A stretch of DNA of 63,676 nucleotides, the filler included. It is 10 parts of 10 records of this genome, joined end to end, with 100 filler letters (N's around TTAATTAATTAA, not from the genome) between each part and the next. Parts side by side here need not be neighbours in the genome. Positions count along the whole stretch, not along the records: positions 40,743 to 44,504 come from SRR7504441_113; 9 more parts are not named here. The stretch is one strand, 5' to 3'. The notes beneath the pieces were generated by a model. The model was not told where the DNA came from, made no database searches, and worked only from the letters and a program-made list of their open reading frames with translations. The translations under genes were made by a program, and so were the position numbers. Within the stretch, counting starts at the first letter, position 1; each line of letters starts with the position of its first letter. This document shows positions 1-63,676 of this stretch, piece after piece.

Positions 1-636
1 ATGGATCAGCCGATGCGCAAAGTAAAAGTGCAGCTCGCGATAAATCGGGACCAGGAATATAGCCAGCGCGAACTGGACCGCCCCGCCCACCGAACTGAAC
101 GCCTGCTCGTCCGACAGGTACGGCAGCCGGCCGGTGGCGTAGCAGTGGACCACCGCAGCTTCCCATACCGTCCACTGGAGCGCACCCATCAGCGTGTACC
201 AGGTGTTGTGCAGCAGCTTGTGCCAGGACCACTTGCGGTCCGGCTTGAACGGCCGCGAGCCGAACCCGAGCCAGTACAGGCTTACATGCCAGAATCCAAA
301 GTAGCCGAAAACGATGCACACGTTCACCACGGCCCGGTAGGCCACCCAGCCGACCGCCCATGTCTTGGCGGCCTCGTAGTCGTAGGGAAAGCAGAAGTAA
401 TCAAGCAGCGCCACCGCCAGCCAGACCAGATTGGGCGAGAAGACCAGCGACCGACCCGAGAGCAGCGCCCACCAGTCCGGGTTGTGGGTGAGCCCGCTGG
501 CGGTCTGGTCCGAGTGGCCGGGCTGCTTGGCCTGGTCCACCCAGAGCGGCGGCTTGAAGAACGAGCCCTGCACCGTCCCGCCCAGCCCCTCGAGCAGCGC
601 GCCCCCCTCCCGGCCCTTGCCCGAGCCGCGTCCCAT
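1..636 (-). CDS. Sterol desaturase / fatty acid hydroxylase superfamily membrane protein (3' end runs off the window)
   Basis: Hand translation from ATG at 636 (MGRGSGKG...) is open to base 1, has hydrophobic segments and ends ...IYRELHFYFAHRLIH, the first His box of the family. It is absent from the ORF track because no stop lies in the window. Confidence 0.8.
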   Translation of the reverse strand, partial: MGRGSGKGREGGALLEGLGGTVQGSFFKPPLWVDQAKQPGHSDQTASGLTHNPDWWALLSGRSLVFSPNLVWLAVALLDYFCFPYDYEAAKTWAVGWVAYRAVVNVCIVFGYFGFWHVSLYWLGFGSRPFKPDRKWSWHKLLHNTWYTLMGALQWTVWEAAVVHCYATGRLPYLSDEQAFSSVGGAVQFALAIFLVPIYRELHFYFAHRLIH

Positions 637-803
637 CTTCAATGGCGTGGAGCACCCTGGGAGACAGAGGGTCCTGCGGACAGACCTTTGCCGTTAATTC
701 TGTCCGTTGGAAATCAACGGCAGGGAGCTTGCCGTAACGCACAGGGCGGCTTGGTTGGGCTGGGCTTGCGGTCAAGCCCCGCGCCTTAGGGCTTCTGGGC
801 GGG

Positions 804-2024
804 ATGGGGAGGAGCGTGCATCTTCGGGTGGAAGAGATCGACTACGATGCCCTGCAGGCCCACTTCCACATGCCGATGGCCGACGCGGCCAAGAAGTTTG
901 GGGTAAGCCTGACGCTCTTCAAATCCATCTGCCGCAAAAACGGCATCCAGCGATGGCCGCACCGCAAGCTGCGGAGCTTGCACAACAAGATCGCCGACCT
1001 GCAAAACCGGCTCGGCGACCACCCCGGCGGCACCGAGCAACACCTGCGCCGCCGGCTAGATGAGCTGCAAGGTCTCGAGTTGCCGCCCGGCGAAGGCCTC
1101 GCTGCTGTCAAGCGGCTGCGGCTGGACGAGGGGGGCGAGCCGCCGCTCGAGTCGGAGGAGAGTAGTTCGGCCAGCTCGGTCAAGACCAATGGGAATAGCA
1201 CCGAGCCCGCCCGCCGGCCGCCCAGCTCTTACGAGGAGCTGAAGAAGCATTTCTACCTCCCGCTGACCGAGGCGGCCAAGAACTCGGGAGTGTCGTCCAC
1301 CGTCTTCAAAAAGATCTGCCGCAAGAACGGGATCCGCAAGTGGCCGCACCGCAAGCTCAAGTCGCTACAGAGCAAGATCACCGATCTGCAAGCTCGGATC
1401 CAGAGTAATCATGGAGTCCAACAAGAGGCCGAGCTGCAGCGGCGGCTGGACGAGCTGAGCTGGATGGACGCTGAGCACGCGCGCGGGCTGGACTTTGCCT
1501 GTCAGTTGGACCCCGAGGATGACGACCAGCTCGAGACTCATGTCAAGCCCGAGCCCGAAGAGCCGGATGAGCCGCACAATCCGCTGGTGCAGGCGATGCC
1601 ACGGGTGCAGTCAGTGGAGATGCTGTGCGAGATGATCCAGGACTCGCCCGGCAGCCACATACCGCGGATCATGTCCACCGAGGCGCTGTGCGATATGGAG
1701 AAGTACGCGCCTCCGATGTCTCGGGTGCAGTCCGCAGAGGCACTATGCGACCTGCAGGACGCAGGGATGATCACCTGCTGGGTAGGCCCGGAGGGGTGGA
1801 ACGAGAACTTTAGCGCGGGCAACACCCCGGTGGCTGCGCCTCAGAATGTCAGCCAAGACTGGCAGAGTGGTGTGAACGAGCTCGACTTGAACGACCTCCA
1901 CTTAGACGACGACCCCATGGGCGTGCTTGACGAGCCGCACGGGATGGGGATGCCGATGGGGATGCCGATGGGCCGGTTAGCTGAGGATGAAGAGGTCGAC
2001 TATGGGATCGGGAGCTCGTTATAG
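804..2024 (+). CDS. RWP-RK transcription factor with two RWP-RK domains
   Basis: HFHMPMADAAKKFGVSLTLFKSICRKNGIQRWPHRK and HFYLPLTEAAKNSGVSSTVFKKICRKNGIRKWPHRK, followed by an acidic C-terminus. Intronless, 406 aa. Confidence 0.92.
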   Translation: MGRSVHLRVEEIDYDALQAHFHMPMADAAKKFGVSLTLFKSICRKNGIQRWPHRKLRSLHNKIADLQNRLGDHPGGTEQHLRRRLDELQGLELPPGEGLAAVKRLRLDEGGEPPLESEESSSASSVKTNGNSTEPARRPPSSYEELKKHFYLPLTEAAKNSGVSSTVFKKICRKNGIRKWPHRKLKSLQSKITDLQARIQSNHGVQQEAELQRRLDELSWMDAEHARGLDFACQLDPEDDDQLETHVKPEPEEPDEPHNPLVQAMPRVQSVEMLCEMIQDSPGSHIPRIMSTEALCDMEKYAPPMSRVQSAEALCDLQDAGMITCWVGPEGWNENFSAGNTPVAAPQNVSQDWQSGVNELDLNDLHLDDDPMGVLDEPHGMGMPMGMPMGRLAEDEEVDYGIGSSL

Positions 2025-2422
2025 CGTGGCTCAAGGTTGTATCCTGTGTGCTACAACTGTAGCTGTTCGGGTTTATATCATTATAGAGAGAGACAGACAC
2101 CAGTTAGTCATCACCAAGGCGCCCGAGGCGTCGTCTGATGGCTGCTCACCGCTTTTTTCTTGATTGAAAAGGCACTATGGCGACGTTGGCAGGATAACGG
2201 TTTAGCCATAGTAATCTGATCTTTTGAGTAAAACTCTACTTGAGTCTGTACACCGTATTGAGAGCCATTTATTATAACGACAGTCGCATGGCATGCTCTG
2301 ACCAAGCACGCGTGCAATTATTTGCGTCCTAACTTCATCAATTCATCACTTATTATTGTCCGGTTCTACCTGCGCTCTCTTGCTTTGTCTCTTCTTGGGC
2401 GCCATAGGTTAATTGGGTTAGT

Positions 2423-3759
2423 TTATCTTGGGGCCTCTTGGACAGCATGGCTTGGCCTACGAGCAACACCAGCATCGTCATCCCCAACGCACTGCAACAT
2501 AGTACACATGTCACGGGCGCCACAGACCACCTCGCACCCGGCAACCTTGGGCACTGGCCGAGTCATTCTCAACCGATTTGACCTCTTGATGAGCCAGGAG
2601 GCACACAGCAGCAGCTGCTCGTAAAACATAAACATAATCGCAGTGTTGCTCACAGTCTGAACCATCTTCGATCGAAGCCCCTGCCCGGGCTGAGCTTGGC
2701 CAGCGGCTCACTGGCACCTGGAAGAAGCCCAGCGGGCCCTGCGACTGGAGCAGCTCCCAGCCCTCCACCAGGATCCCCCGGCTGTTGCTCTCTCGAGTTA
2801 TTGACTGCATCACCTGGCCACTCGGGTTCAGCCCAGCCAGCCGCCTCGGTCCCGCCTGCATAGGATAGGTAATAACAGTAGCCACGGTCTTGGCCAACGC
2901 CCCCAGCATGAACGCTTGCCCCGGCTGCGACCGGCTCACCCGCAACTCGCCGGCGGGATGACTGACCGTCAGCACGCTGTGTCCTCGCCTCAGGATGGGC
3001 GCCCTGAGCTTCTCATAAACACTAAACTACGCCCCGAGCTCCGCCAGGCCCGGGAGCCCTGCGGTGCCTGGATCGCCGGGTTGGAGCACAGCACGATCGA
3101 GGAAGGCAGCCCGGCAAACAGCCCGGACAGCCCCTCCTTGTCCACGAGCCTGCGCGGCCGTCAGCAGGCAGCAGCCCAGGCTCGCACTGGCGGAGCAGCC
3201 CCGGCATCCCTTCCCCGCCGCCGTCGGTGCTCTGGGCCAGCTTCATCCGGTGTGAGACGGTCTGACCGGCCCAATAGGCGGCCGGCTCGCTCCTGAGGCA
3301 CCCAGAGCGGATTCGTGATCACGGCGTTCAGCACTCCAGCCACAAACGCCAGCCAAAGGTTGGCCGCCACTCGGATCGGCCGGCCGGTGCGCGCCCGGGC
3401 CGTTTTGAGCGTGTTGTATATGTACATGTAGAGCAGTTGGGAGCTGCCCAGCGCCACAAGCGTCGGGTAGAGTCCCTGCGGCCCCAGCTGCTCACCCACG
3501 CCTGAGGACGGGGGCAGGCGCCTTATAGAAGTTGCGCCAGCCGCCGGGCGAGCTGAGAGTGCTCCGGACAGCCTCTCTGAACCCGAGTTTGGCCGATGCG
3601 TTTACTGGGCCCGGGGCTGGTGGCCGGCCGGCCAGCCGGGGGACCTTGTTGCTTCTGCCGGATCACGTCGAGCGGGTAGATCAGCGTCATGGCCAGCAGC
3701 GAGCCGCCGGCCCCGGCCACCGCGTGGCTCATCGGCGTCGCCTCAAAGTCGTCACCCAT
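2423..3759 (-). CDS. Mitochondrial-carrier-family (SLC25) protein, peroxisomal PMP34/PXN-like; about 8 short introns
   Basis: The spliced reconstruction gives three carrier repeats (YPLDVIR, TNPLWTV, TYPMQVM) and PMP34-like motifs LCSNPAIQFSVYE, FMLGALAKTVATVITYP and GLRSKMVQTV. Introns are 37-46 nt, e.g. 3476-3521, 3027-3067, 2814-2855. Confidence 0.85.
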
Positions 3760-3909
3760 CCTGGTCGGCGCAACCCCCTGGCCGGTCTTCGCGCGACGGC
3801 CTCGCCAGGCCTGCCGTTGCAGCAGGCGGCGCCACCAGGGGGTTGGCGTGGCGAGCAGTTAGGCGGCAGCGGCCCGGGAGACAGACCGGCTGCGGCTCCG
3901 GCTGCCAGG

Positions 3910-5985
3910 ATGGACCCGCAGGCCCGGGATCTGATCGCCCAGGCCGACGCTATGCTCGCCAAGACCCGTGCCCGCCGGGCGGTCCGCGGTGCGAGCAGCA
4001 GCCCGCCAGGCCCCAGCCCGAGCCCGCTGCGCCAGCCGACCCCCGGGCGGCCGGAGACAGGGGCGGCGCGGCTGCTGCTGGACGACATGCTGGCCGAGGC
4101 CTTCGACGCCGCCTGGGAGAGCTCGCCTGAGGGCATCCCCAGGCCGATGGGCGCGTCGGGCGAGGGGCAGTCCGGCGGGCGGCAGCCGGCTGAGCCGAGG
4201 GCGGCTGGCGGGCCTGCTGGCGCCGGGCCACCGGGTGTGGAGGTCGTGGGCTGGACCGCCGAAGAGGCCGTGCTGGACGAGGAGGAGGACGAGGAGGGCG
4301 AGGAGGAGGACGAGGAGGAGGAGAGGGTGCACTGGACGGCGCTGTCCGAGGAGGAGCTGGACGAGTACCTGCGCAAGCTGTTCTACATCGCGGACAGCAG
4401 CGGGGACGGGCTGCTCCAGCCGGCCGAGTTCCAGTCGCTGCTGGACAAGGCGAGTGTCGAGCTGCCTGCCGGGCTACTCTCTCAGGTACCAGCCAGTGCT
4501 GCACTGGGGGATGACTGGCGGCTGCAGGGGTTCGAACAGGTGGACGCCAACAGGGACGGGGCGATTGAGTACGACGAGTTCATCCAGGCCGTGCACGGCT
4601 GCCTCAGGCCGGCCCAGTCCGCACAGGCGCCCCTGAGAGTCGATCTCCCGAGCCAACCAGCTGCGTCGATCGAACCAGCCGGACAGCCTACCGGAGCTGT
4701 GCCTACCGGAAGGCTGCCCGCTGCAACGGTGGAGCCTCACGGGCAGGGAGCAGTGGCCAATGGCTTGCCGGCGAGCTCGTCGTGGGGTGAGAGCCCTGCG
4801 CCTTCTGGCACCCCTGCACGCCAGCTGGTGCCTCGCAAGCTGGAGCCGTCGCCTGAGCTGCTCAGCCCCGGTGCCTCGGTCGACGCCTCGCCGGGGCAGT
4901 CGATTCAATCAGCCGAGTTGCCGCTGGCATTACGGGCGAGCGATCCTCCGAGCAGAAGAGCCCCAGAGACGGATCGGGCTGCAGTGGTCGAAATCCTGGC
5001 CCATCAGATGAGTAGCGCAGGGGAGGTGGCCGAGAGGGCGCAGGCGCTCGAGCAGCAAATTGGCGTCGAGCTCGGGCAGCTGCGCTCGCTATTGGCGCTG
5101 TCTGAGCAAACGGTCGCGGGTTTGCAGCAAGCAGAGCAGCCTGGGCAGGCAGCGCTGATGGTGGCTGATGGCCTGGGGAGCCGACAAGCCGGATTGGTTG
5201 GGCTGGGTGAGGATGTGGGGGCTGGCGAGTCGGGGCTTGCTCTGACGGGTGAGGGTGGGGGAGAGAGAGTGGGGCAGTGTGGGGCACTGGTGGCAGGCGA
5301 GGAGGCAGAGTTTGGAGAAAGTCTGGAGGGACAGCAGATGTGGAGTGGTTCTGACCAGCCAATGCTTACAGCTGCTGCCCAGATAGGTATGCAGCTCAGT
5401 TTTGATGATGAAATGAGCAATGATGAGATGTCACTAGTGCGACAAGGAGGAAGTGGGGGGAGTAACGCAGTCAGTGTCGACTCTGAAGGGCTGGACCAGG
5501 GAGCAAAGACAATGCTTGCTCTCAAAGACGAGACTAGGATAGCTGAACAAGATATTGAGGCACTAAAAGCTAAGATTTCGATGCAAACAAAGGAGTTCTC
5601 TGCCGACCAGGCTGAACAGCATCAAAAGCGCCAGGATCTGAGCAAGGTGCTGTCAACAGCCAGGATGACAGCACAGGCGCTCGAGGCGGAGCTCATGTCC
5701 AAGCTGGCGGAGCACGACATTCCTGAAAGAATCACTGCCGACCTTGAGAAGGAGCTGACCAAGGTGAGGAGCTGGATCCAGTCAGTCGAGTCTGACCTTG
5801 CAGCACTCGAGCAGGAGCGCGTATCGAATGAGCAACAGCAGGAGACAGTCATGGCACTCCTGGAGTCTGATCTTAGCCTGGCCAGAGCACGAGTACAAGC
5901 TTTGACGGCAGAGGTGCAGTCCAAACACGAAGAGACAGTTGCTGGCGGCAGAGCAGGCAGAGGGGCTGCCGATAATGATTCAGGA
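3910..5985 (+). CDS. EF-hand pair plus coiled-coil protein (3'-truncated at contig end)
   Basis: ATG at 3910 (MDPQARD). EF loops DSSGDGLLQPAEF and DANRDGAIEYDEF, with a probable in-frame 42-nt intron at 4486-4527 between them. C-terminal heptad-rich region. Confidence 0.7.
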
Positions 5986-6085
5986 NNNNNNNNNNNNNNN
6001 NNNNNNNNNNNNNNNNNNNNNNNNNNNNNTTAATTAATTAANNNNNNNNNNNNNNNNNNNNNNNNNNNNNNNNNNNNNNNNNNNN
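5986..6085. other. Artificial contig-join linker
   Basis: 44 N + TTAATTAATTAA (stops in all six frames) + 44 N. Confidence 0.97.
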
Positions 6086-8448
6086 GGCAGTGCGCGAATG
6101 AGGCCCCGGCGGCCGCCAGCGCTGCGCACCGGGGCCAAGTCACCGCGCACCGGGTTCGGCCGGCTGCTGGGCTCGCCGCGCGGGCTCACCGGACTGGCCG
6201 GCTCGCCCGGGAGCCCTTGCTCGCTGGAGGGCAGCCCCCGCTCCTCCGGGCTGTCCCCCCGCGGCTCTTCGCTGCTCTCCCCCCGGTCGCCGGGTGCGGC
6301 CGACACGCCGACTCTGGTGGCGCAGCGGAGCATCTCGCTCATGTCGGACCGCGGCCGCCAGGTGCCCGCCGGGGCTGGCCGGCTCAGCCGCCGGGGCAGG
6401 TGGCGCTGGCAATCGCGGGGAGCACCGGGGAGGAGCTGCTCAAGGTGCTGGACCAGGGGTGCGAGGACGACTCGTTCTCGCCGCACGACATCGTGGTGGT
6501 GGTACACGCGATCCGCAGGCACAAACAGGACCCGCTGGTGGGGCCCGGACGGCGCGGGGGCCGAGCGCTGGGGCAGGTGGTGGCGCACGCGGCGGGGGTG
6601 ATCGGGGACGTGATTCAAAAGGACCCAGAGACGTCGCTGGACGCGCTGCTGGCTTGCAACGGCCTTCAGGTGCTCTATCCGCGTGGCGCTGGCCGCTGAT
6701 GCTGCAATGCAGCGCCTGCTGGACGTGCAGCAGCTGCACAAAGAGGACTCGGAAGTGGCTCCGGTGCTAGGGCAGGCTGATTCAGGCGCAGGTCGAGTTC
6801 AACGTTGTATATGCCCTACGGTGGCTCATCACCCTAGGGAAGCGCAAGCACAGGGCAGCCTTGAAACGCAGCCTGGTGACTCGGGTGCTGTAGTTGCGTG
6901 CTCATTCTGCTCTTCAGGATGCAACAATTTTAGGGTTAGGCGCAGGATGGTTTGGGCACTCAGATGGAGGGATTGCAGAAATCGGTCGAATTGTGCGAGA
7001 AGCGGCGGTAGGCACAAGCTGCGGGTGGCATCGCTCATGCTGGGTGTCAGGCGGAAATCAAACGGGAGGAAGATGCTGAAAACATGCGGATAATCCAGGA
7101 GCAGCAAGCGGAGATAAGAATTCAGCTGCTCGATGAGCTCAACTATCGCATTGAATGCGAGGCAGCAATCGAGGCTGCTAGGCTCGCGGCCATCAGGGAA
7201 TTAGAAGAGCGAAATGAGGCTATCATAGCTCTCCCGGTTGTGGAGCAAGCAGAAGCGCTTGCAGAGCTTGCATTGGAAGACCGGGCAGTGGTGCTAGCAG
7301 CGATGCATGTCGGCGCTCGGGCTACTGTCCTGAGAGTCATGCCATTTCAGTTACGGTCAGATACACTTGCAGCGCTGGAGCACGGCATGCTAGAGGAGAC
7401 TATTAAGGCACTAGAGACTGCAGAGCAAGAGGAGATAAAGGCTAAGCGAGAGGCCAAAATGAAGGAAGATGCAGAGGTCGCCATTAGTGCATAGATCGGT
7501 ATGGGTTTCACTTATGCTTGCTGTGCAGAAGAAGGAGAAACACCTACTAAGAACCATCAGACAGCAGCAAACTTCAAATGCTCGTAAGAGTGCAAAGTAC
7601 TACAAAATAGACGAGACCCCTCCTCCAGTGAGGAAAGCTGAAAAGGAGGCGAAGAGAGCGAAAGCAAAAGCACAGGAAAAGGCGAAGGAAGAAGCTAAGA
7701 TAAAGGCACAGGAAGCTGCAGAGGAGAAGGCTAAGGAGACAGAAAAAGAGAGGCTGTCATTCCTTGATGGCCTGCTGGATGATAGCCCAGCTCCTATGCC
7801 AGTGCCTCATAGCAGCCCCCCTATTAGTAGTACAGAAGACGAGGAAACTCATACAAGCGTCAGAGCGAGCCCTCCACCACAAACAGAGTGCTTTGAATTC
7901 AGTTCAGCTCCACAAATTGCTCCCAACACTGGAGCCACAGGCACTGCCAGTCTGGTTGGCAGGCCTCTGAACAGGCGTGTGCAGAAAGCGAGGATGACAG
8001 CACGTGGCTGCCAGGCTATCTTGACACACCTATGTCTCATGATCTTGATCAGGTGTGACAAGATAGGCGGGCGCGTGACTAGATGGCCACTGCCAGCATG
8101 GGCTGATCCTGCTGCTATGTATAGGACTGTTTGGAACATACATTTGGGAGCTTGACCATTGGTACAGCAAATGTAAGTGACTGCCACCTACCGGACTACA
8201 ACCCCGATCTAGAAGCCTCTGGTTCATTGTTCCCACTTGGGGAGTCCGGCGGGTCCGCGACAGTGCAAGAAGGGACTGAGCAATTGCACGAGAAGTTCGA
8301 AGAGATACAATGGATTGAAAACGTGCTTGGTGCTCTCGAGTTGGATCACCTGAAATCCGTTCGCGCGTTCATTCAACATCACTTTGCTCTCGCTTGCTCT
8401 AACATAACGCATGACAATTTACAGACACACAGTACGACAGACAAGTAA
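6086..8448 (+). CDS. Multi-exon hypothetical protein (helical/coiled-coil, K/E-rich tract), probably 5'-truncated
   Basis: Consecutive coding-like + strand segments (6217-6699, 7084-7494, 7469-8155, 8131-8448) are separated by short GT..AG-like stretches. No recognised family. Confidence 0.45.
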
Positions 8449-8685
8449 AAGACAAGAGTCGCTTGCATATATATGAATCATGATTCTATCGACTGCTTAC
8501 ATGTACAAGCTGCCTCCGAGTACTCGTTAGTATAGCGTTAGTACTCGCATAATTATGGTGGGTTCCTCCGTAGGTTCTTCCGCCAGCATGTTTTACCCTT
8601 CTGTCGATTAGCGTCACACTCAGCTGTCTAGGCCAAGGCTAGGCTGGTACTAATTACTAAGTAGCTCTAGATAGTACACGCCTGC

Positions 8686-10023
8686 TTAGGATTTCAATTG
8701 GGTGGCACATGTTGCATGAGGACCAACACAATGCAACAAGATACAGAAAAAGTGCATGATCGAGCCTATCATCACAAACACATGCCAGACCACGTGGCTG
8801 CTCGGGTGCCAGTTCTCAGCCAAAAAGAAGACCACTCCAAATGTGTATGCGTAGCCGCCATGCACCAGCAGCTGGTGCCCGTCTGGGCCCAGTTCGCGCT
8901 CCAGGTCGCCCCATACACAGACCGCCGCCCAGCCCATGATCAAGTAGAGCGCGAGCTCAACACACAGGTTGAGCCCCGGCCGGGCCTTGATCCACTCTAG
9001 GTGCATCCCGAGGTACGCCCAAGCTATCCCGAGCCCCGCCAGCGACCACTCTAGCACAGCAAGTGAGCCGCCCCTGAGTGGAAATTGAAGCGTGATCAGG
9101 CAGAACGGGGTGTAGCTCCCGGCAATCAGCAGGTATATCGCCGAGTGGTCCAACACTCCGAAGATCCAGCGCGGCCGCTCGGTCATGAACATTGCGTGGA
9201 AGAGCGTCGAGGCTACGTAAAGCCCGAGCAGCGCCGTCACGTACAGCAAGCAGCTCCAGAACTGGATGGGCCCGTCGCACCGGCTGAGCAGCGCGGGCGC
9301 GCCGCATAGTGTGAGCACCACGCCGAGCCCGTGCGTGATGCTGCTGGCGATCTCCTCGGCATAGTTGTTGCCCTCGTTCCTCAGGCAGCATCCGTGCCCG
9401 AGCGCTCGTGTGACCTTGAGCACCTGATCGTGGTGCAGCCAGTTGTACGATAAGTCGAGCTGAGCCAGGCCGCCGCCCCCCAATCCGTCGGCCAGCACCG
9501 CGCACCCCTTGTTCCCAAAGCTGTTCCCGGCCAGATCGCACCGTCGCACGCTCGAGCCGGCCAGCCCGGGCACCAGCTCAGAAAGGCCGCGAAGCGTCAG
9601 CCCGCACCACGGCAGCTCGAGCGCGGTGAGCGACTGCTGCTCGCGCAGGATGGCCCGGAGCGTCCAGGCGTCCACGTCGCCCGCCCCGCCTGCCAGCCGG
9701 CGCCCGAGCGTGTGCTGGTCGGGGGCCAGTCTGAGGGTGCGCACGGCGGGGGCCAGGCTGAATACCCCGAGCAACGGGGCCAGGCAGCCGGGCCCGGCCT
9801 GCTCGGTGGCCATGGTGAGCGTGTCGAACTCGGACTGGAGGCAGGCGCTCACCACCGGGTCAGGTCGCCGGCGGAGCAGCCAACACCGCTGCTGATACAG
9901 CGCCACCGCCGGGTGGGCTCGGGGCGCCAGCTGGCAGGACGGGGTCGGCTCGTCCAAGGGCAGCGGCTCGTGCGGCGGGGATTGCTCCTCCAGCAGCTCG
10001 AGCTCCTCGAGCGGCGGCACCAT
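8686..10023 (-). CDS. Hemolysin-III/PAQR family 7TM protein with N-terminal leucine-rich repeats
   Basis: EEIASSITHG, ASTLFH, LDHSAIYLLIAGSYTPF and HVVWHVFV are HlyIII motifs. Upstream RNI-like LRRs: LTALELPWCGL, CDLAGNSFGNKG, LDLSYNWL. First in-frame ATG is at 10023 (the track start 10056 is TTG). Confidence 0.85.
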   Translation of the reverse strand: MVPPLEELELLEEQSPPHEPLPLDEPTPSCQLAPRAHPAVALYQQRCWLLRRRPDPVVSACLQSEFDTLTMATEQAGPGCLAPLLGVFSLAPAVRTLRLAPDQHTLGRRLAGGAGDVDAWTLRAILREQQSLTALELPWCGLTLRGLSELVPGLAGSSVRRCDLAGNSFGNKGCAVLADGLGGGGLAQLDLSYNWLHHDQVLKVTRALGHGCCLRNEGNNYAEEIASSITHGLGVVLTLCGAPALLSRCDGPIQFWSCLLYVTALLGLYVASTLFHAMFMTERPRWIFGVLDHSAIYLLIAGSYTPFCLITLQFPLRGGSLAVLEWSLAGLGIAWAYLGMHLEWIKARPGLNLCVELALYLIMGWAAVCVWGDLERELGPDGHQLLVHGGYAYTFGVVFFLAENWHPSSHVVWHVFVMIGSIMHFFCILLHCVGPHATCATQLKS

Positions 10024-10102
10024 CGCACCGCACCACTGTTCGGAGTCCAGATCCAACCGCGGTCAACATCGTGCACCTCGCACGGAGCGGGTAACCCACG
10101 CG

Positions 10103-13100
10103 ATGAAGGCCGACGGCCAGCCGCCGCCCGGGATGGGGTCGGCGGTGATCGATCTCGACCCGCCCACGCCGGCCCAGGCACCGGAGCCGGAGCCCGAGCC
10201 GGAGGAGGGCTGGCTGGAGCATCTGCTGCTGCTCCGGATGTTCCGGCTGCTCTGGGCCGGCTGGACCGACCCGCTCCGGCCGGACCAGATACCCCGGCTG
10301 GCGGGCAGCTTCGAGGCTCGGCGGTTGGCCGAGCGGGTGCAGGCGGCCCTCCAGCCGGGCGAGCCGGTGGTGCTGTGCCGGCTGCTGTGGGCGATGCATA
10401 AGCCAGAGTTGCTGGCCGGCGTGACCGTCTCGGTACTCGCAGCGGCGGTCACTTGCGTGGGGCGGCCGCTGGTGCTCAGGGAGCTGATCGAGGCGGTGAT
10501 CCGCCCGGATCGATACTCGGAGGGGATGGTGGTGCTGCTGGTGCTGCTGTTTGGGCTGGTCGTGTTGGCCGAGTCGCTGCTGATTACCAACGCGATGCAC
10601 ATCCTCTCGAGCATTATGATGCATAAGTGGGTCAGTTGGAGCTCGGGGCTGCTGATCCGCAAGGCCTGCGCGCTCCGCGGCAACGCGGCCGCCTCTGAGA
10701 GCGCGCTGCTCGGGAACGACGTGGTACGCTGCCTCGAGAATAGCAAGCTCGGCTCGATGGCCGTGTTCGCCGGCTCAGGGATGGTGATGGGCTGCGCCGT
10801 GCTGCTCTATCTGCTCGGGTACGCCGCGTTGGTCGGGCTTGCGGTGCTGGGGCTGCTGCTGCTCACCCAGACGCTAATGACTCGCAGTACGAAGCGGGCT
10901 GAGCAGCGTAGTCTGCAGCGGGCCGATGTGCGGCTCGGGCTGCTGCATCAGGTGATTGGGGCGATCAAGCCGGTCAAGTTCCTGTCGTTCGAGCCGGACT
11001 ACAACCAGCAGCTCCAGCAGGCGCGGCAGGTCGAGACGGAGGCCATACAGAGGTTCAGGATGTGGCAGATGGTGATGATCACTCTAGGCAGGGCGGCTCC
11101 GGTGCTCGGGGCTTGCGCTTCTTTCGTCTACCAGGGTTACTCTGGCGGGTCGATGGACGCGGCCACCGTGTTCGCAGCTCTGGCCGCCTTCCAGTCGATG
11201 CGGATGCCTTTGATTCTGGCCCCGATGTGCATGGTGATCCTCGGGAATATAAAGATCTCATTTGGCCGGATTGAGCACTACCTCAACCAGCCAATCAAGC
11301 CGGCCCTCCCGCCCCCGGCCGGGGCTGCAGCCGTGTCCGTTGAGCAGGCCGAGTTCCGCTGGCCGGCCCGAGCCGAAGAGGAGGAGGACAAGTTTGTGCT
11401 GAGAGGCAGCATGGCAGCCGCGCCCGGCCAGCTGGTGGCGGTGGTGGGCAGCGTCGGGGCGGGCAAGAGCTCGCTGCTGGCGGCGCTCACAGGCGAGTTG
11501 GACATGCTGGGGGGGCAGCTGCGGCGCGGGGGCAGCGTGGGACTCGTGCCGCAGCGGGCGTTCGTGATCAGTGGGACTGTGGAGGAGAACATCCGGATGG
11601 GCCGGGATGCCCCCGCAGGCAGGATGGCAGCTGCAATCGAATCGAGCGGGCTGGGGAGGGACGTCGGGATGTTCCCTGACGGGCTGCAGACCGAGATCGG
11701 AGAACGGGGGACCACTCTGTCGGGGGGGCAGCAGCAACGGCTCGGGCTGGCGAGGGCACTGTTCGGCCAGCCGGACTTACTCCTGCTCGACGACCCACTC
11801 AGCGCGGTGGACGCACTCACTGCGCAGCATATAATGGAGAAGGCGCTGGTGCCGCACGCGCGGGCCGGCCGGGCGTGCCTGGTGGTGCTTAACCAGAAGC
11901 ACTTGCTGCCGCAGTTTGACGCTGTCGTGCGGGTGGAAGACGGTCAGTTTGGCCAGCACCAGACAGCTAAGCTCGAACCGGAGATAACAGACTCGCCTAA
12001 CCTCTCCAAGGTGGAGGCCCTGGAGGAGCCAGTGCCGGGCAGAAGAAGCACCGTGCTGGTGGAGGAAGAGGAGCGGAACGCGGGGAAGCACATCTTCGAG
12101 ACGTTGCTCAAGTACTGGGGCGCGATGGGCAGCTGCGGGGTGGTCTTGTTGTTTGTTGTGTGCACTATCACCTACGCCGAGTATGCCGCCACCGACCTGT
12201 GGCTGGCCGCATGGGTAAACGCTGATGAAGACAACGACTTGTCTGACAGTGAGAACGAGCGGTACATGCTCGGGTATACCGGGCTGTGCCTAGGCCAGCT
12301 GGTCTTGACAATGATCACCAGCGGGATCAACGCCTACCTGTGTGTCAGCGCAGCCAGGAGCCTGCACAACCGCTGCCTTGAGCATGTGCTGAGAGCCCCG
12401 ATGCCCTGGTTCGAGAGCACGCCGTCAGGTAGGATTTTGAGCCGTTTCTCTGGGGACATCTCGATGGTGGACACCGCGTTGCTGCTCTACTATGACGACA
12501 CGATCCAGATGAGCTTCATACTGCTGGTGCTGGTCGGGATTATGGTTTATGTGGTGCCGGAGCTCTCTGCCATCATCGCTGTTGGGTTCTTCGTGTTTGG
12601 GCTGGCATTCGTGGCCACAGACCGCGCGCTCCGCGAGGTCAAGCGGGCGATGAACAACTCGCTCTCGCCAATGCTCTCGCTGGTGTCGGAGGCCAGCCAC
12701 GGCCGCGTGCTGGTCCAGGCTCTCGGGGTGGAGCAATACGTAAACGACAGGTTCGCAAACGCGGTGGACGAGTTCTGCCGGTTCAGCTACAGCGCGCATC
12801 GAATCCAAAACTCGTGCAGGGTGGTCTCGGCGTTTGTCTCGTTTGTCATCTCACTAGCCGCTGCCTTTTTTGTCATGCTTCAGAGGAGGAATTACGAGCC
12901 ATCCAAAGCAGCCCTGGCCATGTCCTATGCGTTTCTGATGCCGTACTTTCTGTCTATTGTGGCCTACACGACCTCGGCTTCCTTCACCTGCCTTACTAGT
13001 CTCGAGCGCTTACTGCAGCTGCAGGCTATCCCTCAGGAGCCGGCTCATCTGCTCGATAGTGACGAGCCAAGCTGGCCTCGGACTGGGGCCATCGTATTCG

Positions 13101-13850
13101 ACCAGGTAGAGCTGCGGTATCGGCCAGACTTGCCGCTCGCCATCAAGGGCATCACCTTTAGCATACAATCGGGCGAGAAGGTGGCCTTGCAGGCTTGCTT
13201 GAATCACCGCGCGGCAGGTTGGCGTCGTGGGGAGCTCCGGCGCCGGCAAGAGCTCGCTGCTGGCGCTGCTGTTTCGGATTAACGAGAGATCTGGGGGGAT
13301 GATCAAGCTCGACGGTGTGGACATTGCCACGGTGGGCCTGCAGAAGCTGCGGCGCTCGATGTGTGTGATCCCGCAAGAGCCACTGCGGCTGAAGGGCTCA
13401 ATCAAGCACAACCTGGACCCCTTCGGGCGGCACCCGGAGGCTGTGCTGGCGCAGGTGCTGGGCAAGGTCGGGCTCGAGCGGACCGGGCTGGGGGAGGATA
13501 TGTCTGTGCTCAGCACGGGCGAGGGCCAGCTGCTCAGCCTGGCGCGCGTGCTGCTCCACCGCGAGGACGCCAAGCTAATTGTGATGGACGAGGCGACCGC
13601 AAGCATTGATTCCGAGTCGGACGCCCGCATACAGAAAGTGCTCCGGCAATGTTTTGTCGAGCAGACCTTTGTCACGATCGCGCACAGATTGCAGACCGTG
13701 ATCGACCACAAGATCCTGGTAATGGATGCGGGTAAACTGGTCGAGTTTGGGTCTGCGACGGAGCTCTGTGCCATACAGGACGGCTACTTTAGTCAGATGG
13801 TGCAGAGCATGGGCGGGATCGAGAAGGTCAAGTCCACGCTAAATGCCTAG
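10103..13850 (+). CDS. ABCC: ABC transporter subfamily C (MRP-like), TMD-NBD-TMD-NBD, one 37-nt intron
   Basis: Walker A GSVGAGKSS, signature LSGGQQQR, LLLLDDPLSAVD. NBD2 VGVVGSSGAGKSS is restored by removing GT..AG intron 13181-13217; IVMDEATA and TIAHRL follow. Confidence 0.93.
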
Positions 13851-13904
13851 GCGAGCCTCGACTAACTCACGATTAATTGCGGACAAGCCGCATCGCCTGC
13901 ATCG

Positions 13905-14004
13905 NNNNNNNNNNNNNNNNNNNNNNNNNNNNNNNNNNNNNNNNNNNNTTAATTAATTAANNNNNNNNNNNNNNNNNNNNNNNNNNNNNNNNNNNNNNNN
14001 NNNN
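13905..14004. other. Artificial contig-join linker
   Basis: N44-TTAATTAATTAA-N44. Confidence 0.97.
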
Positions 14005-14053
14005 TTAGATATAAGGTAGATTTGAAATAAAAAAGTTTTATTTCATCAAATGA

Positions 14054-17000
14054 TCAATTGTGTATGAATGGCTTCGTCTCGATCTTGGCATTCTCTCGAT
14101 ATTTACTTATGTCATCAAAGCGCTTGCCCACTAGCACTTTCTGTTGTTCGTGGTTTTGCGCTACCTTCTCCCGAACAGCGTGTAGAGCTTTCACCGCATC
14201 AGCGGCTGCAGCATCCACCTTCTGTTTCAACTCGCTCACAGTCTTTTGGTGCGCGCTCTGCACAAGTTTGGCCTTTGTTGCAGCGCTGTCGGCCTTTTCG
14301 GCAGCTTTCTTGGCTTTCAAAGTCGCCTTGTCAACGGCCTTCTGCGCAGCTTCAACAGTTTTGTCGCGATCCGATTCAGCTGCCTTCACCTCCTTTGAGG
14401 TGTCCATGGCCACCTTTTTGACTATCTGGCCTGCCTCCTTCTCCTGCTGCTCCTCCTTCTTGAGCGCCGCTGCCTCCACAGCTTTGGTATGCTGCTCAAT
14501 GCGGGCTTCCTTAGCCTTCAACGATGCCTCGATCTGACGTTCTTGCTTTTTCTCTACCATCTCTGCGTTCCTAATGGCAACCCGCTCCTTTGCCTCGGCC
14601 TGAGTGTCGGTTGTCTTCTCTGTCGCCTGTGCCTGCTCCACAGCTGCATTCGCCTTTTGGACTGCTTGCTGGCCCTCTTTGGACGCTTTCCTCTCCATCT
14701 GTTTGAGTATCACCTTTGCCTCGGCATCTGCATGCTTCTGAGCTGCCTTCGCCTTGACTCTGACTTGTTCCTGTGTCTGCTGAATGTGCTTCATTGCCTC
14801 CGCCTCCTTCTGCGCCAGGACCTTAACAGCAGCCCGCTGTTTCGTTTCAGCCTTTGTCGCCTCTGCCTGCACTTCCTGCAGCATCTTCTCATCCGCCAGT
14901 CCCCTGTCGAGCGCTGCCTGATTCTTGTCCTCGTCTAATCTATCTGCCAGAGCCTTGGCTGCCTGAGCCTTCTGCTGGGCCAATTGAGCTCGATCCTTCG
15001 CAACTACCCTCATGTACTCAATTGAAGCCGCCTGGCTCGCAGCACGGGCAGCCTTTTGGGCTTTTTGACTCTCCTGCTGAGCTTGCTCGATGGCTGCGTC
15101 CTTCTGCTCCGTGGCTTGCTGCTCTTGCTGCTCAGCCTTCAGATCAGCCTCCTTGACTGTCGACTTCAGATCTTCTTCAGCCTTTATCTTTGCCTGCATT
15201 TCCTGCTTGCCTGCCTCCTCCCGCTCCTGGAGCGCCTTGTTCTTTGCATCGATCTGGCTTTGACCCGCATTCATGACCTTCTCTTCAACCTCGAGCTTCT
15301 CGACCTTAGCTTGCTCTGCTTCGGTCTTATCGACCTCGGCTGCGTCTACAGCCACCTTCTCGACACGCTTCACCTGTTGGAGCTTGGTCTTGGCTGCTGT
15401 ATCCTGCTGGATGGCCTTTTGCTGAAGAGCAAATAGCTGAGCCTTCAATTGACGAACCTTCGCTGCGGAATCATGCACATTCTTCATGGCAAGCCCGAGC
15501 CTATTGTGCCCCTGTGCGACCCCACTGAATTCTGCAGCCCATGGCACATCTTTCGCGACCCCTGTGGATGGTGTAATTGGTGTCGAAAGCGATGCGACCA
15601 GCTTTGCAGCGCTCATCTCGGATCTGGACACATCAAGCCTGGCCTCGACGTTAATTTCTCTGACGTTCTTGGCCGCTCCCTCAGCTACCTGCTCTGCCAC
15701 AGCTTTTTCCTGTTCAGCTGCCTTCTTGGCTGCCTTAAGCGCGCTGGCCTTCTCTATAATCGCTTGCTGCGCGGCTTGCTCCTCTGCTGCCTTCTTAGTA
15801 GCGGCATTCTCAGCATCCTGTGTCTTTGCGTCCACCATCTTTGCAACTTGCTCGGCCTCTTTGGCCTGCTTCTGTGCCAGGCCTATCCTGGCTTCAGCCG
15901 CCTGCTTCATCTGCACGGCTGCTTGCTGGGTGCTGGCGACCTTTTCTTCTTGCAGCTTAGCCTCCTCCTGGGCTACGGCTACGGCATCCCCTAGTCGAGC
16001 CGCAGCCTGCTTCGACGCCGTGGCCTGTTGTTTTACCTCCCTGGCCGAAGTCTCAGCATCCAAAATCTTCTTACGCGAGTCTGCTGCTGCGCTTTGTTCG
16101 GCCTTCTGCGCTTCTGCTGCTTGCTGCTTCAGTGCATTGGCCTGCTCGGCTGCCTTGGCTGCGTCAGCTGCTGCCTTCTTTTCTTGGGCTTTCTTTTCAT
16201 CAATAACACGCTGCGCTTTAGCAGCCTTGTCAGCGATCTCTTTTGCAGCAGTCGCTTCCTGGACAGCCTTATTCTTGGCCAGATCAGCCTTCCTCTGTGC
16301 CACCTGTACATCTTGATGCGAAATCTCCTCCAGCTGTTTGACTTGCTGGCTGGCATCCTCTTCATCCAACTTGGCTAATTCCACGTCTCCCTCCATGCCA
16401 TCAGCTTTGCTCTGAGCAGTTGCAGCCTCCTTCTCCACAGCCTTGGCCTGAGCCTTGGCGTTCTTGACCTGGATCTGGCTGTCGACAGCTGCCTTCTGAG
16501 TAGCTTGCTTTGCATCAACTACAAGTTTCTTCATTTCCTGCACCTTTGCTGCTTCAGTAGCTGCAGCAGCAACCGCTGCCTTCTCCTCGTCTGCCTTCTT
16601 GGCTGCGCTACTCGTTGCTTCGGCAGCCTTTGCCGTCACCTGTTCGACCTGCTTTTTGCGTTCGGCAGCTATGTTCTCAGCTTTAGCCACCATAGTCTTG
16701 GCCAGCTGTTCTGTCTTTGCTGCAGCCTGCTGCGCCGCTACGGCATGCTTCTCGTCGTTTTTGGCTTTTTGAGCTGCCAGTTTGACATCATTTTGCAGTC
16801 GCTCTGCATCTAACTTCACCTTATTGGCTTGAAGTTCGGCAGCATTAGCTTTTGTCTCAGCATCTTTCACATTCAAACTGCTCTCCACATCGGTTTGTTG
16901 CGCAGCTTGCTTTGTTTTAGCTACTTCCTTCTCGGCGGCTTTGGCCTTCTCTGCCTCCTCAGCAGCAGCCGCAGCTGCAACTTGCTCCTGCTGTTGCTTC

Positions 17001-20000
17001 TCTTCAGCAGTGCGTTTCGCTTTGGCGGCTTTTGTAGCTTCCAGTGCTGCCAGCTTCTCATCTTGCTGGAATTTAGCCAATGGCACTGCTGCTTTCTTCA
17101 CAAGCCGCTCCTCATTTGTAAACCTCTGTTCAGCGGTCTTGACCTCAGTCGCTTCATGTGCTGCTTTGCTTTTGGCTTGGACTGTTTTGCTATGCAGACT
17201 CTGCACAGCATTCTTGGCTGCCGCTGCGCTGTCCTCTGCAGCCTTGGCCTGGGCCGTGACCTGATCGATCTTTGCTTTGCCTTGAGCAGCCGTTTGCACT
17301 TCAGCCTGTTTTGCTTGTGCGACTTTCTGCTCCTCAGCCTTTGCCATGTTTGCCTCTTCCGTTGCGAGGCTCTGCGCTTTTTTCAGCTCTTCAACCTTGG
17401 CCTTTGCTTGCTTTTCAGCCTCTGCAGCCTTGATTGCAGCCTTCTCAGCATGCTCTTTCGCTACACCAGTTTTCCTTTTAACATCTGCTGCCTTTACCTT
17501 GGCGATCTGCTCTTCCCTTTTTGCATTCAGCTGTGCAGATGCAGCTTGTTTCTTCTGCTGTTGAACTCGCTGGGTTGCTTGTGCCGCCTCCCTCTGCACC
17601 CGCTCTGCCTCTTTGAGGGCTTTTGCCTTCTCTTTCACAGCTACCTCAGACTTAGCTGTAGCTTCCTGCACCTTCTGCTTTTGCTCAGCCGCTGCATTCT
17701 GCTCTGCCTTTTTGGCTGCTGCAACTGCCCCCTGGAGTGCCTTCGCCTTCTCAGACTTCTCAGCAGCTGCTGCAGCAACCTTTTTTTGCTCCTGAGCCTT
17801 TGCTGCGGCCTGTGCGTCCGCAGCGTTGGCCGCTTCCTTGGCCTTAATCGCTTTGGAAACCGCTTGCTCAGCCTGTCGTTTCGCCAGTGCAGTCGGCGCA
17901 CTTTCCGCACCTGACTGAGCCTTCTTTGCATTAGTCTCCTCGCGTGCTGCATCGCTGTTGGCCTTGCTTGCCTTGGCAGTCTCTAGCGCCACCTCTTTCT
18001 GCACCTGCTCTGCCTTTCTGAGAGCGTTTGTATGCTGTTGCTTAGCCGCCAGGTACTCGGTCTTCTTGTCACTCACCTGCTTAGCCAGCTTGCGCACTGC
18101 ATCTTGCTCCGCTTTGCTCGCCTCGCCTTGCTCCTTCTTCAGTGCCTGAGCCCTGTCAGCTGCTTGACCTGCAAGCGACACAGCTGACTTTTGCTCCTTG
18201 GCCTTTGATTGTGCTTGCTTTTCGGCATTGGTAACCCCCTGTGAAAACTCCTTGGCCTGTTTTTCAGCTTGCTCGGCTTTACCTCTGGCTTGGTCAGCCA
18301 CCTTTTGAGCTGCCGCGCTCTCCCGGCCAACCCTATCCTCAATGCTTTGTGCTAGTTGCTTTGCCTCTTTAGCCTGCTGGCCTGCGAGCTTTGCTTGGGT
18401 CTCAATATGTCCGACCTGTTGCTGTGCTCTAGTCGCCTTTTGCGACGCAGATTTGGCTTGTGACTCTGTTCGTTGTACAAATCTCTTGCTATCTGCAGTT
18501 TCTTTCATAACGTCAAGCCGGGCCTGGGCCACTTGTTTCTTCTGTTCAACTGCGGCCGATGCCTGCTCAGCTGCTGCGGATGCTGCCTTTTCTTCTTGTG
18601 CCTTGACGCCTTGAGCAACTTTCTTGGCATCTGCTGCTTTTTGTTTGATTTGCTCCACATTCTCCTTGTCTTTGGTTAACTTGGCCTCCGGTTCGAGTGC
18701 CTTCTGGGCCAGCTTCTGCTGATGCTCAGCCTTGGACTCGGCCAGTTTGGCTCGGACTGCCTCACGGCTCACATCAGTCTCGGCATGACTGGCTGCAGTC
18801 TTGGCGTGATCCAGCGTCTGCTTAGCTGTTGCAGCCTCGTGCTCCGCTGTCCTGGCATCGGCCTCTGCCTTCAGCACGCTGGCCTGGCTTTTGCTGGCCG
18901 CATCCCTGGCCTCCTTTTGCACTACTCGAAGCTGCTCTTGAATTTTCACGGCTGCCTTAGCCTCCTCGGAAGCCCGCTTTGCAGCAGCCTCCTGATCCTT
19001 GACCTTGACAGCAGCCAAGTCCTTTGCATCGGCGGCAACCTTGGCTGCCTGCTCGAGTCTGGTGGCCGCCTGACTGACTATGCTGTCCGCCTTCACAGTC
19101 TGCACCTTGACCACATTTGCCTGCCTTTCGAGAGCTTGCTGAGCGACTTGCAACTGCCGCTCCTCATTGCCCACTTGCAGCTTGGCCTTGATCACCTCGG
19201 TCTTGAGCTTCTGAGCAGTCTGGTTGGCCGCCAGAGCGGCCTGCTGAGCACTCACAGCCTGCCCACTGGCAGCCTTCACTCTGAGCTCACCATCAGCTAC
19301 AGCCTTGTCGCCGGCCTTCTGAGCCTCTTCAGCTTCCAGCTCCAAGGCCTTTGCATTGGCCCTGTTCTGCTCTGCGAGCTTGGCAGCACCAGTCTGCTCG
19401 TCCTCCTTGGTTTTGGCTAGCTTATCAGCTTCAGCTGCCTTGGCAGAGACCTGCTCTATTTGCTGGGCTGCGGTGCTGGCCACATGCTTTGCGCTGGCAG
19501 CTTGGGCCTGGGCCTCATTCCTGGCCTGCTCTGCCACCGCCTGCTCCTGCTTGGCTCGGCCAGCTGCGCTGTGCACTTCTGCAGCCTCGAGGGCAATCGC
19601 AGACTTGAGTGTCTCGACCTTGTGTCCAGCGGCTGAAGCAAGAAGCACCGCCTGGCGAGCATTGCCGGCGGCCTTAGTTGCGCCCTTCTGGCTCTCAGAT
19701 ACTAAGGCGAGTTCCTGGCTCCTGACCTTGGAGACATTTCCGGTGGCCGCAGCCGCCTGCTCGGCCAGCTGTGAGGCCGCGCTCTGAGCTGACTGCTCCT
19801 CCTTCTGCCGGGCCTGCACCTGCTTCTCGGCAAGAGCTGCCTGCTCCGAAGCCTGCGCGGCCTTCTTGGCCAGTTGGTCTGCCATGGCCGACGCAGCTTC
19901 GGATGTCTCGCGAGCGTTTGCGTCCTCTCTCTCAACTGCCTGGTGCGCTGCGGCCGTCTGCGCCTTCTGGTACTCGACCGTGCGCACAGCCTGCCCCAGC

Positions 20001-21778
20001 TCGGCCGCGACCGACTTTGCGGTCTGGCGGGCCAAGTTAGCTTGCTTGAGCGCTAGTCGAGCAGCCTGCGCAGTCTGGGCTGCCTTGTCTCTTGCCTCGA
20101 GTGCCTGGTCCAGCTGGGCCTTGGCCTTGCTGTAACGGGCCTCGGCCGCCACCGCCGCCTTGGCTGGGTTGACCACCTTGCCGGCGGCCGCACTCACTTT
20201 GGTGCGCGCCTCGTTTGCTTTGGTCCTGCTGCTGCGTGCCGCGGCCTCATCTCGGTTGGCCTTCATCTGCTCCTGATTCAGCTGCTGCTCGACCTTGAGC
20301 GCGGTCTGCCGGAGCGCGGCTGCCTCCTTGTGCGCCTGGGCGGCTTGCTGCTTGACCAGCTTCAGTCTGTCCTGGGCCTGCTGGGCAAGCTTCTCCCTCT
20401 CCGCCTTCAAGGCAGCCGAGTCCGTCTCCTGCTGCTTGGCCTCGCCCATCTTCCGCTGCCACTCGGCCGTCTCAGCCTGCGCGTGCTCGACCTTCTGCTT
20501 GAGCTTGCCGCTCGCCTCGTCTGCTCGCTGCGCCGCATCCTTGGCCCGGAGCTCGTGCGCTTGTTGCTCAGATACTCGCCGGGTGCTGGCTTGGTATTCC
20601 TTCTGAGCGGCTTTGGCGTCCCTCTCAAGGTGAGGGCCCGCAGCATCCTCGGCTTGCTTGGCCTCGGCCTTGGCTTGAGTCAGTGCGGCGCCGCTGTTGG
20701 TGATGTCCAGATCCCTAGCTACGATTTGCTTCTTCAGGTTGGTTTTGAGCAGCTTGACCCGGTTCCGCTTCTTGCGCAGCTTGATGTAGGTGCCCCAATA
20801 TATCTTGCGTTCCAGCTTTGCCAGTTTCCGGAGCAGCATCAGTTTCCGCCTCCGGCACGTCTTATTCCTCCGGCATCTACGGGCCTTGAGTCTCCGCTTG
20901 TTCTTCTTCCTGGCCTTTCGGATCTTCAACACCCGGCGCTTGGCCGCCCTGATCAGCTGCTTCAGCCGCTTCAAGTTCCGCCTCATCCGTCTGATCTTGG
21001 CCTCAAGCTCGGTCTTGGCTTGCTTGCTCGCCGCATCTTCCTCCTCTGCCTCGACCACCCTCCGCTTGGCCTCAATGCTCTCTTGGCCGGCTTTGTGGTA
21101 GGCCGCGTCCGCTAGCCCCATCTCGCTCTTCTCGTCCTGCATCTCGGCCAACGCTTTGCTCACCAAAGCGCTCGCTTTGGCCTCTTCCTTGGCCAGTGCC
21201 TGCACCTCGGCCTCTGCTGCCTGCCAGCTCGTCTCCGACTGATCCTCCTTCTGCTTGGCCGCCGCCTCTTGCCGTTCGGCCGCCGCCGCCGCGGCCGCCG
21301 CCTCCCGATTGCCCGACTCGGCCTCGCTCACCGCCGAGCGGGTATGCATCACTTGGTGGCCCCCCTCCCTCACCCGCTGGCTGGCGCTCGTCGCCTGGCT
21401 GGCTGCCGCCGTGGCCAGCTCGCCGGTGGTACTGAGCTTCTGGCTGGTCTCCTCCACCTTCTCGGCCTCCGCGTTGGCCGTGTTCCGGGCCTGGACAGCC
21501 GCCTGCTCCGCCTTCCCGGCCGTCTCTTCAAGCCGCTGCTGCTCTTGGCTCAAGCTGTACACCGCGGCCTGGGCGCTCTTGGCCTCCGTGTAGAGCTTGT
21601 TCAACCCCATCTTCTGAGCCAGACCGCCCGTCTTCTCGGCCGGCGGGAGCTCGGCCGCTCCGGCGGGCACCGGCTCGCCCTCGCCCAGCAAGGCCAGACT
21701 GCCCGCCGAGCCCCAGGCTGCCTGGGCCGGCGCGGCCGCCGCAGCCAGCAGGCAGATGATCAGGCCGCCGGGACGCAT
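14054..21778 (-). CDS. 2574-aa secreted Ala/Lys/Glu/Gln-rich coiled-coil protein of unknown function
   Basis: Uninterrupted 7.7-kb ORF with a signal-peptide-like start (MRPGGLIICLLAAAAAPAQA). Almost entirely A/K/E/Q helical composition with one K/R-rich block. Confidence 0.8.
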   Translation of the reverse strand: MRPGGLIICLLAAAAAPAQAAWGSAGSLALLGEGEPVPAGAAELPPAEKTGGLAQKMGLNKLYTEAKSAQAAVYSLSQEQQRLEETAGKAEQAAVQARNTANAEAEKVEETSQKLSTTGELATAAASQATSASQRVREGGHQVMHTRSAVSEAESGNREAAAAAAAAERQEAAAKQKEDQSETSWQAAEAEVQALAKEEAKASALVSKALAEMQDEKSEMGLADAAYHKAGQESIEAKRRVVEAEEEDAASKQAKTELEAKIRRMRRNLKRLKQLIRAAKRRVLKIRKARKKNKRRLKARRCRRNKTCRRRKLMLLRKLAKLERKIYWGTYIKLRKKRNRVKLLKTNLKKQIVARDLDITNSGAALTQAKAEAKQAEDAAGPHLERDAKAAQKEYQASTRRVSEQQAHELRAKDAAQRADEASGKLKQKVEHAQAETAEWQRKMGEAKQQETDSAALKAEREKLAQQAQDRLKLVKQQAAQAHKEAAALRQTALKVEQQLNQEQMKANRDEAAARSSRTKANEARTKVSAAAGKVVNPAKAAVAAEARYSKAKAQLDQALEARDKAAQTAQAARLALKQANLARQTAKSVAAELGQAVRTVEYQKAQTAAAHQAVEREDANARETSEAASAMADQLAKKAAQASEQAALAEKQVQARQKEEQSAQSAASQLAEQAAAATGNVSKVRSQELALVSESQKGATKAAGNARQAVLLASAAGHKVETLKSAIALEAAEVHSAAGRAKQEQAVAEQARNEAQAQAASAKHVASTAAQQIEQVSAKAAEADKLAKTKEDEQTGAAKLAEQNRANAKALELEAEEAQKAGDKAVADGELRVKAASGQAVSAQQAALAANQTAQKLKTEVIKAKLQVGNEERQLQVAQQALERQANVVKVQTVKADSIVSQAATRLEQAAKVAADAKDLAAVKVKDQEAAAKRASEEAKAAVKIQEQLRVVQKEARDAASKSQASVLKAEADARTAEHEAATAKQTLDHAKTAASHAETDVSREAVRAKLAESKAEHQQKLAQKALEPEAKLTKDKENVEQIKQKAADAKKVAQGVKAQEEKAASAAAEQASAAVEQKKQVAQARLDVMKETADSKRFVQRTESQAKSASQKATRAQQQVGHIETQAKLAGQQAKEAKQLAQSIEDRVGRESAAAQKVADQARGKAEQAEKQAKEFSQGVTNAEKQAQSKAKEQKSAVSLAGQAADRAQALKKEQGEASKAEQDAVRKLAKQVSDKKTEYLAAKQQHTNALRKAEQVQKEVALETAKASKANSDAAREETNAKKAQSGAESAPTALAKRQAEQAVSKAIKAKEAANAADAQAAAKAQEQKKVAAAAAEKSEKAKALQGAVAAAKKAEQNAAAEQKQKVQEATAKSEVAVKEKAKALKEAERVQREAAQATQRVQQQKKQAASAQLNAKREEQIAKVKAADVKRKTGVAKEHAEKAAIKAAEAEKQAKAKVEELKKAQSLATEEANMAKAEEQKVAQAKQAEVQTAAQGKAKIDQVTAQAKAAEDSAAAAKNAVQSLHSKTVQAKSKAAHEATEVKTAEQRFTNEERLVKKAAVPLAKFQQDEKLAALEATKAAKAKRTAEEKQQQEQVAAAAAAEEAEKAKAAEKEVAKTKQAAQQTDVESSLNVKDAETKANAAELQANKVKLDAERLQNDVKLAAQKAKNDEKHAVAAQQAAAKTEQLAKTMVAKAENIAAERKKQVEQVTAKAAEATSSAAKKADEEKAAVAAAATEAAKVQEMKKLVVDAKQATQKAAVDSQIQVKNAKAQAKAVEKEAATAQSKADGMEGDVELAKLDEEDASQQVKQLEEISHQDVQVAQRKADLAKNKAVQEATAAKEIADKAAKAQRVIDEKKAQEKKAAADAAKAAEQANALKQQAAEAQKAEQSAAADSRKKILDAETSAREVKQQATASKQAAARLGDAVAVAQEEAKLQEEKVASTQQAAVQMKQAAEARIGLAQKQAKEAEQVAKMVDAKTQDAENAATKKAAEEQAAQQAIIEKASALKAAKKAAEQEKAVAEQVAEGAAKNVREINVEARLDVSRSEMSAAKLVASLSTPITPSTGVAKDVPWAAEFSGVAQGHNRLGLAMKNVHDSAAKVRQLKAQLFALQQKAIQQDTAAKTKLQQVKRVEKVAVDAAEVDKTEAEQAKVEKLEVEEKVMNAGQSQIDAKNKALQEREEAGKQEMQAKIKAEEDLKSTVKEADLKAEQQEQQATEQKDAAIEQAQQESQKAQKAARAASQAASIEYMRVVAKDRAQLAQQKAQAAKALADRLDEDKNQAALDRGLADEKMLQEVQAEATKAETKQRAAVKVLAQKEAEAMKHIQQTQEQVRVKAKAAQKHADAEAKVILKQMERKASKEGQQAVQKANAAVEQAQATEKTTDTQAEAKERVAIRNAEMVEKKQERQIEASLKAKEARIEQHTKAVEAAALKKEEQQEKEAGQIVKKVAMDTSKEVKAAESDRDKTVEAAQKAVDKATLKAKKAAEKADSAATKAKLVQSAHQKTVSELKQKVDAAAADAVKALHAVREKVAQNHEQQKVLVGKRFDDISKYRENAKIETKPFIHN

Positions 21779-21932
21779 GGGTCAACTCCTACGCTCCGTG
21801 ACGCGATCAACCCAAGTGTTGCGACCTCAGCGCTTTCGACATTTTTCAGAACGCGAATAAGTCCAACGGGTAACAAATAATAATACTTGAAGCCGCTCCA
21901 GCCAGCCGCGCTTATTAGCCTCCGCTGCATCG

Positions 21933-22815
21933 ATGCGGTCTCAGCTCCTGATCGTCTTCTCGGGGCTCGCGCTGGCCGCCGGGCGGCGCTGCCAGTCGGA
22001 CGACGCGGTGCTCTCGCAGACCTTCTGCCAGACATACTATGCCGGCCCGCCCGCCGGCTGCCCGGGGCTCCGCTCCAAGGTGTGCGCCGACCGGACCAGC
22101 TACCGACTGCCAGTGCTCACCATGGGCGACCCGGCCGACCCGCCGATGCTGTTCATCCACGGATGGCCAGACCAGTCGGCGCTGTGGGCCAACCAGTTCG
22201 AACGGTTCTGCGCGGGCGGCGGGCGGCACTACTGTGTGGCCCCGAGCTGGCTGGACTACCACCCGCAGGCGGCCCCGGCCCCGAGCGGCGAGCTGGTGTG
22301 GGAGAAGCAGCTGGAGGCATTCCACGAGGTGGTGCTCCAGATGGGGCTCGAGCGCATCACGTTTGTGATCTTCGACTTTGGGGCGGCGCTGGGATACCAG
22401 TACCTGTACAAGTATCCCGCCCGGGTGGCCAGAGTGGTCGCATTCGACATTGGGATGAGCCTGGCCCCGCCGGCCAACGCCACGGAGGCCCAGCTGCCCA
22501 AATACCAGCAAGTGAACATTGAGGCGTTCCGGAGCCGCAACGACACAATGGAGCGGGCCAACGCCAGGATGTCGCCCTGCGGCTGCGCTGGCTCCGACCC
22601 GGCTCAGTGCCCCTGCCTGAGGACCGTCACCAGTCGTTGGGCCTGGCCGTATGTCCAGATTGTCAACCACAGCTGGCCGGAGGGGCTGGCGCCCAGGCTG
22701 TCGAGGGCGGAATGGAAGTTCTCTATGGCGCCGAGCCTGCCCAGACTGCCACTGCTCTTCCTCTGGGGCAAATGCGACATCGGGACTGGATCGGGCTGGG
22801 GCAAACCGTGCAGGA
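21933..22815 (+). CDS. Secreted alpha/beta hydrolase, epoxide-hydrolase-like (3'-truncated)
   Basis: Signal peptide, oxyanion motif FIHGWPD, Asp-nucleophile elbow FDFGA, and PLLFLWG. Confidence 0.8.
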
Positions 22816-22915
22816 NNNNNNNNNNNNNNNNNNNNNNNNNNNNNNNNNNNNNNNNNNNNTTAATTAATTAANNNNNNNNNNNNNNNNNNNNNNNNNNNNN
22901 NNNNNNNNNNNNNNN
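22816..22915. other. Artificial contig-join linker
   Basis: N44-TTAATTAATTAA-N44. Confidence 0.97.
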
Positions 22916-23013
22916 ATCACACACACATGGGGTTTAGTTCTTCCAGACCATGGTGGCATGGTCGCATGGTCGCACCACACTGAAGGATTTAAAACATTTA
23001 TATACATTGAACA

Positions 23014-24249
23014 CTACAATTCAGAATGAACGTGGCTACCATTATCGTTCTTAACTGAGTATGTTGTCTGCAAAAAGCCGAATACCTCATGTTCATCCCA
23101 ACGGTCGGTTTGCTGATCGCCTTTCATACTCCGGCAAGTTGGACATAGCGCCACTGATGGGTAAAGCGGTGCCTCCTCCGCTCCCCTGCGGCCTATCGTC
23201 CGAACGTTTGCTGAGTTATGGACCCGCCATAGCCAGATCACGAGCTGGCGGTGTGTGTCCACCCGTTCCACACGGTCCGCTGCCTTTACAAAGTGCTGTG
23301 CACAAGGAGCGCAAAGCATGAACCTACTGATATAGCCTCGAATCGCCTTGAATGCGCGCTCCGGAGCGCTTCGTGCCTCGGCGGCCATCACGTGCAGCAG
23401 GAGCCACAGCCCACACGGATACCCATGACCAGTTCCCGAACAGTAACCCCACGAGAGTTCACCGACAGGTCGAGGTACAAGCTGCTCCCAGCCCGCCCGG
23501 CTGATGCCGTCGGCCGGCTCGACTCGCCAGCGCACCGCCCCACTCACTCCGAGCAGCCACAGCCACTCGCGCAGCGCGGCCCAACGCTCGCCGCTCAGCC
23601 GCTCGCTCTCGTCGATCAGATGGAAGCTGTCAATAGAGACATATGCTGCTGTGTGTATCACTTGCTGCAGCTCCGACCTGCTCGCGGCCTCGGGCAGCCG
23701 GCTTCTCGACAGTGGGAGCACCGGTTGCGAGCGGGCCAGCGCGCGGACGGCGGCGGCTGCGCGGTCGATCTCGTGTCCCTGAGGCTTAAAATGGCGCGAT
23801 TGGCGCATAGTCTGGCCGAGCCATTTGAGCAGTTCGGGGGGCCCCTCACCGTCCCGGACAGCGTGCTGCTGGAGCACCCGCAGCTGGCCGGCCTGGGTGA
23901 CGTGCAGTGCCAGCACTGTGGGCAGCTTACGCACCCGGAACTGCCGTTGCAATTCCGGCTCGGCCACGCAGTTCGTGGCGCCGAACATCAGCCCAGCGAA
24001 CAACTGGCCGGCCTGCTTGAACCCTCGGGCCACCAGCGACCACTGCGGCGCCAGCTCCCTGCACGAGGGGCACCACGGCGAGTAGAAGAGCAGCAGCCAC
24101 AGCCCTGGCCGCGACTCGCCGGCCTGGGCCAAGCTCCAGTGCGCCACCGCCCCGTCGAAGGCCAGGTTAGGCTCCGCAATCCCCGCCGGCTGGCCCCAGG
24201 CCGCCGGCGCCAGCAGCAGCAGCAGCACGCTCAAACGCGCCGTGTGCAT
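23014..24249 (-). CDS. QSOX: Quiescin sulfhydryl oxidase (thioredoxin + Erv/ALR)
   Basis: Signal peptide from ATG 24249 (MHTARLSVLLLLL). Trx WCPSC; Erv motifs GYPCGLWLLLH, CAPC, WLWRVHNSAN, CPTC. Ends in HSEL. Confidence 0.88.
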   Translation of the reverse strand: MHTARLSVLLLLLAPAAWGQPAGIAEPNLAFDGAVAHWSLAQAGESRPGLWLLLFYSPWCPSCRELAPQWSLVARGFKQAGQLFAGLMFGATNCVAEPELQRQFRVRKLPTVLALHVTQAGQLRVLQQHAVRDGEGPPELLKWLGQTMRQSRHFKPQGHEIDRAAAAVRALARSQPVLPLSRSRLPEAASRSELQQVIHTAAYVSIDSFHLIDESERLSGERWAALREWLWLLGVSGAVRWRVEPADGISRAGWEQLVPRPVGELSWGYCSGTGHGYPCGLWLLLHVMAAEARSAPERAFKAIRGYISRFMLCAPCAQHFVKAADRVERVDTHRQLVIWLWRVHNSANVRTIGRRGAEEAPLYPSVALCPTCRSMKGDQQTDRWDEHEVFGFLQTTYSVKNDNGSHVHSEL

Positions 24250-24381
24250 CCGCGCCAGCTGCCGGTCAGTGCCGGGGACCAGGCGTGCCGCGTGTGCTTT
24301 TCCGTTGGTGCCGGTGGTCTTGACCACCGGGAACACGCAGCCTTGTGCTGTGCTCCTCGGATGGAACCGGGGGGCTAGGGG

Positions 24382-27300
24382 ATGGCGGGCTTGCCCGGCA
24401 ACAAGCCGGTGGCCATGCTGGCCACCGACTTGCCCGGCAATAAGCTCGAGCTGCCCGGGGTCGTGCTGGACGGGGCGCCGTCGCTGCACCGGCTGGCGCT
24501 CTCCTCGCTGGCCGACCACCCGCTCCAAGTGGCGCTCCAGTCCGACCTGGGCCGGATGCTCAGCTTCCAGTCGGCCAACCCGAATCTCGAGTCCGTCGAG
24601 GCCCAGCAGCCGATCAACGAGCTCTTCAACTCGATCAACCTAATCGAGACTGTCCAACTACCCGCACGCGGCCTGCTCCCGATCGTCCTGCAGTTCGCAC
24701 CGCAGCGGGGCGATGCCGAATTGCTCGGTGGCCGATCGGCCGGCGGCAGCTGACGGCGGGAGGGGTTGCAGGCGACCAACGGAAGAAGGGTAGCGTGCGC
24801 ACAGTGGAGGGGGAAACCCGGGACCAGGATCAGCAACTACACCGGGCGTTCGCGGTGCACGGCCGGCTGCAGTTCATCGCCTCCGGGCCGGACGGCTCGC
24901 GGTCCAAGCTCTCGATCAGGTCCGGGCCCGGCCGGCGCTGCTGAGCGGGTGCGGCAGCTTGAATGCGTCGGTTTGTATGTCCGTGATCAAGATGGACGTG
25001 AACCACTTGCTCTTTGAGAATCTCACCCCGGGCGGTGGGGCCCAAGTCCGCGAGTTCAGGGTGGTCAACTGCTCCGAAGTGCCCGTCGAGTTTATGGTTT
25101 CACAGCGCCGAGGCCACTGCATCACACCGGTGCGTGCCCGGCGCCGGCTCGGCCACAGCGGTAGCAGGCCCGGAAGGACCCGACGATGGAGTTCACGCAC
25201 TATGAATCGGGCGAGGTGCTCGTCTCGGACCAGATCCAACAACTGGCCGGGTTCGCGCAGCTCGGCATCCGAGTGACGTACACGCCGCACGAGGTCGGAG
25301 AATTCAAACAGGAGATTCTGCTCCGAAACCTGAGCGGGAATCAGCCGATCGAGATCATACATGTGCACGCGGACGTCACCCAGGAGCGCGCCGCCGGCCG
25401 GTCGGACGTGCTCCAGGTAACTGCGGCCAACGCCAAGAACGAGGTGCTCAATTGGGGAGAAGGACACGTCGAGCAGCCACTGTTCCAGACAGTCAGCCTG
25501 CGGAACGTGTCCGGCGACCCAATCTTGGTCCAGATGAGCTCGGACCGGTCGACAGAGGTCTCCTTCCACCACGCGGACGACTCGTGGACGCCGCGGCCAG
25601 CCCGTCGGCCGCGTTCGGCCGAACCAGAGGCTCTCACCGAACCACTTGCTCAGAGGGGGCTGCGCGCCAATGGTATCTCGCGCCAGCCGTCGATGGAGTC
25701 GGCCCCGGGCGGGTTCTCTCGCCCACCGAGTGTGGATTCTGGCGGGAACTCCGGCCGGCAGACCAGCAGGGGTTCGAGTGTCGACCAGGATGACTCCACT
25801 GATCGGGATGAGGCTGAGTCGTTTGCTGATGCACACGAGATCGAGGAGGTCTTGCTGCTCCCCGGCAAGTCGTCGAGCATTGTGGTCAAGTATGTGCCGG
25901 CTGCCGATGCGAACTCTACGGAGCTGGCCACCAGTGCACGCACGTTTAGGATTACATTTAGATTCCGGCTGGTGCGGTCGAACGACGAGCTGATCGAGCA
26001 GCAAGCGGGGCACCTGCAGGCCAGGAAGGGCTTCTCCCAGTCGCTCAAGTGCAGAGCTAAGGTGTGCAAGACTATTGTAGAGGTGTCGCCGCCACAGCTG
26101 CTGCTAGGAGATTGTATGCTCGGGCAATCTAAGACAGGTGTGGTGTTGCTCCACAACCGATCCGACATGCAGACTGAAGTGTGTGTCCGGCACGACTCGA
26201 AGGTGCTGTTCTTGTCTCATGAGAGTGTGGCGCTCGGGCCTCAGCAGTCCAAGGAGGTGTCGGTGGTGTTTGCTCCCACACAGAAGGAAGGAGTCAACTA
26301 TTTCAACAAAGAAATCGAATTTCGGAATCTGAATAACCGAGAGGACGTGCATGTTGTCCATGTGCGTGCCTCGGTGAAGAACCCGGACAAGTCGACGGTG
26401 CACTCTCTGTTTTATAAAGTGACCCCGCGCCGGATCAGCTTTGGGTGTACAAACATCAACTCGGCCACACCATGCTCTGTAAAGATCCGGAACATGAGCT
26501 CGTCTCCGATTAAAATCGGAATCTCCAGCTCGCTTCCCGAGGAGTTGCAAGTGTTTGTGCCGAATAGATGCCTACACATGATTGAATCTGACCAGGCCGA
26601 GCTGTCCAAGAACTACAACAGGAAGCAGGAGTCTGCTCGCCTGACAGAGAAGAGGCAAATGCTTATCCAGATGGTGGAGAATCGTGACGTAAGCGCACGC
26701 TCAGTGAATAAGGACGATGTGTCAGTGGCTGACGACGACTCACCCGTGCTCTCCACTCCTGGCACAGAGAAGAAGCTGATGATTCGGCGCCAGCAGAGCT
26801 ATGACGAGCCCATCACAAAAGATTTAAAGGGTGTATGGGGAGCTGAATACGAGGAGCTGCCAGCGCAGCCGGGCCCCATAGACTTGTCGCACCTAATCGA
26901 GTGTGTGCGGGCACCTCTCGAGTGGTACTGGGGCAACCCAAGTGGCGAGAAGGAATATGTGCAGGAGGTGGTCGCGCAGCGCAAGCTGCTTGAGGAAGCG
27001 CTGTCAACCATGTGCTCTCCACTCCAAGCTCCAGTGCTGCTCAATCCAAATAGCGAGCTCGAGCTGGTCTTGCTCTTGACAGCCAAGAAAACGCCCATCA
27101 ATATCGATGCTGGCACCGAACGCTATGGTCAGCTGCAGCTGCTGCAGGCATCGTTGTTTGTCCAGCTGCTTGAATTCGACCACAGCCTCTACTCGTTGGA
27201 AGACAAGCAGAAGGGCTCAACTCAGTCAATCCTAGTTGAGGCGAAAGTTTGCTCCACTGTGATCGACTTGGCACAAAAGTCGATACACTTTGGCAGCGTA

Positions 27301-30300
27301 GATGTGAACAGCCGACAGGAAGTTGCCATTTCGATTGGCAACCTGTCGGACGTCCCACTTCTCTACCGCTTTGTGAAGAGCGGTTCTTTTGCTTCATCCT
27401 CTCTGGGCTTTCCCCGAGGTTCGACTGGGATTGTTCGGGCATTTGGGTCAGTGGATGTTCCGCTCACCTTCTGTCCCCATTTGGATGGAGAGTTTCATGA
27501 GACAATCACTATCGAGTCTGTGCTCGCACCGAGTGAAGGCTCACAGACGATTGCAATCAAGGCATTTGTCCGGCCAAAGAGTACGTTCTGGCTCGAAGCG
27601 CTTCAGCTTCCTTGCGGGCCTGTCCGCCTGAACAAGGGCCGGACTGCCCCTTGCAGGATTGTCCTGACCAACACCTCGAGGCAGCGCCGCATGTTCAGGA
27701 TTGACCACGCTGACACAACCCCAGCTAACGGGATGCAGTGTGACGTGGCCTTCTGGCTCGAGCATGACGGCGGTGCATTCGACCGGGCCAAAGCCGAAGA
27801 TAGAATTGAGCTGCTTGAGCGTGAGCTCAAGATCTCGATCCGCAAGGGCAAGAAGGAGAAGCGCGACAAGATTCAGGAGCAGATTGTGGCGCTGCAGCAG
27901 AGACAGCTGTGGGAGGGTGGGCTGGATGCTGAGCTGCAGTCCGACTCTGAAGATGAGTCAAACCCAAAGGACGGCGAGAAGAAGCCCAAGCAACGCAGTC
28001 AGGACAATGGGTTTGATGAACCAGCCAAGGCTGACAAGCTACAGTCCGGCCCTCAAGCAGGCTCAATCACGTTTGCAGTGAACGCAAACAGCTGCCAGAC
28101 AATCTTGATGGCAGTCAAGATCGGCTCTACTGAGGAAGGCTCGCCCAATAAGGTTCTGGGCCAGCTTCGAGCTTTTGAGACTCGCAACAACGACGATATG
28201 CGGTTTATATCGTTTGATGTCGATGTTTGCCCTGATGAGCACTCGCTGAAGAGCGCCAGGGAGATGGCCACGCAGAATATCTTGGCCAGCCCGTCTGCCT
28301 TCAAGGGCAGTCCGGATCTGATATGCGCCAGTCCGACTGCAATGCTACCTCAGGCGTTGCTCAAGCCACCAGAGGAGATGGAGCGGTTTGCACTGACACC
28401 AGTGCTGCCAGTTCTCCCAGACAATCAGCTGATTGTTTCCCCGCAGTGCATTGAGCTGGGAGACGTGATTGTGGGGTCTCGTGCGCGGGCCTCATTCAAC
28501 GTGGCCAACCCTGAGAGCAATCAGACCGTCTCATTCACCATCATCAAGGCAGTGCTCGGGGCAGATGTGTTGGAGGCGGAGGTGCTGAATTTCACACCAG
28601 AATCAGGTCAGATAGAGCCTGGTGAATACGTGTCGATCTCTGTAATCTGCAGTCCAAACGTGCCAGGTGGCCAGATGCACGAGGCAGTCGTTCGATCGCG
28701 CTCTATTCAAGCCGAGCAGCGGCAGGACTGTTTTGATCAGGTAATCTGCTTCTCAATGATGGCAACATATCGAGACTACCTGGCTTTCCCTTCTATCCAC
28801 AACCATACGCTGGATATTGGAGTGGTGCATATACAGCCTCAGGACGAGACAGACAGTACAGGTCCAGCTCAGGCTGACAGCAAGGTAGTCACGTTCCAGG
28901 TCAAGTCAATGACGCACCGGCCAGTGCTTATCACTGCCGCCACTAACATGAAGCGCGAGGCGTTCGTGTACTCTGATGCACAGCTGGAGTGCGAGGTTGT
29001 GAAGCTCAAGCTGCTAGCATACAAGGGCACCACGCTCTACTTCCTGCTCCGGCCAGCCTCCCAGCGAAAGAGCTCTGGCAGGAAGGGTTTCCCTGAGCTC
29101 AACGATAGGTATGCAGCCGGCGAGTGCCGCGAGATTGTGGGTGGGATACATTTCGACGTGTACTCCGAGACCGGGTCCAGTCTTGGACAGACTGCTCTCA
29201 AGTTCACCTCGTTGATAGGATGCTCCAAGCTGCTGGTGGAGCCTGACCGGATAGACTTGCAGTCGCCTTGGTCGCCTGGGGCTACTGTGGAGGCCAAGCT
29301 ACAGCTACGTAACAGCAACTCGAGGATAGCGCTCCCATTCGAAATAGTTACTACTGGGAAGGTTGTGGTGGATACTCCAAGAGGCAAGCTGGCAGGTACA
29401 GCCTCCGAGGGGAGCTCGATGCAAGTAATTTGCTCGATGCAAGTAGAGGAGCTTGGGCTGCAGCAGGAGCACATCACGATCACCAACCTTAACATCCCGG
29501 GCTCGCTAGGGCGCAAGCTGGTGATACCAGTCTCTCTGTTTGTAGATGATGGAACTATGCACACCTCAGTGCCCTCCAGGCCAGTGAGCGAGATGGGATC
29601 ACCAGTCCATCACACACGCCAGGCCTCTGAGGACCCTGTCGAAGCTCAACTGGACCTTGCAGACGTGTCAGCCGATCCGCACACTCCTGCTCCCCTCTTG
29701 CCTAAGCTGCATGCGACGCCTTCAAGCGAAGACGAGGATCTGGATGGCAGTCGTCTGATCAATTTTGGTATGCTTTATCTGAACTCGACTGGGGAACCCG
29801 TCGAGCAATGCGCCGAGCACAATTTGTCATTGTCTGTGCACCTGAACGAGAGTGCCTTCTCGACTCTACTTTTGCAGCCAATGTCGGACCTAGGGGGTCT
29901 GCGAGTATTCCCTGCCGTGCAGGCCACTGCAGCACAGACTGCACATGCAATGTTACATTCGCCCAGCCAAACCAGGATCGACTCAGCATATGGACTATTA
30001 TCTTGTGGCGACCCTATCATGGCTGGGGTTGGAAATGTGACTGAACTCACAGCCGAGCTACACCTTGGCGCAATTGATCCTGACTTGCTATTGAAGGCTA
30101 AGGGCAACATATTGACCTTCGACAAACAGCTTGTCTTTTATTCAATTGCACTCAAACGGGTGCTCAAAGTCATGCGTGTGTGCGGTACAATCTGCATGTC
30201 GCTTGCTGAGCTAGCTGCACCAAGCGTCAAGCTGGGTTCGATTGGGTATGTCTCGAGATATAGCGATACCCCATTTGAAATAGCGATCCGAAACACGAGT

Positions 30301-33300
30301 GCGGCACCACTAAATTACAGACTGGAAGAGCCAATCCCTGATGGGATTATTGTGAGTCAGTCTGACATAGCACGGGTGGTGCCTGCGCACCAGAGCCATA
30401 TAGTGAATGGGATGGTGAGGACTTCGGAAGGTCAGCACGAGCATGGCCAGGTTACGTGGAAGCTAGCGGTGCTCAACGAAAACAACGCGGCCAACAGGCT
30501 CGAATTCTGCGTTCATGCCACTGTGTCGGCTTGTGTGCTGCAGTATGAGGGCCTGTCGACCTCTCCGCACGATTCCACAACTGGCTCCATGCCTAGTTTG
30601 GTGGGCCAGGATGAGCTGCCCTCGCTCAAGCTGGGCGTGCTCTGGAACGCCGAGGGCCAGGCTGTGTTCGAGGAGCAGATGGTGATGCGGAACATGCTTG
30701 GCGACGCCCTAGATGTGATCCTTCATCTACGCCAGCCCGACGATGCCATCGCTACGCTACAGCTGCTGTCTGCTGAGCACTGCGAGGCTGACAAACTCGA
30801 GCACCTCTCTTCGTCCCGAGTGGAACTTGGGGCAGATGAGGAGGTTGAGCTGCACGTGAGGGCTCAGCTTGGACCAGGTGGAGCAGCTGAGTTGTTTGGG
30901 GAGCTGCCTAGTCCTAGGCATCCGGGCGAGAAGAAGCCATCTGACGATGAGTTGGTGGTGCTGCTCGGAGAGCTGCACATCACCCCGGTAGGGCACGAGG
31001 TCGAAGTGATCCCAGTGTTTGCTTATCTGTGCGACGAGCGGCAGACACTCACTAGCACATCTTCCTGGACAGTCTCTACTCGCTTTATGCACACAATACT
31101 GCCTCCAGCAGGGAGCTCCAGTGTCGAAAAATTTGTGGTGCTGAATTCGTCGCCATCCAACACAATGGAGATTGAGGTCTCATTGGACGATGGTCTGGTT
31201 GAGCAGTGGTGGCCAGGGCTGCAGCTGAGTATCTCACCCCAGCTGTTCTCAGTGCTGCCCGGTAAGAGTCAGGTTGTGCTTGTGGAGCTGGTCAGACCTG
31301 CAGACCAACTACTCCCAGAGGATTCTAGCAGCCACTCTATTGTCATCCTAGTCAGTAATGCGCAGGAGCCACAGGCCAGCAGCAAGCAGATAGAGTTGAC
31401 CATCAACACGCAGGAAGACGACCAGGAGCTTGAAACAGAGCTCGCTCCTGACGAGACCACTAGCCTAGAACAGCCTCGTACTACGCCTCTAGAGCTTAGC
31501 AGCAACTCTCCTCGGATAGTTGGCGCTGAGTCAGTACCGTGTGCAATGGCGACGTGCTTGCCTGTTATTGAGTTGCGCGGGTGCACGCCTTTGGACGAGG
31601 TGGGTCGGCATTATTCTCTAAATATTGGACAGCGATCGTGTCAGGATGGTACTATCCAATGGGAACTCACACTGAATATGCTGCTAGACCCTTCTGTGCA
31701 GCCTGCAGAGCAGACTCGGCTGCGTTGGTCGATGACCTCAGCCAACCCATCATCTGACCAGTGGCTGTCACTATCAGCTGACGGAGGCGAACTCTCGAGC
31801 CATGAGGAGACACTGCTAGTCCTCTCATTTGATACTGAATACGTCGGGGTGTATACGACACACATGATTCTGACCAATCACAGCAACCCGAGTGACATCA
31901 AGGTGGTCAAGGTGACGCTTGACGTTGCTTCATATAAACCAACCAGCGAGGGAGGCAAGGAATATTTCGATGTGCTGCTACCAGGCAAGAGCCCGTCTCA
32001 GAATGAAATCGCAATTCCTCTGGCTACTCCAGGCAACACTTACACTGAATACTCGTTCAGCTTATGCAACCGCTCCGACTTGCTGCTGCTATTTTTCATC
32101 ACCTCAGACATAGAAGCCCAGAACTCAGCGTCCGAGCTATCGTTTTCGCTATCACAAAACAGCCTCCGCCAATTCAAGTCCATCGAGATTAACCCTAGGT
32201 CACATCAACGGATTTACCTGCACTACACGCCCCACCTGGCACCGGGTACCACCTCTGCACACGAGCTGATCAACATTTCGGTGAATTGCCGCCAGATTAA
32301 GGACTACCGCAAGTCGATCACGCTGAGCAGCTATATACAGCCTTCGTGGGTGGCTATCCCTGATCGGGAGCTCTGGCTGCACTGCCCCCCGCCCTCCAAA
32401 TCCGAGAGCTCCGAATGGCCACCTGTGAATGGTGACGAGTATATCTACTCGTGCCAAGTGCCGGTCCAAAACTCGTCGCTGCAGACAGCCTACTTCACAG
32501 TCAAATCTGCGATGCATTTTTGCACCGTTTCAGCTGTCGACGCGGTGGGCAATGAGCAGAGTGGAGAGATGTCTGTCTCGCCTGGTCAGACGGTGCTGCT
32601 GACAGTGAACTTGAACAGCCTGGCCTTGGCTCAGTGCCGCAAGCTGTTCCACCGGCAGCGCTTCTTGGAGGAGCATTTTTGGCTGTATAACAGCCGCGGT
32701 GTCTACGAGGTCGGATCTTGTGAAAGCAGCCAGGTAGTGGTCCGACTCAGTATTGCACCAACGCTAGTGCGCAAGGTGATGCGAGTGGCTGTGTTTGACG
32801 TGGGCTCCAAGAATTTCCACGCGTCAATGATCCTCGAAGCTCGGCTAGTCAAATTCCTTCAGGCGTACAACCTCTTCTGGTGTCAAGTTGCCTCTGGATT
32901 GCAAGGGGCAGACAAGTTGCAGCAGCTGCGGGCTGTGGCCAAGCAAATCCAGTCGGACCCCACTCACGCTGCGCTGTTTGTGGAGTTTTCGTTCCTGATC
33001 GATGAGATTATATTTTATGGGATAAAAGGCGCCGCTTCGGGAGGCCAGACCCATCTGTTCATCAATCACCTTAGCCACCTGCTGTTCTCAGCCACCCTCG
33101 CGAGCGGCACCCCATTCAACGCCCTCCTGTGCCAGTTCCACTGGAATCAGGAGGCTCTCCCGGCCGCAGTGGCTGCTTGGGTGCACAAGCTGTCGTTCAC
33201 GGTGGGCCGACTGCCCTCACAGCTTTGCCAGCCGGGAAGCTCGTTGTTACGATTGTTCTCCGGACTCCAGTTCGAGTGTGACATTAGTGGGCTCAGCTTG

Positions 33301-33330
33301 TATCAGCCGACAAATTCCGGCTCGCCGTAA
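24382..33330 (+). CDS. Giant (~2900 aa) protein of tandem Ig-like/ASH-type beta-sandwich repeats, function unknown
   Basis: The 2714-aa ORF (25186-33330) is preceded by short exons from ATG 24382. Recurrent motifs such as LNWG..VSLRNVS, LLLGDC..LLHNRS, IHFG..IGNLSDVPL and VKLG..IRNTSAAPL are typical of ASH/MSP-like repeats. Confidence 0.7.
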
Positions 33331-33610
33331 CTTAGCCATAGGCAGTATGGTGTGAGTAGTTTTATTTAAATTTAGTTTACTAATTAGATGCATATGCCGT
33401 CTTAAATTACTTTAGAAATACTTTACATAATTGCCATTGACACTTATCTTAACAGTCATGATCAGCCTTCATCCTGCTTACATCCACCTTGAGTGCTCAT
33501 GCTCATGATCGTGAATCGGTGAGCTCCGAGTTTACCCGTGCGCGCTGCAACAACGATGCTCCTCATCGGAACCCGTACCGCGCGCTACCACTTAATGCCC
33601 ACCGGCTACC

Positions 33611-34859
33611 TCAAGTGCCCGGATTCCAGCTATCGTCGCACCCGGCCATACGCAGGAACTCAAGCGTCTCAAGCAACGTGGGTGGTGTCATCGCGCCTTT
33701 TCTACCGACTAGAATCGCAGCCGCCGCCGCCCCAAACTCGAGGCTGGCCTTGTGCCCTCGCCCGCCGTGGTACCGGGCCACTGCGAACCCAGCCCTGAAG
33801 CAGTCGCCCGCCCCAGTGGTGTCGACCACTTTATCGATCTGAAAGATCGGCTGGTGCACCACACCTCCGGAGGCTGTGAATAGATAAGACCCCCGACCGC
33901 CAGCCGTCACAAGCACCTGCCTCAGCTCAGCCGGCCGGGGCAGGTGGCTGCCTCGCCCACGCCGGCCTGTTTCAAGTTGCCCACCGCAGTCTCGATCTCT
34001 GCGTCGCTCCCAGTGGGCAGTCCAGTCATTAGACTGAGCTCTGTCTCGTTCGGCGCGACCAGACTGATCAGCGCCGCCAGCTCGTCCGGCAGCCGCGTTG
34101 GGTCGCCTCCCATGTCCATCATCACCGGCACCCCATGCCCCCTCGCAATCTGCCCCTCGTCACGCCTCTGCCGCCGCCGGCTCGCACCTGTGCTGCTTGC
34201 AGGTTGACGCTGGCTGGAATCTCCCGCTGAAGCATCACCAGCTTGGACTGCCCAATCGCGTCGGACGCGTGCCCGCACCCGTCGGGCCAGCCGTACTGGT
34301 TAGTGCCCTGCACGATCACGATGCTGTTTTCCCTGCCGGAGCTGGGGCCGCGCTCCGGGCGGGGGCCGATACCCAGACGGCTGGAGGAAGACAAAGCCCT
34401 GGCCGGACGGAACCCTGCGCGGCGCTCAGTCGGCGGGGGCAGTGCGCGGCTCACCCGGGCCTGTGCTCCATCTGCAGCTTCACCCCGAAGCTCTCCATTG
34501 CCGCCCGCAGCACCTCGCCGTCCTTCGACGACTCAGCAGGCCGCCCACCCGGCCAGGGCTCGCCTGGTCGTCGCCCACCATCGCCACAAACTCGGTGGGC
34601 GCGCCCAGGTTGGCGCAGCCAGCCGCCTGGTTGGCGCCCTTGCCCCCCGGCATCCGCTGGAAGCCCAACGGGTGCCCACGCAGAGTCTCGCTGACCGCCG
34701 GGTCTGGGCGGCCCGGGCAGTGTGCGGGCACCCGGGCAGCGGCAGCCGGTCGGTCTCGATAAAGTTGTCCATGCAGATCGATCCGACCACCGTTATCCCG
34801 GACAGGCCCCGGCAGCCGCCCAGCTGCCGAGCCACCAAACCTGTCCGCGCAGCGAGCAT
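33611..34859 (-). CDS. RBKS: Ribokinase / PfkB carbohydrate kinase, multi-exon, with possible mitochondrial presequence
   Basis: ITVVGSICMD, PGGKGANQA, MLQREIP, APNETEL and DTTGAGDCF lie in successive exons. Confidence 0.88.
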
Positions 34860-34954
34860 CGAGACCCACGCTGTATCTTCTTCCGTTAGATGATTAACGG
34901 CATTGGACAACGGCAAAGCCGCCGCAGTGGGCAGGCTCTCGAGCAGTGCGTGCA

Positions 34955-36120
34955 ATGCGGGTGCACAACCAATGCGCCCAGTTCATCAAGGGGATCATGA
35001 ACAACAAGAACGCCGGGCCGTTCAACGAGCCGGTCGATTACATCGCGCTCGGGGTGCCAGACTACCCGACGATCATCACCCACCCGATGGACTTCGGCAC
35101 GGTCGAGACAAACCTCGCCTCGGGCAAGTACAGCACCGTGGACCAGATGGCCGCGGACTGCCGGCTGGTCTTCTCCAACGCGCGTACCTTCAACCCGGAC
35201 GACCATATTATCCACAAGATGGCCACCGAGCTGAGTAAATTGTTTGAAAAGCGCTGGGAGACTCTCGAAGCCAAGCTGGCCACACGGGAGCTGGGCCAGG
35301 CCAGCGGCGGGGCCAACAAGGAGTGGATACGCGCGTGCAAGGGCATCCTCAAGGGAGTCCAGAACCACGCCGAAGCGTGCGTGCCCCCCCTCCCGGCTAG
35401 CGTACGGCGTAGTGGCCACTGTGTTTGCAGTAGTAGCGCGTGAGCCGGCGGGGCAGATACCCATTCCTGCAACCAGTGGACTGGCGGGCACTGGGCATCC
35501 CAGACTACCCCAAAATAATCAAAAAGCCGATGGACTTGTCCAAGGTTGACAAAAGGCTCAGCCAAGGCGGTTACTCGAGCGTGGAGCCATTCGTGGGAGA
35601 CATGCAGCTGATCTTCACCAACGCCAAGACCTTCAACCTGGAGGGCTCCCAGATCCACGTGATGGCCCAGAACGTTGAGGATTTCTTCTTAGATAAATAC
35701 TCGGAGACGTTTGGGGTGGCTGGCTGGGAGTGGCCGACTGGGTGAGCCGTCGGTGGGCAGAGAACACCACGAGGCGGGCCGGGCAAGCGCAAGCACCGAG
35801 ACTTCGATAGAGAGGAGGTGCGCCGCAGCTGCGGCCAGGGCGACCGACTGGGCTGCAGGATGGCGAGCCGAATGCGTGCAAGCGACAACTAGAGGCGTCG
35901 CTGCACTCACTCAGATCTGCAGACGTGGGCCAGATGGTGGATCTGATCAAGGCATCATAGAGGCCAGGCTGATTGAGCGAGCGCTGTTCTGCAGGAGCGG
36001 TGCTCGCATGCAATAGAACAGACAGAGGATGACGAGATTGAGATTAATTTAGACGCGCTCGAGACGGGAGACCTCTCTGACATCACGCAGTTTGTGACAT
36101 CGTGCATCGAGACGTCGTGA
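34955..36120 (+). CDS. BET-family protein: two bromodomains plus ET domain, multi-exon
   Basis: GPFNEPVDYIALGVPDYPTIITHPMDF..NARTFN, PFLQPVDWRALGIPDYPKIIKKPMDL..NAKTFN, and ET-like DEIEINLDAL before the TGA at 36118. The true start may be slightly upstream. Confidence 0.88.
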
Positions 36121-37213
36121 TTGTGATGCCATGGATGTCGTGCTACCGAGTAGACGAGCGTTTTGCATCTAGCATGAGCGGGGAGCGATCAAAATGATGT
36201 AGAAATATGGATAGGCACTATAGACCGCATATGCATGGCTGTAGGCGCGTAAGCGGTAGGAGCCCTCAAGAATAAATGTACACGTATATAGGCTGGAATT
36301 TTGACTATGAAACGAGGCCTGCTAAGATGATTAAAAATGTGCCAACTTCTGATTTTCACTGTAAGTATTGTATAGTTAGCTAGCCAAAACGACAGTTGCC
36401 GCAAAAATTAAATGATTACGTTAGATCCGCGCGTCTATTGCATTGGCGCCATGCAAGCACATCAGCTTGCTGGCCATCCAAAATCATTTTCGCGCCTACC
36501 GATAGCCGACGCGCAGATTTCAGGCGAAAATCTAGAGCTCCTCTCGCTCCTGCACAGTCAAGCGTCAGAGTGCACTTGGATCAATAGAAGTGAACACCTT
36601 GAGCTTGATTCGGGAGGCCCCGACTCCAATAGAAAAGTCTTCATCGGCCTCACCCACCTGAAAAGCGTTGTTTGGACAGGGTCTGCTTTTGGGGTACCTT
36701 GAATGTTGCTGACCTCGTATCACTGTAGCGATACCCATCCTTTGCAGCAAAGGCGCTTATGGTGACCTGAGCATCCTATATCGCAACATGCCAGCCAGCC
36801 GCGAAGTGCCTGAGAGCTGGTGGTCGATCCAAAGTTGACAATGACGAGCCCTTGAACCTGAACCAGCTGATTCAGGACACTGCAGGCCTGTCAAGCGCAG
36901 CAACCTTGGACTGCCAGTGGCACTCTGTAGGATAACTAAAATTCCGAGAGGCGGTCCTGGGCTGGGCCAAAGCGGTTTTTACCTGATGTGGAGTCGCTGG
37001 ACAATAGGGTGGCTGCCGTTTGGGGGGCACATCACCGGTGCCGCCGCCTGATTTGTCGACGACGAAGCCGCGCTGGCCACGAGCATGACGAGAGCCAACA
37101 GGCTAAGCCGTCGGAACGCCATAGGTCCTATCCCCAGAGCCCCTTTGATGCCTGGATGCCTGGTGGGCCGGCAACGGAACAGCAGCAGGTGCAGTCCGGG
37201 ATGCTGGGGGAGG

Positions 37214-37313
37214 NNNNNNNNNNNNNNNNNNNNNNNNNNNNNNNNNNNNNNNNNNNNTTAATTAATTAANNNNNNNNNNNNNNNNNNNNNNNNNNNNNNN
37301 NNNNNNNNNNNNN
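37214..37313. other. Artificial contig-join linker
   Basis: N44-TTAATTAATTAA-N44. Confidence 0.97.
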
Positions 37314-37415
37314 GATCCGGCGACACGCGAGCCAGAAAGGTGCCGCAGCGGCTAGTCGGAGAGTGGGTCGCTGACCGGCAGCACAGCCGCGCTGGAGAGA
37401 GCACATGTAAATTTA

Positions 37416-38597
37416 CTAAACGTTCACTTTATCTTTTAATGCGGTGTCTCGTGTTGGCCAGTCGATCCCGTTGATTGATAACTCGCTATAGATTGGCACA
37501 AGCCACCACCGAGAGTCCCGTCCAAAGACTTGCTCTAGATTAAGCTGCTTGCCAAGATCATATTGTGGCTTAGCATTATGCAACCGCTCCACTGACGTCT
37601 CGTTGGCAACAGCCATCCTGTCAACACCCCTCAGCCACCACACAATCTAAACCCGGCCCGGGCACCTGTAGTGGAATGCGCCAAAGTTGCCCAGAACGAT
37701 GCACAGCACCAGGTCTTTTGCACACACTACGATCAGCCAGACCGTGATACAGCCAGCTGAGGCGTCATCCCAGTCCCCTTCCAGGTAGCACATTGTGATA
37801 CGAGCACCAAAAGCCACGGCCGTATAAGCACACGTCAACGTCACGTAAAGCAGAAATAAAATGAAGAACTTGCGGTTGTGAAACCCTACTGTGTTTCCAA
37901 CCCACGGGCACCAGTGATCCATGCCCAAGACCAGCCTCTCGCTCACGCTGCAAAAGTGGCTTCTCGGTGGTTTGTAGAGCCCAGACTTCAGACATAGCCT
38001 CTCGGGGTGAGGCCCCCTGTATCGGAGCTCTAGGTAGCTGGCCCAATCGCTGTCCATCGTGCCCGGATCCACCAGCGTGCACTGCACCCAGCTGACCATC
38101 ATTGGCAGCCACAGCAGGTGGAAAACCCCTATCTCCGCCAGGACGCGGGCTGAGTACTCGCCTCTAAAGCACACCATCGCCACGTAGCTTGACCCAATCG
38201 CCCCGAGCACCAGCGGTATGGCCACCCAGGCCTGCACCAGAGCTGCGCTTCCAGGAAATCGGCACGGGCACTGGGGCCACCCGAACCCGCCCGGGAGAGT
38301 CAGCGATTCCTCCGGAGCGCTTAGCGTCACACCGGGCGAGCACCCGCCCTGCTCCGATATCGGGACCACTACTGCCATCGGCTCGGACGGCTGGGCCACC
38401 GGCTGGGCCGTGAGCACCGCGTGCGCCACTGGCAGGGTGCCCTGGGCCACTGGCGCCGCGCCCGGCAGCCCGACTGGTTCGTCCACGCTGAGCCGCGGGG
38501 TCCATACCGGCGTCACGCTGCGGACAGCCCCGTCCATCGGCAGCGGCGACACCTTGAGCGCTTGCTTTGCCGCCACGACGACCGGGCTCGCCGGCAT
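37416..38597 (-). CDS. DHHC-family protein S-acyltransferase (DHWC variant), one intron
   Basis: DPG motif and KPPRSHFC..MDHWCPWVGNTVGFHNRKFFILFLLY. After a ~48-nt intron come NETSVE, YDLG..NLEQVFG and WWLVP. Confidence 0.87.
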
Positions 38598-38647
38598 CCT
38601 GTGTCTTTTATTGCCAAATTTGGGCCAACGGTAAACTCGATAACCTG

Positions 38648-40532
38648 ATGAGGAGACACCCGGCTGAGTGCGCGCTGCTGTGCTGGCTCGGCCTGGCCAG
38701 CGCGGCTGCCGCCCGGGCCTTACGGCCCAACACCATCATCGTCTACGCCGACGACTTCGGCTTCGACCTGGGCTGTTTTGGGCACCCGACAGTGCGGACG
38801 CCCAACCTGGATAAGCTCTGCAGCCGTGGCGCCCGGCTAGCCCAGTACTATTCGGCCGAGAACGTGTGCACCCCCAGCCGCGGGGCGCTGCTCACCGGTC
38901 GTCACGCGGCCCGGTCTGGGTTGATCGTGGACGTCCCGTGGGGCCGCTGCGGGGCTCCAGACACCCGGTGCAGCGACGTGCTCCACCCAGACAACCGGGG
39001 GCATCTGCCATCGGGCGAGAGGACACTGGCCGAGCTGCTCAAGGCGAGCGTGCCGAGCTACACCGCAGCGGCCCTGGCTAAGTGGCACTTAGGCTACTCG
39101 CTGTTTAATGGGACCGAACAGCGGTTCTTGCCCACTGAGCGAGGGTTTGACTTGTTTCATGGGACCCCGGCCACCCACTGCGAGAGTGGCGGCCGGTTCC
39201 CTGCTGAGCCGGTTTTCCGCACTGACGCTGGCCGTACGGAGATAGTTGGCCGACTGGACATGTTTGGGACGAGCGCGTCGGACAAGCCGTGGTCTCACCA
39301 GCAAGGCTCTAGCAACCTAACGCAAGCCTACACCGCGTATGGGGTCGAGTTCATCAAGAAAGCGCACCGGGACCAACGGCCGTTCTTTCTGTACGCGGCG
39401 TTCGACAACACGCACGATGGACTGTGAGTGCTGGCTTGAGGCGCAGGCAAGCAGGGACAGGTATTATAATCAAATATACCGAGGCGGGAGTCGGCGGGGC
39501 CAGCTGGGGGCTGCCGTGATGGAGCTGGACTGGGCGGTGGGCCGGCTGGTTGACACGGTGGATGAGCTCGGGCTAGCTGCGTCCACAACTATCTGGTGCT
39601 TGCCGTGCATGATTATTATAGATAATAACAGCAGCTCGCAGGTTTGCGGGCGACCACGGTGCCAATACCGCGGCCTCCACCAGCCAGGGGGCGTCGTATG
39701 GCGTGTTTGGAGCAGACTGGGCGAAGAACGTGGCGTGGCAGCAGGCGCACGGGGCGGGTGGGCCCATCGAGAGCTATCTAGACACTTGCAAGGCTGGCAC
39801 GTGGGAGGGAGGGCACAGGACTGCTGGGATCGTATGGGCGCCCGGTCTGGTCCCCGCCGGCAGCACGGTGCCCATCGGCTGGCTGGGCCGGCAACAGAGC
39901 GGCAGGTCTACGCTCCGGTCAGTTCGCTGGACATCTTGCCGACCACGCTGAGCCTGGCCGGGATCGCCCGCGTCTCTGATAGGATTCTGGATGGTAAAGA
40001 CATCTCGGGGATGCTCAGCAACCCAGAGGAAGCAGTCTCGCCGCACAAGTGGCTGTATTACTTTACGACTTGCACCGAGCTGCACGGCTGCCCTCCTGCC
40101 AACTTGACGGCTGGGCTGCCATCAGATCGGATTGCCGCGGTGAGGGACGCCAGGGGATCTATGAAGGCGCACTTCTTCACACACAGCGGACAGGGGAATG
40201 AGCCTTACGTGCGGCACTGGCCGCCGCTGGTGTTTAACGTTGAGCGCGACCCCGGGGAGAAGGAGCCTGTCACGCCTGACAGCTGGGACGGCCCAGGGTG
40301 CACAGGGACCGAGTGCCTAGCTCAGTTTGTAACCGACGCCACGGCTGCGGTGAGAGCGAAGCACGCCGAGGTGGTTTGGTGCGAGTATTGCGCGGCGGAT
40401 GGGGTGCACGGCCGGAGCATGTTGTCGGATACAGTGGATTGGACCGTGATGGACTGTCGAGGGTTGTCTGACGAGGAGTCGGGTTGCTGCACGAGCCCCA
40501 CAGGGTCGTGCACCCGAGCCAGCCATGACTGA
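38648..40532 (+). CDS. Arylsulfatase (formylglycine-dependent), secreted, multi-exon
   Basis: Signal peptide, PNTIIVYADDFG, TPNLD, CTPSRGALLTGR (CxPxR), KWHLG, RPFFLY, GTWEGG and DILPT. Confidence 0.92.
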
Positions 40533-40642
40533 GCTGAAAGTGCGGGGAATCTTCATCTTGAGCTTGTGGCGATTGTACATATATAACTTTCACTGATTGT
40601 CCTTGTATATATCATAATACACGGATTGCCACATAGCCAACG

Positions 40643-40742
40643 NNNNNNNNNNNNNNNNNNNNNNNNNNNNNNNNNNNNNNNNNNNNTTAATTAATTAANN
40701 NNNNNNNNNNNNNNNNNNNNNNNNNNNNNNNNNNNNNNNNNN
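40643..40742. other. Artificial contig-join linker
   Basis: N44-TTAATTAATTAA-N44. Confidence 0.97.
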
Positions 40743-40768
40743 AAAAAAAAAAAAAAAAAAAAAAAAAA
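40743..40768 (+). repeat. Poly(A) tract (at least 26 nt) at contig start, directly upstream of the retroelement leader
   Basis: Seen directly; truncated by the contig edge. Confidence 0.9.
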
Positions 40769-43700
40769 TAGGTCCAAAAAATGGGATTCGAACCCCCAAT
40801 CAGCCCCGTAGGGAAATCAAAGGTAATGATGCGAAAACATAATCGCTGAACCCCCACAAAATCGCCCAAGATGAGTCCGGTTGAAGTGGAAATCGACCTA
40901 GGTATGTCGTAAAAGGGCCTGAGCCGGGATGGTTGTACACCGGTGCACACCCCTTGGCAGCTGATTCCAGTAATTGAGCTGGAACAAGTCCATTGGGAGT
41001 GTTCGACAACCAAGACAATGAGGAATCATGGTGCTGGATCCGACCAGCAGCTTTGGAACCGACCAAACAAGCGTCGTGCTGGTACCAGGCTTAACAGCCC
41101 AGAGGAAGGTGCGACACTTCAAATGTCAACAAACAAACAAACAAATAACCAAAATGGAATCAAACATATCAAACAGTCAGGGTCCGAACAGATCGGACCA
41201 ATCAACTAGCTACGGGTTGGATGACCCGTCATCTAACTCTTCAGACCCCCAATCATGCAATTCTTCAGTAAGCGTTGAAGATGCTATGCATGAAATTATT
41301 GAAACGACTATATGCTGCTGGCCGGTTGATGGCCTCAGCAAGGAAAGAATAAAGAAAAAACTTACCGCATCGACAGACCCAGAAGTCATGCAAGGCAAGT
41401 ATAAGATTAAGCTACAAAAACACGGTGAGAAACGTCGGCTTAGAGTTGACATTTCGTTTACTTCACCATTAGATGCTGAGAGGGCAGTCAGAAAGTTGCA
41501 GTCCTGGCGCTACCGAGGGAATCGATTCTTCCCGAGGATTAAGTACAATGAGTCCTACAATGCCAGGCTAAAGAAGAGAGAAGCAACAATGACTAAGCCT
41601 AATGCCCGTAAACGGCAATACGAAGACACAGTGAAAACAGTTCCTACAAATCCTAGCATAATAACTTGGAATGTCAGATCTCTCGCTGATGCGGCGGACT
41701 ATGACAACTTCAAACGGACCGTGCAAGTCCGCAGGCCTCTGGTCATTATGGTAAATGAAACCAGGAGAACTGGCAATAGGAGCCCTGTCCATATCTCTGG
41801 GTACACCTGTAGTGAGGCTAAGTCTTTGCACACCGATCAGCGACATAATCAGCCGTCGGCTGCTGGCTTAGCGGTTTTGATCGACAACAGCCTCCCTTCT
41901 ATGGCAGTGCCGACACCGAGAATAGTGCACAACCAGTTAACTCGGCGATATAAAGGACTTTGCCTTATGAAAGCAGTAGATCCGGCAACTGGTGCTCAAC
42001 TTCTCTTTGGTGCAATCTATAAGCGACGTAGTATTGAAACCTCGGTGCTCCTAGAAACCCTGGTGGCTATCCAAAAAATGAAACTACCAACCCTGATTGG
42101 TGGCGACTTTAACCTTGAGCTGAAGGGTATCGCCGCGATGCTACGAAGGAAAGTGCTGGGTGGTCATTGGAGTAGATTGTCTGTCTCCGGATCCCCGGCC
42201 TCATGTAGAGTGCGACAACGTTGGACAGCCGTGGACCACTTTATTGTTTGCAACTCCATGGCTGAACACGTGTCTCGGCCCAGAATCGACCGGAGTTCAG
42301 TATACCCCTTCGATAGTGACCACTTCCCACTCGTCACCAAATGTAAGCTTGGCGTTACACCCTCTAAGGCGAGCATTGGCCGAGCGAAATGGATAACTAA
42401 CACCGTGAATGACTCTGTGAAGGAAGGATTCGGCATCCTTGCATGGGAGTCGACGAGAGTGAAGGGTTTGCTCGAATACGCCACTAGCCTAAGTGAGCGT
42501 GATTCTGAGTGTACCCAGAATGAAATCAATGAATTAGGCACCAAGTTCTCGAACATTGTCAACCAGGAGGGCTGTAGGCTGGGATTGCGTAACCCCCCCC
42601 GGTGTCCCCTAGGGGCCAAAACACCTCACTACTCTCGATGTTCTAGAGCATGGGTAAAACGACGATTAGAGCCATGGACAGCGTATAAGAGGGATAGACA
42701 GCCCTCCTTGCTTGCCAAGTATTACGATGCCCGAGACAGTGCTCGGGCAGCCCGTAAACGTGATATCAAACAGTACAACTCGGCCACCCAACGGAGGATG
42801 CTTGCGTTGAGAAACAGCCCTTCGGATCTCTGGAAACTTCTCAAGGAGTTTTCGGGCTCTAAGAAAGGAGTCGGGGAACGGTTGCCAGTCATTCACCCTA
42901 ACACCGGCCAATTATGCCTCACCGATGCCGAGAAGGCTGCTGCCTTCTCGGATCACTGGAGAGCAACCTTCGCCCCTCTGGAAGGGGCAAAGACGGGTGA
43001 TGAATGGAATGAGTACCTCGCGCTACCTGAAATTGATGCCCGGTTTACGAGCCTCCCCACAACTCTGGCGGAGTCGCTCAACTCGGAGATCCTACCTGGG
43101 GAAATACAAGCTGCGATCCTCAGGGCTAAGGCGGGCACTGCTCCGGGCTCAGATTCAATACCGATCGGAGTATACCGCACGCTCTTAGTGGACACTCGCT
43201 GCCTATATGGCAAAACATTTCGCTCTTCTCAACTACGAGATAATGATCCCCGAGTTGCTGAATTCATATCAGTTTATACGGATGGTGCGGCGCGCGGTAA
43301 TCCTGGTCCAGCAGGTGCCGGCATTGTCTTACGAAAAGGGAACAATGCTTTCCCAAAGAGCGATACGGATGGTGTCGGCATAGGCTCGCACCAACAATGG
43401 ATCAGTCCTAAGTCGACTAACAATATCAGTGAGGCTATTGGCATATGGCTGGCACTCGACCGACTTAGAATAGTGGTACAAAATACCACCAACGTTGTGC
43501 GGATCTCTATGCGAACAGACTCGCAGTTCATCAGAAATGCGATCCTTGGATGTTATGTGGTTCGTAACGCACACCTTAAGAGGTGGGTATCTCAGATTCA
43601 GAAAAGGATCCGCACGCTAGTGACTGACACGGGTAGAGTGTCTATCAAGCTTGAACACATCCGCCGGGGCTTTAACACAAAAGCAGATGCGCTGGCGAAC

Positions 43701-44504
43701 TTGGCAACTTCTCGAGGTATTGATGGAGAAAGAGGATGCCAGGTTGCCAGATGGCTTAAGCAGGCTGAAAGCCCCGCTGACGGTAGTGTTGTGGTATCCA
43801 ATGATGCCCCACCAGAATCTAGGCCAGCATTAGAAGAATCCCCTCTGGGTGAGCTCGTCTCGAAGCTCATTGCTCTGTTCTTCCAGGAATGTAAACTCCC
43901 AACTAGTTACCACCATAGCTTGATAGTCGAGCTGTTTAAGCGTGGAGATCCCTTGAATACCGATCAGTATCGAGGTATCTCACTCCAGCAGACTATATTC
44001 AAGCTCTTGCTCTCTGTACTAGCTAGGCGACTGCTAAACGTGTGTGAAAGTGCAAGTATAGTACACATGGAACAGGCAGGCTCCAGACTAGGAGGGGAAG
44101 CAGTCGGCCAGGTAATTGGGTTATATGAAATTTTACACCGGCGCAAGTATCGCTCGGAAGAACATGCCGATGGAGAAAAAAGGCCGATGAATAGCTTCGT
44201 CCTATTCGCAAGGACTGGGCAAGGATTGCTTCTTCGCTCTGGGCAGACGACAAGGGTCTCCGGAGGAGATCGAGAAACGGGATACAAGGACTAATCTTCA
44301 GAAGATTCACATACGGTATCAAGAGGGCCATGCCCTACGGTTGTGGATGATGGAACTACACTTGTTGCCCAGTTGGGTGGCCAAGGTTGTGAAGAATTGG
44401 ACAAGGATCTCATCGTTACTCCTCGAAGACAAAGACGTCTCGCGGCAACGCGAGATGCATTAGTGACTGACGGTGTGCCTTACCGGGTGCGCTGACGGAA
44501 CTGT
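40769..44504 (+). mobile_element. Non-LTR (LINE-like) retrotransposon, APE-type, incomplete RT
   Basis: The whole contig is intronless and visibly less GC-rich than the 5' parts of host genes. It carries one long ORF with APE, RNase H and RT motifs. Confidence 0.88.
41028..44294 (+). CDS. Retrotransposon polyprotein: RRM-like - APE endonuclease - RT region 0 - RNase HI - RT motifs 1-2 (breaks off at motif 3)
   Basis: APE: ITWNVRSL, VNETR, IGGDFN, VDHF, SDHFPL. RT0: KAGTAPGSDSIP. RNase H: YTDGAARGNPGPAGAG, NNISE, RTDS, NTKADALAN. RT: LFKRGD..YRGISL, EQAG, FVLFA. The likely start is ATG 41154. Confidence 0.88.
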   Translation: MVLDPTSSFGTDQTSVVLVPGLTAQRKVRHFKCQQTNKQITKMESNISNSQGPNRSDQSTSYGLDDPSSNSSDPQSCNSSVSVEDAMHEIIETTICCWPVDGLSKERIKKKLTASTDPEVMQGKYKIKLQKHGEKRRLRVDISFTSPLDAERAVRKLQSWRYRGNRFFPRIKYNESYNARLKKREATMTKPNARKRQYEDTVKTVPTNPSIITWNVRSLADAADYDNFKRTVQVRRPLVIMVNETRRTGNRSPVHISGYTCSEAKSLHTDQRHNQPSAAGLAVLIDNSLPSMAVPTPRIVHNQLTRRYKGLCLMKAVDPATGAQLLFGAIYKRRSIETSVLLETLVAIQKMKLPTLIGGDFNLELKGIAAMLRRKVLGGHWSRLSVSGSPASCRVRQRWTAVDHFIVCNSMAEHVSRPRIDRSSVYPFDSDHFPLVTKCKLGVTPSKASIGRAKWITNTVNDSVKEGFGILAWESTRVKGLLEYATSLSERDSECTQNEINELGTKFSNIVNQEGCRLGLRNPPRCPLGAKTPHYSRCSRAWVKRRLEPWTAYKRDRQPSLLAKYYDARDSARAARKRDIKQYNSATQRRMLALRNSPSDLWKLLKEFSGSKKGVGERLPVIHPNTGQLCLTDAEKAAAFSDHWRATFAPLEGAKTGDEWNEYLALPEIDARFTSLPTTLAESLNSEILPGEIQAAILRAKAGTAPGSDSIPIGVYRTLLVDTRCLYGKTFRSSQLRDNDPRVAEFISVYTDGAARGNPGPAGAGIVLRKGNNAFPKSDTDGVGIGSHQQWISPKSTNNISEAIGIWLALDRLRIVVQNTTNVVRISMRTDSQFIRNAILGCYVVRNAHLKRWVSQIQKRIRTLVTDTGRVSIKLEHIRRGFNTKADALANLATSRGIDGERGCQVARWLKQAESPADGSVVVSNDAPPESRPALEESPLGELVSKLIALFFQECKLPTSYHHSLIVELFKRGDPLNTDQYRGISLQQTIFKLLLSVLARRLLNVCESASIVHMEQAGSRLGGEAVGQVIGLYEILHRRKYRSEEHADGEKRPMNSFVLFARTGQGLLLRSGQTTRVSGGDRETGYKD

Positions 44505-44604
44505 NNNNNNNNNNNNNNNNNNNNNNNNNNNNNNNNNNNNNNNNNNNNTTAATTAATTAANNNNNNNNNNNNNNNNNNNNNNNNNNNNNNNNNNNNNNNN
44601 NNNN
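44505..44604. other. Artificial contig-join linker
   Basis: N44-TTAATTAATTAA-N44. Confidence 0.97.
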
Positions 44605-45223
44605 GCAGTTCAGCCTCATCGAGCGCCGAGTCCAGCTCGGCCTGCAGGTCAGACATGCCCCGGCTGGCCCCGGCGTCCCGGGCGGCCAGCTTCTCCTTCA
44701 TCATCAGGTTCTCCTCTGTCAGCCGCACCCTATGCATCCGGGCCGACTCCACACTCTGGCGCAGACCGTCCAGCTGAGCCGCGATCGCCCCGTCCGCCCC
44801 GGTGATGTACTCGCGCCAGCGCTGATCGAACTGCTCACTCGAGTACTCGGAGGTGTCGCTGGTGTAGTCCACCAGCAGCCCGAGACCGGTCCGGATGAAT
44901 CTGACGCTCTTGGCAAAGGCCTGCTCCTGGTCGCCGCGGAGGGCCTCGGAGTGGACCAGCTTCTTGGTCAGCTTGCGCGTGTTGGTCCGCTCCTGCTCGA
45001 GCGCCGCCTGGGCCACCCCCTTGGCCAGCGCCTCTGTCTGCACCTTGCGCCGGGCGGCCTCCAGAACCTCCCTCAGCGCCACTCGCTCGTTCCCGAGAAG
45101 CTGGTCGATCTGCTCGAGCGCCATGTCCGTTGTGGCCTTGTCCCGGCTGATCGCTTCGATCTGCCGCCGGGCCGCTGCCAGCTCCGACTTGAGCGTTTGA
45201 TCGGACCTCGGGCTGACAGGCAT
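44605..45223 (-). CDS. Coiled-coil hypothetical protein (3'-truncated)
   Basis: Open frame from ATG 45223 with heptad-rich sequence, divergent from NSUN2. Confidence 0.6.
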
Positions 45224-45276
45224 CTTCCCGCGTCAACCAGCGCCAACGGTCGGCCGCCGCCGGCGAAGCACAGGAC

Positions 45277-47969
45277 ATGGGGTGGAAGCGTAAGAGGAAA
45301 GGCGGCGGCGGCGGTCCGGGCAAGCGGTCCGGCGGGTCGCGGCCGGAGGTGCCCGGCGAGCGCGGTGGCGGGGCGCGTTCGGGCTGCGGCGATCCGGTGG
45401 GCAGGCAATTACCAGCTGGACGCCTTCACACGGGAGAGCCCACTGTTCGAGGGATACTACAAGGCACCGGCCGCCCCCCCGGCCCGAGCCAGCCGGCGCA
45501 GGAGGTGATTGGTGAGCCCGACTTCGAGCCGGCGATCGCGTGTCTGCGGACCGATCTGCCGTTGACATTCCGGATCCACGCCGGGTGCGAGGCCACACTG
45601 GAGCAGCTCGAGAAGACCTGGCTCCCCCAGCTGCAGGCTCCCCGCTCGGCCTCGGCCAGACCGACCGGGCGCAGGAGCTGGACCTCGGCGAGCGCGAATA
45701 TTCGCCGCCCCGGCCGCTAGCTTGGTACCCGGGCAGGCTGGGCTGGCACTTCAGCTTCACCAAGCGGGAGTTGCGCAAGAACCCGGCGGGTGGCCGGCCC
45801 AGCCAGCGGCTGAGCCTGGCTGCAGGTGCTCAAGCAGTTCCACGAATTTCTCAAGCGCGAGGAGGCGCGCGGTGCGCTCTCTAGGCAGGTGCGAGCGGCT
45901 AGTCGCCGGTGCCGGAGCCCCGTGCGCAGGAGGCCGTAAGTATGGTCCCGCCGCTGCTGCTCGGGGTGCGGCCGGAGCACCGGGTGCTGGACATGTGCGC
46001 CGCCCCCGGGATGAAGACCTCCCAGCTTCTGGAGGCACTTGCCTCCGAAGGCCTTGAGCCCCCGGGCGTCGTGGTCGCCAACGATGCGAACCGGTCCCGT
46101 GCATTCTTGCTGGCCCACACTCTCAAGCGGATGCGCACCCCGGCCTTTCTGGTAATCTGCCACGACGGGCGACAGGTCGCCCCCCGGGGCACAAGCACCT
46201 GACGCGGTGCAGGTGCCTTCGCTTGCGAGGAGGCTGCCTGATCAAGTGGCCCGCGAGCCGCTCCGGTTTGACCGGGTGCTGTGCGACGTGCCTTGCTCGG
46301 GGGACGGCACGCTGCGCAAGGCGCCGGACGCCTGGAACAAGTGGGCTCCGCACCTGGCGTTCAACCTGCACAAGGCTCAGCTTGGGATCGCTCTACGAGG
46401 CGCCGCGCTGCTCAAAGTTGGTGGACAGATGGTCTACTCAACCTGCTCGCTCAACCCGCTCGAGAATGAGTCCGTTGTGGCCCAGCTGCTCCAGGCGTGC
46501 GGCGGGGCGCTAGAGCTGGTGGACACGGCCTCTATGCTGCCGGAGCTCAGGAGAGCGCCCGGGATGGTCAGCTGGCCGCTGATCGGACTCAACAACAAGA
46601 TTTATAAAGAATTTTGCCCCGACGACGCGGCCAGCTCCAAGCTGGCTGGCCGGATGTTCGCGCCGGGCAACGCGGCTGAGCTTCACCTGGAGCGCTGTGT
46701 TCGGATCCTTCCTTCGCATCAGGACACTGGCGGCTTCTTCATTTGTCTGCTGCGCAAGCTCGCCGATCTTCCCAAGCCACAAACTGCCAGCGAGCCTGCC
46801 GAAGAGCCGGCGGCCGCAGCTGAGGAACCGGCGACTGCAGCCGCGGACGAGCCTGCAGCTGCAGAGCCGGCGACTGCAGAGGCTGTTGGCGAGGAGCCAG
46901 CTGCTGATAAAGGCAACCAATCCGAGGAGCCAGCCGCGGCCGAGGCTCCATCCGAGCTGTGTCGCGAGTTCCTCAAAGGTGCTAGGGTGTGCGCCGGGCC
47001 TGAGCCTGTGGCAGGCAAGTGCCACAGGACAAGCTGCAAGTTTGAGCACACGGAGGATCCGAGTCGGGCGGCTGTTGTGGTGCAACTGGCCTCCCGCCGG
47101 GCTGAGCAATCGGTCCAGGCCAAGGGCGGCGGGCAAGCGCAGGAGGAGCTGACGGCACTCGGACTGACTGAGGAAGGCCGGGCGATTGTGAAAGGGTTAA
47201 TTGAGTTCTACGGGCTGCCCGACAGCTTCCCGGTGCGGGCTTGGAGCGGGCTCGGGCTGAGCAGGGGGCAGGCGGAGCAAGTGTTCTCGCGGTCTTGCAA
47301 TCTCAAGCAGCTGAGCTATGTGCGCCGCTGGCTGGGGCTGGGTGTGAGGTGCTAGTCAGGTAAGCAAAGCGACCATGCAGCTGCTTCAAGCAGACGAGCG
47401 CCACAGGTCCCGCTGCCACTGCCCGGACTGATGCCGGGCAGGCTGAACGTCGTGTATTGCGGCGTGAAGGTCTTCGAGAAGACTGACGGTGCCCGAGTGC
47501 GCGCCTTGCTCTAATCGCTCGCCAGGGCTCAACTGCGACTGCGCGTATCGGATCTCGCAGGACGGGGCGCTGCTCATGCTCCCATGGGTCAAGACTCGGG
47601 CGGTGAGCAGCTCAATCGAGTTTATTTTCAAAATCCTGCAAGCTGAGAAGCATTCCTTTGACAAGGCCAGCAGCTACGAGCCCGATGGCAGCACAGTCAA
47701 GCAGTTGACAGAGCTCAGCCCTGGGAGCGTCCTGGTCCACGCTAAGGCTCCCACAGGAGTGCAGTTCTGCATAACCTTGTTCCGCGGGTGCGGGCTTGGT
47801 CGGTTGGCCGGTGAGTGTCTGCAGGTTTGGCCGGTTGTCTACCTTTGTGACCAAGGAAGAAGGGGCCGCGATCATCGAGGAGATTCGGCCGTTCGTGCCG
47901 GCTGAGGAGCTGACTGAGGAACCGGCGGCCGAGGCCGAGGCTCCGGCTCCAGCGGAGTCTACGCAATAG
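45277..47969 (+). CDS. NSUN2: tRNA m5C methyltransferase NSUN2/Trm4, many short introns, with an inserted CCCH zinc finger
   Basis: After splicing: FEGYYK, DLPLTFRI, SRQEAVSMVPP, VLDMCAAPGMKT, VVAND, DVPCSGDG, YSTCSLNPLENE, QDTGGFF, YRISQDG. Stop TAG at 47967. Confidence 0.92.
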
Positions 47970-48127
47970 ACCGACCAATTTCTTGATCGTGGTTGATACG
48001 TCTTATCTCGAGCTCGTCGACCTACGTAGATCGACTACAATCTTGTCAACCGAAAGGCGCTTGAAGCTCACAAGTGTAAATTAAAGTTCGTTACATGTAC
48101 ATGCACGGGCAAGACAACTCGTGCAGA

Positions 48128-49006
48128 TCAAGAGGTATCTTTCAACTTGTTATGCAGCACACTCATGTGAAACTGAGCATGCTGCGCCGCCTCCCTCACT
48201 AGCTTGGGGTCCGCACCGCTCAGCTCGGTCTCCAGCACGGCCATGTGCTGCCCACCGGCCCTCACCCCACCAACCACCCAACCCGCCACCTGTCTCGCCG
48301 TCTCGATCTCCTGATCCAGCCGCGACCCCCCGGCCTCTCCCCCCGCGCCACTGTGCACCCCAGCAGTCGCTCTCCTCCTCCAACGCTCCACCAGCCACCC
48401 CTGCCGCACCTGCCCGCCATTGCCAGGGCCTCCGGAGACCCGGCACCGCGCTGGACACCCCGGCGTATCTGACCAGCAGGCAAAGCAGCATCACGAGCCA
48501 TGACGAGCCCGGCTGCGCTGCCTTGGGGCTAAGGCTCTGAGCGCTCATTAGGCTCATCTGCCGTCCGGTCAGCCGGCCACCGGCGCCGGGCTGGCTGCCT
48601 GTGCGTGCCACGCCCAGAGCGCCTGAGAGGTGCGGCTCCGCCACCTGGCGAGGCACGCCACTGCCCGCTGGCCGCACCCATCCGCCGCGTGAGCGACCCG
48701 CTGCAGCCTCATCCCGCTGCCCCCGGCTGAGCAACCACCCTCGCGCGGGCGGGCACCGCTCGGCGGCTGCGGCCCGGCGGACCGCGGCCTGCAGGGCCAC
48801 ATTCATCGAGGCCACAACCTGCCGGAGCTGGCCCGCGTCCCGCACAGCTTGCTCGCGCTCGCCGACGGCCTCAGCCAGCGCCAGCCGGATCGAGCTCAGC
48901 CCCGCCGCATCCACCTCCGACTGGACGCTCGGTGCCGGAGGCAGGGTGTCGGGCCCAACGGACCAGTTCAACGCCGGAGCGGCGGGGCCGAGCGAGGCCA
49001 GGAAGT
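48128..49006 (-). CDS. Multi-exon hypothetical coiled-coil protein with a hydrophobic segment (5'-truncated)
   Basis: Coding-like segments (LSSIRLALAEAVGEREQAVRDA; WLVMLLCLLVRY; EAAQHAQFHMSVLHNKLKDTS*) are separated by short intron-like stretches. Confidence 0.4.
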
Positions 49007-49106
49007 NNNNNNNNNNNNNNNNNNNNNNNNNNNNNNNNNNNNNNNNNNNNTTAATTAATTAANNNNNNNNNNNNNNNNNNNNNNNNNNNNNNNNNNNNNN
49101 NNNNNN
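49007..49106. other. Artificial contig-join linker
   Basis: N44-TTAATTAATTAA-N44. Confidence 0.97.
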
Positions 49107-49346
49107 TCCATTGGTCACCTGCAGGCCCCGTGCATGAACCGATTGGCTATGGAGGCTCGAGGCTGCCTGCGGTCCCCACAATGAAGCCGTTATTCCTGCC
49201 CGGTGCGTGTCAGGAGCGGCCGCCGAATTGGCATACCAGCTTTGGGCGCAATTGTAGATCAAAACCTTGAACAGCATGAACAGTAAGGTTGTATAGATAG
49301 TGTGCCATAGCGTCCTCAGGAAAGCTATGGTCCTCAGGAAAGTCAT
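49107..49346 (-). CDS. Possible 5' end of a membrane or secreted protein (truncated)
   Basis: Open frame MTFLRTIAFLRTLWHTIYTTLLFMLFKVLIY runs to the contig edge, divergent from the next gene as elsewhere in the window. Confidence 0.3.
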
Positions 49347-49519
49347 CGGGGCTACGGCGACTCTTCAGGGCCGTCAGACAGTCAATACAGGAACTCAGCA
49401 CCACCACCTCACGCCCAGGATGCACGCAGCGGCTGCCAGTGGCTGCAGGTCGCACTCGCAGAGGGGTGTGGGCTGTGTGACTTGTAACGAAAAAGGCACA
49501 AAGCCGTTACTTACTCGCG

Positions 49520-51032
49520 ATGAACCCGGGCCGGGCCGAGGAGCTGCGGCAGTGGCAGGAAGAGCTGACCGGGGGCGAGCGGCTGCCCAACACCACCCTG
49601 CTGGTGGCGCGTACCGGGCAAGAATTTCTCTACAGACACCAGACCGGGCACTGCAAGCCGGGTGTGCCAATCGGCCCCCAATCGCTCTACCGGATGTACT
49701 CGATGACAAAGCCGGTCACCTCCGCCTGCGTGATGCAGCTGCTCGAGCGCGGGAGACTCCAGCTCACTGACCCGGTCTGGAAGCACCTCGGGCCCAGCTG
49801 GAAGAAGAAGGCAGCCGGCCCTGGCGCCCGGTGGCTCACCGGGAGCTGCAGCACATGGCGGTTTACAAACAAGGCAGCTACGACCCCGAGAGCGGGGAGT
49901 ACCAGACTGTGCCGTGCGAGCGGAGCATCACGGTGCTCCAGCTGCTGACCCACACCTCTGGGCTTTCGTACGGCTTCGACCGGTCCGGAATGTTCAACCC
50001 AGTAGATGGCATCTACGCGGCCGCAAAGGTGCACCGGGACGCCCCGCTGGCCGAATGGTGCGACCGGCTGAGCAAGTGTCCGTTGATGTTCCAGCCGGGC
50101 AGCTGCTGGTGGTACGGGTGCCGCTGGCCGGCCTGCTGTGTGGCTGATGTGCTGGCCAGGTACAATACGGATGTGTGCGGGGCTATCGTGCAGGCGGCCT
50201 CGGGCCAGCGGTTCGACGAATACGTCATCGAGCACATCTGCACCCCTCTCGGGCTGCGCGACTGCCGATTCGTGGTGGACGAGGCCGACGAGGCCCGATT
50301 CTGCGACAACTACATGCGGGCTGGACAGACCCCGGGGATGCTAGCTCTGGGGCAGGCTCCGGAAGGAGACGCCGGGCTGCAGCTGCTCAAGCAGGACTCG
50401 GCCCAGGCGCTGCGTGAGCGTCTGATGGTTTCGGGCGGCGGCGGGCTGGTGTCGACTGCACAAGAAATGCTCCGATTTATCCAGGTGATGAGATAGGGCT
50501 GGCTATCGGCTGACTGGAGCTAGATGGTGCTCAACCACGGCGAGCTGGACGGGGCGCGGGTGCTCTCGCCGGCCTCGTGTGCCATGATGACCACCAATCA
50601 GCTCCGGCGAGGCGGCCAGCCTGCGAGCATGCGGGAGATGACCCCGGACCTGCCCGGGTGGGAGAGCCCAGCCGCAGGAGACTGAATCGGGCAGGTACAC
50701 TGAGGCTGCCGAGGCCGGGGTGGGATTCGGGATCGGGTTTGCGGTCGTGATAGACCCGGCGCTGACCTGCAAATTGGGGCCTGCAGGGGTGAGGCAGCGG
50801 CGTGGTGCCGATCCCGAGCCCATGGGAGCAGGTGTTTTACTGGGGAGGAGCGGCGTCCACAGTGTTCTGGGGCGATCCAGTCAACCAGCTCGCAGTAGTG
50901 TTCGCGACCCAGCTCATGTTTCGGGACGACTTTGCGCTGCCGTTGCGAGCGCTGCTGGCAAATAGAGTCTATGGTGCGCTTACTAGCGTTGCGGATGGCA
51001 CTTCCAAGCCCGTGATGCGAGCAAAGCTATAA
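49520..51032 (+). CDS. Beta-lactamase-family serine hydrolase (EstB-like), multi-exon
   Basis: YRMYSMTKP (SxxK), LLTHTSGLSY, FQPGSCWWY, SGGGGLVST, GFGIGFAV, WGGAASTVFW. Introns include GC-AG 49811-49851. Confidence 0.88.
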
Positions 51033-51153
51033 ATAATTCGGATTTTTGGTAGATTTTTGGAAACACACGATCGTAAAATCCTCGCGTGAGGCTTACGCCC
51101 CTCGATGCGGGCATCAATGCACCCCACATAGATTTATTCAGATTAAAGTGCGA

Positions 51154-52593
51154 CTAAGTCCTTACCGTGCGACCTTCAGCTATCGCATCCTCGTCAATTG
51201 GTTGCACGAGCAGGAGAATAATTGCCGAGATAAGAGTCGATCCTGCGGAAACCCAGTAATAAATCTCTGTGCTGTTGATGTCGAAAGACCCTTGATGATC
51301 AGGAGGCACAAAACCCCTCAAGGTCTGCCAGCTACAAAAGGGACCAACAAACGCAGCAACGCCATATGAGACGACCATAGTGCTTATCGCCGTCCCAAAG
51401 TTTGCAGGACCGAAACATTCAAACCCTAATAGATAGAATATGACTTTGTTGGCACCCAGGCAAAATCCGATGAGTGACTGCAAGACGATAAACCACTCCA
51501 CGCCAATGTGCTTGCTTTCATGGATAACATAGCCAGACATGCAGAAGCTAAACATTTGCAAGACCAGCATGCCCATGTAGACAAGCTTCACCTTTATGAA
51601 TTTGGATAGGAATCCAGTGATAAGCCGCGCAACTGCATATGATGCCAGTAGAGTAGCTGACGTGAGCGTTTGTTCACTATCAGATGCACTGAACGTTGTA
51701 TTCATCAACGGGGAAACCATGTATTTGACCCCAAAGTCTGGAACGAGGCAAAAGAAGAAATTCAACCAGAGCAAAATATATGTCGACGACAACACCAACT
51801 CCTTCTGGTCCAAGACAATCTTGATCGAGGGCTGTGGAGTTATTCCCGGCGACGCCTCGTCATCTGTTCTTGCTGTGTCGTCTGAGTCCTGACACGCCTC
51901 CTCCCGTTTAGGCACAACCGTAATGCCGATTGAAACATATGCCAGCACGCTCACAACCAGGACAATGCCAGCTGCCACGCACATGCTTCCTGCGTCGCCC
52001 AATGCATTTATAAGTCCAGTGCCGTAATACGCAAACGATGCCGGCCACAGCCCCATCGAGAACCCGCACAGTCCGACGCCTGCTCCAGCGTAACCCACCT
52101 GCTTGAACCACACCAAGCAAGGGAGCACGCACACGAAATTCAACCCGGCTCCGGTCCCATACAGCGTCATCCCAATGGCGAACAGCCACAATTGCTTTTC
52201 GTGGATTGCGAGAGCTGCCAACAGCAGTCCAGCAGCCATTGATACAGTACCGATGGCGTACAGTTGGCAAATCCCGATGCGTGCCACGTGAGGCCCAACG
52301 GCCGCACTCACGATGGCACTGGCCAGCGTTGCCGCCGAGAAGATGTACACCACCGACCCGTTCCGCGTATCGTACGCCTCGTTCCCATAGAAGACGGCGT
52401 AGATGTCGTTGATCCAGACGTTGAAACCATACAGCACCGAGGTGAAAACAGTGGCGCAGGTTATGGTGAACAGGTTGACCGTGAATGCGAACCGGGTCGG
52501 CTCCGACTCGGCCAAGTGGTGAGCCCAGGCTCGAAGCGGCACACGCTGCCCGCTCGGGCGATCGGTGACGCTCGAGTGGCCCCCGCGCCCCAT
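51154..52593 (-). CDS. Major facilitator superfamily transporter (12 TM, OFA-like)
   Basis: 479 aa in two 6-TM halves with a central hydrophilic loop; GPHVARIG and FGPANFG-type MFS motifs. Confidence 0.8.
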   Translation of the reverse strand: MGRGGHSSVTDRPSGQRVPLRAWAHHLAESEPTRFAFTVNLFTITCATVFTSVLYGFNVWINDIYAVFYGNEAYDTRNGSVVYIFSAATLASAIVSAAVGPHVARIGICQLYAIGTVSMAAGLLLAALAIHEKQLWLFAIGMTLYGTGAGLNFVCVLPCLVWFKQVGYAGAGVGLCGFSMGLWPASFAYYGTGLINALGDAGSMCVAAGIVLVVSVLAYVSIGITVVPKREEACQDSDDTARTDDEASPGITPQPSIKIVLDQKELVLSSTYILLWLNFFFCLVPDFGVKYMVSPLMNTTFSASDSEQTLTSATLLASYAVARLITGFLSKFIKVKLVYMGMLVLQMFSFCMSGYVIHESKHIGVEWFIVLQSLIGFCLGANKVIFYLLGFECFGPANFGTAISTMVVSYGVAAFVGPFCSWQTLRGFVPPDHQGSFDINSTEIYYWVSAGSTLISAIILLLVQPIDEDAIAEGRTVRT

Positions 52594-53100
52594 ACGCCCC
52601 AGGGGTCCTACTGCTGGATAGAGGGCGGCGGGCTAGGCAGTGCTCTGGAGCTGAGCGCAGTGCCTGGCCACCCAAGAGCAGCTGCGGTAAGTTGCAGTTG
52701 GTTGCGGCCCAGGTTGCGGCCTGGGCTCTTTACAGTGCTATCTGGCTCCAACGGGCTAACGACACTTTCAGTTTCGAGTTCAGGGTCAGTGCCACTACGG
52801 CAGTGTACAATGTTCAAGTACTAGGCTAGTACTAGGCAGTGCTCAAGGAGATTATTTTACATTGATCCATGTATCCGTCAGTATATTTTAAACAAATATT
52901 CATAATGATAGTTTGAGGTTGATACTCGCCTCGGTATACCTCGGTATCAACCCAGGTGTAATCGTACCCAAGTAAAGACTAGATCTGATAGATACCAATG
53001 CGAGGGGCGGTCTTCACGACATCTGAACTGCCCAATCGTGAAGTCTGGAACATGAGCAAGCTTCAGCATGCTCGCTGGACATGTGGCATGAAATCCATGC

Positions 53101-56100
53101 TCACAAATAGAACATCTTCTTGTGCAATTGAACTTTCTGCTTGTCCCAGGGCAGATCGATTGCCATCTGTCCAAAGTCCACCGGGCCTGCTTGCTGGAGA
53201 TGGGTGCGGATGCGCTTTGCTGCAACACACCCCAGTAAGGATAGGTACCGGCAGTTGCTGTACCTGCAAGGTCGGCATAGTACAGTGCAGGCACTTTGGA
53301 GACTGAGCGTGTGCAGCGCCCATACAAGAAGCATAGCTGCAATCCTGACTCAGAACTCCATCTAGAAGGGGATCTAGATGCCTGGAATGTCATCCGGATC
53401 AGATCATTGAGCCGGTAATTGGCTTCATTGGAGGAAAGAACGACATAGCGTGGCATTTTGGGTTTGCCGACAACAGCTACATGGCTCTGCAGCCGAAACT
53501 CCATGTGCTCAGAGCTACAGACTCCTTGATCAGCCACAAATCCTGCCCTGGGATTCCCTTTCCAGTCCTTTGCTGCTGCGTCTGTTGGAAAGATGTGGAT
53601 CTTGTCATGCATGCTCATGATGTACGTGATCTTGGCTTCAGGAGCTGCCCGCTTGATATCTGGAATTTCCAGTGCCTTGACCTGCATTCAGCCTTAGATG
53701 GCACAGTCACATCCACTCACACTTGCAACTTCGCCAATGGGCACAGAATCCCGATAAACGAGGATCTCCAACGGACCATTTCCATGGTTGCGTCGTCCGT
53801 ATTCCTCCAGAAGCAGTTGAATGGAATCTTGCAGTGCCACCACGCGCTGGGCTGCTGTGTCTTGCAGCGTGCAGTCATTAGTGTAGAAGTTGAGGTTTGC
53901 ATCTACAGTCCTGAAAAACAGCAGCGCCTGAGCCGGGCATCAAATGCAAGGCACCCAGTGACAGAAGCCACAGAAGCAGCGCCAGGACGACGATCAATGT
54001 GGATCCCAACCACAAGGAGACGGGCAGGATCGATGGCGGGGTCATGGAGTTTGCAGTGCAGGCCGCCAAGGTGGAGATTAATCTGCGTCTCACAGTGAGC
54101 CACCAAAATCACTCAGGTCAATACCTTTTGAGCCACATTTGGAGCATATGATCTGTCGATGCGATTGGTTGAGATGCCCAGCTTTTCTCTGAGCTTCGGA
54201 AGGCTCACGCACTGCACAGGCAGAGGTTGTATCCTACAACCTGTGCAGTTGTGTACTCTTTCTGGAAGTAGGATGTCGGCTGCATATTTGATTGCCTCGT
54301 ACAGTGGAGTGTTGTCCTTCTTGTTGTCGTACGGCAGCATGCACATGATGATCTGAGGGGCGTTCTTGCGAGCGTGATATACGTGATCTCCGCACGCCCG
54401 CAGGGTTTCGTAGATGCTGTTTGCTTCGTTCAATCCCGTATGCACAACATAAGACGCTGGGCTCTTTGCTGTGATCCCTGTCTTTTCTATTTCGTCGAGA
54501 AGTGCATCGATGTCTGGCATAGTCTGCTGCTTCACAACACACTTGGCCACTTCTTCACGGCTTGCAAAGGAAACAACTCCCCAGCACCGCACCTCCTTTC
54601 CTTGGTCAAATTGTTTCGCCGCTTGCACAGCCGGCTTCCATGACTCGGCCTCGTAGTACAAGCTCGATGCAGCTGGATGAGGCAAGATGACATGAAATAG
54701 CTCAACTTGCTGCAGGTGGGCTGGTGCAGATCTCAGGCTCTTCTCAGGGCTGCTGGTGCCCTCAACCGACAGCATCTGAGCCCAGTCATGTGGCCAGATG
54801 CACAGGATTGCTTGCACATGGTGCCCGCAGCTCTCAGCACATCGAACGATCTCGCCTGTCGGGTCAGAACGAGCTTCTGGTGGCGCATATCGAGCCCGAG
54901 AAGGCCTGTGACTGAAACACGACCGACCAAACTCATCATGCAAGTTGTTGACAAGCCGGTCGCTGTCCATGTGCTCAGGGAAATGAACTAGGCCATAGTA
55001 GTCAAGCTTTGCATTCGAATGCCATTTCTTCCCAGCCATATTCCACTCTCCCACAGAATCTTTCCCGTGGATTGACCTCGATGCTTCGACAGTCCTGTTG
55101 TTGCCATAGTCCAATTTGGGGGGAGCCAACAGGCGAGCTCTGATCTGCACACTCACACCATCACGGGGCACCAAACGACAAGGATTGGCACCTGCATCTG
55201 CTCTATCTCGATCACCACACCAAGCACTGCCAGGTTAGCAACAGACTGTGGCACGATCTGCTGATAAGCCTCCTGAACCTGCCTCTCTTTCTGCGCAGCT
55301 GTGACAGAGACTTTCTTCTTGAACTGCTCCTGCAACAGAAGTGACTCTCGGGATAGCAGTGCTCTCACTTTGAAATGGCTGAGGTCTTTGTTGTCATTCA
55401 GCTGCTTGAACTGCTGCCCCGGCTGAAACTGTACCTGGCCCACATATCAGGGAGTCATCAGCAGGGCAAGCATGACCAGCTCCATTGGGAACCCTATCGG
55501 TGCCCCAGACTTCGTTGTTTTCTTGACAAAGATAAGCGGAAGATCAGGATTCTTGAGGCGACGGCCGTATTTCTGAACAGTCCCAACTCAGAACGCTCTT
55601 TCATGCACCAGGTGGCTACCTCATAGTAGTAATCCTTCACAGAGATCTTCAGGCCCAGACCGTTGGTGAACATATAATCCCGCGCACTCGGCCCGAGGTG
55701 GTCCAGGTAGTGCTTGGTGCATTTTGGCTCTGTGCGGTTGACTTCGATGGCTTGCCCTTCTAACATCTGAGTCCACGCCTGAGTGAGATGCCACCTGCAC
55801 GTCACACCTGCTGGTGGAGCTTGACACGTGCTTCCTCAGCGTCGGATGCGGTTTGAAAGGTGAGGAAGGCATAGCCTCGGGAAGCGCCCTCGTGGTCGCG
55901 TACAACCTTGCTCTCGGCTTTGGCACATTTCTTGGCAGCCAAGAGCTGTTGGAGTGCTTCTTCGGCCACAGTCGGAGCAAGGCCGCCAACGTGGAGCTGG
56001 CAATCGGTAATGTAGTCTTGCGGCACTACTAGAGCGAGCGATCTCTTGAACAGCCCACGCCGTGTCTCGAGTGGAAGGCGAGACTTCTCCATCGCATGCC

Positions 56101-56380
56101 ACCAGTCCGCAAGGAATGCTGGATCCGACGGGAACGCAGGCATGTGCACCCGGTCCGCAACGAGGAACAGCTGATGGCCAGCCTGCATCACCGTATGATA
56201 GACCCCACGCATCAACTCCACGACGCCTTCACGGTCGAGCATGGTCGAGTCCCGAGGGTCAAACAACCCAGCGCAGAGCCTGATCATACGAGGGAAGCCC
56301 TGGACGATGGCGCTCCTGGTCATCTGGCCGATCAGCCTGGCGTTGATCACACCTGCATCGCGCGTCACGGGCCAACCCAA
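53101..56380 (-). CDS. AGO: Argonaute-family protein (L1 - PAZ with RRM insert - L2/MID - PIWI), multi-exon; N domain missing at contig end
   Basis: L1: ELMRGVYHTV..LFLVAD. PAZ: ISVKDYYYEKYGRRLKNPDLP..FPMEL..PGQ. L2: ARLLAPPKLDYG..GEWNM. MID: LYEAIK, VQCV, NVAQKINLHLGG. PIWI: ILVYRD, GNPRAG, FRLQSH, LCFLYGRCTRSVSKVPALYYADLA, C-terminal MFYL*. Confidence 0.92.
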
Positions 56381-56561
56381 CGGCCGAACTAAGGTGCTGC
56401 GGACCTCAAGTCCAAGCCGGCGTGGGGGACTTAGGCTTAACTAAAGCAGGGGCTGGTTTCACTCCCCCGCCTAGCTAGCGATAGGGTGGTGGAGGGGCTG
56501 GTATCGCGCCCCCGCTACCCGGGCCGGCGGCTGGGGTGCTCAATCCCCAGTCCTGCCCGAC

Positions 56562-56661
56562 NNNNNNNNNNNNNNNNNNNNNNNNNNNNNNNNNNNNNNN
56601 NNNNNTTAATTAATTAANNNNNNNNNNNNNNNNNNNNNNNNNNNNNNNNNNNNNNNNNNNN
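56562..56661. other. Artificial contig-join linker
   Basis: N44-TTAATTAATTAA-N44. Confidence 0.97.
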
Positions 56662-56730
56662 CATTTGGAAGACGCATAATTTTAGGATAACGACGGGCTG
56701 CGGCACGCGAACACCCGGGCTAGGGGCTCG

Positions 56731-59700
56731 ATGGGGGTGGAGGACCTGTGCCGGACGCTCGGTTCGGCGCTCAGCTGCAGCGGCTGGCTGGTGGCCTGCG
56801 GCTGCCGGGACAAGCCGCCCGAGAGCGAGCTGCCGCTGGGCGACTCGGTCAAGCACTGCCTGCTCACTCGGATGAGCAAGGTGCAGTACCGGGTGCATCT
56901 GGCCTTTTGGTGGGTTATGTCCGTTGGTCTACTGGTGGCGGTGGTGGTGGCCGAGCACATGATGGGCCAGGAGCTGGCCGGGACGGTCACCGAGCTGCAG
57001 GATGGGTACACGGAGCACGTTGCCAGCGATCCCTCCACCGACGGTTACTACTGCGCGCCGCAGAATTACGGGCAGCCCTCTGACGGCAGTTTCCAGCTGC
57101 TGAGCACCTACCCCTGGCTGTGCAGCAAGACCCCCGGGACCAAGTTCTACTCCAGGTACAGGGTGGTTGCTTATCCGTTACCGACCCAGGGCGCGCTGAG
57201 CAACACCCAGCAGCTGTGGCGGTGTTGGGATGAACTCCCGACGGACGACGGGCGCTCATCCCCAGGCACTTTGTGGAATAGACGGGACGCGAGGGTGCGC
57301 CGAGTGACGTTGTACATGAATCGATCGCTCCCCGGAGGCGGGTGGTGGGCAATGCCGACTGCTGACTCAAAGGTGACTGGATTCGTGGGCGAGATGATGT
57401 TTGTATACTGGGCGGCCTTTTCGCCTCCAGCCGACGCGCTCGGGTACTATGCAAACGTCACGTATTTTGATCCGTCCGAGTATGGAGTGATGGAAGAGTT
57501 TAGTAACAAGTGCCTGTATGGGGCTCCCAGTGCATCGAGCATCTTCATTGTTATCCTGGGACTCGTGAATTTCCTCACGTTCATGCTGCTGGTCGTGACC
57601 ACCCAGCTCTTCTTCTTCTTCCAGGGCACGGTCCGGGGTGCGTGGTCTCGGACCCTCGCACTGCAGCGGAACCTAATCATATTGCTGCTCTTCATTCTCC
57701 TCAGTAGCTCTGTAGAGATCTTCATGCCGTTAGCGCGAGAATGGACAGTTTTCCTCACGCTGCGAGTTCTGGACATCATCGGGCTGTGGGGCGCGGTCAC
57801 ACTCGTACTCAACTTCCCCTACTTGACCAAGCCGGTTTCATTACTGGACGAGCCTTGCTTCTGGATCGGATCTTACCTGGCCCCGCTTGCTATGTGGGTA
57901 ATTTACTGGCCCCAGGAACTGAGATTTGCTCATTGCCCCAGGTTCATTATCGATATATACGTAATTTTCACGTACGGCGAGGCTCTCTGGATGTATCCAT
58001 ACGCTGGGTCTACGTATGACGAGATGAACATGATTGATCTGGATCCTGGAGCCATAATCGTCCAGACTCAGATGCTGCTTGGGATACTGATTGGGTGGAC
58101 AATCTATCAAAACTATAAGCACGCCTATAGAGGCACGCTCGATTCGGAAGACTATGTGCAGCAAAGAGACTGGATCATTGCCAAGGCCTACTTTTGGAGG
58201 TTTGCACAACTTTATATTGCCGCTCTCAGCTACTGCTCTGCAGCGCCGCGCTTGGTGGATTCATTCTCGGCTACAGCGTATACATCGTCTGGCGCTGGAT
58301 GGCAACGAGCAAGGTCTACTTTGCGTTCGAATTCTTCTTTGCAAGGTGCGCTTCCTGGCAACCGGCTCCTCTCAGCCAGGGCTGCAGGGATAATCTAATT
58401 GTGACAGCCAGCAACTCATTGGTGCTGCACTTTTTTGTCTGGAACGTTGTGATTTGCACAGCCCCGATGGGCAACACTCAGTTCCTGTCAACGCTCACCG
58501 GCAAAGCTGACGAGGTGGCGGCTTTGTCCTGTTGGACTGATGAAGTGGCAGGCTAAAAAGCAAACACTGCTTCGATCGGTAGACTACTCGGTGAGTGGAT
58601 GTGCTTTGCCATGTTGAGCTGCTGTGGCAGGTCTTCTCTGTGTATTGTGCTTTCCGGAGACTCGTTCAAGTGGCCAGGCAGTCAGAGGGCGACTTTAAAG
58701 ACGACGTGTCCAAGAGAGACCGGGGTTACAAACATCACGTGCTGCCACCGATGATGTGCGTGCATGGAGAGCGGCTGGGGCTATGTGTGAAGTGCCCTGA
58801 AGGCAAGTGCAACCAGAGTACGGAGGGCGTCGAGCAACCATGGGAGTTGGTCTTTGATCCTCTGCTGTCTCGGGGCATGGCGCGCTTGTGCAACGAAGTG
58901 TATGAAAACTTTGTCACGGGTGGGCTTGTGAGCGGAGTGTCGTATTCACTAGCTTTGCGTGCAGATGAGGAGATGCCAAAGCGAGACGGGATAACAGTCA
59001 AGCAGCGGCTGAGCTGGATGCGCTTCGGCAAGCAGCTGCCGCAGAATCTCGACTGCAGGGACAAGACCACCCGGACTAACAGGCTCTCAGGGATCAGGAT
59101 GATCCATTTTGTGTCTGTGATCGAAGACGCGAAGGGTACACTGGTCGACGGAAACCTCGGCATGTTTGAAAACACTGTCATCAGGAACGGTCAGGAGTGC
59201 AAGCAGATGATCCTAGCTTTCCGAGGGACGGCCTCAGCACAGAACGCCAAGACGGATGTCGATTCTAGCCAGGTGTGGACGGCGAGCCGTGATGCAGAGC
59301 GCAGTGTGGTGGGCAGGTGCCATGGTACATGTTGGATCAGCTCCACCCAGAATGCCTCGAGGTACTGAATGCTAACGGACTACTGGACAAGCGAGACCTG
59401 CCGAGGGTGCATCAAGGGTTTGCTAAAGTTGCATGGGTTCTCGCAAACAAGGTGTGGCTGCAGGCACTTATTGAGCAGCCGAGCCTTTTTTGTGGCAGAT
59501 CTGTAAAAACTTCCGGGCAGTCCTCACAAGATGGAAAAAAGCCAACGCTGAGAACGTAGAGATCGTCTTCACCGGGCATTCGCTGGGAGGAGCGCTGGCA
59601 GTGCTGATGGCCACAGCATATGCAGCACATTTCATGACTGGATCTGGTCCACTTCGTTACGACATAAACGGTGACGGAATGCTCGACGAATACGAGCTGA

Positions 59701-60434
59701 CTGCTACACACGAGGCCCCAGCTGAACTCGGAGGCGAGTGGCCGAGATTTCAAGCTTCGCAGATCAAGCTTATCACATGTGCCCACAACGCCGCCTAGTT
59801 GTGCCCTGAGCCATCCGTGCTGCAGTCGGCCAGCCAAGGGTTGGGAATGTGGCCTTTACACGAATAGTCAAATATCTGGTGCGGCTTTGTGCTTTTTAGG
59901 TGCCAGTTGGGGGGAAACAGGTGCCAGACTATTGGCGGCTCAAGAACGAAGGAGACCCGGTACAGCTGGGAGCTCGTGCCTGTGGTGACCGGTTTCAGGT
60001 AACTGAGATTCCACAGCGACTGGCGCTAAACTTGGATACGATGATGCCCAAGTGCTACTGTGGCAAGAATGCTTACAAGCACACAGGACACCCTGTGCTG
60101 CTCAAGCCGGGCGGAAATCTAGTGTTTGCTCCTGTGCTTCTTGACGAGATGGCGTGCGCGCATGCGAGTGCGCACAGTATCGATTTGTATGAGCGAAACA
60201 TCGAGCTCTTCCTGGCCAGGCGACGCAAATGGCTCTGGCGGAAAGCGGTTTTCATTGCGAGGTTGGTGGTAAAACTGGCTAAGATGTGCAAGGACGGGGT
60301 CCACACGCATGAAGTCGACCAACATGTAGCCTTTGAGCTGAGAGAGGTGAAACCTAATCCGGTTGAGGATGTTTTTGCATTCGATGTGTCTGAGCAATAT
60401 TTCGAGGGATCTGCCACGGCGCATGGCGGCGACA
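56731..60434 (+). CDS. Multi-pass membrane protein fused to a class 3 lipase, with an EF-hand loop (3'-truncated)
   Basis: The N-terminal half has many TM helices. Then LAFRGT..AKTD, VHQGF, FTGHSLGGALA, TFGQPRVGN (spliced), NEGDPV, YKHTG and AHSIDLY. Confidence 0.82.
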
Positions 60435-60534
60435 NNNNNNNNNNNNNNNNNNNNNNNNNNNNNNNNNNNNNNNNNNNNTTAATTAATTAANNNNNNNNNN
60501 NNNNNNNNNNNNNNNNNNNNNNNNNNNNNNNNNN
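60435..60534. other. Artificial contig-join linker
   Basis: N44-TTAATTAATTAA-N44. Confidence 0.97.
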
Positions 60535-60556
60535 CTCACAAGAGTTATCTCTTAGT

Positions 60557-63500
60557 CTACGGGAGACACTCGACTCTCTCAGGCTGCTGCACTCCCTCTT
60601 GGGTGACTTCACCAATCACTGCTGTTTCTGGGTATCCCATTTCTTTGAGCTTGGCAATGCATTTGTCCGCATTTGCTGCAGGGACGCTCGCGAGCAGTCC
60701 TCCAGCTGTCTGAGGGTCGAATAGAAGTGGGTAGATCTCATGCTGCATTGCCTCTGCCTCGTTGACCAACCCGCGCTTGAGTCGTAAATTTGCAGGCTGA
60801 AGCGAGGACATGATGCCCATCGCAACACACTCGCGCGCACCCGGCAGTACAGGCACTTGTCCCATTTGAACCCGGACCTAAAGAGAGGTGCTCAGACTCA
60901 ACACCCTGTTGCAGCCGCACCTTGGTCGAGGATGCCTTGGCCATTTCGAAAAGATGGCCCAGCAGACCAAAGCCAGTGACATCAGTGCACGAGGTAGCGC
61001 CATGGTCACGGAGGCACTCGCCAGCTTGACGGTTGGACTTTTGCATGCCCTCAAGAGCCCGGGCCACATCACGCCCAACAGCTTGGCCTCGCATGTCGGC
61101 AGCAAACAAGGTGCCAGTCCCGATAGGCTTCGTTAGCACTAGTTTGTCTCCAGCATGCATCCCGCCCTTGGTCAGCACCTGGCCCCAAATGACAGCTGCG
61201 GCACCCAGGCAGCTACCTCGTCAGGATCCACCACCCCGTTGATCACAAAGCCCAGCGACAGCTCCACACCCTCACAGGTATGACCACCAACCAATGCGCA
61301 ATTAGCCTCTTTAAGGACATCACAGGCTCCGGCCATCATCTGATACAGTGTATCCTCCACCTTGTCCTCGACCCCGAAAGGTACAACAACAATAGCAAGC
61401 GCAGTCTGCGCCTCAGCACACCTGAACCCACACCGGTGGTTAGCAGTTAGAGGCTGAGTAGCACATTGCGTGAGCATCTGAGAGTGCGTGGTTGGCTGCC
61501 ACTCTTCCGAAAACAAACGCGTCGCCAATAAATGAGCGAAAGAAGTCCACAGTGTGCACCTGACCAGCCATCGCACGGCCCCACCAGCCAGTTGACCGTG
61601 GCTAGCTTGCCAGCAGGCGACTTGACCATGGCGCAGTCATCTGGTGAGTCCAGCCCAACGAGCACCACGTCGTCTCGCTTAGGCGCGTCGAGTTTAGCCA
61701 TCACTCTATCAGCCAGCGATGAGCCAGGCCTTGGCAAGGCTGATGCTACCGAGAGAGCACAGTGGCACCAACTTTAGCACCGCACCCGCCACAGCGCATC
61801 GAAATCTGGCCAGCCCGATGAATCAGCAATCTACTGCCTTGTGGATATGCCTTCTGAAGCGCAGCAAGCGCCTCGGCATCCACCGCTCGCTCGGCCAAAG
61901 TGGAGACCTGGTTCGGCGGCTGCCAATACATGAGCTCAGCTGGGCTGCAGGCCAGGCACCGGCTGCATGATGGGCAGGCCGCCTGTGTAGTTCCACATCC
62001 ATTTGCGATCAATCAGGTCTTTTAGCTCCCAGAGCCACTTGCCTTCCATCGTGATTGGCCCCTTTGAGGCAACACCGTACTCGTCCCCTGCCCAGTCAGT
62101 CAGTAAGCCGGTGCCACCACGCGGTGCGACCAGTCCCGACAATTCCGAGAAAGAGCTGTTGAGGTACAAATGGGACGAGCGCTTCGCCCAGCACAGACCG
62201 CCGCAGGTTGGCAGCCACTGGAGGGCCCTGCCGGACTGCAAATACCCCTGCCTTGGGCCGTGGGTGCTCGAGCACGGCCGCACAGTCGCCGCACGCGAAC
62301 ACGCCCTTGCTGTTGCACGATTCGAGCGTCGGGTTTACTGCAACGAACCCGTCGGGGCTGAGCTGCAGACCGGTATGCTGCAGCCACTCCTGCGCTCCTG
62401 CCTGAGTGCACCAGATGCACTCTCCGAACGGCACCTACCCCGGATTAGCGGAGGCAGAGGTTGGCGCACCTCGGTGCCGTCGTCGCAAACCACGTGGGTC
62501 TCTGTGACGTCCACAGCCGCCCGGCCGTACAGAACCTGCACGCCTCGAGATTCGAGGATCTTCTTGAACACGCCCTGCATGGTCGGGTTGTGTGAGGGCA
62601 TCAGCGTCTTGGAGCGCGAGATCACACTGAACTTGACTAGCTCCGGGTCCTTACCGGCCGCCTGCAGCTCCTTGCGCAGCCGGGCTTGCATCGAGAGGGT
62701 CAGCTCGATTCCGCCGGCGCCAGCCCCTACAACCACAAACTGCACTGGCTGCTCAATCGCCACCACCTGCAGCACAGCTCAGCCAACAGCCGGCCCCTGG
62801 CACACCCGCTGCACGATTTGGTCCCACCGGCCGGAGAACCCGTCGATTGGTTTGACTGGTGTGATCGCAGTCTCCCCGCCGCCAAACAGGAACTTCTTGG
62901 ACTGCACACATCCAGCCGTCACGCTCAGCCGCCGCCGGGTGCGCGCCTCGATCACGCGCGGGGCCGAGCCGATGTTTATGGAGAGCACGTCGTAGGGGAT
63001 CGGCGGGCGGTCTCCGGTTAGGCGCACCAGTCGATTCTCGCGGTCGACTCCGCTGGCCTCAGCGTGCACCAGCCGGACCCCTGCCCAGCGGGCCAGCTTG
63101 CCCAGGTCAATGTGGCACTCGTCCTTGGTGTACAGCCCGGCCACGTGCCCCGGGAGCATCCCCGAGTACGGGGTGTGCAGGTCGCGGGTGATCAGGGTGA
63201 CCCGGACCCCATCTTCGGGGTTCATTCCGAAGTTCTTGAGCACGAACGCGTGCGAGTGCCCCCCGCCCACCAGCACAATGTCCTTGACCACCGGCGACGG
63301 CATCATCGGGTTGGGCGGCGGCATGAAGAAGCGCCGGCGAATCCTGCGCGCCCGGTCGGCCCGGTCGGCGGGCGTGGCGCACCGCTCGTGCAGCGGCAGC
63401 GGGATGGGCTGGGGCGGGGGGTTGATCCGGCCGGTGGTGGCGTCCGACTTGAGGTTGGCGTACAGCGCCAGCAGCGTGCCCTTGGTGTGCCGGGTCACCA

Positions 63501-63675
63501 CCCTGTCCCGGCTGGTTCGGCGGGGCGCGGCCGGGCACCACTGCGGGGCGACGGCCAGGAAGGCGGCCTCGATCCGGCCGAAGATCGGGCCGACCAGCGG
63601 GGTGTCCGGCTTTATGAACATGGAGAGCAGGACCACGGCCACCGCCACAGCCACTGGTGCAAGAGCCCAAAGCAT
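60557..63675 (-). CDS. selD: Selenophosphate synthetase fused to an N-terminal NADH-dehydrogenase-like flavoprotein, multi-exon
   Basis: Oxidoreductase part: [45 protein letters not shown]. SelD part: [47 protein letters not shown]. Confidence 0.92.
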
Positions 63676-63676
63676 G

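Follow-up and report, generated by a model that had tools for sequence, protein, structure and literature searches.

An archaeal-like RNase H nested in the reverse transcriptase of an APE-type LINE copy

In the I-group LINEs, and in Proto1 and Dualen, the RNase H domain follows the reverse transcriptase (RT), and an archaeal-like RNase H was reportedly described in plant Ta11-type L1 elements by Smyshlyaev et al. in 2013. Like the element considered here, the I group (I, Tad1, LOA, R1, ingi and Nimb), Proto1 and Dualen encode an RNase H of their own (PMC4640811), and in a description of cryptophyte Dualen the domain is placed after the RT (PMC5029228). A 2017 screen of Repbase for archaeal-type RNases H gave plant and oomycete elements alone, according to the section of the paper that reports it (PMC5348765). 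In Utopia of oomycetes, Kojima and Jurka (2015) described an archaeal-like RNase H upstream of the RT and called it unique (PMC4640811). In the parts of these printed accounts that treat domain order, the RNase H of APE-type LINEs lies after the RT and Utopia is the sole upstream case (PMC4640811, PMC5348765).

At the locus described here an RNase H lies inside the RT itself. With a probability of roughly 0.8, the observations taken as a whole are explained by a broken copy of an APE-type LINE that carries an old and maintained RNase H insert in its RT, with a probable hybrid-cutting role.

An incomplete LINE copy

The window that was analysed, 63,676 nucleotides in length, is made up of ten segments and nine linkers of 100 bases each (44 N, TTAATTAATTAA, 44 N). 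The contig holding the element (Table 1) has a GC content of 0.496 as compared to 0.556–0.666 in the other nine segments, and no RNA genes were detected in it by either ARAGORN or Rfam. Its long reading frame, encoding protein P0001, was found in one copy in the window by tblastn, and the contig ends at 44504, ahead of any 3' end of the element. The region corresponds to the 5' two-thirds of an APE-type non-LTR (LINE) retrotransposon copy. A non-LTR retrotransposon had been proposed in the preliminary description of this DNA, and the PF03372 domain together with a LINE-like RT supports this and specifies the APE type; the PF03372 match spans profile positions 1–225 of 225. Alignments with related proteins P0007, P0009, P0017 and P0035 begin upstream of the endonuclease at P0001 residues 48–53, in an N-terminal region for which no Pfam family was matched. 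Loose ends at 41114–41118 were observed in contigs of two runs and may be 5' truncations. Membership in Utopia, which is NeSL-related and of the RLE type, was considered and rejected on the basis of the APE domain in P0001, no RLE in its homologues and no Rfam match in the contig.

Table 1. Features of the contig carrying the LINE copy, in window coordinates
Feature	Position	Strand	Basis or remark
Contig SRR7504441_113, holding the element	40743..44504	.	3762 b, linker-bounded on both sides
Long ORF, protein P0001, 1046 aa	41154..44294	+	ATG at 41154; frame open from 41022
N-terminal region before endonuclease, ~aa 47-169	41292..41660	+	common to related LINE proteins
APE-type endonuclease, aa 170-390	41661..42323	+	Pfam PF03372 Exo_endo_phos, E 4.8e-9
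RT motif 0 (R0/NTE-0), ...AKAGTAPGSDSIPIGVYRTLL, and following helix	43101..43193	+	aligned with 9 relatives
N-side insert linker, aa 681-698	43194..43247	+	no counterpart in relatives; pLDDT under 50
Complete archaeal-like RNase H, aa 699-859	43248..43730	+	Pfam, envelope 699-859, model
RNase H catalytic codons	Asp 43281, Glu 43431, Asp 43518, Arg 43665, Asp 43686	+	motif text
C-side insert linker, aa 860-897	43731..43844	+	alignment; low pLDDT
RT resumed: motifs 1, 2, 2a and first motif 3 residues, aa 898-1017	43845..44206	+	alignment, profile
Sequence past the break	44207..44504	+	out of frame with the ORF; unlike the continuation in other copies

The copy in the window is dead or incomplete and is broken at about 44207. 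Copies matching the left side continue as ...VDLRKAFDSV (read by eye), in three runs other sequence stands ahead of the copies matching the right side, and no contig bridging 44194–44207 was found in four runs. The sequence past the break may be the motif-5 region (SLWADD) of a related element, 5'-truncated; this identity is not claimed since the profile match to RT motif 5 is weak (E 0.05). RT motifs 0, 1, 2 and 2a are present in P0001, and motifs 3–7, the thumb and the C-terminus are lacking. The element with a nested RNase H that had been put forward for this DNA is real in its layout, but the present copy is not whole, being an isolated 3.8-kb piece that loses its RT at about 44207.

The RNase H insert

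Motif 0 of P0001 reads EIQAAILRAKAGTAPGSDSIPIGVYR (43101–43178) and aligns with K.GKAPG.DGIP.EF.KL of nine relatives. The RT resumes after the RNase H with LVSKLIALFF...KRGD...YRGISL, a stretch over which P0003, P0004 and P0005 align at E values of 1e-13 to 6e-15 and which includes a profile match to AVGQVIGLYEILHRRK...FVLF (E 7.6e-7). The insert, consisting of the RNase H and two linkers, spans about 215 residues. The distance from PGxD of motif 0 to YRGIS was 276 residues in P0001 and 262–276 residues across the three proteins carrying the insert (P0001, P0007 and P0157), and the distance from motif 0 to motif 1 was 64–98 residues in nine close RT relatives that lack the insert there, as measured by a simple pattern that required both motifs and outside of which 6 of the 19 examined proteins fell. 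The insert is seated in a surface loop that connects the helix following motif 0 to the one preceding motif 1, and alignment showed the region between these motifs to be already variable among relatives. The C-side linkers of the three carriers have the pattern G-x-x-R-G...E...P...G in common, with invariant columns at G770, R773, G774, E787, P809 and G814 (P0007 numbering). The continuous frame, the alignment and the size of the insert bear out the earlier proposal of an in-frame RNase H between motifs 0 and 1, and the text quoted in that proposal for motif 0, the four RNase H motifs and the RT resumption was all located in place.

Pfam matched the insert to PF00075 RNase_H at residues 705–849 (E 1.1e-8) and to PF13456 RVT_3 (E 7.3e-8). 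The first three acidic residues are located in YTDGA, NNISE and RTDS, and HIRRGFNTKADALAN carries the Arg and the last Asp. The best matches of the RNase H piece among solved structures were of archaeal type, namely 3u3g (1.3e-11), 4e19 (1.3e-8) and 3hst (1.7e-5), with YTDG, NNISE, RTDS and HIRR...KAD aligning to 3u3g residue by residue, while the match to E. coli RNase HI was weaker (E about 6e-5 to 1e-3). The residues D-E-D-D are accompanied by an Arg at the position of E. coli His124, likewise in P0007 and P0157, and the domain is closer to archaeal-type than to bacterial or fungal-metazoan RNases H, both in sequence and in the fold of the P0007 model. These best matches and the replacement of the E. 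coli His by Arg agree with the archaeal-like class first suggested for the domain. From sequence and fold alignments the domain appears to be without a basic protrusion.

The arrangement was further evaluated with AlphaFold models, a check called for in the preliminary description. The model of the P0007 piece had a pLDDT of 88.3 and a pTM of 0.79, with a pLDDT of about 55 in the two linkers. Its RT aligned with R2 and LINE-1 ORF2p at Z 30–35 over 467–504 residues (Foldseek E 2e-21 to LINE-1/R2 structures), and residues 2–418 of the group II intron RT 6ar1 aligned on model residues 81–737, starting at the equivalent of motif 0. Model residues 138–286 aligned with archaeal-type RNases H at Z 20.5–23.5 and an rmsd of 1.4–1.8, and the TM score of the RNase H fold was 0.86–0.92 to archaeal-type enzymes versus 0.67–0.72 to E. 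coli RNase HI. In the model of the P0001 piece the RNase H was predicted as beta-beta-beta-alpha-beta-alpha-alpha-beta-alpha at a pLDDT of 70–91, and the linkers fell under 50 at model residues 80–94 (aa 680–694) and 272–285. In both models the RNase H is thus predicted to loop out on two low-confidence linkers from an intact, LINE-1/R2-like RT, as had been anticipated.

Distribution and origin of the arrangement

The same layout was found in two distant full-length proteins. P0007, which is 27–28% identical to P0001, has Pfam matches for APE at 116–333, RNase H at 630–766 and RVT_1 at 842–1064, and P0157, a complete transcript-derived ORF, has these at 167–392, 690–828 and 906–1175. An APE domain and no RLE family was found in either by Pfam, and both keep a complete RT (RVT_1 E 6.3e-30 in P0007 and 7.9e-25 in P0157). 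The three carriers are 27–56% identical to each other and have the insert at the same site with the same catalytic residues; the nested arrangement is accordingly old and maintained. Other members of the family thus retain the insert, a point on which the first proposal could have failed. Few carriers were recovered: a profile built from the three found 17 proteins at E <= 1e-10, with the insert in P0007 and P0157 alone; a protein search with the P0001 junction region gave five matches, none with the insert; and a search of metagenome contigs gave 13 related loci, all matching the RNase H part alone (query residues ~704–871), and no copy of the element. P0189, a distant match, has an automatic name that suggests L1 and is the sole source name to do so.

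Full-text searches of the literature turned up no APE-type element with an RNase H nested in the RT, and gave an RNase H ahead of the RT in oomycete Utopia alone. This fits the earlier statement that no element with this domain order has been described, with oomycete Utopia, which is of the RLE type, as the nearest precedent. The architecture could nevertheless be real and not new, having been catalogued as a Repbase or Dfam family or in a supplement. P0007, P0157 and the JGI copies named 'ribonuclease HI/endonuclease...' are in fact already in public collections, but the literature result, the uniqueness ascribed to Utopia in 2015 (PMC4640811) and the plant and oomycete elements alone that the 2017 Repbase screen is stated to have given (PMC5348765) speak against this, and we consider prior cataloguing unlikely, though with a real chance of being correct. 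An RNase H nested in a LINE RT is rare, real and conserved, and no printed description of it was found.

A single insertion was weighed against convergence, in which the P0001 lineage and the P0007/P0157 lineage would each have acquired an archaeal-type RNase H independently, in one and the same permissive loop. Such captures recur, as related LINEs carry an RNase H at other positions: before the APE domain in P0008, P0018 and P0042, at the C-terminus in P0166 and P0191, and after a SET domain in P0165. The variability of the loop among relatives also favours convergence, as does the RNase H tree, which is unresolved, with long branches meeting, and sets the P0001 domain apart; the three domains were grouped in 2% of bootstrap trees and the P0001 branch was very long. 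However, a single RNase H group was not rejected by the AU test (p 0.373), the three carriers fall within one small set of five rows in the backbone tree (SH-aLRT 81), itself weakly supported and unresolved, and they have in common an identical site and the invariant residues of the C-side linker. Two separate captures are for these reasons rather improbable.

Maintenance, possible role and comparison with known elements

In LINE-1 structures the R0 loop covers the 5' template as a lid and is important for template jumping, according to the section of the source that treats this loop (PMC10830420). Because motif 0 is this lid, under which the incoming 5' template passes, the RNase H would be tethered at the template-entry side; motif homology suggests this placement, as opposed to the product-exit position that the domain has in retroviral and I-type elements. 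The enzyme would probably cleave the RNA of the RNA:cDNA hybrid that arises in target-primed reverse transcription, and an element cutting the hybrid with its own RNase H is proposed to be independent of host RNase H. We favour a role in second-strand synthesis, in which the RNase H would strip RNA off the cDNA in front of the polymerase; as another option, it might reach the emerging hybrid by way of linkers of roughly 20–40 residues. The full scenario, a LINE lineage founded by one ancient insertion in which an RNase H at the template-entry side, beside the R0 lid, degrades hybrid RNA ahead of the polymerase in second-strand synthesis, is put forward tentatively and is more doubtful than probable.

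The domain might instead have been kept for another role, such as nucleic-acid binding, primer processing or cutting of other substrates. Double-stranded RNA is also a substrate of some archaeal-type RNases H, which fits such a role, as would tethering near template entry, where RNA is presumably single-stranded. Against this, the four acidic residues and the Arg (D-E-D-R-D) are intact in all three carriers in spite of an identity of 27–56%, which argues for catalysis, and a role other than hybrid cutting is judged quite unlikely.

Maintenance of the frame was also evaluated from metagenome contigs. As the preliminary description had called for, both RNase H junctions were found to be bridged by independent contigs, these being gap-free, about 93% identical and derived from aquatic metagenome runs that are unrelated. 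In run X2, a single 2200-base contig spans 42156–44194 with 148 differences and no gaps, and two contigs of run X1 cover 42979–43521 and 43762–44101. Among the 40 differences listed out of the 346 reported, 25 are at third codon positions and 24 are synonymous, and there were no indels in 2039 bases of contig comparison; these counts point to purifying selection on the P0001 frame. A chimeric assembly, with a fragment of an RNase H gene misjoined into a LINE copy, might be suspected from a short contig that is isolated between linkers, lower in GC than the neighbouring segments and without support at one joint (about 44207), but at the RNase H junctions it is refuted by this bridging in two unrelated studies and by the same domain order in P0007 and P0157, proteins of other sources.

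As the conserved nested nuclease demonstrates, a domain of 200 residues is tolerated in the loop that follows motif 0, which marks a permissive insertion site for the LINE and R2 proteins that are under engineering for gene insertion. Protist elements built in this way will be misclassified by annotation rules that expect the RNase H after the RT. If the full scenario is true, these elements have solved the placement of the domain in the opposite way to retroviruses and I-type LINEs, whose RNase H is at the exit side, and together with the pre-endonuclease and post-SET relatives they would make the position of RNase H in protist LINEs far more plastic than in the printed classification. They offer a natural experiment on the position that an RNase H has to take with respect to the polymerase, one that bears on second-strand synthesis in target-primed reverse transcription, a poorly understood step.

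In both sequence and fold the insert is closest to Halobacterium RNase H1 (4e19), Sulfolobus tokodaii RNase HI (3aly), LC11 (3u3g) and the N-domain of Rv2228c (3hst), archaeal-type RNases H1 that are free-standing or N-terminal in cellular proteins, whereas here the domain is inserted in a polymerase. The best structural matches of the RT, human LINE-1 ORF2p and R2 (8c8j, 9k6g, 8gh6 and 9dou), have the same motif 0 lid region but lack an RNase H, and the two helices that flank the insert here are directly consecutive in them. Utopia is likewise a non-LTR element with an archaeal-like RNase H, Arg replacing His, ahead of its RT, which has been read as capture of a cellular gene; it differs in having a C-terminal restriction-like endonuclease, zinc fingers, no APE and a U2 snRNA gene target, and the passages describing its RNase H leave the side of motif 0 unstated (PMC4640811). 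Plant Ta11-type L1 and oomycete L1 are, like the present element, of the APE type with an acquired archaeal-like RNase H, but as described by Ustyantsev et al. (2017) the domain is C-terminal in ORF2, after the CCHC motif, whereas here it lies inside the N-terminal region of the RT (PMC5348765).

Reverse transcriptase interrupted by an archaeal-type RNase H

Among APE-type LINEs the element is an architectural variant that is real, rare and conserved, and both the observation and the interpretation of the preliminary description hold. The window holds a broken copy of it on a small contig, and its closest copies are found in aquatic metagenomes. In P0001, the product of the window's LINE ORF, 276 residues separate the PGxD of RT motif 0 from YRGIS, as opposed to 64–98 in the 9 insert-free relatives in which both motifs were located (19 proteins were looked at, 6 of which were not measurable by simple pattern). 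Upon alignment the extra residues formed a single block placed after the helix following motif 0, at a site that in relatives is a variable loop of roughly 6–15 residues. This agrees with the in-frame block between motifs 0 and 1 reported in the preliminary description, as does the resumption of the RT past the insert, where the family profile fits the window frame as far as ...FVLF (E 7.6e-7). Within the block the RNase H (aa 699–859 by local profile) is flanked by an N-side and a C-side linker.

The domain had been described as a complete RNase H of the archaeal-like class, and comparison with sequences of solved structures bore this out. The best match was LC11-RNase H1 (3u3g, 1.3e-11), followed by Halobacterium RNase H1 (4e19, 1.3e-8) and the Rv2228c N-domain (3hst, 1.7e-5), with E. 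coli RNase HI at ~6e-5 or weaker. YTDG, NNISE, RTDS and HIRR...KAD align opposite the LC11 catalytic D, E, D, R and D.

Coordinates of features in the window and in the proteins carrying the nested RNase H
Feature	Location	Remarks
Linkers between contigs	5986-6085, 13905-14004, 22816-22915, 37214-37313, 40643-40742, 44505-44604, 49007-49106, 56562-56661, 60435-60534	
Open frame	41022-44294	ATG at 41154; 1046-residue product P0001
APE-type endonuclease	P0001 aa 170-390	Pfam, E 4.8e-9
RNase_H/RVT_3	P0001 aa 705-851	Pfam, E 1.1e-8 and 7.3e-8
RT motif 0	43101-43178	AKAGTAPGSDSIPIGVYR
RT resumption	from ~43845	LVSKLIALFF...LIVELFKRGD...YRGISL...EQAGSR...LYEILHRR
P0007 domains	APE 116-333; RNase H 630-766; RVT_1 842-1064	
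P0157 domains	APE 167-392; RNase H 690-828; RVT_1 906-1175	

The integrity of the assembly was evaluated by comparing the window contig with Logan contigs from four aquatic or marine metagenome runs. Both insert junctions were crossed in two studies. A 2200-base contig of run X2 spans 42156–44194 and both junctions with 148 differences and no gap, and in run X1, from a different study, the left junction lies within a contig over 42979–43521 and the right junction within one over 43762–44101. As these contigs are ~93% identical to the window they cannot be its own sample. Of 346 differences reported, 40 were listed, all within 41095–42440 and thus short of the RNase H itself; 24 were synonymous and 25 fell at third codon positions. 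These proportions, and the lack of any indel over 2039 bases, indicate that the copies diverged under purifying selection on the P0001 frame.

Structure prediction was performed on a 754-residue piece of P0007, the strongest HMMER match to P0001, that starts ahead of motif 0 and extends through the thumb region (54-row alignment; mean pLDDT 88.3, pTM 0.79). Its RT aligned with R2 and human LINE-1 ORF2p structures at Z 30–35 over 467–504 residues spanning model residues 1–754, and group II intron RTs aligned from residue 81, which is motif 0, ahead of the insert. The RNase H occupies residues 141–284, flanked by blocks of pLDDT ~55 (121–140 and 301–320). Residues 138–286 matched the RNases H of Rv2228c, Halobacterium, Sulfolobus and LC11 at Z 20.5–23.5 and rmsd 1.4–1.8, with Foldseek TM-scores of 0.86–0.92 for these chains versus 0.67–0.72 for E. 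coli RNase HI. As expected from its truncated RT, the window piece (aa 601–1018) scored lower (mean pLDDT 76, pTM 0.52). Its model nevertheless contained a well-formed RNase H (pLDDT 70–91), confident fingers helices and linkers below pLDDT 50 at aa 680–694 and 872–885. Based on the alignments and the low-confidence linkers of both models, the RNase H is predicted to loop out of an otherwise normal RT, the arrangement for which a structure model had been proposed as a check.

Distribution of the arrangement and number of captures

An exhaustive HMMER search of 1.84 billion representatives with P0001 resulted in 2813 matches at E ≤ 0.001. Only one, P0007 (1482 aa, E 1.1e-57), fell at E ≤ 1e-30, as one continuous match to query residues 51–1008. 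A third carrier, P0157, was found by word-based search with the P0007 junction region, over which it is 56% identical. It is a complete ORF of 1544 aa from a transcriptome assembly, and its 90% cluster holds 3 more members, all JGI/IMG records. A profile search with the three carriers as query yielded 17 proteins at E ≤ 1e-10, none of which added to the carriers. In a local scan of the 155 proteins retrieved with P0001 (P0002–P0156), 11 had an RNase H, which lay between motifs 0 and 1 in P0007 only.

Other positions of the domain were also observed. Three related LINE proteins (P0008, P0018 and P0042) carry an RVT_3-type RNase H at the extreme N-terminus, giving the order RNase H - APE - RT, which was not found in the literature searched; both trees recover them as a single group (SH-aLRT 98 for the backbone, 88/72 for the RNase H). 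In the 1629-residue LINE protein P0165 an RVT_3-type RNase H, again unusual in its upstream position, comes after the APE and then the SET domain and is separated by a long linker from motif 0 and the RT, and in P0166 and P0191 an RVT_3-type RNase H is C-terminal.

In a backbone tree of 70 proteins, built from endonuclease to motif 2 with insert columns removed, P0001 fell on a long branch in a weakly supported five-row set (SH-aLRT 81) without internal resolution, together with P0007 and P0157, P0011 and P0117. In the 23-domain RNase H tree the window domain stood apart from P0007 and P0157, and the trio was grouped in only 2% of bootstrap trees; the window domain is the longest branch of that tree and is paired with another long branch. 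Grouping the carriers' RNases H was not rejected by the AU test (p 0.373), and the C-side linker has invariant residues common to all three. Given the identical site and these invariants, a single RNase H capture would be the more likely reading.

Five proteins (P0002, P0048, P0052, P0101 and P0120) lack an RT and instead contain archaeal-type RNase H domains in tandem, two or three per protein. The element's RNase H counts them among its nearest relatives, and its cellular source may lie with proteins of this kind.

The broken 3' end and the surrounding contig

The window copy lacks RT motifs 3–7, the thumb and the C-terminus. It departs from RT sequence at ~44207, and no contig in the four metagenome runs bridged 44194–44207. 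Left-side copies continue ...VDLRKAFDSV (read by eye), the expected RT motif 3, and 44207–44504 is preceded in three runs by different, mutually consistent sequence. Past the break, only ARIASSLWADDKGL matches the family profile, weakly and in its motif-5 region (E 0.05), with a motif-5-like SLWADD. Most simply, the break would reflect a rearrangement within the element, a mis-join in assembly, or a related element present as a 5'-truncated copy, nested or adjacent; a second LINE family may be represented by 44207–44504, again as a 5'-truncated copy. At 44345 the window has one base more than the metagenome copies of two runs.

The window is composed of 10 unrelated small contigs separated by identical 100-base linkers (44 N + TTAATTAATTAA + 44 N). 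As the segments are artificially joined, gene neighbourhood across any linker is meaningless. The element-bearing segment (40743–44504, 3762 bases) has a GC content of 0.496, the remaining nine 0.556–0.666, and tblastn found no second element copy in the window. Within 40743–40794 the contig starts with A27, after which 40784–40794 on the minus strand is an exact tRNA box-B-like 11-mer, GGTTCGAATCC, the sole match in the window versus 0.03 expected; ARAGORN and Rfam detected no tRNA or SINE in the contig. Such a start could belong to the tail of an element lying upstream or to a fragment derived from a tRNA. Just 5' of the ATG, at 41114–41118, X2 and X4 contigs diverge from the window and another X2 contig runs on to 40922; the diverging copies may be 5'-truncated or differently inserted. 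The adjoining, separate contig holds an ORF with a VLCDVPCSGDGTLRK motif (46156–47355) that bears no relation to the LINE and, going by the motif as read by eye, presumably resembles a NOL1/NOP2/Sun-type RNA cytosine methyltransferase.

Putative function and comparison with known elements

Nuclease and RT lie on one polypeptide, joined by flexible tethers. The nuclease active site is intact in all three members, which are 27–56% mutually identical, and the RT is intact in both full-length members (P0007 and P0157). As described in PMC10830420, the R0 loop is a lid over the 5' template entering ORF2p and plays an important part in template jumping. The RNase H would strip RNA from the RNA:cDNA hybrid; anchored about ten residues past this loop, it would be positioned on the template-entry side. 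The role we favour is that RNA would be cleared off the cDNA ahead of the polymerase in second-strand copying; alternatively, the RNase H might reach round to the emerging hybrid.

The preliminary description knew of no element with this domain order. Searches of full-text papers likewise found no APE-type element whose RNase H precedes the RT or sits within it; an unpublished description, or one confined to supplements, Repbase or Dfam, may exist. According to the portions available of each source, plant and oomycete L1 elements carry an archaeal-like RNase H at the C-terminal end of ORF2, and a Repbase screen placed such domains in plants and oomycetes only (Ustyantsev et al. 2017, PMC5348765); Ivancevic et al. 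2016 (PMC5203782) mention no position other than downstream, in plants; and in cryptophyte Dualen the RNase H follows the RT (Lescot et al., PMC5029228), an order from which the upstream RNase H of P0165 differs. The upstream case is oomycete Utopia, with an archaeal-like RNase H in a position termed unique in the text available from Kojima and Jurka 2015 (PMC4640811); Utopia is RLE-type, whereas the present element is APE-type.

Follow-up and report, generated by a model that had tools for sequence, protein, structure and literature searches.

In Argonaute proteins, the guide RNA is held at its 3' end by the PAZ domain, which ranks with their most strongly conserved regions, and RRM-like domains act as docking or structural modules in some silencing cofactors. 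The described structures closest to the Argonaute reported here are those of the AGO clade. P0152, a distant homologue of our protein, matched human AGO1 (PDB 4kre), AGO2 (4ola), AGO3 (5vm9) and AGO4 (6oon) and Arabidopsis AGO10 (7sva) with E values from 2.5e-43 to 6.5e-38, and scored far better against this clade than against the PIWI clade (E no better than 8e-15). The matches spanned PAZ, L2 and the start of MID, as well as PIWI, with AGO1 residues 265-458 matching the PAZ-side stretch, and the order PAZ-L2-MID-PIWI is shared with the AGO-clade structures. Unlike these structures, the proteins analyzed here carry an RRM of ~80 residues ahead of PAZ profile position 33, match the profile of the N-terminal half of MID twice, and have lost the first catalytic Asp to a His.

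An RRM fold tied to a non-slicing Argonaute complex is known from GW182/TNRC6, in which it reportedly works in silencing and not in classical RNA binding (PMC2685099). However, GW182 is a separate protein bound via GW repeats, whereas the RRM described here is on the Argonaute chain itself, within or beside PAZ. Argonaute cores have likewise gained a domain in the prokaryotic SLFN-pAgo (bioRxiv 10.64898/2026.05.29.728809) and in plant Argonaute gene models with "unusual domains" (PMC4181786); as described there, the added domains are fused at a terminus or the gene models are doubtful, and an RRM is involved in none of these cases, the term occurring 0 times in PMC4181786. Similar to classical multi-RRM proteins (Npl3 RRM, PDB 8b8s and 7qde), both proteins analyzed here match RRM_1 above the cut-off, whereas the RRM is present as a single copy that appears to be embedded inside a domain of another protein. 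The literature searched contained no published description of an Argonaute with an RRM in or beside PAZ.

The window, namely, the whole stretch of DNA analyzed (63,676 nucleotides), consists of about ten contigs joined by linkers of N and TTAATTAATTAA. A 7.5-kb contig (49107-56561) carries the intron-rich Argonaute gene on its minus strand, where all sequence strings quoted in the initial annotation were also found. The spliced model has 940 codons plus stop in 11 exons, which are separated by 10 introns of 39-47 nt, and the frame is kept through all of the exons. Since the contig ends at 56561, 208 nt upstream of exon 1, the gene start is missing and the model is 5'-partial; upstream of model residue 11 the frame contains no ATG, and 56354-56561 contains no ORF that begins with a start codon. 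Exon 1 (56353-55808) encodes the ArgoL1-like stretch and the RRM from beta1 to alpha2, and exon 2 (55766-55620) encodes beta4 of the RRM and then PAZ-like sequence in a single frame. Both RRM borders thus fall within exons, in one frame. An Rfam search of the window gave no match. The features are summarized in Table 1.

Table 1. Features of the Argonaute gene and its contig end, in window positions.
Feature	Position	Strand	Basis
Artificial contig linker, N44 + TTAATTAATTAA + N44	56562..56661	.	
Modelled Argonaute coding region, 5'-partial	53101..56353	-	Spliced model and collinear tblastn with P0152
ArgoL1-like stretch, weak	56153..56230	-	Pfam ArgoL1 below cut-off; aligns with P0152 N-terminal region
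43 codons between L1-like stretch and RRM, candidate PAZ N-terminal part, holding 'RRGLFKRSLALVVPQDYITD'	56003..56131	-	Position and length only
Complete RRM, beta1 to beta4 plus short tail, split by intron	55722..56002	-	Pfam RRM_1 and local profile
41-nt GT-AG intron in RRM, between helix 2 and strand 4	55767-55807	-	RNA contig joint
PAZ core as far as recognisable (remainder of exon 2, then exons 3 and 4)	55369..55721	-	Pfam PAZ; P0152 equivalent
PAZ-core introns	55573-55619 and 55435-55476	-	Spliced model
First ArgoMid-like stretch, profile positions 5-42	54941..55051	-	E 1.4e-6, 28.9 bits (cut-off 27.5)
Second, weaker ArgoMid-like stretch, profile positions 12-40	54530..54616	-	E 0.04
PIWI domain and C-terminal tail, exons 7-11	53101..54082	-	Pfam Piwi

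The gene is real, transcribed and derived from a marine microbial eukaryote. Eight RNA contigs from 4 runs and 3 studies, all of them based on poly(A) metatranscriptome libraries from seawater, support it, and the contigs of run X6 were at least 99% identical to the window. One contig (X1 record 1) joins 55766 to 55808, with 34 nt on the shorter side, and the 41-nt intron in the RRM is thereby removed precisely as predicted in the initial annotation. Contig joints confirmed 5 of the 10 modelled introns (including those at 53682-53720 and 53337-53381 (GC-AG)), and a loose contig end at 55433, which continues into the end of exon 3, implies a sixth. No RNA contig bridged either RRM border by at least 31 nt; the gene parts that lack RNA contig cover are uninformative on expression.

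Searched for elsewhere, the same layout was encountered in one distant homologue, the above-mentioned P0152 from a different assembly. This protein has 894 amino acids in one open frame and is collinear with the window gene (tblastn E 1.7e-77), sharing 35.6% identity (302 of 848 aligned columns). Its RRM_1 match at residues 128-180 (26.4 bits; cut-off 20.7) is in the same place as the window RRM, and the alignment with our local RRM profile stops at residue 181, ahead of a shortened strand 4. The PAZ match begins within 7 residues of the RRM end and covers residues 187-269 (profile positions 33-110, E 2.9e-8, 34.1 bits; cut-off 28.8), followed by two ArgoMid stretches and a Piwi match over profile positions 1-298 of 302 (E 5.1e-45). 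In Pfam, P0152 did not match ArgoN, ArgoL1 or ArgoL2 at E<=1, and since its ORF starts ~95 residues before the pre-RRM segment, the N domain may be absent.

These data bear on whether we are dealing with an artefact or a decaying gene, namely, with a contig of chimeric origin, two genes fused in the model, an exon skipped in some transcripts or a paralogue turned pseudogene. Compatible with this are the origin of the contig from a fragmented assembly, the RRM borders left unbridged by RNA contigs, the loss of catalytic residues described below and the substitution pattern: among the exon 1 differences listed for related RNA contigs, 9 of the 12 changed codons alter the residue, which, in this small sample, is about what would be expected without constraint and appears near-neutral. 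However, the RRM borders lie inside exons of a gene in which all exons are in frame, spliced transcripts come from poly(A) libraries of three studies, and the architecture persists at 36% identity. The same order in one open frame of the independently assembled P0152 excludes chimerism of the assembly and fusion in the gene model, and we consider an artefact or decay as a whole highly improbable. The exons that RRM and Argonaute sequence share and the layout of P0152 also bear out the proposal of the initial annotation that the RRM belongs to the Argonaute protein rather than to a neighbouring gene.

The RRM region is covered by two known sequences, those of the window protein and P0152. When exon 1 was scanned with HMMER against 1.84 billion representative sequences, 388 matches were obtained, none of which had E<=1e-30. 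All 150 listed of these 388 matches covered the RRM part only; their best stretches started at query residue 98 or later, and at 129 or later in all but three. The window protein and any close orthologue are therefore absent from that library. Word-indexed searches of longer proteins retrieved 2902 candidates with exon 1, none at E<=0.001, and 2847 candidates with the 373-amino-acid MID ORF, none of which matched. Back-translated patterns from exon 1 or the three-sequence alignment A3 found nothing in JGI metagenome contigs, and pattern scans of viral contigs and prokaryotic genome contigs were equally negative. In the ESM Atlas, exon 1 gave no usable match, and residues 1-330 of P0152 gave weak leads (score 0.82) to ArgoL1/PAZ clusters, for which no RRM was listed.

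The Argonaute core was inspected for the residues that handle the guide and the target. In the window protein, exon 3 matched Pfam PAZ over profile positions 70-102 with E 1e-4, its 22.7 bits falling short of the 28.8-bit cut-off. As seen in an alignment via P0152 to AGO1, Tyr or Phe is kept at the PAZ positions "KHY", "YMF", "KDY" and "EKY", which we take to line the 3'-end pocket. The motifs of the 5'-phosphate pocket are in the part after the second ArgoMid-like stretch: in P0152, the Gln of "pvqcl" and the Lys of "aak" align with AGO1 "atqcv" and "clk", and one pocket Lys position aligns with a His ("nlhlgg" versus "nvklgg" in AGO1). "LYEAIK", assigned by eye, presumably corresponds to the Tyr-x3-Lys motif. 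Pfam Piwi matched ORF pieces of the window with E values of 3.2e-11 and 4.8e-4. Of the catalytic tetrad, the first Asp has become His in the window protein ("GIHID") and in P0152 ("gvhm" versus "gadv" in AGO1), the second Asp is kept ("YRDSV"; "yrds" aligns with "yrdg"), and the fourth position is occupied by Asp in the window protein and by Ile in P0152. In the alignment, neither protein has an intact DEDH/DEDD slicer tetrad, as the initial annotation had noted for the window protein; the domain order expected there was recovered for RRM_1, ArgoMid and Piwi, whereas ArgoL1 and the window PAZ stayed below their cut-offs. The MAFFT alignment of P0152 with single exons scattered short pieces and was used for the PIWI rows and the P0151 insertions only.

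The RRM of the window protein was matched by Pfam RRM_1 at residues 150-210 of ORF 55802-56440(-), in the same exon as the ArgoL1-like stretch (E 1.8e-8, 34.6 bits; curated cut-off 20.7). Its extent of 56002-55722 is close to the 55999-55725 given as approximate limits in the initial annotation. A local RRM profile, for which 495 RRM domains were taken from the 150 listed database matches, aligned with spliced-model residues 116-198 without a break, including strand 4 encoded by exon 2, and in this alignment the beta-alpha-beta-beta-alpha-beta unit is complete in the window protein. RNP2 reads LHVGGL, with a His at the aromatic position, and RNP1 reads RGYAFLTF, which agrees with the canonical motif at 8 of 8 positions. 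Both motifs are degenerate in P0152 (LCVRDF and KRLAFVKF), where 2 of 3 aromatic positions are lost, and one of the three RNA-stacking aromatic positions is common to the two proteins. Judged from these residues, the degenerate RNP positions of P0152 argue against a conserved canonical RNA-binding face.

The RRM might thus be a protein-docking or purely structural module that recruits effectors to an Argonaute unable to slice. The degenerate motifs of P0152, with the single shared aromatic position, would agree with this, as would the lack of an intact catalytic tetrad, which implies a need for partners, and the precedent of the GW182 family, whose RRM reportedly acts in silencing outside classical RNA binding. 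In contrast, the RNP1 of the window protein keeps every position of the canonical motif. Furthermore, the closest listed RRM matches (26-39% identity) belong to multi-RRM proteins with lengths of 250 to about 1100 residues, in many of which four stretches matched; with no name attached to them, these proteins were taken as classical RNA binders. On balance, a docking role is possible and in our view rather unlikely.

The position of the RRM relative to PAZ was analyzed from both sides. Upstream, Pfam ArgoL1 was matched at profile positions 19-44 of 52, with E values of 0.11 and 0.037, both below the 22-bit cut-off. Between this L1-like stretch and the RRM, both proteins have a segment of 33-42 residues, with R-G-L and a few other residues in common. 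Behind the RRM of P0152, the first 32 positions of the PAZ profile are unmatched, a number that fits the 33-42 upstream residues and makes them a candidate for the N-terminal part of PAZ. In the window protein, the corresponding 43 codons are candidates for the PAZ helices and perhaps strand 1, an assignment by position and length only. The upstream segment gave 0 matches at E<=10 in the PDB, either as a single sequence or as a two-sequence profile, and in Pfam it gave no PAZ match and only the weak ArgoL1 match; exon 2 alone had one chance nanobody match in the PDB (E 0.82).

Downstream, phmmer placed the last RRM strand of P0152 ("RVEPAR", 182-187) in gap-free register with the first strand of the human AGO1 PAZ ("kvevth"), and over the following 200 residues the alignment had small gaps only. 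This register leaves the insertion site ambiguous. By these alignments, the RRM may sit before the first PAZ strand, or its last strand may substitute for that strand. An AlphaFold2 prediction of P0152 from a 3-row alignment (mean pLDDT 38, pTM 0.26) was unusable as a model; ahead of the RRM it showed, at this low confidence, only helices (at 96-114) and no strand. Of the claim that the RRM lies inside PAZ, the location N-terminal to the PAZ core and C-terminal to the L1-like region therefore stands, whereas the location "after the first PAZ strand", as read in the initial annotation, is unsupported by the PAZ match and by phmmer.

An RRM between domains would agree with several of these results. 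The RRM would then have been inserted at the L1/PAZ junction, the N-terminal helices and strand 1 of PAZ being lost or diverged beyond recognition, and its last strand may replace PAZ strand 1. The start of the P0152 PAZ match at profile position 33, no more than 7 residues after the RRM, the phmmer register, the failure of every search to recognise the upstream segment as PAZ, and the helices without a pre-RRM strand in the weak AlphaFold model are all in line with such an arrangement. However, the RRM is complete in itself, its last strand and tail fitting the RRM profile with no need for a role as PAZ strand; a segment of about the right length has been kept between L1 and RRM in both proteins; and, judging from the known folds, a strand common to the RRM sheet and the closed PAZ barrel would be sterically awkward. 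We regard this arrangement as doubtful. Its function could equal that of the explanation considered next.

Tentatively, we favour a small, divergent and non-slicing Argonaute lineage in which the RRM is built into the N-terminal third of PAZ and provides a second hold on single-stranded RNA. From the N-terminal side, the domains would be an L1-like region, a segment of ~40 residues most likely corresponding to the N-terminal helices of PAZ, then the RRM and the PAZ core, L2, MID with its N-terminal part present twice, and PIWI. As the pocket motifs and the PAZ 3'-end aromatics are kept and the first Asp is a His, we interpret the protein as an Argonaute that is loaded with small RNA and lacks slicing activity. 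The RRM, at the edge of the pocket for the guide 3' end, would provide a second, guide-independent grip on single-stranded RNA, either on the target strand leaving the cleft opposite the guide 3' end or on a tail at that end of the guide. The expected effect would be a longer target dwell time for slicer-independent silencing. In such a protein, an RRM in PAZ that has outlasted divergence to 36% identity and is transcribed in ocean water would amount to a natural experiment in guide and target holding, and a PAZ lobe that tolerates the insertion of a domain would be of relevance to engineering. It would also suggest that uncultured marine eukaryotes possess small-RNA pathways that depart from the scheme of model organisms.

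The undescribed class of effector suggested by the initial annotation may, in a more far-reaching form, be an undescribed Argonaute lineage of marine protists with a rebuilt guide 3'-end lobe, which we consider unlikely in its entirety. The RRM would be grafted in PAZ, its last strand possibly replacing PAZ strand 1, the N-terminal half of MID would be duplicated, the N domain possibly missing and slicing lost, and the RRM would read something beyond the reach of ordinary Argonautes, for example a guide 3' tail or a target-flanking sequence motif. If true, target choice would rest on two RNA-recognition modules in one protein. The MID duplication, already proposed in the initial annotation, was partly borne out, in that two stretches match the same part of ArgoMid (Table 1), whereas a self-BLAST for an internal MID repeat gave no match at E<=10. 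Independently of this, the local RRM profile weakly touched both MID stretches (i-E 0.044 and 0.0023, with two targets only), which we take as chance.

The gene is transcribed and encodes an Argonaute in which a complete RRM is embedded, together with a recognizable PAZ core, MID, and PIWI; the first catalytic Asp is absent. Its minus-strand ORF pieces match the Pfam families ArgoL1 (weakly), RRM_1, PAZ, ArgoMid, and Piwi in the order expected in the initial annotation, but the PAZ part expected before the RRM was unmatched. The spliced model comprises 11 exons and 10 introns of 39 to 47 nt each (9 GT-AG and 1 GC-AG), spans positions 56353 to 53101 (minus strand), and has 940 codons ending in '...KKMFYL*'. 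Exon 1 begins at an acceptor-like site (56353), and the 208 bases between it and the contig end contain neither an in-frame upstream ATG nor an ORF with a start. Since P0152, an 894-aa homologue from another assembly, aligns 26 residues further N-terminal than the start of exon 1, the window gene is truncated at its 5' end.

Of the 20 runs that a sequencing-run search listed as containing part of the stretch, six are RNA; transcripts were compared in four of these, which come from three studies and include three poly(A) libraries. Eight RNA contigs were placed on the gene with 90 to 100% identity, and 5 of the 10 modeled introns are skipped in them (55767-55807, 55330-55368, 55145-55191, 53682-53720, and 53337-53381). 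The first is the proposed 41-nt intron within the RRM, where the skipping contig has 34 nt on its shorter side; the last is the GC-AG intron (minus strand, 45 nt), an in-frame intron of the PIWI exon region that a contig of the metatranscriptome run X10 skips. A 35-nt loose end of an RNA contig behind 55433 carries diverged letters of the end of exon 3 ('...PIAFPMEL'), implying a sixth intron (55435-55476). The spliced mRNA is thus confirmed in part, but introns 55573-55619, 54083-54124, 53911-53954, and 53220-53263 lack RNA cover and were placed from the reading frame, the splice-site dinucleotides, and the collinear match to P0152. As initially annotated, the RRM shares exons with Argonaute sequence: both borders lie within exons, so that there is no splicing decision at either. 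None of the eight placed contigs bridges either border by at least 31 nt; contigs of a second metatranscriptome run, X1, cover 55991-56213 (record 2) and 55733-55987 (record 1).

The presence of an RRM within the Argonaute gene is borne out by the RRM_1 match on ORF 55802-56440 (minus strand; residues 150-210, E 1.8e-8, 34.6 bits versus a cut-off of 20.7). A full HMMER scan of the RRM-bearing exon against 1.84 billion representative proteins gave 388 matches (E≤0.001); among the 150 listed, all align to the RRM part only, with 26 to 39% identity, and most are multi-RRM proteins. A local profile built from 495 domains of these 150 proteins aligns unbroken to residues 116-198 of the spliced model (consensus '...elngkelegkkirveraqkka' over '...KLHQQMLEGQAIEVNRTEPKC'), which means that exon 2 supplies the strand completing the RRM. 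By sequence, it is an ordinary RRM_1 member. RNP1 of the window protein (RGYAFLTF) agrees with the canonical motif, and the aromatic position of RNP2 (LHVGGL) is His. In P0152 the RNP aromatics are mostly lost, which speaks for one of the two main rival readings, that the RRM is a protein-docking or structural module; given the RNP1 of the window protein, we consider such a role rather unlikely.

Two proteins among 725 candidates were matched in a word-indexed search that used the PIWI exon as query. P0151, a 265-aa PIWI fragment from another assembly (50% identical), has two additional in-frame segments, 17 and 16 residues long, at the precise sites of introns 53682-53720 and 53337-53381, so that it probably represents an unspliced genomic ORF from a relative sharing these intron positions. 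P0152 is a single open frame on a contig of 3,662 nt and the sole member of its cluster. In tblastn (E 1.7e-77) it is collinear with the gene over its full length, and one of the segments spans the L1-like part through the RRM; in a global alignment, 302 of 848 aligned columns are identical (35.6%), with the RRM in the same place. This shared layout excludes that the contig is chimeric or the gene model fused, and shows that the arrangement is old. ArgoN, ArgoL1, and ArgoL2 had no Pfam match in P0152 at E≤1, and the Argonaute N domain may be absent from this family. The Met start of P0152 lies only about 95 residues ahead of the segment preceding the RRM.

Features of the window and domains of the homologue P0152
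Feature	Location	Strand	Match or composition
Artificial linkers	5986-6085, 13905-14004, 22816-22915, 37214-37313, 40643-40742, 44505-44604, 49007-49106, 56562-56661, 60435-60534		N44-TTAATTAATTAA-N44
MFS transporter gene	51154-52632	minus, same as Argonaute gene	MFS_1, E 1.4e-15; 492-codon ORF, intron-free
Two ArgoMid-like stretches	54941-55051, 54530-54616	minus	Same N-terminal part of ArgoMid profile; likewise in P0152
P0152 RRM_1	residues 128-180		Pfam, E 6.2e-6
P0152 PAZ	residues 187-269		Pfam, E 2.9e-8; profile positions 33-110 of 123
P0152 ArgoMid	two stretches		Pfam
P0152 Piwi	residues 576-872		Pfam, E 5.1e-45

The initial annotation placed the RRM inside PAZ, after its first strand. 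In favor of a position inside PAZ, the PAZ match of P0152 begins only at profile position 33, at most 7 residues past the RRM end, and the segment before the RRM is roughly as long as the 32 missing positions and a short linker together (42 residues from the end of the L1-like match to the RRM in the window protein, about 33 in P0152). However, this segment, in which R-G-L and a few other positions are common to both proteins, was not recognized: it gave no PDB match at E≤10, as a single sequence or as a two-sequence profile, and nothing in Pfam beyond the weak ArgoL1 match. Furthermore, phmmer aligns P0152 182-381 to human AGO1 265-458; in this alignment the shortened last RRM strand ('RVEPAR') falls on the first PAZ strand ('kvevth') in a register that is gap-free as far as the conserved 'YMF'/'qtf'. 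By profile and register, the last RRM strand is thus shown to be RRM-like yet positioned like the first PAZ strand. Three readings remain: the first PAZ strand may lie upstream (candidates 'RRGLFKRSL' in the window protein and 'TRGLKLKAP' in P0152), with the RRM in the first hairpin; the RRM may follow the N-terminal PAZ helices and precede the first strand, for which its last strand would substitute; or the N-terminal part of PAZ may be lost. The other main rival reading, that the RRM sits between L1 and a truncated PAZ, would fit the unrecognized segment, but in view of the length of that segment we judge it rather unlikely. The AlphaFold2 model of P0152 (three-row alignment) reached a mean pLDDT of only 38, too low to choose the insertion site.

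The PIWI, MID, and PAZ matches place the protein in the eukaryotic AGO clade; P0152 matches solved AGO-clade structures with E values from 2.5e-43 for human AGO1 to 6.5e-38 for Arabidopsis AGO10, and none of its matches to PIWI-clade proteins is stronger than E 8e-15. In the 5'-phosphate pocket region of P0152 ('pvqcl' on 'atqcv' and 'aakmnlhlgg' on 'clkinvklgg' of AGO1), a Gln and a Lys are retained and His stands in place of another Lys; the pocket Tyr-x3-Lys motif, assigned by eye, reads 'LYEAIK' in the window protein and 'LYDSIK' in P0152. The alignment of 'gvhm' on 'gadv' makes the first catalytic Asp of P0152 a His, that of 'yrdsv' on 'yrdgv' retains the second, and Ile occupies the final tetrad position. 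This His recurs in the window protein ('GIHID'), along with 'YRDSV' and 'YYADL'. Neither protein has an intact tetrad, as initially annotated for the window protein, and judged by these residues the window Argonaute is not a slicer. The same ArgoMid region is matched twice (positions 5-42, E 1.4e-6, and 12-40, E 0.04), but self-BLAST found no internal repeat, so that the proposed duplicated MID segment is plausible but weakly supported. The RRM profile weakly touches both stretches ('GLVHFPEH...' and 'WGVVSFASREE...'), which is taken as chance likeness of a strand-helix unit.

Because the pocket motifs are retained, the window Argonaute would be expected to bind a small guide RNA, and it may silence without slicing. 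The RRM would be tethered to the rim of the lobe holding the guide 3' end and could provide an extra contact with single-stranded RNA; this would be the target strand where it emerges across from the guide 3' region, or a 3' tail of the guide. We tentatively lean toward this joint reading of a guide-loaded, non-slicing Argonaute whose RRM at the 3'-end lobe adds a single-stranded RNA contact. The initial observation is confirmed and its interpretation supported in part: the Argonaute with an embedded RRM and a tetrad that is not intact stood, whereas the insertion point in PAZ allows three readings.

No description of an Argonaute with an RRM was found in the full-text literature outside subscription journals; automatic annotations with this layout, for instance in domain-architecture databases such as InterPro, may have escaped notice. 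The word RRM is absent from a plant Argonaute survey covering 'unusual domains' (PMC4181786), and an Emiliania small-RNA paper presents Argonautes as PAZ plus PIWI, RRM being unmentioned (PMC4839659). In the ESM Atlas, no cluster of at least 50 members listed an RRM among Argonaute-like neighbors. The layout rests on the two sequences that cover the region, the window protein and P0152.

Among the listed differences between related RNA contigs and the window, the residue is altered in 9 of 12 changed codons of exon 1 and 3 of 4 of the PIWI exon, a pattern close to absence of constraint in a tiny sample that includes some differences from contigs of depth <5. In the X1 and X10 contigs (~94% identical; 56003-56213, minus strand), 6 of the 7 codons that differ from the window alter the residue, which hints, in a very small sample, that the L1-like part and the segment before the RRM evolve fast as protein. 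The frame stays intact through all 11 exons, splicing is correct, poly(A) transcripts occur in three studies, and the whole architecture is kept at 36% identity; these observations argue against gene decay, and an artefact or pseudogene is very improbable.

The window of 63,676 bases consists of about ten contigs, linked end to end through nine artificial TTAATTAATTAA words with 44 N per side, and features flanking a linker are thus not genomic neighbors. No RNA genes were found in it by Rfam search. On the 7,455-base contig of the Argonaute gene (49107-56561), the only other recognizable gene is the MFS transporter downstream. The next contig carries a 570-codon ORF without Pfam match (56686-58398, plus strand), in which several long hydrophobic stretches are seen by eye.
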